Assembly (NCBI RefSeq): GCF_026571515.1 | Contig: NW_026852001.1 | Location: 62,001 to 126,000 of the forward strand | DNA: 64,000 bases | DNA from: Ruditapes philippinarum | Taxonomy: Eukaryota | Reading direction: 5' to 3' | In this document: piece after piece, positions 1 to 64,000 of the stretch | Layout of the letters: every line of letters starts with the position of its first letter | How positions within the stretch are numbered: position 1 is the stretch's first letter | Translations under genes and position numbers: made by a program | The notes under the pieces: generated by a model | Told to the model about the DNA's origin: nothing | Databases searched by the model: none | What the model saw: the letters and a program-made list of their open reading frames with translations, nothing else

Positions 1-375
1 ATAAAATGGTTTTATAAACTTTAAAGATGGCCTTATTCAGCTAATGCAATGCTTTCTAAATAATTCTGTACAGTATATAAACATACTATCATACAAAATG
101 ACTGGCAAACACTAAACATTCACTACTATGTTCCGTGTCTTCAACATGAATAAATGTTTATATTCCAACTTGTCACTAGCAGTAGTAAAATTGAATTTGA
201 AAAGGTATATTTCAAAACTAATGGAATACAATATCAAAATGAGAAAATTGAGATAGTATAGAGTGTTGCCAGGCTGCGCAGATTAATAAACATTCCTGGA
301 CCAATACTGGTGACAAAAGCTTATCACTTTCGCTTCAACCAGGTAATGTATTAATATGTCGTCATTAGTACTTAC

Positions 376-3300
376 TTTTGTATCCGACATATCGGGACAT
401 ACAAGGAGGTTCTTCATTTTCTGCATTTGTCCATTGGCATGCATCTTGCTCCATCCAAAAGAAATCTTTTCGAAAATAAAACATACAGATATAATTAATG
501 CACTAATATAAACCGCGTCACGACAAAACCAACGTTCACCATGGAACCAGACCAGCCTGCGCATTCGCGCAGTCTGTTTAGGATCCATGCTGTTCGCTTA
601 CCAACCCTATTACAAGTAGAGAATCTGATAGCAAACAGCATGGATCCTGATCAGACTGTGCGGATGCGCAGGCTGGTCTGGATCCATTCTGGTCGCAAAC
701 CCATTATGTTGGTTTTGTCATGACGTGGCTCATATTGTTTGAAAACGGAACTACAAAAACTACACCAGCAACAAATTTAAAAGCGACAGTAAATATCTAA
801 CACGAAAGTACCATTTCACAATGACTATAATCTTTCAAATAAAAAATACAATAGAACTGGAAGTAAGCAAAAGGTAAAAAGAGTAACTGAACATTTTTTA
901 CAATTTTTAAGTTTAAAAAAAGGTTATACATGGGTACTCAACAAATGTTTAGTTGTCGTCTTAGTGTCGTTGACATCTTAAATTCAGATAACAACTATTT
1001 TATTTACTACAGGCTATAGACCTAGCTTTATCGGAGGTTATAACAAAACCCAGAAGTATATTATGAAATTCGTGGAATTGTAAAAATAGAACACATTAGC
1101 AATACTTTGACACAACCTTGGTAGACTTAACATGTTTAAACATTATAGTTGTATTATGTATATCATAACGTGAATGGAATGCATTTTCATTGAATTCAAC
1201 GTTCAAGTCAATAACGCATGTATTAATCTATTGATTTACATACATGTTTCGGTAACCAGATAGTTTTGACGCTACTATAATAGGTATATAAATAAACAAG
1301 ACATTCAGAAATGAATTCATGAATATTTAAGTAATGCAATTCCTAGAAATAACAAAACCAGGGGGTACAAGCTTTTATAAATGATCCTCATCAAAACTTT
1401 GTTATTTAGATTACTAGATCAAAGAACCCTTTGATACCCTCTTATTTCATTAAACGATATGTGTTTGTGCGGTTAAAGATATAAAAAAGACATAGTGGCG
1501 GATATAATTGTAAGCATTACATTTCCTTATTTGTGAAGGAAACGTGTCAAATATAGGAACCAAGTGGCATAAAGAAAACAGTAATAAATGCATTGTATGT
1601 TAATTTGATGTACGAATGTCATTAGTCATATTATCTTAACTATCGTTATTATATTTAGAATTATTTTAAACATGTGTGTCCAACTTTGAATTTAAGAAAG
1701 GTACATTAAACTACTATAAAAATACAAAAACTAGTAGTGATGTACGGTAAAACATGCCAATAAAGCAATGGATGACGTGTTTATTTCCTTACTTCTAAAA
1801 TTTGCAATAGCAGGCCGATTTTCTCTTTATCCTCTCCTTTCCGGATACTTTCAAAGGCGCAAGTCCACTCATTATCATACAGTTCAGATAGCTCTTCAGC
1901 TAGTTTTGTTGGTCTCTTGACATCATTTAGATTTGCTATGTTCGGATTTCCATCCGTAAGTCTATCCGACATAATCTTGCTTAATCTTGAAAGAGTTAAA
2001 TATAAGATAGAGATACAGAAGATTTAAACGTTATATGTACAATGTATATGTCATATTTGTGTGCTTCGATACCAAACGATTCGTGTTACAAAATGCATGA
2101 TAACTATTCACCTTTTAAATAAATGTTACCAGAAAAAACAACACTTTCAATATGGTAGATCAAAAGAAATTTTTGGATGGATTTAAAGTGATCCAAGTGT
2201 AAAATAAGCAGAAGCATGCATAATGAATAGGTACAAAATGCGCATTACTTAATATTAGAAACAACAATCTGTCAAGCTACATAACAAACTATTCACATTA
2301 CCAAAATTATATATTCTGTTGACTAAGGAAATAAACTGATTCAGCCTAGATTGATTCAACTTAACACACATATGAATTTACAAATGTAATAGCATATTTA
2401 ACTTTTACCTTTGAAGAGCATCTTCCTTTTCTCTTTTCTCTTCATTGTACATGTCTGTGAGTACTTCAACTTTATGTATGGCGCTTTCTTTCTTTCTTCT
2501 TTCCTCTTCATAAAAGTCCTTAAACTTCTGTACTTCATCCTCGTTTCCATTTCCATGGCCGCCGCCAAGAATTGATGTGTAACCATTGGGTCGTCTGAAA
2601 GGAAATCTATGAGTTTCTGTATTAATGTATACTGAACGGAAATTTAGAAAATAGAACATAATGCAACGATTGCATGTATATTGGTTGTGAGACGTTATAT
2701 ATCTGCAAGTGTCAGGCAAACATAAAATAAGCAAAATGTATTAAACTAACCCATAGCCGTATGAATTATAAATTGCATTGGCTTTTATTAAATAAATCAT
2801 AACTGTTGTTATTGAATTGATGATGATGATGATGATGATTGTAATATACATGTATATCAAAACGAATTTTATTAAGACAAATGTCTTTTCTGCAGTTTTG
2901 TATAGAAATGATTATGAAAATAACTCTTATACATATTATCACACACCCGTGCCGATTTTGCGACTCCGTAAATATGGTATTGCACGGCCGTGCATATATT
3001 TTGACGTGACGTCATTAGCGTTATACAAACATAGTGTAAAGACGCGCTAAATGTTAGCGTTATACTATAGGCGCGTCAATGAAAAATGACTCTTATTTCA
3101 CTTTAAATGGTCTTTATTTTTGGTATGTGATAAATAGAATATTAAATTCGTGTAAGTTCATTACTGAATTTATTGCACTCGTTGAATAAAATAATATTAT
3201 GCTCGCCAGAGGCTCGCATAATATAATTTTATTCAACTCGTGCAATAAATTCAGTATTGAACTTACACTCATTCAATATCCTCTATTTATTACAAACGTC

Positions 3301-3942
3301 TTAAATAAACAGTCTCCAAACAAGAAAGGCAGTTACAAAAAGAGCAATTTAATAGTTTATAGTATAATATCTTACCTTCTCAATTTACAAATACAGAAAA
3401 TGAGCACTCCGCATAACAAAATAACTAGTACACATAATATTCCTATTGCAATGTAAAAGCCATCCGGAGAACACTGATCTGGTAAAAGAGAAACGATCAA
3501 TATGTAGTTAATGATTTACAAAATATATTTCTAATACATAAATACAGAGATAATTTATGCTTTTAAATAAACCTAAATGTAAAGCATTTCGTTCAACAAA
3601 TACAAAAGGGACAAATCAAATGAGAATAAAAAATGTTCCTGGTGTGTACAGACTACTTTCCGACTAGTTAAATACTATAAAAATGAGACTCTTATGGTAT
3701 ATATTAAGAATGACAGATATTCCCACTAATCTAATTGACTTTGACAACTGTACTTAATTTCCTTGTACAAAAATGTATACTGTATGCACAAATAATCGTT
3801 TTTTTAGAAGTAAACATGTAGATAGTTCATAACAAGTTAACATTAAAACTTTAAATATTTAAAAGATTTTAAATAAAATATTCATGTATCATGGCATGTA
3901 TTAATAAATTTATCAAAACAAAATGTAAAGCTTACCAGCCAT
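376..3942 (-). CDS. Mieap/SPATA18-like (mitochondria-eating protein family) paralogue 1 with N-terminal transmembrane helix; 3' end lies outside the window
   Basis: Exons: 3942-3936 (aaaATGGCTG|gtaag), 3478-3376, 2594-2409, 1985-1793, 465-376; all GT-AG and phase-consistent. Protein: MADQCSPDGFYIAIGILCVLVILLCGVLIFCICKLRRRPNG... then charged coiled-coil (FYEEERRKKESAIHKVEVL), then RLSKIMSDRLTDGNPNIANLNDVKRPTKLAEELSELYDNEWTCAFE, which aligns by eye with the core exon of the genes at 20097 and 26383. The family call is transferred from those paralogues. Confidence 0.8.
506..735. mobile_element. Foldback MITE (non-autonomous DNA element)
   Basis: Terminal inverted repeats ccgcgtcacgacaaaaccaac / gttggttttgtcatgacgtgg, and internal inverted arms ccagaccagcctgcgcat / atgcgcaggctggtctgg and ggatccatgctgtt / aacagcatggatcc. 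Confidence 0.8.
2818..2838. repeat. (TGA)n microsatellite
   Basis: tgatgatgatgatgatgatga; accounts for the poly-Met ORF at 2817. Confidence 0.85.
3131..3288. mobile_element. Long hairpin/foldback element (element probably extends left to ~2927)
   Basis: Arm gtgtaagttcattactgaatttattgcac...gttgaataaaat pairs with attttattcaac...gtgcaataaattcagtattgaacttacac; the outer ends are taaatag / ctattta. Confidence 0.7.
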
Positions 3943-4465
3943 TTTCGTTTTAACCGAAATTGTCGTATTTTACTTCCTGGTTTTGATCGACCACGTATTA
4001 CGTTGTCATGCTCATTCAGCCGTATAGCATAAAGGCATGTAAAATGTATAGTGTTTAAATCGGTGCATTTTCGAGAAGGGAAAAAAGGAAAATAAAATCC
4101 AAACAGATAGTCCACATTAACGTTTGATGCATCAAAGTCATATACATGTACATGTCGGTCGGTCTTTAATGAAACAACAATTCAAATATACGACAAAGAT
4201 GTTTTTCACTTCTACTGAAAATATAACACAACGACTCTCGTTAGAATGAATGTTCATTCGAAATTTCATTATTCAAGATTGTATGTTTATAGCTTGTATA
4301 GATGATAGTGTAAAAGTGATCTCTATAACAATTCTATTTTTAGTTTATACTTACTAAGGGGTAATAAAAAGTTACAGTCAAACGAAATAAATAATAAACC
4401 ACTTTAATTTAGAGTGAAATATATGTCTAAATTAAGCGATTTATTTAGTTAAGATTTTTTAAAGA

Positions 4466-17163
<12,698 letters not shown>

Positions 17164-18819
17164 CTTGATACTTTGTTTGTAATGTGGGCTATCTCAAGAT
17201 GTTATGATTATTTTCAAATATTATCGTTATATCTGTGTGCATACTGGATCTGAAATAGATAGTAAGATTAACGGGTGTATATAGGTGGATTTAGGCGAAC
17301 AGGTCTACGTATCAATTAAATAAGCTTCAACTAAACTGTAGTAATGATTCGTTGTCATTGTAACTACATTGTATGCTTAAATATACATATCACATTCCGG
17401 CTATATCAAGGCACGATCATAATATTTTGGTTATATAGTTTTAAGTTGTCATAAAAGTTTCAAAATTGATCATTTTCACTATAAGTGTTAACGTATGTAA
17501 TGGCCGTGGACAAAATTCATATTTTCGTTTGATGTTTGTGCATTAAATGCCTGTAAGATCAATTTTTCTTCAGTTTTTCTCATTCAGACACGTTTATAAA
17601 AACAGTGCCTTTTGATAAACAAGAATGCGATACTTTATTCATTCTTTTAAAGGCCCTTTTTCTACAAAAGTTTTTTGAAACCAACATGTACAAAAAAGGT
17701 TGTAAATATGATTTTAAATCTAAAAGTTAAATCGATTGCATGATACAAGATTTTTACAGAAGAGATACATTTTCGATAAAGAACATTAGTATAAATTACA
17801 TCATAAGTGTATCACTAATATTTTTAAAAATGTTTTATTGATATTGAACTTAATGTTAATTAATGTTTGCCTTTGCCTACGTAGTAATCCAAATATTACG
17901 TTTTTATCTTTCTTGCAGACGATAATGCGTATTCAATTTTCAGAAAAAGTAAATATATATATTTTTTTTTAAATTGATAACAGTCAATTTCCCCTTCTAT
18001 ATCAGTACTTAACAAATATTGCTGATGTGTAGGAGAACGTTAAATACTTCCTTGAAACTATAAATTGTGTGTACGAGGCCTGATATCGAAAGTATACGGG
18101 AACAGCCGATGTTTTACGATTGGTCTGATACATGTTGCAGAACAAATCAGAATGATTGATAAATCATTTAATAAATACTTCCTGTATAAAGCAAAGACAA
18201 TTGATTGAATATTGAAATATATCATTTTAGACCTTACATGAAATAATTATACTTCTAAGTATTTTTATGTTAGATAAATAGTCTACATTTTTTATGTTTA
18301 AAGGTGACCACTTTTCCCCCATTTTATAGGTATAGCATTTGATTCATAAACATTCATGGTACTTCCCTTTACGTCACGACTGTAAATATAGATAACTTGC
18401 TTGTAGATATCATCTTATAAACTAGGTTATAACTTAAAGTAAAAAATTGGTTTCTTCATTATTCGTTCAGGTAGAAAATCTATAATATACACTTGAATTT
18501 AAATAGTTTAAAGTTGTTCGTAGTAACAAGTGTAATTTACATCCGCGTTGTTAAATAGGAATAAATATTTATCAGTTTACTTAAAGGTAAGTTTATATAC
18601 TATATTTCTTTTATTTTTTTGTACATATTGAATTCCTATTTGCATTTAGCATCGATTGGTGACTAATTCCTAACTTCGCTTCTTGAAAATGAAAGTAGAA
18701 ACATATATGGACTGACCTAGGAATGGTAAAACTGAAAAGGTAGTATGACTTTTTTTGATATCACTCTTTCTTTTTGCAGGATGTACACCAAATACAATAC
18801 GACCTTTTAGTAACGTGCT

Positions 18820-21800
18820 ATGGGAAATTCGAGTAGTTCTAAGCGAAGAAAATGCAGTCCGGGATCCCCACAACATAACAAAGATTCGACACAAACAACT
18901 AAAAGAAACAATTGGGTCGAAGACAGAAGCCCTCATCACAGCTTTAGCGGCTCGGTAAGAAATATCTTTGATTTCTGAGTTAATGCATTGTTATGCATTA
19001 TCTGCGTTATCATAAATTTCATAGATAAATCTGATTTGTATAAATTGTTTCAGAGAGAGGTAAATAGAAGTCTTCAACAGCATATTTGTAACGAGAATGA
19101 CTTAGAAAAGAGGTAAATATTATCTATGTTTAAACCCTTATTATTTCCTTTACATAAAACAAATAATCTTTCAACGCTGAGCAAGTATTTTCGTGGGATT
19201 TAATCACTACTATTAGACTAAAGGTTTGATTTGTTTGTTTGAAAGAATCACATATGAATACTGATTATTTCTAATATCCTGTTGTTTTTTCTAGCTATAT
19301 TTCTCTAATACAACGTGTATTGTTAAAGACTGAGATAGATTTATATATCTTTTATTTAGTTATAAAACTTAAGTACACTTCATGTATATGTTTGTTTTCA
19401 ATTTCTAGTTATCACAATGAAAAGGTTGGTAACATAAGTATGTTATATAAGGATGACATTCGGAAAAAAAATGAATCTCAAGAAACCAAAAATCTTCACA
19501 CTGAAAATAAGATGTTGACGTGAGTATAAATATCAAATAATTGAGTTAAAACGTTAATAAATAGATTTACGTGTTAGCACGTGTAGGGCAACTAATAACC
19601 ACTTTATATGTCAAGCATCATGCAAATATTATGTGTTCCGTTTCTCTTGTTATGTATGCCTCATTTCAAACAACATTATATATGACTAAAAAATCAAAAC
19701 CGATATTACTTATTGTAATAATATATATTTGTTAAGGTTGGACAATGACAACCTGAAAAGTGAAAGAAGAGAGCTGATATCAAAACTGGAAGGTCACAAA
19801 GAAGAACTTATGCAACATAAAAAGGAAATTGATGATCTTAAAACAAGGTATTAAACACGGCTTATTCAACATGTATGTGTTTGCTAAATGGTTAAAGGGA
19901 AATAACTTCTATATTTTTAGTAGACCTATGTAAAACACATCGATTTCATTGCGCACTTTAAAATATTTATGCTTTACACTTTGTTTCCTCTCACTAAGGG
20001 TCTCACTTAGATAATTCTAAATTGTTTGATAAACCTTACTAACGACTGTACTTGTATGTGCTAAAATGATGTTCCTACGTTTTTATTTACCTCCAGACTT
20101 AGTAAATTGGCTTCTGATAGGCTTACTGACAATAATCCGAATATCACTGATCTTAGCGACGATAATAGAGCCATCAAGGTGGGAGAGAAGTTTATTGAAT
20201 TGTACAACAATGAGTGGAGTGATGCATTTGAGGAACTGACTGAAGTTTCCAAAATGGAGGAGGTTGAAGCAATTAAATACCTTTTTGATACAATTAAAGT
20301 AAGTTAATAAATGTTTAATACAACATGGTAATAAAAACATGAAGTTTGTTACATTAGTTATATAAAGAATAAGTTTCAAATTGAAATAATAAATCAAAAT
20401 TCATACACATGAACTAGAATAATTAGATTAAAAACCAACATAATATTAAATAATTAAATAGACATGTTTCGCTTTATTAGCTTCATCAGTTGATACATGT
20501 ACATTACAAAGGAAAATATGTAGTTTTATGTAATTTTTGCATATTTTACCAGGTTATATGTAATGTTTGTGAAATTTAAGCGGCTGAATCGGGAACTTTC
20601 TCTGTTTATAAGAAAATCTGTATAATGTATTATAACATTTTCTTAACTTTCAAACAAATCAGCATGCTTCTTCAAAATCAAATTACAATCATTTTCAATT
20701 CAAGAATGAAAATTTAGATGTTTAACTTATAACAGCAAGATGAATAGTTCAGTCATAAGATAATGTAATCTTATAACTAGAGTACACCAAATAATAAATT
20801 GAAACAACACATGACATGACTACGTTGACTTAACATAATATTGTCAGGAGTACACAAACCTTCAAGCTGTTTCAAGCTTACCATCTTCTTTTAAAAACAG
20901 TCAGCAAACTAAAATTGTATTTGTTTATGGTTTGTCAGATAATTTCTTATATAGATAATTTGATTTGTAATCCGAACATAATTGCTGATTTCCAGAAGAT
21001 ATTTGACAAATGCAAGGAAACAGCAGAAGGACATTCTAACAAACTGGAAGAAGCTATTCTTGAGTTCACCGGTAACGAAGAGGTAATAGAAACGAGTCAA
21101 AAACAAACCAGAATTTCTTTTTCTCATTATATATTACAAATTGTTCTTATAATCAAATTAATGTCTGTTATAGCTTGTTAATTGATCATTTATTTTCTCA
21201 AATCCAAACTTTTTCATATTAAAAAGGATAATATTTATATAAAAGTATACAGTGTAACTTCTTAAAACGGAACACCTGTGGGAGTAGCCAAAAAGTTTGG
21301 AATTTTCCAGAATTCAGAATTTTCTGAACAAGTAGGAACATTAAAGATCATGTTTAATTAAGATATGATGAAAAATAAAATGTATATAAATAATATTATT
21401 TTACAATTTATAAATAATGTGTCAGTTCAAGCAATCAAAGAAAGACAAGCTTACTTCACAGTATATGCTCGTTCATATTTATTAAGGAAACATAGCAACC
21501 AAAAAGAAATCACTTTGGTGAGAATATGTCCACATAGAAATTGGTTTGTTTTACATATGCATAAGCAAATCTTAATTTTTTTGAAGACAACTTCTAGAAT
21601 TATTTTAGTATTTAAATATTAAAATTGAGAAACCAGCCGTAGGAGTCTGACGGTGCATGCTTTACACTTTTCCAGTATAGGGCACACGTATTCTTTTATT
21701 TGAGGACCATACACCGTTTTCCATGTACGGCACAGACGTGTGTCATAGGTTGTTTTCTAAATTTAAAATCTCACCATTACCGTGTTAAAAGGTTGAATTA

Positions 21801-22828
21801 TGCTTAATTGCTTGATTGGGGGCGTGGACTGTAGCTTGCACTTTTCAGTACCGTCCATGAACTTCGAGCCTGTAACGTTTTGGACTTTCTCTAGGGTTTC
21901 GTTTTTCTTTATTTTATTCTGGTAACATTTTTAATTGTTGACGCAACTAAAACCTCAAAGACTAAGGTTTTAAGATTTATCATCTCATATGTAACAAAAA
22001 TATTTTTTTCTTTACCAATGTCCGAATTACGTAATATTCAAATGTTAGTCGTCAATGTAGACTTTGCATTATTTGTTCAGATTCACCCGATGCTGGCCAT
22101 GTCCCTGAAAGTGTACAAAGATGAACGAAAAAGAATGTTTAGAAATACAGTTCCAAGTACTAAAACGGTTTGTTTATATTCTCCTTATGTAACTTTCTTA
22201 AAAAAAAAAACAGAAACATTTTCTTTGTCTATATTATTTGATGGTCAAATTCAATATAGTACAATTACATACAATTAAAACGATATCATTTTCAACATAC
22301 CGTTCTGCTAAATAATTAAGAATATAAGATATGAATGGAGAATATATCTTTCTGTTTTAGATAATTCAAGCAATTGCTCCTTCGAAAGAAAGAATATTGG
22401 GAAAATTGAATATATATGTGGAAGCAGCTACAATAATTTGCTGGTTAATGTGTATTCAGGACCCTCCAATGGTTCTTTATACAACCAAGAAAGGAAAAAA
22501 GTTCGACGGAAAGTTTTTCAGTGCATACACTGAACGCGGTAAACGCGTAGCGTTCCCTGTTTGGCCTGCGTTGCTCCTTTGCAATGATGGACCAGTCGTT
22601 CAGAAAGGTATAGCACAAGGAAAAAATAAGAAGAAAAGGAATTTGGCGAGCATAAGTCCTTCTGCAACGAACAATAACGAAAAGGCACATACATTGGAGC
22701 TAGAAAACAATACTTTGACAACTTTAAATACTGATTATCAGGAGTCAGGCACAGATACTCTCATAAGAGTTTTATCTAAAGATATTCAGGAATTAGACAT
22801 AAATACACTCACAAGAGTTGTACCTTAG
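18820..22828 (+). CDS. Mieap/SPATA18-like paralogue 2, N-myristoylation-type N-terminus; about 419 aa
   Basis: Exons: 18820-18954 (MGNSSSSKRRKCSPG...), 19054-19112, 19409-19519, 19737-19847, 20097-20298, 20996-21082, 22081-22167, 22361-22828; 1260 nt in frame. Coiled coil, then RLSKLASDRLTDNNPNITDLSDDNRAIKVGEKFIELYNNEWSDAFE, then C-terminal ICWLMCIQDPPM...FD...VWPALLL...GPVVQKGIA, which I recognise as the MIEAP C-terminal domain pattern. A probable non-coding first exon ends near 18586 (aag|gtaagt). Confidence 0.85.
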
Positions 22829-24773
22829 ATTTTCCTGGGAACAACAGTACAGTAAACTGAAGAAGCACAATCATAACATTCATCTTTATATTAACAGAAT
22901 GCATTCATATTATGATTTTGGAATGCGTTGTACTAATCAAATATTACAATTTGATTTTCACTTTCCTAAAATGGAACAATTGACATGCCTTGCTTAAAAA
23001 ATTAAATTCGGAACTGTAGATTTAATGACAGTTCAGTGACAGTATAAAATAACAAGTTACTGTACAGTGATTTGTCAGACTCCATGAGTTTGAAAACTGT
23101 CCTTGCGTAAAACTTAACATGCATTTATATTTATTATTACTTGATAGTAGAATGTTTGTCGTGATCAAGGTAAATGTTATGTGAATATCAACTGTTTGAC
23201 ATCCTTGAAATACGTAGATTATATAAGCAAACATATATTTTGCTAGTAAAAGGAGAAATAAAAAGTCAATTTAAACAGGTTATTTGAATATACATGTAAA
23301 ACATATCCTATTATATTAACAGACCTGATCAAACTCTGCGAATCTCTTCTAGTATTGATTTCATTTCCATCGAGGGATCTTTCCTTTTTTATTTTTTTTA
23401 TTTTGTTTTAATTACATTATCAGATAAAGTTATTTGAAAATAATGCATCCCTCAACACAATGTTAAAGAAAATTGAGAACGTTTTGAGAAAAATTACTTG
23501 ATATATGCCTCTTATAATCAAACTCAAATCACAAAACTTGTGCATATATTCTACTTATGGTAGACCCGATCTTTATCGAGATTTATTTATATTTATGATT
23601 GATTTGAATATAGTTGTATTTATGATTGATTTGAATAAGAAGTGTTAATAAAAACTAGTATTCTGTTCAAAAGATTTTGTCTCAGATAAAACATACCCCT
23701 TAAATGCTTTTTATTATAAAGTAACGAATTTAGTCATCGTGGGTAATACTCTTTTCATCTTACGTTGTGGTTATAAGGTTCTCCGTTTTATTATATTTTT
23801 CTGTTCCTCCGGGATCATTGATGGCAAAACATTTAGTGTCGGGGGATTGAATACTGCATTAATCCGCTATTAGCAGGAAAGATGTAATACTAGTACCTTA
23901 CATTTATCACTCACGAAAGCTCTCGATCACATCGCGTCTACAATTTTTATCTTTTTAGTTTTGCTTTCATTGCTCTTGACAAATTTTACAGGTTCAATTA
24001 CACCTTTACTCTTCTCTAGAAACTACACATTATCAATGATAACATATATATATATTCTATACCTAAAGGCATTTAAGAAAAACACGATTTCGAAAAGTGA
24101 ATCTTAGATAAATGTTAGCATTTTGTTGAATGAAGTTTGGGTATATCGTATATAAAATTTGTAACTTTGGCATGTACAAAACAGATTACTTTTCACATTT
24201 GTTTATCCACAGTTTTCTTTCAGATGATTTCTTATTTGTTTAGATATTTGAATAAAACCTTAAATTACAGTTGTATGGCCAATTCTTTGAAGCAAGGAGG
24301 TTAAACGGTTTATAGACGTTTTATTTATATTTACCGCTTGCTCGATTGTAAACCATGTGTTTTGCCAAAACAATAAGTGTATTGTTAAATCTATAAATGG
24401 TTTTACAGGTATATTGGACTTTAAGCAATATCGATTCAATATAAATCCCATTTAAATTCAAATGACTTGGCTTGAATGTCGTTCAAAACTCTGACAATAA
24501 ATTAACTTCCTGGTCTGAAACCATACAACTACAAATCGTAAAGACATAACACATATTAATAGTTATCAAGACAAGTTAACAGTAGGATTAAACGTGAACT
24601 AGATAGATTGAAAAAAATATCTTTACTTATCTGTTTAATATAAGTGACTTAATAAAAATAATATCGTTAGGTAATACAATTATACGACGAGATATGTATT
24701 AAACAGTGTAAACAGAAATAGTAAGAAAGATCGGTGATAATATTGGAAGATTATTTAAAAGTATTGTACAAAA

Positions 24774-27700
24774 ATGGGAGTAGTTGCATCATGTAAACCG
24801 TCTAATAAAGCTGTTAAAGACAATGAAACGAGGCCTATTGATGACCAGCAACCAAGACCATGTATATCTGGTATGAAACATGGTATTCCTACAGGCGCGG
24901 GAACATCAAATATTAAACAGCATGTTCATTTTCGTGAAGACGACGATAACAACGAATATGACCGATTGTGGGTAAGTGGTAAATAAGACATTTTGTCATA
25001 TATTTATCATGTCTATTCACGAAATCAAGATTTTATCATGATTTGTGTCGTTTCCTAGTTCGCAATTTATTTTTTAATGGTATCGAGTATTTCGTAGTAG
25101 ATTTTATACTTTATGCACTTTTTTCAGCCTCATCAACAGAGACAAGGATTTCTACCACCTATTGACGATGAGCAATCACACAATCAGTACGTTCATTTTG
25201 AAAATACGATCTTGCACAAACTTTTGCCTTATGTTTGGTTGAATATTGCGGATTTTATCAGAGTATAGAATTAAACACACGTATCATGGTTTGGTAAGTT
25301 TTTGTGGAACGTTTTGTTTTTAATGATTAAGTATAGATGCCTTAAAACAACAAGGAAGAGGCTTGATTTTTACCAATGGCCAGGAGAAAAACCTTTTCAA
25401 GTTATAGAGTAGAAAAATTAATTAAATTTTATCCTAAATAATCCATTTAATCATTATATATTGCACTCACAGACAGACCAGCAAACGTAACCCAAAGAAA
25501 CGTAAACCAAATGAACAGAAACTCCGTATAAAAGAACTAGAAGAAGAGATCAGTTCACTACGGTTAGTACAATACAACACTTTGGACTTTACAGTACCGT
25601 TTCTGAACAGGCTCAATCAAACCGAGCATGAAACATATTCAATGTAGTCGTTTAGGGGTTCTTTAGGGCTTTTTTAATTTCCCTATTTTGTCAGTTTCGT
25701 TCTCATATAGGTTTGATGTCATCTATATCGATACATTTATGATCTTTAAGTATTTTTCTTTACTTTCATGTATACATGCATTTCCTAACAGTGTTTATGT
25801 ATCTTTAACTATTTAAATATATGTAATATTTATAATAAACTTCGGTTTAAGTTAATTGCATATTTCTCGATACATTGATTTAAACTCGTATATAAATAGA
25901 ATATTGATTTACCTTCCAACATGTGTATTTTCCATTTGTAGTAAATCGAGTTTTTTAACTGAGTCTTAGAGGTTGGCACCTCAAATTTGACATGCCGTGA
26001 ATTAAAATTTCTTCAACTTGATTTTTACAAAGGTCTGAAATCACAGGACTGAAAATGCAACACTTTGATGAAATGCAAACTCTTAAACAAGAGGCAGATG
26101 ACTTAAAACTGAGGTAAATATGGCAACTAGAGGTTCACTATCTGGATTGCAAAATAGTAAAAATAAGGTGAAAAATGTTTACCATTTATGATTTCCTGTA
26201 ACCAAATTAAAAAAAATACACAAACAGAAAAATATCAGTTCTGTATCACATACTTATTACTTTTAAAAATATGTATTTTACATGAAAATTTAGTTTAGTA
26301 AGGTGCTGAATTAAAATGTCAGAAACACCAGCAGAATAGCTTCGTCATTTTGTTGAATACCATGCATTAATGGTCACTTCAGATTGAGCAAGGTGGCGTC
26401 TGACAGACTGACAGACAATAACCCAAATATAACAGACCTTAGTGATGAAAATAGAGCTATCAAAGTAGGAGAAAAGTTGTCCGAGCTGTACAGCAATGAG
26501 TGGAGTGATGCTTACGAGGAACTAACTGAAGGTGGTCGTAGAAGTGATATAGAAGCTATAAACGTTCTACTTGAGATACTGAAGGTAATTGTGGTACATA
26601 CATTTTAATTTCTCTGCCTTTTTTGTTATATACATTTGACATAAATACAAACAATACAGAAAAGTTCTCTTGACAGTTGAAACATATAGTCAAAAGAGGG
26701 TTTTAAACAAAGCATCTAACATCTGTTCGAAACTTTTATATTTCATCATTACATTTTTATAGTCAGACGAGATAACTGATTCTTAACACTGTGCTCAAGC
26801 GATTACATGGAGTGTGAGAGGTGATGCACTTTACAAAATCTCTCATGAAAATACTATTCACATCATGTCAGATTATCTTTCACCGTATTATATGTCGTGA
26901 ACTTACAGTATGCCTACTTATTTTTAATTATTGGATTTCAGATCATATTTGGAGAATGCAAAAGAAAAGCTGAAGAAGAAATACGTGATATTGGAACGAA
27001 AATATTAGCATGTACTGGACATTCGGAGGTAACTTTTTATGAGCTATTAAAAGAAACATATTCTAAAGTGTAAGTTTTTCGGAAGAGGTTGTAAATTTTA
27101 TGTTTATGATGAAATTGCCACAGACAGAATGACAATACAACACGAATGTATATGTTCATATGCTCAGTTCTTCTAACAAATAAATATTTTAAAAAACATA
27201 TGCAATCACTAGTAATTTCATTTTCCAACTTGAATTTCATCTCTAGTATTCATTTCTGTTTATTACACGAGAATAATTTTCTTTCTCTCTTGTAATATTG
27301 ATAATAAATTGTCCTTTGTTTTGTTTTTATTGCAAAAAACAACATTTTTAACGGTATATATACGATTAAACACTCTTGTATTATTATTATTATTCTTATA
27401 ATTATTATGTTTTTGAAGTTCATATTTATTTCAGTTGAACAAAGAGTTAACTGCGGCAATGAAGCTATTGAGAACAGAACGTAAAAGAAATTTCAAAGCA
27501 ACAATGCCTTATCTTTTGACGGTAGTGTAAACAATCATTCATTTAAAAGTTAACATTTTTTAATTTCTTTTTGAAACTCAAATTTGAAATACCCAGTCAT
27601 ATTTACGTTTCATACCTTTTGAATATACAGCGAGGTTTAAAATTATAATATCTATCAAATTTTATGTGGCGTCGACATACTGTCTGTAAACCACAAAGCC

Positions 27701-28382
27701 GTTAATTCTCGGCCAACAGTATGTTTCTTTAAACGTTTTCGGAACTGGTTTGTCCAGGAAGTGGACTCATTTAATGATAATTAAATGCTTCAAAAACGTG
27801 CTGCATTAACTTTAAATTTTATTTAATATGTCATGAAACTGATCAACTTTTAACGATATTTATTTTCAGACTTTGGAAATATTTGTACCTAAAGAGGAGG
27901 AAACAGTCAAATTGCGAAATTATGTTCGAATCACAACAGAAACATGCTGGTTAATGTGTATACACGAACCACCTTTAACATTTAAATATTGTGAAGACAA
28001 TAATAAATTCGATGAGAACTATTTTAGCCCATACACAAGAACAGGTGACACTGTAGAGTTCCTTGTTTGGCCCGCTTTACTTCTCCACGATGGTGGACCG
28101 CTTTTGAACAAAGGTGTAGCACAAGCAAATGACTCAAAACAAAAAGAACAGAAAGTACAGACAAAACATACAAATGATAATGATAATACTGACTACATTG
28201 TTAATGATTCTAATTCCTCCAACGAAACTGAATTGTCTAGAAGAGAAGAAGCTGATGTAACGAGAATTAACGAAGATTTTGTGTCAAAAATAGACACAAT
28301 TAAACCAGTACCAAAGGCAAGACGAACAAAGGAACATTCTTCTAAAACACACAATGAAAATACAAGAGAAGAATCTTCTTGA
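24774..28382 (+). CDS. Mieap/SPATA18-like paralogue 3, myristoylation/palmitoylation-type N-terminus; about 438 aa
   Basis: Exons: 24774-24971 (aaaATGG; MGVVASCKPS...), 25128-25186, 25473-25562, 26033-26113, 26383-26584, 26942-27028, 27435-27521, 27870-28382; 1317 nt in frame. Exon sizes 59, 202, 87 and 87 nt and the intron phases match paralogue 2. C-terminal TCWLMCIHEPPL...FD...YT..G..V...VWPALLLHDGGPLLNKGVAQ. Confidence 0.87.
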
Positions 28383-28604
28383 ATTACATATCTTCACAAA
28401 GCTTTTTCTTAAACAGGAATTGACTTACATTGAAACTATTTATGGATTAAAATAATAAAAAAAAATCTGTTACAATGACGGCATGCAGAACGAAATATTA
28501 AAAACACAAATGTACATATTTTAACAACCGCCAGTATTTTATATTGTATGTGATATGTGATGGTTGGTGAACTTGATGTACAGAAAGGAAGTTAACATTA
28601 ACGC

Positions 28605-28608
28605 CTAT

Positions 28609-28647
<39 letters not shown>

Positions 28648-28662
28648 TTCATTTATTTATTT
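28605..28662. repeat. (TTTA)n microsatellite
   Basis: Run of ttta units downstream of paralogue 3. Confidence 0.9.
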
Positions 28663-28675
28663 AAATATACTCACA

Positions 28676-28830
28676 CCTTATATTCGCCTGTGTTATTTGA
28701 ATGTTTCTGATTCATTTATAAATACCGTGGATTCCTTATGTTCACCTGCGTCATTTGAATGCTACTGATCATTTTATAATTTTAATGGCTACCTTATGTT
28801 ACCTTGCTTAATTTGAATGGTACTGATTTG
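28676..28830. repeat. Degenerate ~58-bp tandem repeat, about 3 copies
   Basis: Recurring ccttat(a/g)tt...atttgaatg...ctgat. Confidence 0.6.
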
Positions 28831-29282
28831 AAGCCGGTACTAGCGGGGCATAGACAGTAGTTTGAACTTTCCAGTACTGTCAATGAACAGGCTGAATCAA
28901 ATCGAGCCTGCAACATTTTCATTAATTTTGCCATGCTAGGCTTTCTTTTGGGATTCTTTTTTTATTATTATAATACATAATGTCTACCTTATGATCGCTG
29001 GTACTGATTCTTTAATACATACATTTGCTTAAAATAAAACGTTACTGAACAACTTTTACTGCTCTACACGTGTAAAAGTATTCTACTGCATGTAAAACAG
29101 TATAAAGGTGTTTCATATTCATGTATATACAAATGCAGTAAGCAAGTGTATTGCTTGATATCAATAAATTAAACATTTGAATTTAGTTTGTTTGCTTACT
29201 ACCCTTAATGACCATGACAAAATATGTTTATGTGTAAAACTTGAATGTAACATGTTGTCAATCTTCTTCTTGATATTATCGT

Positions 29283-30280
29283 CTTTTTATACGCCCCCCC
29301 CCCCAAACAAAAATAAGAAAAAATTAAATCGGAGTTTATTGTTATGCACCTGGCTGTCCATCCGTCCCGCTGTCTGTTAGCAATTTCGTGTCAGTTCTGT
29401 ATCTTTTGAACCGATGGAAGGAAATTGAAACTACTTGGAATAATGATTTTCGTTATGTTTAAATTTCAAAATTGCAAAAACTTATATACAAATGTATTTA
29501 ACATGAAGAATTACACAGTAAACCTTTACAAAAGAAATATGCATCAAGTGTTAAACTACATTGTCTAAAGCTTGAATAGTTTGCGTACAGCATTGCTTTC
29601 TGGACCTCTATAAACCCGATAATTGTCATGACATTGTTCCTTGGTTCAAAATTGGACCCGTCACGGGGGTTCATTTATTTGATAAATACTTATACTGGAA
29701 AACACATTTAAGTTTGATTGTGTCAAACTACATTTGTACATTGATTAGACATAAGACATGAATCATTGCTTTGTGATCCTCTACAAAACTGGTATTAATA
29801 ATGCCCCTTGGAACAATATTGGTTCCTCCACTGGGGAAGTTGATTTGTATAGACTATGTAGGAAAGACATTTATGTCATATTGTGTGAAACTACATATAA
29901 CATGTAACAATACTGATATTAATAAATCATATATTAACAGAGTCCCGTGGCCATACCGTTGGTGACATGATCAGGAAAACACATAATGTTTGATTGTGTG
30001 AAACTACACTATCCAAAACTTAAATATTTGGCATGAAGCATTGTATTTTGGGCCTCCATGAAACTGGAATTGATCATGTCCCTTGAGTCAATATTTGCGG
30101 CGCCCGGAGGTCAGTTGATATATATAGACTTTTATAGGGAAACACATTTAAGTCTTATTGTGTGAAACTACAATGCTCAGAATTTACATAATTGGCATGT
30201 TACATTGCTTTGTTGATCTATACAAAACTGATGTTAATTAAAAACCTATTGCGTCAATATTTTTCCCTCCCTCGGGCAAA
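29283..30280 (+). mobile_element. Degenerate Helentron/HINE-like element with decayed tandem units
   Basis: Starts tttttatacgcccc, has a ctgtccatccgtcc microsatellite-like block, then recurring ttgtgtgaaactaca / gaaaacacattta motifs. Confidence 0.55.
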
Positions 30281-31384
30281 ATACGAAAAAATGAAAAAAG
30301 ATTTGTACATATACATATTAATTCATGATAATTTATTTAAATATGTCCTTGTTCGTGGAACAAATTCTGTGGCAGTAAAGAAATTTGAAAGTATAGATAC
30401 ACTTGTATTAGTGGTCAAGTTCTAATGAGAATCAATGCTTTACACGGAGACCAAACGATCACAAATTATAACTGGAGTAATTTCTCAGGGCTCAGTAGAC
30501 TTATATAAGTGTCTCTATATAAAGATGATGGACTAAACAACGATTACTAGTAAATACAATTTCAATCAATGCTTTTATTATATGAATAGCCCTAACAAAT
30601 TTAATAATTATACTTATCAAATGATACTTAGTTTTACATCAAGAATAACTCTTCTTTTATTTAATTAAGATTGTATTTATGATATATTTATATGTGGTCG
30701 ATTACAATAAACGTAAACGTTTGTATTAAGGACTAAGTCCAGTTTAATGTTTCAAGGCTAAGCCTTGTAGTACTGACCAGAGAAGGTACAGTACCTAACC
30801 TAGCTAAAATTGCAAAAGTCAGCTTATTTATACAATTCAGTATTCACTGCAGCAATTTGATTGGTTGACATACATACCATGCAATAAGTATGAAAGATAG
30901 TAACTCATAATTATATGTTAACTTAGATTACCGTAAATACCCATCCTATTACACACTTAACATAAGTAAAATTTAAGTTTATATATAATGCGAATGTAAA
31001 CATTGAAAGTCTTTCCTGGTCAAAACATTTTGTAATGGATTAAATGATTTTGACAATACAATTTTCATTGTGAAGCACATCGATGAACCTTTTCATATAG
31101 GTATCAAGTCATTTATCCGGCTTTAATTACAGTCGTTATTTGTCTTGGATGGCTTACCGGAAAAAAATACATTAAACAAATAATGTCACTAAGATTGAAA
31201 TTAGATAGCCATGATGTGCTGCTTGGGGAAGAAAAATACTTAGATTCCTTTGACCTACAAAAATATTACGTTATAATACGGTACCAGACGGCGAAAATCC
31301 AGAACTTGAGTACTCTTCAGCAAGAAAAACATTGGGTAACCGGCAGGTTATTTCTGTAGTTTTAATAATTTTAATACAGCAAAT

Positions 31385-34300
31385 ATGGAACTGAACAAGT
31401 TAGCCGTTGATCAGCTGGATTTAAAAGACAAAAGAGTTCTTATCAGGTATGCGTGTTGTTAAATACCATTGACAAAGCGCGATTATGCAGTAATTATTGT
31501 GTTGACCTTCGTTATTTGGCGACCTTCACCTTTAATGCACAGGCTAAGTAACCCCTAAGTAAGCCTTGAACCTCCATGAAATATAGGGGATAAGAAGCAC
31601 AGTACATAAGTTAACCTTACCATTATCATTTGCTGAATTGCAGAAAAAAACTCTGAATCCTTCACCCTCTATTTTGACACCTTGATTTTAATAAAAAGAA
31701 AAGATATCCAATAAACAGACTAATTCACTAATCACTTAAACAATTAAACATAAAGTTTAAACAGGTCTAGAAAAGTCCTAGATTTACACGTTAGCTATAA
31801 AAAATGCACACTATCTATAAAATTATAGAAAATACCATCTATAAAAATATGGATGTGTTCACACAAAATCATGTTTTTCTCGTGTGAATTATGCGTTCTA
31901 AGAAATTTGTGTACATTTTCATATATAAAACTTGTCAATCCACTTTGAGTAAGCAACATAGCAAGTTTGGTGGTCTTCAAATGCTGCCTTCGAAAATTCA
32001 GGCATTTGATACATTCTTAAGTTCAGGGTAGATGTATTTCACACGAGATAAACATGATTTTGTTAGAACACATCTGTTGTTATATAGATGGTATTATCTA
32101 TAATTTTACAGATAGTGTGTGTTTTTATAGGTAGTGTGTAAATATAGGACTTTTCTAGACCTGATTAAATCCAAGAATTTTGATGAATAGACACTTGAAC
32201 AAAATATGTTGAAGACGTTTGTTCTTGTAAAATCTTTTTATTCTCCCATATAATGTTCACCTTTAAATTGGAGATGCATTTGCAGATGTTTCAGTGTTTT
32301 TTTTTTTTATATAACTACTACCCTAAAACGGTACCATTCCCAATAGAAAATAGACATTAAAATTCCCAATTTCCAATGGAAAATTCCCAAAATGACTGTT
32401 CAAAATGCCCACAAGGCAAAGTGATTTTTCTAAAATCATTTAAATCCAACATATTCATATAAATCACCACTCAATAGTTCTATCTAGACAGTAGAAGCTG
32501 TTAGCTATCTTTATTCATGATGTCTAATCTCATTTGTAGCTGAAAAAATGAATTATAAAAAATCCCAATTTTAGTCAAAATAACGCATTTTTTCCCAATC
32601 AGTCTGGTACCGGCACCATTCCCAAAGTAGAGAAAAAAAACGCTGTGTTTTTGTTTACTTCTATAGCAGGGGCCGTTATAGGGCTGCTTCCCCAAGAAAA
32701 ATTCTTTAAAATCATGCAGTTTTCAACAAAATTGAATTTACATCAAGTTTTTTCCTCCCCCTTTTGCAAATATGCCGTGTAATTTATACCCAAAAATCAG
32801 GGCAGGGATCAGCGTCCCCGTCTGCGTTGGTTAAAGTTTTTTGTAAAGTCAAATATCTCAATTATTACTTGAGATACTCAATTGAAACTTACAATACTTA
32901 TTTATAGTAATAAGGTACATCAGATTGACAAGTTGGATAACTCTGCCTACAATATTGACAGAATTATGCCCCTTTTTAACTTAGAAATTTTGGTTAAAGT
33001 TTTTTCTAAAGTCAAATATCTCAATTTTTGCTTGAGATATTCAGTTGAAACTTACAATACTTATTTATAGTAACAAGGTACATCAGATTGACAAGTTGGA
33101 TAACTCTGTCTACAATATTGACAGAATTATGCCCCCTTGGAACTTAGAAATTTTGGTTAAAGTTTTTTTATAAAGTCATATATCTCAATTATTGCTTGAG
33201 ATATTCAGTTGAAATTTAAAATACTTTTTTATAGTAACAAGGTACATCAGTTTGCAAAATTGCATAACTCTGCCTGCAATATTTGCAGAATTACATGTAT
33301 TTGCCCCTTTGAAACTTAGAAATTTTGGTTAAAGGTTAAAGGTCTTCAAAGATATTCACTTGAAACTTTACACATGCACTTAGGATCATAAGTGGAGGGT
33401 CATAATTGTATGTCACTGACCAAGTTCCATAACTCTATCTTGCATTAAGGCTGATTCATATCCCCTTTTCTACTTAGTCTCTTGGTTAATGTTTACATGC
33501 AAGTTTTACATATCTCAATAACTATTAAAGATATTTATTTAAAACTTCACATATGCATTTAGGGTCATAATTGTAGGTCACTGACAAAGATCCATAATTC
33601 TATCTTGCATTTAGGCTGATTTTTCTCCCCTTTTTCAACTTAGAAATTCATGGTAAAGTTTTGCTTGTAAGCTGTTATCTCAATAACTACTGAAGGGTTT
33701 GTGCCTTTTTTGGGACAATTTTATGCGTTCATAATAATAAAGCAGTGATTTACTTGATAAAACATCTTAATAACAAGCCTTTGTACCTTTTCTGTCAAAT
33801 TTATGTATTCATAGATAATTAGTATTGTTATACTCAATAAAACACCCTTGTGACATTACCTTCCGAATAGTCAAGCCAATACTGTATAATTAGACTCTGT
33901 CTAAGGCCTATAGCATGAATTTATAAAAAAAATTAGCCCTTTTGTGAACTTAAAAAATTTAACATTATCAAGGCTCTTTTACTATCAAGCACTTAGAATA
34001 GTCGAGCGTGCTGTCCTACCGACAGCTCTTGTATATACATGTAGTAACCATGCCTTTGTTGTAGGTCAAAGGTCATGGTTCCTCTACTGTGTAATCAGCT
34101 TAGAAGGCATTTTTCAGTTTCCATTAACAGTTTCTTTATGATTTATCTCAACATTTTGAAAAATTAATTTGTGAGACTGTCCTACTTAAGTCTCAAGATC
34201 TGATTAAGAATCCACTGGTAACTTGTAATATTTCATTTACCTGTAAAGTTATATTTATTTTCAAGTCGGTTAATTATTTGAAAAAAGAGTTTTTCTATCA

Positions 34301-37300
34301 CAACTTCTGTATGTTACATGTAAGTGCGTATAATTTTAGAAATATAATATACCGTTGCGTTGTGACTGTCTTTTTTTAATGAATTTTAATGAAGTATAAA
34401 TATACAATTTTCTTTGATTTATTACATATATATTTATCATTTTTATGTTTACAGAGTTGATTTCAATGTACCTCTGAAAGATGGGAAGATTACTAATACA
34501 CAAAGGTAAATTATAGTTTTACCAGAGATCGAAAATTCCACTTGTCTGCTTGTATTAAGGAATAGAATTTAAGAGAACTTGATGCAGGACGTGTAGAAAA
34601 ATGTTGCCTACACATTTGATTTAGAAGCTACTCGTCCTGCAGGACAAGTGACTTTGAAAATATTTTTCGATGCCTGTTTACCCTTACCATGCTAAATATC
34701 TTATATGGGCTTGTTCATCTTTCATTCTTGACATAACCATTCTATGTAATTTTTAGGGAACATTTCTAAAAAAATGCCACGACAAGAATTTAGCACTTAC
34801 AAAATAAAGAAATGCTAGCAACTTTGTGGTGATATTTTACCCTTTGAATCATGGCAGTAAGCCATTTTAAATTCACTATAGCACATTTCAGCCACTGTGT
34901 CATTCTTAGGAAGGCTGTCAAGCAGTTAATCAGTACTAGGGGCCTTCACTTTCACAAGGAACTTTTCAACTTCTGTACATGATGCCAGAGCAAAGGTACA
35001 TTGCTAATGATAGTAGAAAGGATTTTATGATCAATCACAACAAAAGTGACTTGCATTGTCTGGAAATCAAACCCAGGCCACTGGATACACAGTCTAACAC
35101 TATACATGTACCTAAATTGAGCTAACCAAACAGTTACATTGCTTAGTATAAACAGTTGCAATGTTATATTACCTGAACAACTAGGTGATGGTTATATAAT
35201 TGTTAACAACCCGTTTATATATACATGGCCATTTAATATGTTGCAAAATCCTGTAATTGGAGGGAAAAGGAAAATTATGTTAACATACATGTATATTGTT
35301 AAACTTTGTTTTATTTCAGAATTGATGCAGCTTTGCCAACTATTAAGTATGCACTGGATCAGGGAGCAAAATCAGTGGTATTGATGAGTCATTTAGGCAG
35401 ACCAGATGGACGAAGACAGGATAAATACACAATGGCACCTGTCAAACCACAACTTGATGCCAAGCTTGGAAGGTATAACAAATATACATCTTCTTTTAAT
35501 GACTTCATACAGAGATTGCATATCAGGTGCTTCAAGTGACATTATGCACATCCAATGGCATATACTGAGTGAACAAGCGACAGTCAAAATAGGTTTACAT
35601 TCTGCCATAATTCCTTTTTCAATCGCCTTAGCTATAAAACATTTTCCAGTATCAGCTGTTGGTTATTCACCATTTAAAATAAAAGTCAATCTTTAGCAAT
35701 ATAGTCAGGTCAACTTGACAATGAAAAAATGAGCATAATGTCACTGAAAGAACTGAACTTTATCAGTCTTTATCTATCTTCACTTTATCAGAATTAATAC
35801 ACTTACATGTATTTTAATGTGAAGGAGTTCTGTAGTTGACTGGTAAAGGAAACTCAGGGTGAATCACTACTTACCTCCTTGCTGGTTTGAATCCCACTAG
35901 GAACTGTTTGTTTGAATACCACTAGGACCTTAGAATTCTGGGAGAAATCTATTTAACTTTACAGTACTTTTTGTTAACCTCTTTGTGCCTGAAATAATGC
36001 ACAGAATGGCAACTGAGGTCTTCCTCTTCCACCAGTTAAGCTGGAAGTTTCATTATAACCTTAATTGGTTGATATGAGCTAAATGCCAGCTCTTGATAGA
36101 TTTTATCGTATTGAATTCTCTGAGAAAACTTTTTGCCTGAGTTCAATCCAAAACTGTGATTGATTACTTAAAGGAAGTAAACTTACATTCTAAGATTTAA
36201 GTAACTCACTTGTTTCAACCCATTTTAGGCCTACTTATTATAGTGTTCTGCGCAGTATGACCAGTAATGTGTCAATTTTGTTAAACTCAGACAAACAAAA
36301 ATAAAGAAAAAAGGTTATATTCATTAAGGGATTATTACTGGGAAATATTGAAGTTTATCTTATTTCTTGTATTATACAGGAACGTGACATTTTTATCTGA
36401 CTGTGTTGGGCCTGAAGTGGAAGCAGCCTGTGCTAGCCCCGCACCTGGTTCCGTGATTCTGTTAGAGAATCTACGTTTTCACAGAGAGGAAGAAGGCAAA
36501 GGTGTTGATGTTAAAGGAGAGAAGGTACATGTATAAATGTATATGTGTACATTACTTTGAAATATTTCCATCTTCTTGACATACAAGGTATTCCCTTCAG
36601 TGTTTGTTCCTGTACATACAGGTTTCAGTAAAATTTTGTTTTGTTTCCCAATCCAACTACCTACCCACAAAAATCTGTGCTAATTGCAAAAAAATTAAAT
36701 AATTTTTTCCTGCTTAACATTAGAAGTACATGTATTCCGTCTTTGAGAATCACATCTTGTATCTGTTTATTATACAAACCTTGGTTCTTTAAACAAATGC
36801 TAAATATTCACACGCTTTTTGAAATCCATAATACATTTGTAATTATGTTCAATAAAAAAAAATTTCAATGGTAAAAAGTTTTCTGCCTACCCTATCCAAA
36901 CTGCCAAGGGTCGCAGAAGGGGAAACTTTTAAGACTGGTTACGGTTATTTATCAAGTATAGGTTGTATTTAAATATGTTGACAACTTTTTCTAAAACAGC
37001 AGTGTTTTCCCAAAAAAATAGACTTTTTGTGTGAGGTGGACACTAAGATAAGTTTCATGTACGAATTCATAGAAAAGGTGTCTAAAATTAAACTCTCATT
37101 ACTACCCTGGCACCATTTAGATTTTCAAATTATCAACTTCATCATTTAATTTAAATGTTTATTTGTCACTAAAATTGAAACAGTGTGAAGATCATAAATG
37201 TAGCTTTTTTCCTGTGCTATCAATTGGTCTTGCTATTGAAACATCAAATCAAACGTAAATTGTTCATTTTATAGGTAAAAGCTTCTGCCGCTGATGTTGA

Positions 37301-40300
37301 AAAGTTCCGAGCATCTTTGTCAAAATTAGGAGATGTTTATGTCAATGATGCATTCGGCACTGCTCACAGAGCTCATAGGTAATCAATGTTTATACTTGTA
37401 TATTACATATAATAATTGTATTTTTAGCTCGACTATTCGATAAGAATAAGTAGAGCTATTGCAGTCACCTGAGTGTCTGCGTCGGCGTAACCACTTATGT
37501 TAAAGTTTTTGTAATAGTTCAAATATTTTCAAAGTCCATTGACATATGGCTTTAATACTTTGCACACTTGTTCACCATCATGACCCCAACTTGTAGACAG
37601 GAGGAGGTAACTCTATCAATCATTTTGACAGAATTATGCCCCTTTTTCGACTTAGAATTTACGTTAAAGTTTTTGTAATACCTCAAATATTTTCAAAGTT
37701 CATTGACATATGGCTTTGAAACTTTGCACACTTGTTCACCATCATTACCCCAACCTGTAAACAGGAGGCGGTAACTGTATCAAGCATTTTTTTTTACTAT
37801 CAAGCACTTAGAATAGTCGAGCATTGCTGTCCTACCGACAGTTCTTGTTAAAAATTTTTAGTGTAACATGAGGTTTAGTTAATACTAATTTATATTAGTT
37901 TGAATGTGTTGGAAGCTATAAGTTTATTGAAACACTCTCGAATTTGTTCCTAGAACCAACCAGTTCTAAGCTATGAGTTAAAGATTCTTGCTCACCAAAG
38001 CAACGGCTTTAAACCCACAAGGTTTATACCCACAGGATTTATTGATACTGTGAATTATTCACAATATTTTGGAAAAAAATGAAAATTTACATGTTAGGCA
38101 CTGCTCCCAATGTTAGTCCTGTTTAAAGAGAGAGAGAAAATACTGTGATGTTTGGAATGCTAGCCAGCAATAATGATTTGCTTATATAAGCAGAATGATG
38201 TCAGACCTGGCAGCTTATTTTTGGCACTTTTATAACAAAAATGCCTCACTTTAACAATTGACAGTTCTGAACAAGTTTATTTTTTTGTAAAACTCAAGCA
38301 TTGTAAGAATTGAATCTGAAGTGACAAAACATAATGTTTGAATCTTGCAAAGAATAGAAAAAGGTAATGAAACTAGGTTTCCTGTTTCAATAATTTGTTT
38401 CAGTGAACATTAGCATAAGTTAAACAACTTGAAGATTTTTAAAGTCTGTTCTTTACGTATACCAGCACGTGTCAAAAGTATTTAGACAAGCCCAACATTT
38501 TGTATTTTGATATTTTTTCAGTTCAATGGTCGGATGCCAGCTACCCCAGCGGGCTTCAGGATATCTATTGAAGAAAGAATTAACATATTTCTCAAAAGCT
38601 TTAGACAACCCAAATAAACCATTCCTTGCCATACTTGGAGGGTAAGAACTGTTTGTGTGACAAGTTTGCCTTTTATTACATTGCTTTCATGTTGAATAAT
38701 TTTACGAGTGGTGTCATGTTTATCCACTTAAGTGGGTTTAGTCGGTTTTTAGCCAAAATTTGTTTGAAAATTAAATAAATGCTAACCGAGGTTAGTATTT
38801 GACAAACATCTGAAAAAATTTGAGATTGATATTAGTCAAAATATTATAACTCATGTATGTTCATTAATCACTTTAGAACTGTATCAACAATTTGCTTTCC
38901 ATAATTATTTCGTTAGAATATCCAAGTGATTTATTTATAACGTTTTCATTAATATTTGAATTATGTATGGAAATTATGCCAATTTTAGACCATTCCACTA
39001 TATAATTGATTGCATCAATATTTAAAAACTTATCATTATTCCTTCATCTAAATGGAAAATGTGTCCATTGTAGAGCAACCCACTTTAAACAATGACAAAC
39101 CAGTGACCACCTTTATTGTAACGTGATATTTTATGTTTACAGAGCTAAGGTGGCTGATAAGATACAGTTAATTGAGAACTTGCTAGATAAAGTTACAGAC
39201 ATGATTATTGGTGGAGGAATGGCATTCACTTTCCTTAAAGTCTTGAATGGCATGAAGGTAAGAAATTGTTCCAGGCAGCACACTAATGTTCCATTGGTAC
39301 CAGGCAGCAAACTAATATAAGAATGGTTCCAGGCATCAAATTTATGTAAAAATGTTACGGGATGGCAAAATAATATAAGAATGGTACCAAACATCACACA
39401 AACCATAAGGGTATATTCAGGCACCAAGCTTACCTAATTGTTGTACCAAGCTCTAATGTTCAAATGGTGCCAGGCATTAAACTTATGTAAGAATGGTACC
39501 AGGCACCACACAAATGAAATAATGGTGCTAACATGACTACTTCTCACTTGTTTGATTTTCTAGAAAAAGTAAATTCATGACTTCTTTATAGAGTTAAAAG
39601 ATTTGCATATATGAAATACATCTACATTAAACACAATGAAGATCTGTTATTTTAATTTCAGATCGGGAATTCTTTATATGACGAGGAGGGGGCTAAAATT
39701 GTAAATAAACTTATGGAAAAAGCCGAGAAAAAAGGTGTCAAGATTTATCTTCCAGTGGATGTAGTGACTGGAGATAAGTTTGCTGAAGACGCAACTGTCG
39801 GCAGTGCTACTGTGGCGTCTGGTATTCCTGATAATTCAATGGTAAGTTATTTGTATCTAGGAATACTTTATGAATGTGGTTCTGTAATTGTTAAATCATA
39901 ATGTATACTGTATTATACAGGTTACATGGGACGGCAGTGGCTTAGTGATTATGCCCCCATTTCGAAGAAAAGGGGGTATATTGCTTTGCACTTGTCGGTC
40001 CGTCGGTCCGTCGGTCCTTAGACCAAATGGTTTCCGAGTGATAACTAAAGAACCCTTAGGCCTAGGAACTTCAAACTTGGTATGGTGATTGGTCATGACC
40101 AGTAGATGACCCCTATTGATTTTGGGGTCAAGGGGTCAAAGGTCAAGGTCACATTGACCTTGTAAGCAAAAACGGTTTCCGATCAATAACTAAAGAACCT
40201 TAAGGCCTAGGAACTTCAAACTTGGTATGGTTATTGGTCATGACCAGTAGATGACCCCTATTGATTTTGGGGTCAAGGGGTCAAAGGTCAAGGTCACATT

Positions 40301-43300
40301 GACCTTGTAAGCAAAAACGGTTTCTGATCAATAACTTAAGAACCTTAAGGCCTAGGAACTTCAAACTTGATATGGTGATTGGTCATGATCAGTAGATGAT
40401 CCCTATTGATTTTGGGGTCAATGGGTCAAAGGTCAAGGTCACATTGACCTTGTAAGCAAAAATGGTTTCCGAACAATAACTAAAGAACTTTAAGGCCTAG
40501 GAACTTCAAACTTGGTATGGTGATTGGTCATGATCAGTAGATGACCCCTATTGAATTTGGAGTCAAGGGGTCAAAGGTCAAGGTCACATTGACCTTGTAA
40601 GCAATAACGGTTTCCGATCAATAACTAAAGAACTTTAAGGCCTAGGAACTTCAAACTTGGTATGGTGATTGGTCATGATCAGTAGATGACCCCTATTGAT
40701 TTTAGGGTCAAGGGGTCAAAGGTCAAGGTCACATTGACCTCTTGGTAAAAAACGGTTTCTGATCAATAACAAAAGAACCCTTAGGCCTAGGAACTTCAAA
40801 CTTGGTATGGTGATTGGTCATGACCAGCAGATGACCCCTATTGATTTTGGGGTTAAGGGGTCAAAGATCAAGGTCACATTGACCTTGTAGGTAAAAACGA
40901 TTTCCGATCAATAACAACAGAACCCGTAGGCCTAGGAACTTCAAACTTGGTATGGTGATTGGTCATGACCAGCAGATGACCCCTATTGATTTTGGGGTTA
41001 AGGGGTAAAAGGTCAAGGTCACATTGACTTTGTAGGTAAAAACAGTTTCCGATCAATAATGAAAGAACCCTTAGGCCTAGGGACTTCAAACTTGATATGG
41101 TGATTGGTCATGATCAGTAGATGACCCCTATTGATTTTGGGGTCAAGGGGTCAAAGGTCAAGGTCACATTGACCTCTTAGGTAAAAACGGTTTCCGATCA
41201 ATAACTAAAGAACCCTTAGGCCTAGGAACTTCAAACTTGGTATGATGATTGGTCATGACCAGTAGATGACCCCTATTGATATTGGGGTTAAGGGGTCAAA
41301 GGGCAAGGTCACATTGACCTTGTAGGTAAAAATGCTTTCAAATCAATAACTTAAGAACACTTTGGCCTAGGAACTTCAAACATGGTATGGTGATTGGTCA
41401 TGACCAGCAGATGACCTATTGATTTTGGGGTCAAGGGGTCAAAGGTCAAGGTCACATTGACCTTGTATGTTAAAACGGTTTCCAATCAATTAACTAAAAA
41501 TGCTTAGGCCTAGGAACTTCAAACTTTGTATGATTGGTCGTGACCAGCAGATGACCCCTATTGAGTTTTGGGTCAAGGGGTCAAAGGTTAAGGTCATGAC
41601 CAGTAGATACTTGATAACCCTTATTAATTGTTTGATCACTGGGTCAGAAGTAATGCATAATAACCTTATCACATGACTAATTGGCTGCTGATAGGGGGCA
41701 TACATGTTTTACAAACATATCTTGTTAAAGTATGACTTTCAATCTCTTGCCTCTCACATCTATGGGTTAAAATCCCACCAGGACATTTTGATTTTTCCTG
41801 TGAGGAAGCTATCCTTCTGGATTATTGAAGACTTAACTGCTTTTGTCTGAAATTGTGCATGGAGGGGCAAATTGTTTATTCCTTTACCAGTAAAATCTTG
41901 AATGTTACCATATTCTGAATGACTTGTGCAGTATAAACTATTGCTTTTGAGACCTTTTGTTCTCACTGCACTGTAATCTCAAATTGAACAATTTTGTGGT
42001 AAATGTTTTAAGGTACTCTGAAGTTCAGGTTTTTAAATCTCATATCAGCACTTTCTTTTTTTTTATAAACCAACAAAAAAAATGATCGACTTAGGGTTTT
42101 CAGGAGTTTTTTTTGTTGACATTTACATATATTTTGTTTCTTCTGAATGACGGTATATTATTTTGTTGCTGTAAAAGGATATACTAAAATGGCTGAATTG
42201 GTTGCATCATGATCAAGTAAAGTTAAGTACATATTAAAAGACCTTTTTATCCTATAATTTACAGGGTCTTGACATTGGACCAGAATCTATCAAGTTATTT
42301 ACAGCTGCCGTAACAACAGCAAAGACAATAGTCTGGAATGGGTATGTGATTTAAGAATATAGTTTCATATTATTTAGTCAGGTTTATTTCATTTTGCTAA
42401 ACATAACTTAAAGACATAGGCATTATTTTTTATTAGAATACAAGATTATGCCTATATCCATTGTGCTAAAAACTTTTGATTTGGGGATGTCTATGACTTT
42501 AGCCATTATGCATTACTGCATTGAACCTTTTCTATAGTGATTAAAAATCCTGCAGTGGCCAAATTACATTATGAGCTAGTTTTCAGAATGTTTTTCCCCC
42601 ATGCATTCTTTTTGCGAGCAAGTAGCTATATTTTAAATTGGGGAACCTTTGGAGAAATAATCAAGACAATTGATTAATTAGAATAATTAAGCTGTTTATG
42701 ACACTATTGATAAATAGAACTTTTCTAGGCTGTGGTCTAGAGATGCATGCTCCGGCATTGATTGAGAAATTTTGTATTCTTGTTCACTGCTTATCTCTCT
42801 GGATGCTGTTGGCCATAATATCATTGATCTTTCTGACTATGACACAATATACCTCAAGACAAGAGCTTTATTTATATATTTGACCTTGACCTCTTAATGG
42901 CCTTGACCTTAAAGGTTAAATTTTCAAAATTCAGGTACTTTTCACATATTTAAACAGATATAGAAATGAAGCATTTTGCTTTACTAAATAAACATCAATA
43001 ATTCTTGTGTGTGTATGTTATGAAATTGATGGAATTTGTTGCTCGCTATTTCAGACCTCCAGGTGTGTTTGAGTTCCCAAACTTTGCTAAAGGAACCATT
43101 GCTTTGATGGATGCAGTTGTACAAGCTACACAAAATGGTGCAACTACCATCATTGGTAAGGGATCACAATGTTTACCAGTTCATATTATCACAATTTAGA
43201 GATTCTTGCAGTTTTATATCTCTGTAGTGCATGTCAATGTTTTTACCAACAACTTTCTAACTCGATAGACTGATTAAGAATATTTTGAGTTTTTCCCAGT

Positions 43301-44874
43301 TGATCCAAGGGTACAAACAAACTTTTAAAGTTTAGCACAACTGGTTGACTAATCTATTGTGAGTGCACCATGAAGTTACAAAGGTAACATGGTGTTTGTA
43401 CTGGGGGATTAACTTGGATAAATCGACATTTGCCAAGTTCCGGATAACATCTATTGAAATGGATGATTGATATGAATTCTGCATGTATGAGCTTTCTGAA
43501 CTAAACATTTTGCAAATTTATTTTTGTTAACATTATATCTTTGCTATCATCATCATGTTCACATCTTCTAGTTTAAAATGTATAGAAACCTTGAGGGATG
43601 TTTCCAAGGTAACAGAGTTTAAGTTGATGGCTTTCAGTCATTCACTATCCAAATTTTATGCATTAGGATACTGATTGTGATGAGGGATGCTGTCCATTAA
43701 GAAATCTATTAAAATTTTGTAATCTGTACTAAACTAAGATTTCTACCCATCAAAAAGAATATCTTGTGTCTTCCCCTATTAAAATATCATTATTTCGCCT
43801 GAAATATATTGTGTCTTCGTGTTGGTTCAGTGAGCATATTATCGTGTCTTCTCCTTCGACTTTTGAGGGGCAAAGACACAAAATGGCAGAAATCAGCCAC
43901 CATACATCTTTGCAGTTTGCCAAGCTCTGTCTCATGGAGGGTAAAGTTGAACTTCTTTGATCTTATGTTGGACTGTTCCAAATTCAAAGCTGGTCAGGTC
44001 CATTACCCAAATCGAGTAGGGTATGTGATAAGTAAGAGAAAAATAAATTGAAGAAAGACTTTATGAAATCCCTAAATCTTGCAATGGACTTTTCCAACTT
44101 CAAAGGAGGACAGGTCCATTATTCAAATTTAGGACAGTTCGGGTAAAACAACAGGGAGTAAAGCAATTTGTACACTATGTTATAATTTAATTACAGGTGG
44201 TGGGGATACAGCGACATGTTGTGCTAAATATAACACAGAAGATAAAGTCAGCCATGTCAGTACAGGAGGCGGAGCTAGTCTTGAACTCTTGGAAGGTTTG
44301 CTATCAATATCATTTTTACATTGTAACTAGGGGCGTCCATTGCCGAGTGGTTCACGGAGGGGCACCGGAGGTCTTCTTCCACCTGTAAAGCTGGAAAGTT
44401 TCCATATGACCTCTACTGTGTTGATGCAATGTAAAACCCAATAAAAAATATATTTTAACTTTTCTATGCAGCTGATGTGAATTTATTAAATAAATAAGGT
44501 CTATTCTTCATATTGAGAGATGTAAGTCATTCATAAGTACTGTGCAATTTCCGCAGAGTGACCCTCTTTGTCAAGGAAGGTTTTCAGTGAGCTTTTGGAA
44601 GATTGATGGGTCCAATCAGACCGCTTGTAACTGTACCCATTGGCACCAAAGGTATTCATCCACCAGTAAAGTTATAAAATTAACAGTTCAAAATGTTGCT
44701 ATATTTAAGAAAAAAGAAATTCTCTAATGACTGATTTTGTGTGATGAAAAATAAACATGTAAACATAACAAGACTAAATGGATATAAATGAAAATATATT
44801 AAATTAAAAATATGTTCTTTTTATTTTTAGGTAAAATTTTACCAGGTGTTGCAGCACTGTCCCCAGCCTCGTAA
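31385..44874 (+). CDS. PGK: Phosphoglycerate kinase, 416 aa, 12 exons
   Basis: Exons: 31385-31446, 34455-34505, 35320-35472, 36380-36524, 37275-37378, 38522-38641, 39143-39257, 39662-39841, 42265-42341, 43055-43155, 44197-44295, 44831-44874; 1251 nt in frame. Motifs [100 protein letters not shown] at ~45462 and ~45722. Confidence 0.98.
31762..32163. mobile_element. MITE in PGK intron 1
   Basis: Terminal inverted repeat caggtctagaaaagtccta(g)atttacac / gtgtaaat(a)taggacttttctagacctg. Confidence 0.85.
32292..32645. mobile_element. Putative MITE with repeated ttccca motifs
   Basis: Ends cagtgttttttt / aaaaaaaacgctg; several internal attccc(a)a motifs. Confidence 0.5.
32810..34032 (+). mobile_element. 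5'-truncated Helentron/HINE-like element with internal tandem repeats (~145 bp)
   Basis: Three well-conserved units (ggttaaagtttt...aatatctcaatt...cagaattatgccc...acttagaaattt) plus decayed ones. The 3' end actatcaagcacttagaatagtcgagc...gctgtcctaccgacagc (hairpin) is shared with the element at 37420. Confidence 0.8.
34523..34676. mobile_element. Short putative MITE
   Basis: Ends cagagatcgaaaa / ttttcgatgcctg; internal cacttgtc / gacaagtg inverted pair. Confidence 0.5.
35822..36082 (+). mobile_element. tRNA-derived SINE-like copy
   Basis: B-box-like ggtttgaatccc; body gtgcctgaaataa...ctgaggtcttcc...aagctggaa is shared with copies at 44329, 52125 and 60752. Confidence 0.6.
37420..37849 (+). 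mobile_element. Complete short Helentron/HINE-like element
   Basis: Subterminal inverted repeat gctcgactattc / gaatagtcgagc, 3' hairpin ctgtcctaccgacag, T-rich insertion site, about 1.7 internal tandem units (ttaaagtttttgtaata...caaatattttcaaagt). Confidence 0.82.
39262..39525. repeat. Degenerate ~30-bp minisatellite
   Basis: Recurring aatggt(a/t)ccaggca motif. Confidence 0.55.
39949..41726 (+). mobile_element. Helentron/HINE-like element with 11 x 145-bp tandem array, in PGK intron 8
   Basis: Subterminal inverted repeat tatgccccc / gggggcata; (gtcg/gtcc) microsatellite at ~39994; cctagg recurs at 40061, 40206, 40351, 40496, 40641, 40786, 40931, 41076, 41221, 41365 and ~41508; 3' hairpin atgttttacaaacat. 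Confidence 0.9.
44329..44445 (+). mobile_element. Internally deleted SINE-like copy
   Basis: A-box-like head ttgccgagtggtt joined directly to the tail gaggtcttc...aaagctggaaagt...atatgacc...aaacccaataaaaa. Confidence 0.6.
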
Positions 44875-47800
44875 GCATATCCTGTCGGTATCCTGAGAAG
44901 TGGAATTTGATGTCAACAACAGGCACTAGATTTACACAATTTACATGTTTCTGTTGTACCGTCATTATAAGTCATCCTTTATTCTGATGTTGAAGTATGT
45001 TAGGGAATGGTTTTATATTCCAATCTGGTGTAACTATTGCGAGATTAAATTATTTGGAAAATTTGATAAAATATATGCGGAAAATAATGTGCGTAAATTT
45101 GTGATGGATATTATAAATACGGAAACTATCGAAACTTTGATTTATGGATCCTAAAACAGTACCTAGTTTAAATTTGATTAGTTTTCTCACTTTTGCTTTT
45201 TATCCTTGTCCAAGTGGTAAAATTAGGTATATTTTTGTTATTTATGTGTACTGAGCTGTAAATCCAACATAGAATTTCCTGAAATGAGTTACAATGCAAC
45301 TCTGCCATAATTTCTATAGATTAATGTTTATTGTGATGGTGATCTTGGATTTTGCAACCTGTTTCTATAATAGAATCTCTAAAGTGCAGTAGTTGCTACC
45401 GTCATGTGTCAATAGGAAATGGAGAATATGTACAAAATCTGCAAACAGTTTATACCTGAACAATAAATATAGATGCCGTGTCTAGAGGTGATGTTTATGG
45501 TATTTCAATGATGACTTCAACTTACGCATCAAAGTGCTATCTCTATACACTGACCCTGTTATATGTAGTATAAATTTTTCTTCTGTTTTAGGTATTTATG
45601 AAGAGTTTGTTATAGATAATGTCTATTAAATTGTATCAGATGCTTAGTCAGCTATTTTTCTTTTATTTACAATTTACATGTCAGATAATGTCCAGAACAT
45701 TTCCAAACTTGTATTAATGATAATAAAAATGTATCAGTTACGAGACCATAATCCATTTGGGGGCTCTTTACCGTTATCATTTTTTTAATTTTCAAAATCC
45801 TATTTATTACGGTAACGTTGTAGTTTTATGACATTGATAGTACTTTGTCTTGCTTATTATAGAGAAGAATCTAACATGTCTATCCTTTTTCACACATTAT
45901 AGCTTCTTTTTTTTTTCAGAATTGGCATTACCAAAATTAAATGAATCTCACAATTCTAAGTTCTTTTTCACATGTTTCAGTCATTTTATTTGATTTCTTT
46001 GCAAATTCAAGATGGCTGCTAAGGTTCAAACACCTTCAGAGGCATGCCATTTTTTCCATGTTGAAAAAACTTTGCACTCATTTCTTAGTACTTGTTGATT
46101 ACAGGAAGGGATTTGAGATTTGGACTGTAAACTTATAGTTTCCTACACTATTAAACTAAAAAAAATTCTGTATATTTGAAACTTTAGATGGCAGTAAATC
46201 TTAGGTATCATGTGAAATGTGAACTTGTGAGAACTTGGTCTCTCAAATATAGATTTATTAGTGATTATTCCTGAATTTCAGGATTTTTATACTCCCAAAA
46301 GCCATGTTTGCCCATATAAAACTTCTTAAAAAAATTCAGGATCTTTTATAATTGGCAACTTTTACCCATGTGGGGACAGGCTTAGGAAAGTGATATTTAC
46401 TATCTATCTTTGCTTTCCTTAGTTCACGATGCAATAATGAAAATGCACAGGAGTTTCTGCTTATATCAGCTATGGACTTTATTTTGAGACTATTAACAGA
46501 GGGGTGTTTCTCTGTAAGGATGATGAATATCAATCAAATCAGTATAAGGGTGGTGCCCATGTGTAACATGGTACTTAAGATTCTGTAAGTTTCTAAGAAT
46601 GAAAATGACTTTTCATTGACTTATTGAACAAGTATTGACTACTGTCTCTTTACTTAAAGGTACATGTCTTTATCAAAGATGAGTCAATAATCAAAAGCAA
46701 AAACATTTAGGTCAGTCTGCCATATTTATAGGTGGCACTATAATTATGCAAATTAACACTATATCTTACTGCATTATATGCATGGATGTGGTACCTTCAG
46801 GGTAATAATTATTAATATAACTAAGGTTTTCAAATTTATAAGTCTGATAGTCAGGAATGCTTGTCTGATAGTACAGGCTCTATACTGAGAACAAATTCCT
46901 GATCACTTTCAATTCCAACAAGGTAAGTGTTAAAAGAACTGCAGGTCACAAAGCCGAAAAACATTAAATTTGAAATTCTTATATAGATGAAGTGAAGGAC
47001 TTAAAATTGAAAAATCTGCAAAGGATAATAAAGAAAAATATTCAAAATTAGATTAATATCAGGTTTATGCAATTCATAGTCCGATTTGAGCAATAAGCGT
47101 TGCAACACTTTTCATTTTTTGGCCATTTTGCATAATAATTTTTCTGGAAAAACTGGGATGAGGGAATGATCTGAAAATTTTCACCCTAAGTTATTGGTCC
47201 AGACCTACATCAAATAGTGCACAAATTTTGGTCCTGTCATCACAAAAAAGTCTCTTTAAAGAAATTTAAAATCAAAAGACTCGTAAAGTAACCAATAGTA
47301 AAAATCTAGATCTGAAGGGCATGGAAGCACAGGCTGGCTTAGCTCTATATTGGTGGCAAAGGTAGATGATTATAGATGTTTATTAACCCTTACTCCACTA
47401 AATATCTTAAATGGACTTGACTATCTTTTAATCTGGACAAAACCATTCATGATTTTTAGGGAAAATGACAAAATAAATACTGACTGAATAGTAGACAGTG
47501 CAGAACATGATAAGACAGCCAGACATGTTGGCTTATGTTAGTCTGCACTGGTTACATTTACATTAACAAATAGAAAAATAATATTTTGATAAAAAGGTCA
47601 TGAAAATTTACTTACAACAAACAAGATTTTGCATTTCATTGCCTTTCATACCAACAATGATTCATGGCAGTATGAACCAGGCTATTCATGTATTTTACAA
47701 TTATGTATATATTAAACAAATTGGATGTTCACAAATTCTAAATAAGTGAAATATGTAAAGTATACTACAAATTAGTTCACATATTTTTATTTTTAAAGTT

Positions 47801-47955
47801 TTTAATTTCATTTCAGCAAAAAAGTACAATTTACTTGATGTCCATTATTGTAATCATTAATTCAAAGAAATATTGAGGACAAAGTTTTAGTTGAGGGTTA
47901 TTTCTTAGTTTTAATTTCTTAGCCAGAATGGAAAAGCTTTAATACTGTGTTATTG

Positions 47956-48720
47956 TTTGATTTTATTAACCTGTCAATTCCATACTCATTATACGGTCAA
48001 TGCACAGAATATATTAATATTCGATAAGTGTTCGGTAAATTCCGTGAGAGGTACGCAGTAAGATGCGATTAAATTCATCTAGTTTCTATGAATTAGTTAT
48101 ACTGACCGTTATAGCGCAATAGAGTAAACTACGGGTATATAATTTCAAAATGTCCTACATGTAAGGTCGAGACCGTGTATGTCCAGAATTTTTTTCTTAT
48201 TCATAACGATTTTCAAAATTTTTGAAGTTATGGTTGTTCTGTTTTTAATATGTATTGCACTCTTTTGTAAATACTAGATTTTTGTATATAACATTGTTTA
48301 AGAATTGATACTGAAATTACATTCGGATTATAATCAATAAATGTATTTCTAGAGCCGTAAAATACAATACCAAATGTGACAATTCAGTGTTTCTTAGTTG
48401 TTTCATATCCGTGTGGACAATTTTGCAAGCGCTTGACCATTTTCTTTAAAATATACCTAAAATTAAAAACAGAATAAGTCTAAAAAGAATGTCAAAAAAG
48501 GGATCGAACCTCGGACCCCTCATACATTAGGTAATCACTTAACCGACTGTTCTATTGCGGATGTTACGAGAACTAACATTAAGCTAGTGCGAGTTTTCCA
48601 AATGGTAGTGATATACTCCAATATTAATTCTCGTAAAATAAACGGACAAAGCCGAAGTGGGATCGAATATTCAAATGAGTGCTATAATGTATTCATTATT
48701 GACAGGTCAATAAAATCAGA
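47956..48720. mobile_element. TIR-bounded non-autonomous DNA element with an internal tRNA-like segment
   Basis: Inverted repeat tgattttattaacctgtcaat / attgacaggtcaataaaatca; the interior is CpG-richer than the flanks. Confidence 0.75.
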
Positions 48721-51035
48721 CTATAAATCATATAACTAAGATAAATAACTCATGCAATTACAATGAAATGGTTTATAAGGGTTTCTTCCCTTGGTACATT
48801 TCTCTACCTATTATTCAGTCTGTGAAATATATTCTGTCTGACCTTACATGCAAAACAAACAATTATCCTCAATTAATGACATTTTTGTTCAAAATTTACA
48901 ACAAATGTTGTATTTTCCTTGATGTATGCAACTAATTCAATTATGATACTTAAGTAACATGCTATTTGTGCTTTCAAATATAGTTCATCTGCAGTAAAAT
49001 TACATTTTTGATACATTCAGTGTGAAATTATCAAGATGTAATACACTGCTATCATGGTAATTTACTGAAAATCATGTAATAAACAGGAAGATTACATTCT
49101 AATAAGATAACATCCACAGTTTTAACATTAACAGAGAAAACATTAACAAAGTTTATATAGTGCAAGTGTTTCCATTAAAGCAGCATGCCTCCTGTTTCAT
49201 GCTAATTTTCATTGAAAAAAAATTTGAAATTTATTTAAAAGTAATATATTGTGAAGTGAACAAAGAAAGTAATTTATACATATTGTAGCTTTACAATCCA
49301 TGTAAATTACCAAAAAGGGGTCAAAACATGAAAAAATATTCCTTACTGCTCTAGTCACACAGTATATATATATATGGTGATATATACTGCAAAATCAGTC
49401 ATTAATCACACATAACATGTAAATTATGTAAAAATTGTGCATGTATCATTAGGATTGATAATTATTTATAGAATTACATTTTTAAAAGGATGTAAAGATA
49501 TTCTTGGTAAAATGAAATTTAGAAATTTAAAATTCAACAATTACTTTGTGATATATGGATAGAGCTTCAATAAAAAGTCTTTTAATATGTTTTTTATAAA
49601 ACATAATTGATTTATATAAACAAACAAAATAAAACATTCCTTTACAAAATCAAATTAAGGCACCTCCAGATTTGTCGAGCATGTACAAAAACTCGGTATT
49701 TTCATTTAGTTACTTTGAAAAAAAAAAAAATATATTCTACAGGTTACAGACATTCAAATATAGTTTTATACATCTTTTTTTTTCTTTCAAAAATTGTTTA
49801 TTCGAGGTGGAGGCGTGCAGCTTTAAGGAAGGAATGTTATATTAAAACCGCACCATTTCCAATTTATCTTTATCAAAGAAAGTGATGCATTTAATTTAAA
49901 AGATAATAAAATGAGGGAAATTTGAGCAATAAATACACAATGTATGAACAGCATTATTTGATTTATTTTCATGAAAGAAAAAAAAATGAACAACTTTAAT
50001 CAGTAATTTTATGATTTTCTTTGTGAGGTTATAAATTGCCGTTTTTTTCCGATCTTTTCAGAACGTTAAATGTGTTAAAAGACCTAATACTGCAATGTAA
50101 ATAGAAGCGACCGTATTGAAAAAAATTCACCAGAATGTCATTATCATTTATAATAGTTAATTAATTGTAGCCCTTTCGATAAATAACATTTTTCCTAATT
50201 ATAGGTATTAGAATTTTTGTAATTTTCTAGTTAGTCATTTAGGTGGCATGTCTCCATCTTCTAATTATAAATATCATATTCCGTGGCGATTTCAGAGTAG
50301 CATGTTTACGTTCCATTGTTCATGGATTATTTGAAGATGAGTTACATTTTGGGTCCAGTTCAATACGCCTGGTTAGTGTAAATATGGATTAGAAATTAGA
50401 TTTTCCAATTTCATTATTGCCCGATACAAAAGACCATAAATTAGTATAGTTGACAACAGAGAAGTGGCCTTGTTCTGTATGGGAGATAGATGGGAGATAG
50501 ACGGCAAGGTTTATATCACGTGGAGATTTATACAATGATGTCACACCTAACAATGGTAGTATAAAGATATAGATATCAGATAGGTATAAACCCCATAACC
50601 CTCGACCCCGCCCCTGCCAATATATCACAGAATATTATTTCTATACTTTGTCATAGTGTTTTGTTATCATCCAAAATGTAAAAAAATATCAGATCATTCA
50701 AAATGTAAAAAAATATCAGGTAGCTGTTTTCTTTTATTAATCGATGATTATTAATCAAAGTATATAATAGCATAAGGCCCCACTGGATTTTCTTGTTGAA
50801 TGATGATATATAACACTTACATTGTCATCATATTCTAATCATTTTATGCCAAAAAAAAAGGAGTTCAAAAGAAAAGATCTTGGTCAAAATGATATTATTT
50901 TGTTTTCATTGTTATAAAACTAACATTGATCATATTAGGTTATTATAATTTGGTATGCATACAAAATGTTAAGATTTGTTGAATTGCATTTTTTTTTCTA
51001 CAATTCCTTGAGCTAAAGCCTTGTAAAGTCCACAT

Positions 51036-51383
51036 TTAAAGGCACATTATGCCTAAGATATTCGTTTTTTTTTAAATTTTGTTAGAAAGTCAAACAAGTG
51101 TTTAGTAATGTTTTAACAGTGGATTTAAAGAATATTAAATGCTTAACAACTCAAGATAGTAGAGCTGAACATGCAAATATGTGCCATAAAGGTAGCAAAA
51201 TGTAAACAAAGTACTAGTATTCTGACTTCCAAACAAAATACTAATTCACTATGATTATACCAATTGCAAACAGCGCAAAAGTAGCAAAAGTTGTATTTTT
51301 TTTATAAACTTTAACAATTTCAAATATAAAATGTTCTAAGAAAATGAAAAAGATAGTTTTTCTGAGGTATAATGGGCCTTTAA
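51036..51383. mobile_element. MITE with TTAA target site (Kolobok-like)
   Basis: TTAA|aggcacattatgcct ... aggtataatgggcct|TTAA. Confidence 0.72.
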
Positions 51384-51799
51384 GTTACAGTCGAACATCG
51401 GATAAACAAGAATAAACATTATGGAGAAATTTTGAAATATACTAAATATGACCATGATCTAGATCCTTATCTTTTAAACTTAGTGAACAGGTCCCATGAA
51501 CAGACATGATATTTAGACAAAAGAAAACAGAAACTACACTATTGTTTTATTCATCACAAGATATTATTCGTTTTGTCATATTTCTTTTTGTTTCTGATCC
51601 ATAAATTCACAGACACTTGTCTGCCAAAGTTATGGTTATGAATAATTGTTATTAATCATTACCAATTTTGTTTAAGTTGATCAATTTTTGAAATTATAAT
51701 CAATCATTGTTAAAATCCTACTGGATCATAAAGAAAGAAATTTTTTATATTTTTTGTTTGCCTGTCTGGCAGCCAACGTGCGTGTCTATTAATTAATAC

Positions 51800-52010
51800 C
51801 TGTTTGTTTGTTAGTCTGTCTGTCTGTCTGTCTGTTTTCCTGTCTGCCTGCCTACTTACTTATCTTTTTGTTAATACCGTTTTGGTTTATTAGTCTGTCT
51901 GTTGGTTTGCTTGTCAGTTTGCATGTCTGTCTGTTTGTTTGCCGCTAAACTGTTTATTTGTTTGTATTCTTGTCATTTTGACTTCTTGCTTGTCTGTTTG
52001 TTTGCTTGTG
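51800..52010. repeat. Compound (TGTT)/(TGTC) low-complexity tract
   Basis: Repeated tgtt, tgtc and ctgc tetramers. Confidence 0.75.
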
Positions 52011-52124
52011 TTTTATGACATAGTAATAGAATAACACAATAGTTATAATATATACCAGTATTGTGGACCTGTTGAAATTGAAATATTTTTGTAATTTAAA
52101 ATTCAATATCAAATTATACTCTGT

Positions 52125-52258
52125 GGAAGCTATCTAGCTTAGCGTTTAGGGAAGGTCAGTAATTCTACTCAGGTACCAAGGTGTTTGTTACTAAGTTAAG
52201 TTGGAATGTCGCCATATGACCTTCACAGTGTTAGTGTGACTTTAAACCGAACAAAAAA
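52125..52258 (+). mobile_element. SINE-like 3' fragment
   Basis: ggaagctatc...aagttggaatgtcgccatatgacc...gtgactttaaacc tail resembles the copy at 44329. Confidence 0.5.
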
Positions 52259-52336
52259 CTCTTACTCATTTCATAATTATACATTCCAGCATTTACTTGG
52301 ATCATTCTTTGCTTCCATTTGAGTCACAATTTCAAC

Positions 52337-52587
52337 TACTGTGAATTTACTTAATTTCGCGAGCATGGAATTTCGTGGTTTTAACCGTTTTGTCACAAAA
52401 AAACATTTGTGTGGGTTCTTAAAGTTGTGGACTATTTATATTTTCCTTAGGAAAATCTAAATAATGTAATGCAAAATAATCTTACAGCAGATGAAATGAA
52501 ATTTTGTTGGATCTTAAATTTGCGGATTGACCTATCCAATAAAATCACGAAAATTAGTGCTCCATGAATAATTATGATTTTGCAGTA
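52337..52587. mobile_element. MITE flanked by TA (Tc1/mariner-derived type)
   Basis: TActgtgaattt...aatttcgtggttt versus aaatcacgaaaatt...attttgcagTA. Confidence 0.65.
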
Positions 52588-54334
52588 ACTGAGTGCACTG
52601 ATATTAATTTTTTCAACATTTCAATTTTACGACTACCAGAGCTTAGTTCTTAAACCAACTGCACTGCACATTATTGTTTCCAAACATCCAGTGGTTTATA
52701 TTGTCTTTTATGTTAATTATAAAATCATTTAAATTGTTAGTTAGAAAACCATTAAATTTCATTCCACGAAATAATTATAGTGCATTTTAACGTACAGCAC
52801 TTGAGTAAGCTATTGATATGCTAAATTTAGCTTACATTATTGAAACAAACTTTCTTAATTACCTTCAACTGCTAATTGTTTTTAAATCTGAAAAAGTTAA
52901 AAATTCTGTATGTATGCCAAGAATGATTATATAGTGCTTACGGGCGGAAATAACATATACTTTTATCTTATATTAAATTTTAAGAAACATTTGTTAACAA
53001 TTTTTCAAGGATTATTGAATTTATTTTCTGTAACCAGACAGTAATACATGAAGTGTCTTCAAGAGATAAGTTATTTCAGTTCAGTTTAACTCAGCCTTAC
53101 CGGTACCTTACCTAGGCCAGCCCGGTGTAGAGCTGTGAAGTCCGGCCCTCTATTCTGTAGGCTGACCAACTTCAAATTTTCATCTTGAATATCCCTGTAT
53201 TTCCAAATTGTATTGTTAGCTGGTTTAAAACACTCAAGCCTGGTTCCAGGACTAACAAGTACATGTGTCATATGTGTAAACATGATCAAGGCGAAAGTTT
53301 GGCTCAAACTTACAGTCCATTGATGAAACAGAAGCTTGTTCTGCCCCCATAGCAGCAAGACAATCACTTTTTTGCTAGTTATACAGCAAGCATACATGTA
53401 TGATTGGGGAAACAGACTACTGTTTTATGTTTTTAATATGTAGTTCATTTTTATTTTTTTTTTTTTTAAGAACACTGTCATTATAGGGACTATTTGGAAC
53501 TACCAAAATGTAGTTTAAACTTTAGATAAAAGAAAAAGCTGTGAAACCTTTTTTTCAGATTGATCAAATTTGTGGGAATGGTAATTGATAGTTTGAGAAT
53601 ACTAATTTCCTAGATACTTGTTACAAAAAAAGAAAATGAAAATGATGTATTCTGTTTGTAAATACCGCATTGGAGAATATTTAAGATTTATTATTCTCAT
53701 TGGTTTAGACCTTGTTTTATCTCCCTATCTCCCTTGTTGTTGGGTTTTTGTTTGTCAGCCATTTTTTTTGCCTTCTTTAATTATTATTGGGAGCGCGTCA
53801 AATAATTTTTTTTGTGTTTTAATATTTAATCTTAATGATTTATTTTCAATGATATTCTGTGGTTACTATGAATTATTGATGAAGACCAAAGTTTGACACA
53901 TTTTGGAACTGTGTGAGTGCAATGTTACCCTGGATTTTTAATTTTGCATTATAGTTGACTTAATGTTTAATGACTTTACACAGGAAAATAGAAAAGTAAA
54001 GTATGAGGTATAAAATTGTAAATGACATATAAAAATAAACATGCTTCAAGGGCATGGACCTGTCACTGCTGCTTGCAAATTGCTTTCTTGTAAAGAAGAC
54101 AAGGGGATGACTGTAAAAATCTATTGTAATTATCTGTTATCAATGAAATAGAAATGAAATTACCCCAATTCAGTTTGGTCAACAATCTGTTTGTTTGCTG
54201 TTTATACATTTCATTATTATATTATCATATCTTTTAGCTTTAAGTTTTAAGTTACACAGTGAATGTGAAGGTCATAAGGCTATTGACCCCAAGTCTGTAT
54301 TTGGAACAGGACCTTTGATGCCCCACTGTTCATT

Positions 54335-55484
54335 ATTATGTCTCCCCCACCTCGGGGGGAGACATATTGTTTTTGCCCTGTCCGTCCGTCAGTCCGTCCG
54401 TCCGTCAGTCCGTCCGTCCATTCTTCGTTTCCGGACGATAACTAGAGTTCCTTTTGACCTACAGCTCTCAAACTTCATAGGATGAATGGTCTTATTGAGC
54501 AGATGATCCCTATTGTTTTTGGGGTCAGTAGTTCAAAGGTCAAGGTCACAGTGACCGTTTGTCAATTTCTCGTTTCCGGATGATAACTAGAGTTCCTTTT
54601 GACCTACAGCCCTCAAACTTCATAGGATGATTGGTCTTATAGAGCTGATGACCCCTATTGTTTTTGGGGTCAGTAGGTCAAAGGTCAAGGTCACACTGAC
54701 CGTTGGTCAATTTCTCGTTTCCGGATGATAACTAGAGTTCCTTTAGACCTTCAGACCTCAAACTTCATAGGATGATTGGTCTTATTGAGCAGATGATCCC
54801 TATTGTTTTTGGGGTCAGTAGTTCAAAGGTCAAGGTCACAGTGACCCTTGGTCAATTTCTCGTTTCCGGATGATAACTAGAGTTCCTTTTGACCTACAGC
54901 CCTCAAACTTCATAGGATGATTGGTCTTATAGAGCAGATGATCCCTATTGTTTTTGGGGTCAGTAGGTCAAAGGTCAAGGTCACAGTGACCGTTGGTCAA
55001 TTTCTCATTTCCGGATGATAACTAGAGTTCCTTTTGACCTACAACCTTCAAACTTCATAGGATGATTGGTCTTATTAATCAAATGATCCCTATTGTTTTA
55101 ATGGTCAGTAGGTCAAAGGTCAAGGTCACAGCGACCGTTGGTTAATTTCTCCTTTCCGGATGATAACTAGAGTTCCTTTAGACCTACAACCCTCAAACTT
55201 CATAGGATGATTGGTCTTATTGAGCAGATGATCCCTCTTGTTTATGGGGTCAGTAGGTCAAAGGTTAAGGTCACAGTGACCATTGGTCATTTTCTCATTT
55301 CCGGATGATAACTAGAGTTCTTATCAGTGAGGACATTTAACTATTATTGATATATCAGTGATATATCAGTTGTCTGGTTTTATATACTCTGTTCTTTTAT
55401 CTCCATTTCCATTCCTGTTTCCATTCACAGTTATTCTCAGCAGTGGGGGAGACATGCGCTTTTTTACAAAAGCATCCTCTAGTT
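54335..55484 (+). mobile_element. Helentron/HINE-like element with ~6 x 145-bp tandem array
   Basis: Subterminal inverted repeat atgtctccccc / gggggagacat (the 5' copy also forms a local hairpin); (gtcc)n microsatellite 54380-54419; actagag recurs at 54441, 54586, 54731, 54876, 55021, 55166 and 55311; 3' hairpin gcttttttacaaaagc. Confidence 0.9.
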
Positions 55485-58428
55485 TCAGGTATATTGAAAC
55501 CAAAGAAGAACTCATAACCTTGAATAAACTAGCTGAGTTCTCACTCAGTAGGAACTCAAAAGTTCCAGTGTTGTGATTTGAACCCACAGCAGTGAGGGTC
55601 ATGTGAGTAAAAGTCTGTGACCATCACCAGTCGACCTTATGATATGAGAAGTAAATGTTAGATGTTTTATCCTTGACCTTGTCAAAAGAACAAATTATTA
55701 CTTTTACGAGTATTATAAAGTGTTATAAAGGACATCCCTTTGTTGTACTGGTAGGATGTCTTACAATGAAGCCTATCAAACATTTCTATTTTATAAAAGC
55801 TGATAAGGAAATCCTAGTAGTGGTAATTGATCTTTCTGTCTGAGTGTGATTCTGTCCTATTCTGTTTCATATTTGTCAGGAAATACAATTGTTTTTATCA
55901 TTTTTTAGAGACTGACTAACAGACCCTGTAATAAAACTACCTATTACAATAATTGTAGTTAGTACAGACTTTCTTGGGCCGGTATAGACGTGGAAAATGG
56001 TGAGCGAGAGGGGCATAGACTTGCTATTCCAGAAGATCTTTGCTATTCCAGAAGATCTTTGCATACAACTGGTTGTTATTAAAGGTAAAATGAGTGTTTT
56101 TTTGTCCTTTAATTTTGATTACTTTAATTTTGATTTTTACAAAGTAAGTTTATCAAAATTAAGAGCAAATAGCCTATGAATTTTCTATTAATTGAGACAC
56201 ACTTAAAAAAAAGCCATTTGATATTTTTGATACTAATGACATATTGTCATATAGGTATGTGAACATTTGATCCTTACCACATTAAATATCTTAAATGGAC
56301 TGGTCCCATGAATCTGGAGGCGTATTGCTTTAATCTTAGTATACGTTTGGTCTGTGAACCTACCCCACTATTTCAGGTATGTATTGTCACCGAACAGGAA
56401 CCCATAACCTTGAATATCTTAGTATACGTTTGGTCTGTGAAGGCTGGCTCTCAATTTCATTAGTTCTATAATGAATTCATTATAAATTTATGTTAATTAA
56501 TTAATATAAATAAAAATCTACCGCAACTAGGATGGAGACTGGTTTGTTTACTTCCTATTGACTCAGACTGGTCGCCCTGATTGACATTTTAATTGCTGTA
56601 TTTGGTAGCCTTTCATCTGATAAATATTACAGATAATTACTTGAGTGTTTCATCAAGTTAAAATTTTATGACATTTACACTTACAAATTCTAATAAATCT
56701 CGACAGTATCTCAAATTATTAACCGATCAAGTACAGAAAAATCTTTGTTTTTATGGTCAATATAATGAGAAATTAAAGTCACACTTTAAATAAATGTTAT
56801 TTTTCAAACTGGGTAAATGCCAAACATTAAGGGTAATAATTAGTTTTTTAAGTGTAATAAAATAGTTAAAGTTTATTAAATTTGGTCATAAGTGGGTAAG
56901 TAAGTACTTTTACATAGAGAGAGAATGTTCCTGAATTAAAGCCTTTGATCTGCTGATACATAGTTTTATAGCCAGAATATTACAAGATAATTTGTTTTTA
57001 AATACTAGTAGGAAACAGTGAAAATCTGATTCTTTTCATAATTGTTTAAAATAAAAATGGCAGGGAGCCATTTATAATGAAAGTGGAGGGAGTTGGGGTG
57101 GGGGCGGGGGTAGTATTATTTGAGATTATTGGTTGAATTTTGATAAAGGATTAATTGGGAGTATTCAGTACTACATATTCAAAATGATGACAATATTTAT
57201 TGAAACAATGCCCCCGCAGCCTTCTTGGAATAGATATAGGTGGTCAGATCCACAATTTTTGCAGTTAAATGCTTAAACCCCTACTTATACACAATGAGAG
57301 ATAATTTGTCCCTTACTATTTTGGTTGGTATTTACTACACACGCTATCCAGAGATATCAGTAAAGTAAAATTATTGTTCCCACCCAGCCTCTCCTATCAC
57401 CATCCTTCACACTCGGTCCCCTCCCCTCAAAATATCCTCCAAACTTTAAGCCCTCCTAACCCACCCCAGTGCATAACCAATAAATTTATCTATATTGCAT
57501 TTATCAAGCACCTTGTTTATTCATCTTTCTTGCTAGATTAGGTAAAGGAAGGGAAAGAAGTGTAAGAATAAATAAATAAATGAGCAAACATCAATGTAAC
57601 GAATAAATGAATAAATGAGCGACCATCAATGTAACAGTAAACCATCTACAAAGCAAGTTATTTATTCGCTGCACCATGTAAATATGCATTTGTGTGCGTA
57701 AGAGAAATTAAAGCGAACCAAGAACTATTTACAAGTTGTGCCAATCTGTGATTTGTCTTCATAAAGCTATTTTATACCACATTTTTTCCCCCACGCTGCT
57801 CTTCATCAAATATTGATGCGATTGAAGATTCACTTTCGAACGAGCTCACAATACTGAAACCTTGTCATCATTGCAACATATTATTATTCCACCAGGATTT
57901 TTCCTGAGCCTTCAATGTCTTCATTAAATGCATACAAATAACAGTCTATAGGACTGATTTCGTTTAAACTTGATTACGTTCGTAAACCATTCATAGGTGT
58001 AACTGAATTTCTAAATTAGGAACAGTGTCTATAATAGCTAATTCCGAATAATAACACCTTTCAATCTAATTATACTAGATCTAGAGGGATATGCAAAATA
58101 TTGAGAGTGCTAGATATGAATTCAAAGAAAGATTATTGCATTTTATGATTTGAACTTGAAGAGGTAAATAATTAAATTAAACAGAAGTTTAATTTAAATT
58201 GTATTTATTGATAGATGAATCAATTTATTTGCGTAGCCTTGAGGAAGAATTTAGTTAAAGATGTTATGTGTTGATGGAATATACGCTAAAAAATTGTAAT
58301 ACCCAGCCCTATGTGAAGAATTATGAGGATTTTAGAAAATAATAAAACAATAAATAAAAACTTCTGTCTGTCTACTTTAGGATGTAAGACGTCTGTATGG
58401 TAAAATGTCAAATGTTATTGTAAATCTT

Positions 58429-58704
58429 GTTTTAGCAAGGCTTTTCGAAAAATAGGGAGAGCTATTGTACTCATCGCACCGGTGTTGGCATCTCACTGTG
58501 GTTAAGTTTTTGTTTGCAAGTTGATATCTCCAAAACTACCGAATGGAATGGGTTAAACTCTCTCCAAGGCCCCCCATATCTTTAACATGGATTTTGACAG
58601 AATTAAGGCCCTTTTTGAACTAAAAATTCTACATTATCCATCTTTTGTTCACTATCAAGCACTACAAGTAATCTAGCACACTGTCCTTCCAAACAGCTCT
58701 TGTT
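58429..58704 (+). mobile_element. Diverged copy of the 37420 HINE-like family
   Basis: ttttagc...agagctattg...ggttaagttttt...gacagaatta...actatcaagcact...ctgtcct...acagctcttgtt. Confidence 0.65.
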
Positions 58705-59935
58705 TTTAATAGAAATTTATAGTTATTATATTATTAGATTTATGTCAACTTTAATGAAAGTTTTAGAAATTTACCAAAGTACATGTTACCTGACTAATAT
58801 GAGTTGTTAATAAATTGTTAAAATTAAAATATTAAGTTAAGTAAGCAAGAGTTATTAAATATAAGGTTTAGTTATGCAGATCTACTGATCTTGTGGAAAT
58901 AGTGCAGCCTGCTTGTATTGGCTTACTGGTTAATTTGGATGACAAACTTGTCCTGTCTTGAATCTGGTACAGTCCATTTGTTATTATAAGGGGCTTTGTC
59001 TGCTTTGATATCAATGCTAAAATCATGTAGCCAATGAAATACAGCCCTTTCAGACTACAAAAATACTTGTGCATGCTGACTATGGCTTGTCTGTATGTAT
59101 CTTGTGGCCCATGCATATTTTATAGCATCGTCAGATATCCATTGCCGAACCATTAACATTATTATGTTACATGTTATTGTTAATCAACCATGGGTAACCC
59201 AAAAAGATTTCATAGTCATTGTCACCCCTATTTCTTTAATTGTAGTTAAATTTTTGATAAAGAAATTGTTATTATTAGATGAAGAAGCAAAGTGGGGATT
59301 GTCTGGTTTGTCTTGACTCTATGTCAGTTTGTATTGACTCTAGATATGTTTAATTGATGCCACATTTAGCCCCACGGCTGATCAACATCACTATTCTGAA
59401 GTCTCCTGACAATTTTATGGCACTCTCTACCAGCTACATTGACTGTTACATTGTGAAGAGCAATGGACAGAGTCTGAAATACATTGTTTCTGTCCTTTTT
59501 TATTTAGACTAGAAGAAGAATATAGCAACTAAACATAACTTATCCAGATGCCAATGTCTGCATTACACATTCTTTTTGCAATTTAAATATTCGCTAAAAT
59601 CTCCAATCTGTTTTACAAGATCACTATTGTAGCTATAACTGCATAAGATCAATAACTCTAGCCAAAATATTTTACTGAATTATAGCCCTTTTTGAACTTT
59701 GAAAATTTTGTTTGTGCAATATAAGTTCAGGACTTACAACTACTGAAAATATTAATTTGAAACTTAACCTCTAATCCCAATATTAAGTCTTCTAGTATTG
59801 GTTTTCTCTGAATTATTTATTTTCTTTTTTTGAACTCGAAAAATGCCTTCATTTATATTTTGGTACTTGTCTAATTATTAATATAGCACTATGAATACTA
59901 AAGCATGCTTGTGGACCTCAGGTAACTGTTGCTTA

Positions 59936-60293
59936 GGCCATCCTTAAAAAAATGTTTGTTTGCAGTAACCCGACCCAGATTTTTCAAGAAGGGTAGGTAG
60001 GTCGATTTTTTTTTTTTTTATTGAACTGTACTCCCAAATAAACATGGAATTTCAAAATGCTAGACAATTTATGCTTTGATAATTAATAAATTGATAAATG
60101 AATTCTATTTAAATAATACCTACATTTTATTTCTTCTATTAACCTTTAAAAGAACAAAAACAAAGCACAAGGCATAATTTTTTGATGCAAAAAAAATTTT
60201 TTTTTATCCAGACCATGAAAAAAACTTTTGAGTAGGGGCAAATTTTGTGAGTCGGTCGCGTTACTGCAAACAAACATTTTTTTAAGGATGGCC
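59936..60293. mobile_element. MITE with TTA target-site duplication (PIF/Harbinger-type)
   Basis: TTA|ggccatccttaaaaaaatgtttgtttgcagtaac ... gttactgcaaacaaacatttttttaaggatggcc|TTA; essentially perfect TIR of about 34 bp. Confidence 0.9.
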
Positions 60294-60751
60294 TTAGGTA
60301 CTGTATTTTGTTTGAATAGTAAACCTGGTACTGAACTATAGTAATATTTTTTTATTTGAAACTTTAAAAGAAATATATATCTTTGAAAATTTTAAAGTTA
60401 TTTATAATTGCATAACTAGCAGTTGGGGACTGTGCTTACTTAATATGAGAAAAATAGTTTAACTGTTAAAATTTATGCCCCCTTCTTTGTTTAAATCATA
60501 TTAGATAACAGAAGTTCAAATAACACCCTCTTTTGTCTGCCTCTCAACAGAGGGATTTTGGGTTTGATTCCTATTTGGGTCAGAACCATGTTTTCTAACA
60601 TGAAACCTGAGTACTGGTTAGTTCCGGCAAATAGACTCAAGATTGGTTTAACAAGCTTTGAGCTTTTTTCGCAATCAAACTAAATGAATAATGTTTAAAC
60701 TTTTGAATTTGTGTGCTAGGGAAATGGTAAAAACGTCACAGTTTCATGGGG

Positions 60752-60903
60752 AGGGGGCATTTATTGCGGAGTGGTTAAGGTCGTTAGCTAGCTTGCGAAA
60801 CGTCCTTGGTTCTACTTGGGTGCCTTTTTTGTGCCTGAAATAAAGCATGCCGAGGGGAAACTGAAATCTTCATCCATCAGTAAAGCTGGAAAGTAACCAT
60901 AGA
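60752..60903 (+). mobile_element. SINE-like copy
   Basis: Head gcggagtggttaaggtcg; body gtgcctgaaataa; tail taaagctggaaagt. Confidence 0.55.
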
Positions 60904-61391
60904 AAAAGCCGGGAAAAAAAAGTTCAGTAATTTTTGTACAGTATTAACAGGTGTCCATGATTTCTGTAAAGAAAACTGTCGCAAATTAAAGATATTTCAA
61001 AACGCAACCAATAATATGTTCATCACACATTTATATATTAAAGTTTTCTATTCTTATACCAACATGTCATTCTTGAAGTAAATATAATTATATATACCAA
61101 GTTACAACAATATTAGCTTACTTAAAGCAGTAAATAATTTACCTAGAACTCATTAATTAGTAAATGTAGAATCCCCACAAGGCCTGTGTTAAGCCCTAAG
61201 AGCAAGGTTTAAAGTGAGGAAAGATGAATGAAGAGTTAAGATGATGATACCTGAGGTGACATCACTTCAACATTTATCAGTGTCTGTCAATCAACACCTT
61301 ATTCTATATCAATTATTCAGACAAAGGTCAACATAGCGTTGTCTTATCTCCCCACACTAATTACTGTAACCTGAGATAAACACTGCAGCTT

Positions 61392-61488
61392 AACATTGTT
61401 TCTTTAATGCTTTTAAAAGTATGGTGTACAGTATAGGTCAACATTAATGTTTCTTTAATGCTTTTAAAAGTATGGTGTACAGTATAGG
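61392..61488. repeat. Short tandem duplication (~50 bp x2)
   Basis: tgtttctttaatgcttttaaaagtatggtgtacagtatagg occurs twice. Confidence 0.85.
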
Positions 61489-64000
61489 GTCAGCATATAT
61501 GTATCTTATGCTCCTGTCTGATTTTGTAGAATGATTTACCAAAATAATTTACAACTTTTGCTACTTTGGACAAGTTGTGAGTCACTGCCAAGCCCAAACT
61601 TTAGTGATTCTCACTATGCTACCTTTATTTCAATGGATGAACAAATTCAAATCTTTATTTCAGCATTAAAGATATAAATAAGGCAAAGAAATTCAGGAAG
61701 ATAAGTGTTAAAAAGTTCCTGCAGCATGAGATAGTAGTATTGCTTCATTATGTCAGATACATTGCATTTTTGAATCATTATGATGCACATGATTGGTCAA
61801 CATATTCATTATGATTTCTATTTTATTTGAATTATCATGGAAACATTAATAATATATATTGATAATTCTTGTAATTGCTTTATTAATGACATATTTTGTT
61901 GTACATTGTAGAATGTGAGTACAAAGATCATGAAGTTGATGCTTCATTTACTGTATACAGCTCCACCAACAAAACCCTGCTGCACATGCATGACCACCGA
62001 TAATGTATCCTGCAGGTCACCAAACGAAACAGGCGAAGGGACAAGGGCAGATCATTGCGGCCATAGTGCTTGTGTATTCAGGTGCTTTCTACATTTTTAT
62101 TTATAAATGTTGTGAATAAGTTGTCAGTCACTTGCATACCAGTTAGTTATCCAGGAAAGCCAGTTAGGTAGACCAATTGTCCCTTTAAAATCCAAAGAAA
62201 GAAAAAAATACAAACCAGGCAGTGTATGAATTAGTTGTCCATGTGATCTTTGTGTTGAACTTCCAAACTCATTAACAATGCTATAATGATGTGCTAAGCA
62301 TTTAAAGGTTGCTCCCTTCTCTTCCCCCAAGGGACCCACACCACTCCTCCCCCAAAAGGTTGCTTGAACTACCAACATATACTATGTTGAATTTCATCTT
62401 TTCTTGATACAAAATGATGATTTAGTTATATGAATGGCCAGTATGACAAAATGTAAACTGTAATGTAAATATAAGCAACAATTAAAGAGAAAATATAAAG
62501 CTGTTTAGATAATCACCAACTAAGTCAGGATCTACTATTATGATCATATCACAAATTTCTTAATCTTCTATTCTACATCTCTACCATTACCTTGATACCC
62601 TTGTCTTGTTATACTCCCCCAAGCCAGTCGGTTGGTCAGTCTGTCCGATCATCTCCCTCATGGTTTCCGAACGATAACTAGAGTTGGGAATGCATTATTA
62701 TAATCAAACTTGGTATATAGCAGCCTTATGTTGAAACCAAAGTTGTTAAATTTATACGATGCACTTGCCTTATTTAAATTTTTTTGTCTGGTATTTTCAG
62801 TGAGTTAAGAATTGAAATATTGAAAAATACGCAGCCAGATGGTACAAGATGCTAAGCCTCAAGACTGAACAGTTGTCATGAAACCCTCTAGGTCTATAAT
62901 GGTGATAATAAGTCTGTATATATAAAACTCAAAAGGTTGAGGCTTCTGGTATAGTGATAATGCTTAAGCATTTCAGGCATTTAAAAAGTATTTTCGTAGC
63001 AACACAAAATTGTTATTCTCCTTAAAAACATACCCTTTAACTATATAGGTTTGTAATTTGTTCCTGGACAGGTTTTATTTTAGACTTGATTTCTTTTGGA
63101 ATGGCAGACAAATAATTGTCAGTTTATAGGCTATTGATTGTGAAATGAAACTATCAAATCCCAGGAATACAAATGTTGCTAAAAGAACACACACAGGCAG
63201 ACATTAATATTGAAGTGCAGGTATTAAAATCTTAATACTGGGGTAAAGCAGGGTGTTATTTCTTGTGCCTTCCTATTTATATAAAGAATAATTGATGAGA
63301 CTTGGAGTGGAAGCTTTCTTTTTTCCCAGCCCTTGCGTTTCTGATCTCCAGTGTAAATTAATACTTAATTCCATGAATAATTAATTCATCTGTTCGAGTG
63401 ATAGCAATAGTTTTTCTCGTCAAAATAATTAAGGTTTGTAATTACATTTGTAAATTGACATTTATTAGCTTTCCTCGAACATACAATAAAACAAACTAAC
63501 TTCCTTTTGCGTCTCTCTCCCCATCTTGTGTGCTGCAAATGAAAGGTGGATTTTCCCAATTAGCGTATTTTGTTGATTAATTAATTAACCACGGTCCTGA
63601 GTGTAACTTACATCAAAAGGTGAGGTTGATTTACTAACATTGTTTCTATTTCTAGACAGTGTTGTAATACACATAAATGGATAAAATGCACCAAGAGGTG
63701 TTCATGTATTTGTATGGAATTAATCTTTAATTGTCTCCTAGGAAAAGGTACAAGGAATGTAACCGGATATAAATTTCATTCCTTGCCTTTGAAAAAAAAA
63801 AATGAATAGTACTTAAGTTTTGAAAAATTGGATTTAAAGATTTCGTCAAATTGGTTTGTCATGTAAAATGCTCAACCATACTGTGCTTGAAGAATAGAAG
63901 GAAAAGAGCATTTACCGTACCTTAATAAGGGTAAGAACAAAAATATTGCTTAAGTTTTGCTTTTTCAGCCTTAAGTATGAGGTAAGTCACTCAGTTATTT

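Follow-up and report, generated by a model that had tools for sequence, protein, structure and literature searches.

Predicted membrane anchors at the amino termini of three neighbouring Mieap-family genes in the clam Ruditapes philippinarum

The analysed stretch of Ruditapes philippinarum DNA (64,000 nucleotides, here called the window) carries three neighbouring genes with a MIEAP domain (Pfam PF16026), referred to below as paralogues 1 to 3. Each contains a conserved core exon, located at 1793-1985 on the minus strand in paralogue 1 (193 nt, RLSKIMSDRLTDGNPNI...ELYDNEW) and at 20097-20298 and 26383-26584 on the plus strand in paralogues 2 and 3 (202 nt each). The copies were found by tblastn with E values of 1e-14 to 1e-30, and 28 of the 67 columns in their alignment are invariant. 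Entry in phase 2 and exit in phase 0 are the same in all three, which confirms the common core exon in equal phase that had been claimed in the original prediction. The claim of an adjacent exon of 87-90 nt also stood, as such an exon follows the core in every gene (376-465, 90 nt; 20996-21082, 87 nt; 26942-27028, 87 nt), and the starts of the paralogues are indeed joined to the core only by splicing.

With a Pfam gathering cut-off of 27 bits for MIEAP, the full RefSeq protein of paralogue 1 scores 53.3 bits (residues 123-314 against profile positions 1-193 of 195), and the last exons of paralogues 1, 2 and 3 score 33.6, 38.3 and 46.1 bits, the first of these lying outside the window. The family assignment, originally made without a profile search, is therefore upheld for all three genes, which are real members of the bivalve-expanded Mieap family. 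This expansion is already known (Regan et al. 2021, PMC8382680): orthogroup OG24, the same gene family as the window genes, comprises 807 genes, about 53 per bivalve compared with 0.6 in other animals. Our searches gave at least 149 MIEAP exon matches in the R. philippinarum genome, with many arrays genome-wide, and 1146 MIEAP cluster representatives at 50% identity. Contigs C6225, C6085 and C9848 score higher against the Pfam MIEAP profile than the window genes and are more likely to hold the canonical orthologue.

Paralogue 1 is RefSeq LOC132746021 on the minus strand. Its protein begins MADQCSPDGFY-IAIGILCVLVILLCGVLIFCI-CKLRRR, put together from a first coding exon of only 7 nt at 3936-3942 (ATGGCTG, that is Met-Ala plus one nucleotide, followed by gtaagc) and a transmembrane-anchor exon of 103 nt at 3376-3478 (DQCSPDGFY-IAIGILCVLVILLCGVLIFCI-CKLRR). 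RefSeq entries XP_060591060 and XP_060591053 and RNA-derived Logan proteins have the same MADQCSPDGFY start and bear out the predicted hydrophobic helix followed by CICKLRRR. Further downstream are a coiled-coil exon of 186 nt at 2409-2594 (phase 2 to 2), extended by RFPF in isoform X1, whose acceptor lies 12 nt further upstream, then the core exon, and then the 90-nt exon at 376-465 (ISFGWSK...LLVCPDMSDTK; sequence and RefSeq), the last one within the window. The gene had been thought to end there, which is not the case: two further exons lie 6-843 bp to the left of the window, one of 96 nt at -6 to -101 and one at -556 to -843 that encodes the C-terminal part of the MIEAP domain and the stop.

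The AF2 model of this protein (pLDDT 89.6) has helices at residues 8-36 and 55-109, the latter a single long one (pLDDT >95) in keeping with the coiled-coil exon, and then a compact domain at residues 124-317, a helical bundle with a beta sheet (pLDDT >90). The IAIGILCVLVILLCGVLIFCI segment has a Kyte-Doolittle mean of 3.35 over 19 residues; the flank before it (MADQCSPDGFY) is acidic and the C-terminal side is basic (CKLRRR). Signal-anchors combine a single stretch of 19 or more hydrophobic residues, close to the N-terminus, with basic residues on its C-terminal side, and paralogue 1, which has this layout, would by the positive-inside rule be inserted N-out and C-in, with stalk and MIEAP domain on the cytosolic side. 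Signal-anchors of the mitochondrial outer membrane, too, typically consist of a short N-terminal stretch and one helix with basic residues behind it, and paralogue 1, with KLRRR directly after its hydrophobic helix, fits this layout. Its helix could then be of the Tom20/Tom70 type, stationing the subfamily on mitochondria rather than on the ER or plasma membrane, a reading that the mitochondrial link in the Mieap family name would favour as well. However, outer-membrane anchors are moderately hydrophobic, and higher hydrophobicity redirects proteins to the ER. The very high hydrophobicity of the paralogue 1 helix speaks against an outer-membrane anchor, which we consider unlikely.

Between paralogues 1 and 2 lies a minus-strand gene outside the Mieap family at 4466-16100, with Pfam matches to three SRCR domains and a ZP-C domain; its end is marked, near 4441-4468, by a stop and an AATAAA signal. 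The assembly gaps at 5787-5934, 6048-6177 and 8477-8606 all fall inside this gene and none in the three Mieap genes. A role in immunity or membrane remodelling had been proposed for the Mieap genes. Its sole basis was adjacency to the SRCR-ZP gene, and the family occurs in many arrays of the genome, which weakens the proposal.

Paralogue 3 is confirmed at the level of RNA. All seven of its introns are seen as GT..AG joints in spliced contigs from three public runs of three studies, and one contig of 1410 nt covers it from 24582 to 28261. The first exon (24582-24971) consists of a 5'UTR (24582-24773) and 198 coding nucleotides (24774-24971, MGVVASCKPSNK...). A contig of run X1 is contiguous from 24582, and the joint from 24971 to 25128 occurs in all three runs, confirming the first exon with its MGVVASCK start. 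The ATG has an A at -3 and a G at +4, with an in-frame stop 6 codons upstream (24756), and the only upstream ORF in the 5'UTR, itself contiguous in the RNA contig, is 2 codons long. Exon 2 (25128-25186, 59 nt; joint 25186 to 25473) is skipped in a minor, frame-breaking form in run X4 (joint 24971 to 25473, depth 3). It is followed in the spliced contigs by exon 3 (25473-25562, 90 nt) with the basic cluster KRNPKKRKP, exon 4 (26033-26113, 81 nt, coiled coil), the core exon and exon 6 (26942-27028), both also found by tblastn, exon 7 (27435-27521, 87 nt) and, through the joint from 27521 to 27870, the last exon (27870-28382), which encodes the C-terminal part of the MIEAP domain, a long polar tail and the stop.

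The model of paralogue 2 consists of eight exons with canonical splice sites and a single open frame of 419 codons. Exon 1 (18820-18954, 135 nt, phase 0, donor tcg/GTAAGA) encodes MGNSSSSKRRKCSPGS..., with Gly2, Ser6, polybasic residues 8-11 and Cys12, and occurs once in the genome. Exon 2 (19054-19112, 59 nt) has the length and phase of its counterpart in paralogue 3. Exons 3 (19409-19519, coiled-coil region) and 4 (19737-19847, coiled coil, with weak matches to coiled-coil families) are both of 111 nt and phase 2 to 2; exon 3 also holds an in-frame Met, a potential start if exon 1 were skipped. The core exon matches Pfam MIEAP positions 6-46 with 17 bits. Exon 6 (20996-21082) is supported by tblastn and splice sites, exon 7 (22081-22167, 87 nt, ...KDERKRMF...) has its homologues at 27435-27521 and, for paralogue 1, in an exon left of the window, and the last exon (22361-22828) encodes the C-terminal part of the MIEAP domain, an acidic or polar tail and the stop, with a 3'UTR extending to about 23468-23910. 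Contigs of runs X1, X2 and X4 and raw RNA reads of run X24 cover the last exon, and a 494-nt contig of run X4 agrees with the spliced lengths of exons 8-7-6-5.

The Met-Gly start of paralogue 2 is predicted from genomic sequence, namely from the splice sites and from a stop that lies in frame 3 codons before the ATG. The joint of exons 1 and 2 (18954 to 19054) is likewise drawn from the genome, and shortly before the ATG there are an acceptor-like site and, with uATGs at 18745 and 18781, two short upstream ORFs in frame. The transcript could instead lack the MGNSSSS exon and start at the internal Met of exon 3 or in another upstream exon. This is distinctly unlikely in our judgement. Its splice sites are of the canonical type, and the frame stays open over four exons; besides the upstream stop, the ATG has a good context (G at -3, G at +4); the architecture agrees with that of the RNA-confirmed paralogue 3; and RNA-like sequencing runs contain about a quarter of the words of the 9.7-kb region, which fits the exon content of both genes.

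We applied the PROSITE myristoylation pattern G-{EDRKHPFYW}-x(2)-[STAGCN]-{P} with Gly at position 2. Paralogue 2, which starts MGNSSSSKRRKC (MGNSSSSK, with Gly2, Ser6 and basic residues at 8-11), and paralogue 3 (MGVVASCK) both fit it, in line with the N-myristoyltransferase consensus originally noted, as a match to the motif only. For paralogue 3, a signal of Gly2, Ser6 and Cys7 had been proposed. Its alleles in runs X1 and X4 read MGAGASHK and also fit the pattern: Gly2 and Ser6 are kept, residues 3, 4 and 7 change, and Cys7 is replaced by His, so that the first two elements stand and the third is polymorphic. Together with the NLS-like cluster in exon 3, this leaves paralogue 3 without a firm second membrane signal. 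Myristoylation, palmitoylation and membrane targeting of the paralogues are predictions from consensus motifs.

To place these starts in the family, the N-termini of 197 full-length relatives were surveyed. Forty-three of them (22%) begin with Met-Gly, and glycine occupies position 2 more often than any other residue; Met-Gly starts are enriched across the family, taking a general background of about 5-9%. Thirty relatives fit the PROSITE pattern, which is unspecific once Met-Gly is given, 15 have a Cys in residues 3-8, and 9 are polybasic; examples of starts are MGNSKSKGGR, MGCLPSKKK, MGNQCCGNE and MGSRCCREN. An N-terminal transmembrane helix occurs in four distinct relatives, and about 75% of the family members have no anchor motif. 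This last proportion, the low specificity of the pattern, and the polymorphic Cys7 and NLS-like cluster of paralogue 3 would all suit proteins in which Met-Gly does not function as an anchor, the glycine being incidental or a glycine N-degron and the proteins soluble condensate scaffolds like vertebrate Mieap. We regard this as rather unlikely. The prevalence of glycine at position 2 argues against an incidental Met-Gly, as does the retention of Gly2 and Ser6 in divergent alleles of paralogue 3, and Met-Gly clades are shared by different bivalve orders, many of their starts having Cys or basic residues next to the Met-Gly, as is the case in acylated proteins with dual signals.

On a tree of MIEAP domains, the N-terminal types are clustered, with 15 changes, whereas shuffled labels gave 30.5 on average and never fewer than 26. 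All members of the transmembrane type fall into one clade, and the Met-Gly clades include Mya, Dreissena, Mercenaria and Ruditapes. Anchors are therefore mostly subfamily traits, passed down within ancient subfamilies and not exchanged freely. The original prediction had envisaged free swapping of 5' exons, which this clustering argues against. Paralogues 2 and 3 agree in their exon phases, and their exons 2 and 5-7 are equal in length too. The N-termini had also been called unrelated; for paralogues 2 and 3 this may not hold, since their gene architecture is alike and their N-terminal exons may be diverged homologues.

Together, our data suggest that the window contains three members of the bivalve Mieap expansion with predicted membrane anchors ahead of a common coiled-coil and MIEAP module, an explanation that we hold to be reasonably probable. 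Paralogues 1 and 3 are expressed, judging by RNA-derived proteins and spliced contigs. Each protein would begin with a short membrane-addressing element from its own 5' exon or exons, followed by a coiled-coil stalk assembled from symmetric phase 2-2 exons and by the MIEAP domain, modelled as a bundle of helices with a small beta sheet at its C-terminus. In paralogue 1 the element would be the signal-anchor, in paralogues 2 and 3 a putative N-myristoyltransferase site of Met-Gly with a small residue at position 6, to which paralogue 2 may add a polybasic patch of the Src or recoverin kind. By analogy with vertebrate Mieap, these anchors would keep a cytosolic, probably oligomeric MIEAP module at membrane surfaces, where it may interact with membrane lipids or partner proteins or arrange them. 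For the three paralogues, we infer the lipidation, the topology, the target membranes and the biochemical role.

Searches of solved structures with the MIEAP model returned no significant relative and no functional clue from the fold. GrpE is the only family that recurs across its helical and beta parts (Foldseek ranks 1-7, E 0.16-0.9), and VIA-align gives Z scores of 5.2-6.4 over 129-142 residues, the best being 6.4 (rmsd 3.8-5.3, 129-131 residues aligned), all under the tool's significance guidance of Z >=8. Like GrpE, the MIEAP model combines one long helix with a bundle of helices and a small beta sheet towards the C-terminus, but its helical part is larger and the sequences are dissimilar. 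On the strength of this recurrence, and as Hsp70 and Mieap are both expanded in bivalves (PMC8382680), MIEAP could be imagined as a GrpE-like module that serves the expanded Hsp70/HSPA12 chaperones of bivalves in nucleotide exchange or docking, with the anchors placing cofactors on specific membranes. We find this very improbable, given the sub-threshold scores, the lack of any sequence signal against solved chains, and the finding that at least 65 MIEAP contigs and at least 28 Hsp70 contigs in the scored genome lists have none in common. The fuller version, in which ancient transmembrane, myristoyl and palmitoyl address labels station a GrpE-like cofactor on different membranes, is a long shot; if it were true, two bivalve-expanded families would be parts of one system.

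Mieap is a single-copy and poorly understood gene in vertebrates, tied to mitochondrial quality control and cardiolipin metabolism; in bivalves it has undergone an expansion of about a hundred-fold. For this expansion, Regan et al. (2021, PMC8382680) give copy number and duplication history, without N-terminal anchors or domain architecture, and we found no description in the literature of N-terminal anchors of bivalve Mieap proteins. The predicted anchors (a transmembrane helix, or a myristoyl group alone or combined with palmitoyl or a basic patch) in sizeable conserved subfamilies are a first architectural clue, and suggest that at least part of the bivalve family probably acts at membrane surfaces and not within mitochondria. 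Being based on motif predictions, this is a modest advance; it includes curated gene models, RNA-supported for paralogues 1 and 3, for a clam locus so far annotated as "uncharacterized".

In vertebrate Mieap, the structured C-terminal half binds cardiolipin and related phospholipids and the N-terminal half drives condensates; mitochondrial condensate formation and phospholipid binding are known only for the mammalian protein (PMC10845071). The window proteins resemble it in having a C-terminal MIEAP domain after a hydrophilic, coiled-coil N-terminal half. In contrast to vertebrate Mieap, they are shorter (320-438 residues) and diverged (31-53 bits), come from a family with over 100 copies, and have a predicted N-terminal transmembrane or myristoylation signal, which the literature consulted does not report for the vertebrate protein. 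As the domain similarity amounts to only about 30-50 bits, function can be transferred from vertebrate Mieap to the window genes only weakly. The likeness to dual-signal N-myristoylated proteins of the Src-family kinase or recoverin type is one of motif, seen in the starts of paralogue 2 and its relatives; the cargo differs, being a kinase or calcium sensor in those proteins and a coiled coil with a MIEAP module in the proteins of the window.

Each putative exon was compared with the window by tblastn, and the conserved core exon appeared in three copies, at 1793-1985 (-), 20097-20298 (+) and 26383-26584 (+). Aligned with one another, these are invariant in 28 of 67 columns, SDRLTD, NPNI and ELY.NEW among them, and the DNA reading gives phase 2 on entry and phase 0 on exit in all three paralogues, which bears out the original prediction of three Mieap-like genes sharing this exon in one phase. 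Splice sites are GT..AG throughout the three gene models, and frames are open with one terminal stop each. The coiled-coil exons of the three paralogues, at 2409-2594 (-), 19409-19519, 19737-19847, 25473-25562 and 26033-26113 (+), measure 186, 111, 111, 90 and 81 nt. Every one is symmetric (phase 2-2) and of a length divisible by 3, and the stalk can therefore be lengthened or shortened by exon gain or loss with the frame intact. The three gaps in this part of the assembly (1.4 Gb, roughly 30% GC), at 5787-5934, 6048-6177 and 8477-8606, all lie within the minus-strand gene with three SRCR domains and a ZP-C domain (Pfam; about 4466-16100), and touch no Mieap-like exon or intron. The suggested link to immunity has adjacency to this neighbor as its sole basis; the neighbor terminates with a stop and a polyadenylation signal of its own and has no exon in common with paralogue 1.

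Membership in the MIEAP family (Pfam PF16026, cut-off 27 bits) holds for all three genes, as the last exons score 33.6, 38.3 and 46.1 bits for paralogues 1, 2 and 3, and the whole paralogue-1 protein, aligned to positions 1-193 of the 195-position profile, scores 53.3 bits. Queries throughout were either individual exons or proteins taken from databases. The RLSK..SDRLTD.NPNI motif lies just ahead of the Pfam boundary and holds several residues that are nearly invariant in the family; residues L118, R123 and W139 of P0151, the RefSeq paralogue-1 protein, are invariant in an alignment of 94 sequences. The AlphaFold2 model of P0151 based on this alignment (pLDDT 89.6) consists of a helix at 8-36 (the anchor), a long helix at 55-109, a helical bundle and a small six-stranded sheet, and the same domain is predicted for a domain-only relative (pLDDT 90.7). 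Searches with the full-length and domain-only models, by Foldseek against the PDB and by VIA-align widely, returned no significant structural relative (best Foldseek E = 0.16, best VIA-align Z = 6.9), and a profile search of solved-chain sequences gave coiled-coil noise only. Among solved families, GrpE alone comes up repeatedly over the full length of the MIEAP model, with Z of 5.2-6.4 and Foldseek ranks 1-7, all at scores below the guidance for significance. The 65 MIEAP and 28 Hsp70 contigs in the two scored genome lists have none in common, and thus no genome-wide linkage of the two is seen.

Paralogue 1 (-) has exons at 3942-3936, 3478-3376, 2594-2409, 1985-1793 and 465-376 inside the window, and at -6..-101 and -556..-843 to its left. 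On contig C488, of which the window takes up positions 62001-126000, the MIEAP C-terminal exon is at 61157-61444. Position 376, originally taken as the left limit, is thus a real exon edge but not the end of the gene, merely that of the last paralogue-1 exon within the window. A protein cluster look-up matched the protein to R. philippinarum LOC132746021, and RefSeq XP_060591060.1 (320 aa) equals our model, given an exon 6 of 96 nt; isoform X1 uses an acceptor lying 12 nt further upstream and so gains RFPF. MADQCSPDGFY is likewise the N-terminus of two Logan-derived proteins, whose contigs measure about 1.2 kb. Since they and the RefSeq protein share this beginning, the 7-nt first coding exon is real, and the transmembrane start does emerge by splicing, as had been proposed. 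The possibility that the transmembrane exon is instead a C-terminal anchor exon of the ZP gene was rejected: that gene terminates at a stop with AATAAA after it, the donor it might use has the wrong phase, and in both RefSeq and RNA-derived proteins the exon is part of the MIEAP gene product. Within the 1.3-kb intron of paralogue 1, at about 500-730, ORFs that read MDP(D/K)QTxRMRRLVW are present on both strands and resemble two inverted copies of an interspersed repeat.

Paralogue 3 (+) comprises 438 codons in exons read from the DNA at 24774-24971, 25128-25186, 25473-25562, 26033-26113, 26383-26584, 26942-27028, 27435-27521 and 27870-28382. Contigs placed on 22401-28400, from three public runs of three studies whose RNA origin is a guess, carry all seven of its seven introns as GT..AG joints at the predicted positions, and one contig of 1410 nt covers the gene from 24582 to 28261. 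Because the introns are skipped and the genome has no retrocopy (apart from this locus, exon 1 matches just one decayed copy, on contig C15250), these contigs are not genomic, and the spliced MGVVASCK start is confirmed. An in-frame stop precedes the ATG by 6 codons, and the start context has A at -3 and G at +4. The proposed Gly2/Ser6/Cys7 signal stands in part: alleles in runs X1 and X4 begin MGAGASHK, retaining Gly2 and Ser6 but lacking Cys7, and palmitoylation at Cys7 is therefore not fixed in paralogue 3. Exon 3 (25473-25562) encodes a basic cluster, KRNPKKRKP, which resembles a classical nuclear localization signal and sits oddly with a membrane-anchor reading. A minor splice form in X4 (depth 3) joins 24971 to 25473; it skips the 59-nt exon 2, which shifts the frame into an early stop.

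Paralogue 2 (+), with 419 codons, has exons read from the DNA at 18820-18954, 19054-19112, 19409-19519, 19737-19847, 20097-20298, 20996-21082, 22081-22167 and 22361-22828. Its last exon and 3'UTR have coverage in all four of four runs, and a 494-nt contig agrees with the spliced lengths of exons 8-7-6-5. The predicted start lies in a favorable context, 3 codons after an in-frame stop, splice sites are canonical, and exon phases are identical to those of paralogue 3, with equal lengths for exons 2 and 5-7; these genomic features and the matching architecture support the predicted MGNSSSS first exon. An ORF at 21365-21622 was excluded as an exon by phase and by homology with paralogue 3. The 3'UTR (22829-23910) appears to end at about 23468 in X1 and reaches about 23910 in X2, with a 14-nt deletion at 23627; the differing ends may reflect alternative polyadenylation or allelic indels. 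Among 169 matches of a word search for annotated proteins of paralogues 2 and 3, made with the database relative P0075, none is on the window's contig, and a core-exon profile search gave no close relative of the two within the best 150 cluster representatives. At the DNA level, the two loci show no similarity beyond coding sequence, and alignable stretches are limited to the core exon (78%) and the last exon (68%). The N-termini had been called unrelated, and the 5' exons of paralogues 2 and 3 indeed have no detectable DNA similarity, but the common architecture suggests that these exons are diverged homologues.

Predicted anchors of these kinds recur in the family, as shown by a census of 197 full-length relatives that have 60 residues or more ahead of the core. 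Glycine is the commonest second residue (43/197, 22%); among eukaryotic proteins in general, roughly 5-9% have Gly after Met. The PROSITE myristoylation pattern fits 30 of the 197, cysteine occurs within residues 3-8 in 15 (such as MGCLPSKKK, MGNQCCGNE and MGSRCCREN), 9 count as polybasic (such as MGNSKSKGGR), and an N-terminal transmembrane helix is present in four distinct proteins. The idea that 5' exons are freely swapped was not supported. On a maximum-likelihood tree of the MIEAP region from 136 non-redundant proteins, the N-terminal state changes 15 times, whereas 300 label shuffles gave 30.5 changes on average and never fewer than 26. Mis-annotated starts would raise the count of transitions. 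The transmembrane proteins, from Ruditapes and Mercenaria, form a single clade (SH-aLRT 84), and most Met-Gly proteins belong to one of two clades, where they make up 11 of 13 rows and 7 of 9 rows respectively, the second clade being of the Cys-rich type. This clustering makes the anchors conserved subfamily traits with some transitions. Exon-by-exon placement of paralogues 2 and 3 on the tree was discarded, since in the control the paralogue-1 core exon fell away from its own protein.

The decayed copy of the paralogue 2/3 region (G000:C15250:38001-46000) lies at about 1115-4249 and 639-827 of that stretch. Its paralogue-3-like exon 1 (84% DNA identity) encodes MGSKLGKPSNK, a stop interrupts its core exon at the third codon, exons 6-8 are absent from the 8-kb stretch, and C15250 also contains an inverted paralogue-2-like 87-nt exon with a stop. 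These features probably mark a pseudogene cluster, and with its core-exon stop and missing exons the copy was not accepted as evidence of selection on Gly2. A further protein, P0002 (854 aa), has three core-motif stretches and a MIEAP domain of 88.6 bits, and is annotated on a 5.1-Mb contig of Endozoicomonas sp. Mp262. Mieap orthologues are stated to be absent from bacteria (PMC10845071); host-to-symbiont gene transfer or contamination could account for this protein.

Together, the data show three genes, expressed or annotated, each of which combines an anchor motif with a stalk and a MIEAP domain. Paralogue 1 would be a signal-anchored protein with N-out, C-in topology, because its helix is very hydrophobic, with an acidic N-flank and KLRRR on the C-flank, and N-myristoylation would make paralogues 2 and 3 peripheral membrane proteins. 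The MIEAP module, on the cytosolic side, would work at the membrane surface. The genes are as originally observed, but their interpretation is supported only in part, as anchors are mostly inherited and Cys7 is variable. Our literature search turned up no description of N-terminal anchors in this family, and none of the papers listed among those that name the protein deals with invertebrate architecture.

The family itself is large. At least 149 MIEAP exon matches occur on about 65 contigs of this genome, many in arrays, and the core-exon profile matches 1146 cluster representatives at 50% identity, named ones coming from Mya, Dreissena, Mercenaria, Mactra, Mytilus, unionids and oysters. Pfam scores are higher for loci on C6225, C6085 and C9848 than for the window's three genes, and those loci are better candidates for the canonical Mieap orthologue. 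In mammalian Mieap, the hydrophobic C-terminal half binds cardiolipin and the N-terminal half forms condensates (PMC10845071); because of these properties, the most economical reading is that the proteins described here may be scaffolds that bind lipids or partners and have been redirected to other membranes. An expansion of Mieap in bivalves has been reported, with 807 genes, or 53 per bivalve versus 0.6 elsewhere (Regan et al., 2021, PMC8382680), and the family is over-expressed in mussel gills (PMC5549309). The three paralogues are a variant, with predicted membrane anchors, of this known and published gene-family expansion.

Follow-up and report, generated by a model that had tools for sequence, protein, structure and literature searches.

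The Cg_HINE elements of Pacific oyster, which are non-autonomous Helentrons (HINEs), consist of a 5' subterminal inverted repeat (subTIR), an inverted repeat, a GTCY microsatellite, a short central array, a 3' subTIR and a palindrome, and they insert in gene introns at TT targets with no target-site duplication (TSD) (PMC7492417). The GTCY-type microsatellite is itself a recognised HINE feature (PMC7492417). HINE/DINE-1 elements (PMC4067079) and the pearl and DTC84 elements of bivalves (PMC3879986) have a common terminal architecture, a T-rich target, a variable number of repeats and ordered monomer variants. Our analysis showed that all of these features are shared by an element lying in a PGK intron of Ruditapes philippinarum, within a window (the whole stretch of DNA that was analysed) of 64,000 nucleotides, and that its array is dense in motifs of nuclear-receptor type.

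Anatomy and origin of the PGK-intron element

The initial annotation described a 145-bp satellite array in the PGK intron. The array and its location stand, but what lies there is part of a transposon: the array forms the central repeat of a young non-autonomous Helentron and is no stand-alone satellite (Table 1). The 5' subTIR pairs with a complementary inverted repeat nearby, the subTIR pair measuring 9 bp here against the usual 11-12 bp in oyster (PMC7492417). The microsatellite is followed by central tandem repeats in fixed orientation (91% matches by TRF), and the 3' subTIR and stem-loop form a tail common to 39/40 copies. The span 39949-41726 contains no open frame as long as 90 aa. The insertion is at TT with no TSD beyond the terminal Ts, the empty site having one TT and the filled site a TT at both ends; a MITE with TSD is ruled out, since the element ends share only TT.

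Table 1. Positions of the element, its parts and the surrounding PGK locus in the window
Feature	Position	Strand	Basis
Non-autonomous Helentron (HINE) copy, 1,778 bp including both terminal TT	39949..41726	+	shared ends in copies; empty site in L345
5' subterminal inverted repeat TATGCCCCC	39950..39958	+	sequence; complementary to 41694-41702
Internal inverted repeat pairing with 5' subTIR	39972..39980	+	5' hairpin -8.2 kcal/mol, DNA parameters
GTCG/GTCC microsatellite	39994..40017	+	sequence
Central array, 145 bp x 10.9	40025..41596	+	TRF and sequence
3' subterminal inverted repeat GGGGGCATA	41694..41702	+	sequence
3' stem-loop, 6-bp stem and 3-nt loop, then T-rich end	41704..41718	+	sequence
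Second, related 145-bp HINE family	54336..55484	+	sequence comparison
PGK coding span, ATG to TAA	31385..44874	+	read from sequence; one exon checked against PDB
PGK intron holding the element	39842..42264	+	sequence; second PGK copy's intron 396 bp
Older dispersed repeat, SINE-like, interrupted by the insertion (~39920-39948 and 41727-41834)	39920..41834	+	empty-site sequence comparison

Exact 5' ends (heads) of this family number 1,130 in the genome. Among 40 copies selected by their heads, 39 are complete, with the same ends and 6-21 units, and the terminal overlap is 2 (TT only) in 35/40 and 0-5 in the other five. A free or classical satellite is ruled out by the transposon ends that bound the array in these 39 copies. 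The element was almost certainly mobilised in trans by a Rep-helicase-endonuclease partner, and its insertion at TT within the PGK intron is likely incidental to the gene. The family's own ends were found at none of 40 RepHel loci examined for them (20 on both sides, 20 on the downstream side only), out of 94 Pfam matches in total. Full-length Helentrons with related 5' arrays are present, namely C102, which has Rep, PIF1 and endonuclease domains, C3781 and C6060; these three carry 145-bp arrays of the same clade upstream of the ORF. The tail-less copy L046 was ruled out as an autonomous partner, being 3'-truncated.

Each array unit contains up to six AGGTCA-type half-sites, among them the conserved AAGGTCAAGGTCAC block and a family-specific ERE. 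The perfect ERE AGGTCAnnnTGACCT occurs nine times in the array, exactly where the initial annotation had placed it, and in none of 100 dinucleotide shuffles of the window; the variant reported at 41016 is also there (TGACTT). Within the element we counted seven IR0, seven DR2, seven DR1, eight DR0, nine TCAAGGTCA and nine ERE motifs. As copies of one site, the nine EREs do not count as independent events. The second HINE family in the window has the same block and, in 5/6 units, a 13-bp ERE core with a different spacer.

Receptor-type motifs across the genome and across lineages

Perfect 15-bp EREs number 21,847 genome-wide against 93 for the reversed control, at least 15,249 of them in block context, and AAGGTCAAGGTCAC blocks number 78,977 against 38 for the control. 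The proposal that a mobile element distributes receptor motifs is thus borne out by the EREs as by the heads. Most perfect EREs in the genome sit in one transposon clade, a finding that meets an open question, the targets of mollusc ER, for which ignorance of the position and extent of EREs in mollusc genomes is acknowledged (PMC3778743).

Going by comparison of the families, the most conserved receptor-type motif is the DR0/ERR-type block and not the ERE, IR0, DR1 or DR2. The block keeps a single register across divergent monomer families, and it is likewise carried by the 5' arrays of full-length Helentrons, by oyster Cg_HINE_6 and by metagenome contigs. It matches at 13-14/14 positions in 7/10 other families, which were chosen via an unrelated box and are not phylogenetically independent, a result reached by 0/20,000 column shuffles, and four of the seven are only 33-45% identical outside the block. 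Among metagenome contig matches, for which the block was the criterion of selection, 101/123 have a spacer of 91-93 nt, and an extra upstream GGTCA is seen in 10-11/23 clusters, similarly selected, against 0/23 in control windows. Many of the 156-167-bp Helentron arrays in this genome lack such a block. The ERE was ruled out as the conserved core, its 3' arm being at background across families (0.45 against 0.46 pairwise); it is missing from the three full-length Helentrons and from 22/23 metagenome clusters, and present in one. The ERE is family-specific, an extra in one sub-branch.

Candidate receptors are encoded in the genome: an ER-type first-zinc-finger exon has its best matches in AncSR1 and ER, and there are ERR- and NR5A-type DNA-binding exons, an identification that concerns DNA-binding exons and not whole genes. 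The consensus ERE in nine copies thus has a cognate receptor at the exon level. Further DNA-binding domains in the genome are presumably COUP-TF- and TR2/4-like. GCNF/NR6A is another possible DR0 binder, a candidacy weakened by the following report. NR6 is missing in oyster (PMC4070562). In mouse, TCAAGGTCA is the Esrrb motif and is also bound by Nr5a2, on nucleosomes as well (bioRxiv 10.1101/2022.05.17.492379). Within the openly accessible literature searched, we found no relevant earlier report of receptor motifs in these repeats.

On balance, we lean towards the explanation that a young HINE, likely incidental to PGK, carries a block that has been kept across Helentron lineages and likely recruits a host nuclear receptor for the element. 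The route by which it might do so seems to us an even call: a host ERR-, NR5A- or DR0-binding receptor would occupy the multimerised block and keep the 5' end of the element accessible or transcribed in those cells through which copies are handed down, so that source elements with an intact block would be favoured.

The block may instead have been conserved for a reason other than a receptor, as a site for a Helentron protein or another host factor, as a cue for array turnover or in nucleosome phasing, with half-sites arising by slippage and the ERE by hairpin formation or correction in single-stranded intermediates. We regard this as possible, though short of probable. TTCCG..ATAACT and AAACTT, two boxes that do not resemble receptor sites, are conserved as much as the block, so that conservation alone leaves the binder unnamed, and conserved segments of core repeats have been published as rearrangement or chromatin-protein sites (PMC3879986). 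Extra half-sites can come from slippage of a 6-7-bp unit, as seen in L217, L229 and L266. The ERE can fold into a hairpin of 7 bp (-4.9 kcal/mol), and the spacing of the palindrome varies between families, being 3 in some but 5 in another, which is more in keeping with a hairpin than with a single receptor. This reading is countered by the 5' flank found where the first half-site is lost, ACTAGGTCA, which we take to be a ROR/Rev-erb-like site, and by the accumulation of half-sites near the block in unrelated families and likewise, among the matches listed, in oyster CL6.

If the block is a receptor site, it would give a function to unexplained conserved segments of Helentron core repeats and tie the activity of rolling-circle transposons to host nuclear receptors. 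A broader and more tentative proposal is that a widespread Helentron clade has kept an ERR/NR5A/DR0-type module in a set position within a nucleosome-sized repeat, in distant molluscs and probably other animals, with host receptors serving as pioneer factors for its activity and one branch in this genome seeding about 22,000 perfect EREs. The ligand-independent mollusc ER would then have transposon arrays as its main targets.

The PGK locus and mutation after insertion

The exon flanking the element matches PGK1 (E 2e-20). The insertion is at a TT within an older SINE-like repeat. Of 1,083 candidate places for the empty-site sequence, 40 were scored, and 38 of these, all at other loci, match it at 72-82% identity. 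The repeat has an A/B-box look, judged by eye. A second PGK copy in the assembly (L345, an allele or paralog), with exons 100% identical in protein, lacks the element and has no half-site in its intron, and the insertion is thus likely incidental to PGK, as the initial annotation had allowed. Contigs of samples X5 and X10 diverge from the window where the element begins, continuing from 39951 with 136 and 333 letters that do not align to it (of the runs with small word shares, X10 was the one used), and the insertion is probably missing from alleles in these two samples. The PGK-intron copy is young, with 0.35% rare variants, and 2/5 of its rare changes fall in half-sites. The density is one block per 18 kb and one member of this family per 1.25 Mb, so that such a repeat in a 13.5-kb gene is nothing unusual. 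The insertion in PGK is ordinary in itself, unlike the motif census.

Variants that recur in many copies of the family are found at 1/15 positions of the block and 0-1/12 of the ERE arms against 35-42/80 elsewhere, a modest signal (circular-shift rank 1-7 of 145). Rare substitutions, which are mostly post-insertion, number 69 in half-sites against 56.8 expected and 26 in ERE arms against 15.5, and those in half-sites lie at 0.93-1.29 times expectation, in a test blind to selection that acts at only a minority of the loci or on copies that are redundant. No sign of host selection on half-sites after insertion emerged at any of three rarity thresholds, and such selection is ruled against. The slower decay of half-sites that had been put forward as a check was not seen; they mutate no slower than the rest of the repeat after insertion, and a host role at PGK is therefore unsupported.

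That the host has adopted this copy to enhance or silence PGK in response to ER or ERR, the regulatory role first suggested, is highly improbable in our estimation. The motifs are perfect and multimerised, ER- and ERR-type exons are at hand, the consensus ERE is bound by a snail ER even when ligand is absent (PMC3778743) and Helitron-borne heat-shock elements rewire genes in Caenorhabditis (PMC6927752). However, snail ERR failed to bind the ERE (PMC3778743), and an exapted host enhancer would be expected to be fixed at its locus and protected from mutation, whereas the second PGK copy is empty and rare substitutions are not depleted; the probable absence from other alleles, the youth of the copy and the density of the block argue the same way. 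The element very probably has no selected role at PGK. The adjacent exon shows 7 synonymous differences between the filled and the empty copy, which makes the idea of a local enhancer directly testable.

Collectively, the EREs might also serve as a sink that buffers the ligand-independent mollusc ER, or offer docking sites to repressive receptors and so silence the element. Their number and their block context, together with the domains that we assume to be COUP-TF- and TR2/4-like, would suit such a role, but nothing slows the decay of the ERE arms after insertion, three full-length Helentrons and 22/23 metagenome clusters lack the ERE, and an element would not be expected to preserve a site for its own silencing; we think this very unlikely.

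Comparison with known systems

The monomer of Cg_HINE_6/CL6 (146-147 bp) has a TGTCCG box and AAGGTCAAGGTCAC in the same register (110 against 109, by eye, among the matches listed), and differs in having no ERE among the rows listed (PMC7492417). Cg_HINE arrays have about 4 units against 6-21 in the Ruditapes philippinarum family, receptor motifs are not mentioned in the accessible part of that report, and the likeness concerns the order of parts and the monomer (PMC7492417). DTC84 has a conserved TTGTCCGGACAA palindrome resembling the TTCCG box of the PGK-intron element; unlike the latter, it has a 156-bp core and at most 5 units, with no receptor block in the portion of the description available (PMC3879986).

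Mouse SINE B1/Alu likewise places TCAAGGTCA and AGGTCAAGGTCA on a high-copy repeat, where receptors bind nucleosomal DNA, but it is a retroposon with single sites and a demonstrated host role in genome activation (bioRxiv 10.1101/2022.05.17.492379), whereas the clam repeat is a tandem array of a DNA transposon whose function is putative. The heat-shock elements borne by Caenorhabditis Helitrons are similar in that a rolling-circle element spreads dense clusters of motifs for a single transcription factor across the genome; insertions are polymorphic, and a selfish origin has been proposed (PMC6927752). HSF-1 binding and gene induction were shown there, while the clam case is one of sequence motifs; in the clam, the factor would be of the nuclear-receptor class, and conservation of the motif extends beyond one genus.

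The element in the PGK intron and its insertion site

The initial annotation described a 145-bp satellite array in an intron of PGK, dense in nuclear-receptor response elements, and our analysis bears this out. The array (10.9 copies, 91% matches) lies in PGK, the nine perfect EREs are where they had been placed (none in 100 shuffles), and IR0, DR2, DR1, DR0 and TCAAGGTCA are all in the consensus, each in 7-9 units. The variant ERE at 41016 is common to six elements and is thus inherited rather than PGK-specific. The array is flanked on its 5' side by a subTIR with an internal inverted repeat and a GTCG/GTCC microsatellite, and on its 3' side by a second subTIR, after which come a small hairpin and a terminal TT.

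Features of the window
Feature	Position	Strand	Remarks
Open frames	about 4400-15900	-	Presumably SRCR- and ZP-domain exons
Paralogous exons, two	22361-22828; 27843-28382	+	Presumably MIEAP-like
HINE-like elements in PGK introns, two	about 32790-34030; 37424-37850		163- and 164-bp units; 3' subTIR in common; no receptor block
29-bp minisatellite	39259-39526		Preceding PGK intron; length differs between the two PGK copies
PGK intron holding the element	39842-42264		
HINE under study	39949-41726	+	
145-bp array	40025-41596		
SINE-like fragment	44330-44420		Later PGK intron; by eye like the repeat split by the element
Second 145-bp HINE family	54336-55484		Perfect 13-bp subTIRs; same block; GGTCAnnnTGACC in 5/6 units; AGTTCA at one upstream half-site of alternate units

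The element head has 1,130 exact copies in the genome, and the best 39 other matches to the element are 97-99% identical across about 380 bases. Of the first 42 heads listed, we sampled 40 (leaving out the window's own and one close to a contig end); 39 copies are complete, with lengths of 1,044-3,517 bp and 6-21 units; the ends share TT alone in 35/40 elements, the window's own included. The one copy lacking the tail (locus L046, 280-1730) is truncated at its 3' end, and a duplicate of its left flank lies 3.9 kb downstream (4120-4185) without the element, forming a paralogous empty site. At loci L068 and L078, HINEs are inserted right behind another HINE or a full-length Helentron, at its T-rich 3' end.

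The flanking PGK exon has a second match in the assembly, with seven synonymous and no amino-acid differences, and the corresponding intron is 396 bp long, with no half-sites and one TT at the element's position. The PGK insertion is not fixed. The second PGK copy could possibly be a recent paralog; it is probably an allele, since 16 of the 24 alternative letters checked from independent runs occur in it. In two other sequenced samples (X5 and X10), one contig each fits until 39951 and then runs on for 136 and 333 letters without fitting the element, as indirect evidence that it is probably absent from PGK there. The insertion target is a dispersed repeat, itself old and resembling a SINE by eye. 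With the two further HINE-like elements, PGK carries three such insertions. We conclude that the element belongs to a known family, the HINEs, and is ordinary at PGK.

Conservation between monomer families and decay within one

From 154 arrays in 37 clusters, we retained those 11 in whose monomer a TTCCG..ATAACT box occurs with no more than one mismatch, a selection blind to the receptor motif. AAGGTCAAGGTCAC recurs in the same register with 13-14/14 matches in 7/10 other families (11/14, 9/14 and 1/14 in the remaining three), and four families with 13-14 matches are just 33-45% identical elsewhere. Between families, the ERE 3' arm does not rise above background; 3' of the block, the palindrome is absent in most, with spacing 3 in a few and 5 in one. 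Families f17 and f2 (loci L072 and L111) have lost the first half-site of the block, reading ACTAGGTCA there, which we take to resemble a ROR/Rev-erb monomer site. In a divergent 146-bp family (L137, L182, L193), the inverted half-site behind the block has spacing 5 in place of 3. Across the genome, AGGTCAAGGTCAC occurs 78,977 times (control 38), the perfect ERE 21,847 times (control 93) and the 13-bp ERE core 26,562 times (control 1,117), with 15,249 EREs in the exact block context.

In oyster CL6 arrays (Cg_HINE_6), defined by others irrespective of motifs, the matches listed have the block 93 nt past the matching box (92 in the clam family) and no ERE. A metagenome scan for these two boxes 88-98 nt apart, whose hits are selected on the block, returned at least 123 loci in at least 29 assemblies, with spacers of 91-93 in 101/123 loci listed and 15/23 clusters. 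Among the matches listed, 18/23 clusters contain the unselected AAAYTT box (4/23 for a control window); outside the boxes, identity to the window family is 0.48-0.62, near the shuffled level of 0.47.

Protection of the motifs after insertion, the lack of which the initial annotation had named as part of its refutation test, was not seen. Across 474 monomers of 40 elements, rare substitutions (present in at most two elements) numbered 26 vs 15.5 expected in the ERE arms (ratio CI 1.1-2.5) and 69 vs 56.8 in all half-sites (CI 0.95-1.54; ratios of 1.29 and 0.93 with thresholds of 3 and 5), without depletion in either, indicating that copies decay freely after insertion, in a test blind to selection acting at few loci. 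Variants shared by many copies reflect the source elements: they occur at 0-1/12 positions of the ERE arms vs 35-42/80 elsewhere (Fisher p 0.003-0.01; circular-shift rank 1-7 of 145) and at 1/15 positions of the adjoining block (rank 3-5 of 145), and IR0 and the upstream half-sites vary freely.

Source elements, possible mechanism and known systems

PF14214 has 94 matches in the genome, and reading 20 of these loci on both sides yielded three full-length Helentrons (C102, C3781 and C6060), each with a 145-bp array of the same clade between its 5' end and ORF. C102 is 11.9 kb long and has Rep, PIF1 and endonuclease domains, one stop splitting the ORF. The block is present in C102 and C3781 and as a variant in C6060; the ERE is in 0/3. 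Further full-length Helentrons have 162-167-bp arrays lacking the block, which is therefore clade-specific. Among 40 loci, none yielded an autonomous element bearing the ends of the window family.

The simplest account would be an incidental insertion at PGK, with the motifs as inherited cargo and selection acting on the source elements, as deep conservation together with free decay after insertion suggests. Judging from sequence, we favour, with about as much doubt as confidence, a host receptor recruited to the block that would open up the 5' end of the element or drive its transcription. This reading draws on the identity of the block with the motifs of Esrrb and RAR DR0, described as bound by Nr5a2 and Esrrb in mouse, nucleosomes included (bioRxiv 10.1101/2022.05.17.492379), on the DNA-binding exons of ER, ERR and NR5A in the genome, and on maternal receptor transcripts described in oyster eggs (PMC5041327). 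Counting against recruitment, two boxes without receptor likeness are conserved equally to the block; moreover, slippage can multiply half-sites and hairpin correction can keep a palindrome. ERR activates glycolytic genes in Drosophila and mammals, and NR2C/NR2F receptors bind GGGTCA direct repeats. The genome also has a set of related nuclear-receptor genes (L156-L165; three on contig C10081) with single-exon DNA-binding domains in long open frames, which form a lineage-specific expansion and are possible binders.

We conclude that the element contains one conserved, testable module. The literature searched held no prior report of receptor motifs in HINE cores; HINEs whose cores resemble satellites have already been published from introns of bivalves, and Helitrons carrying factor-binding clusters are known, as described in PMC6927752. 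In its layout, the window element matches the HINEs of oyster and Drosophila as they are described in PMC7492417 and PMC4067079.
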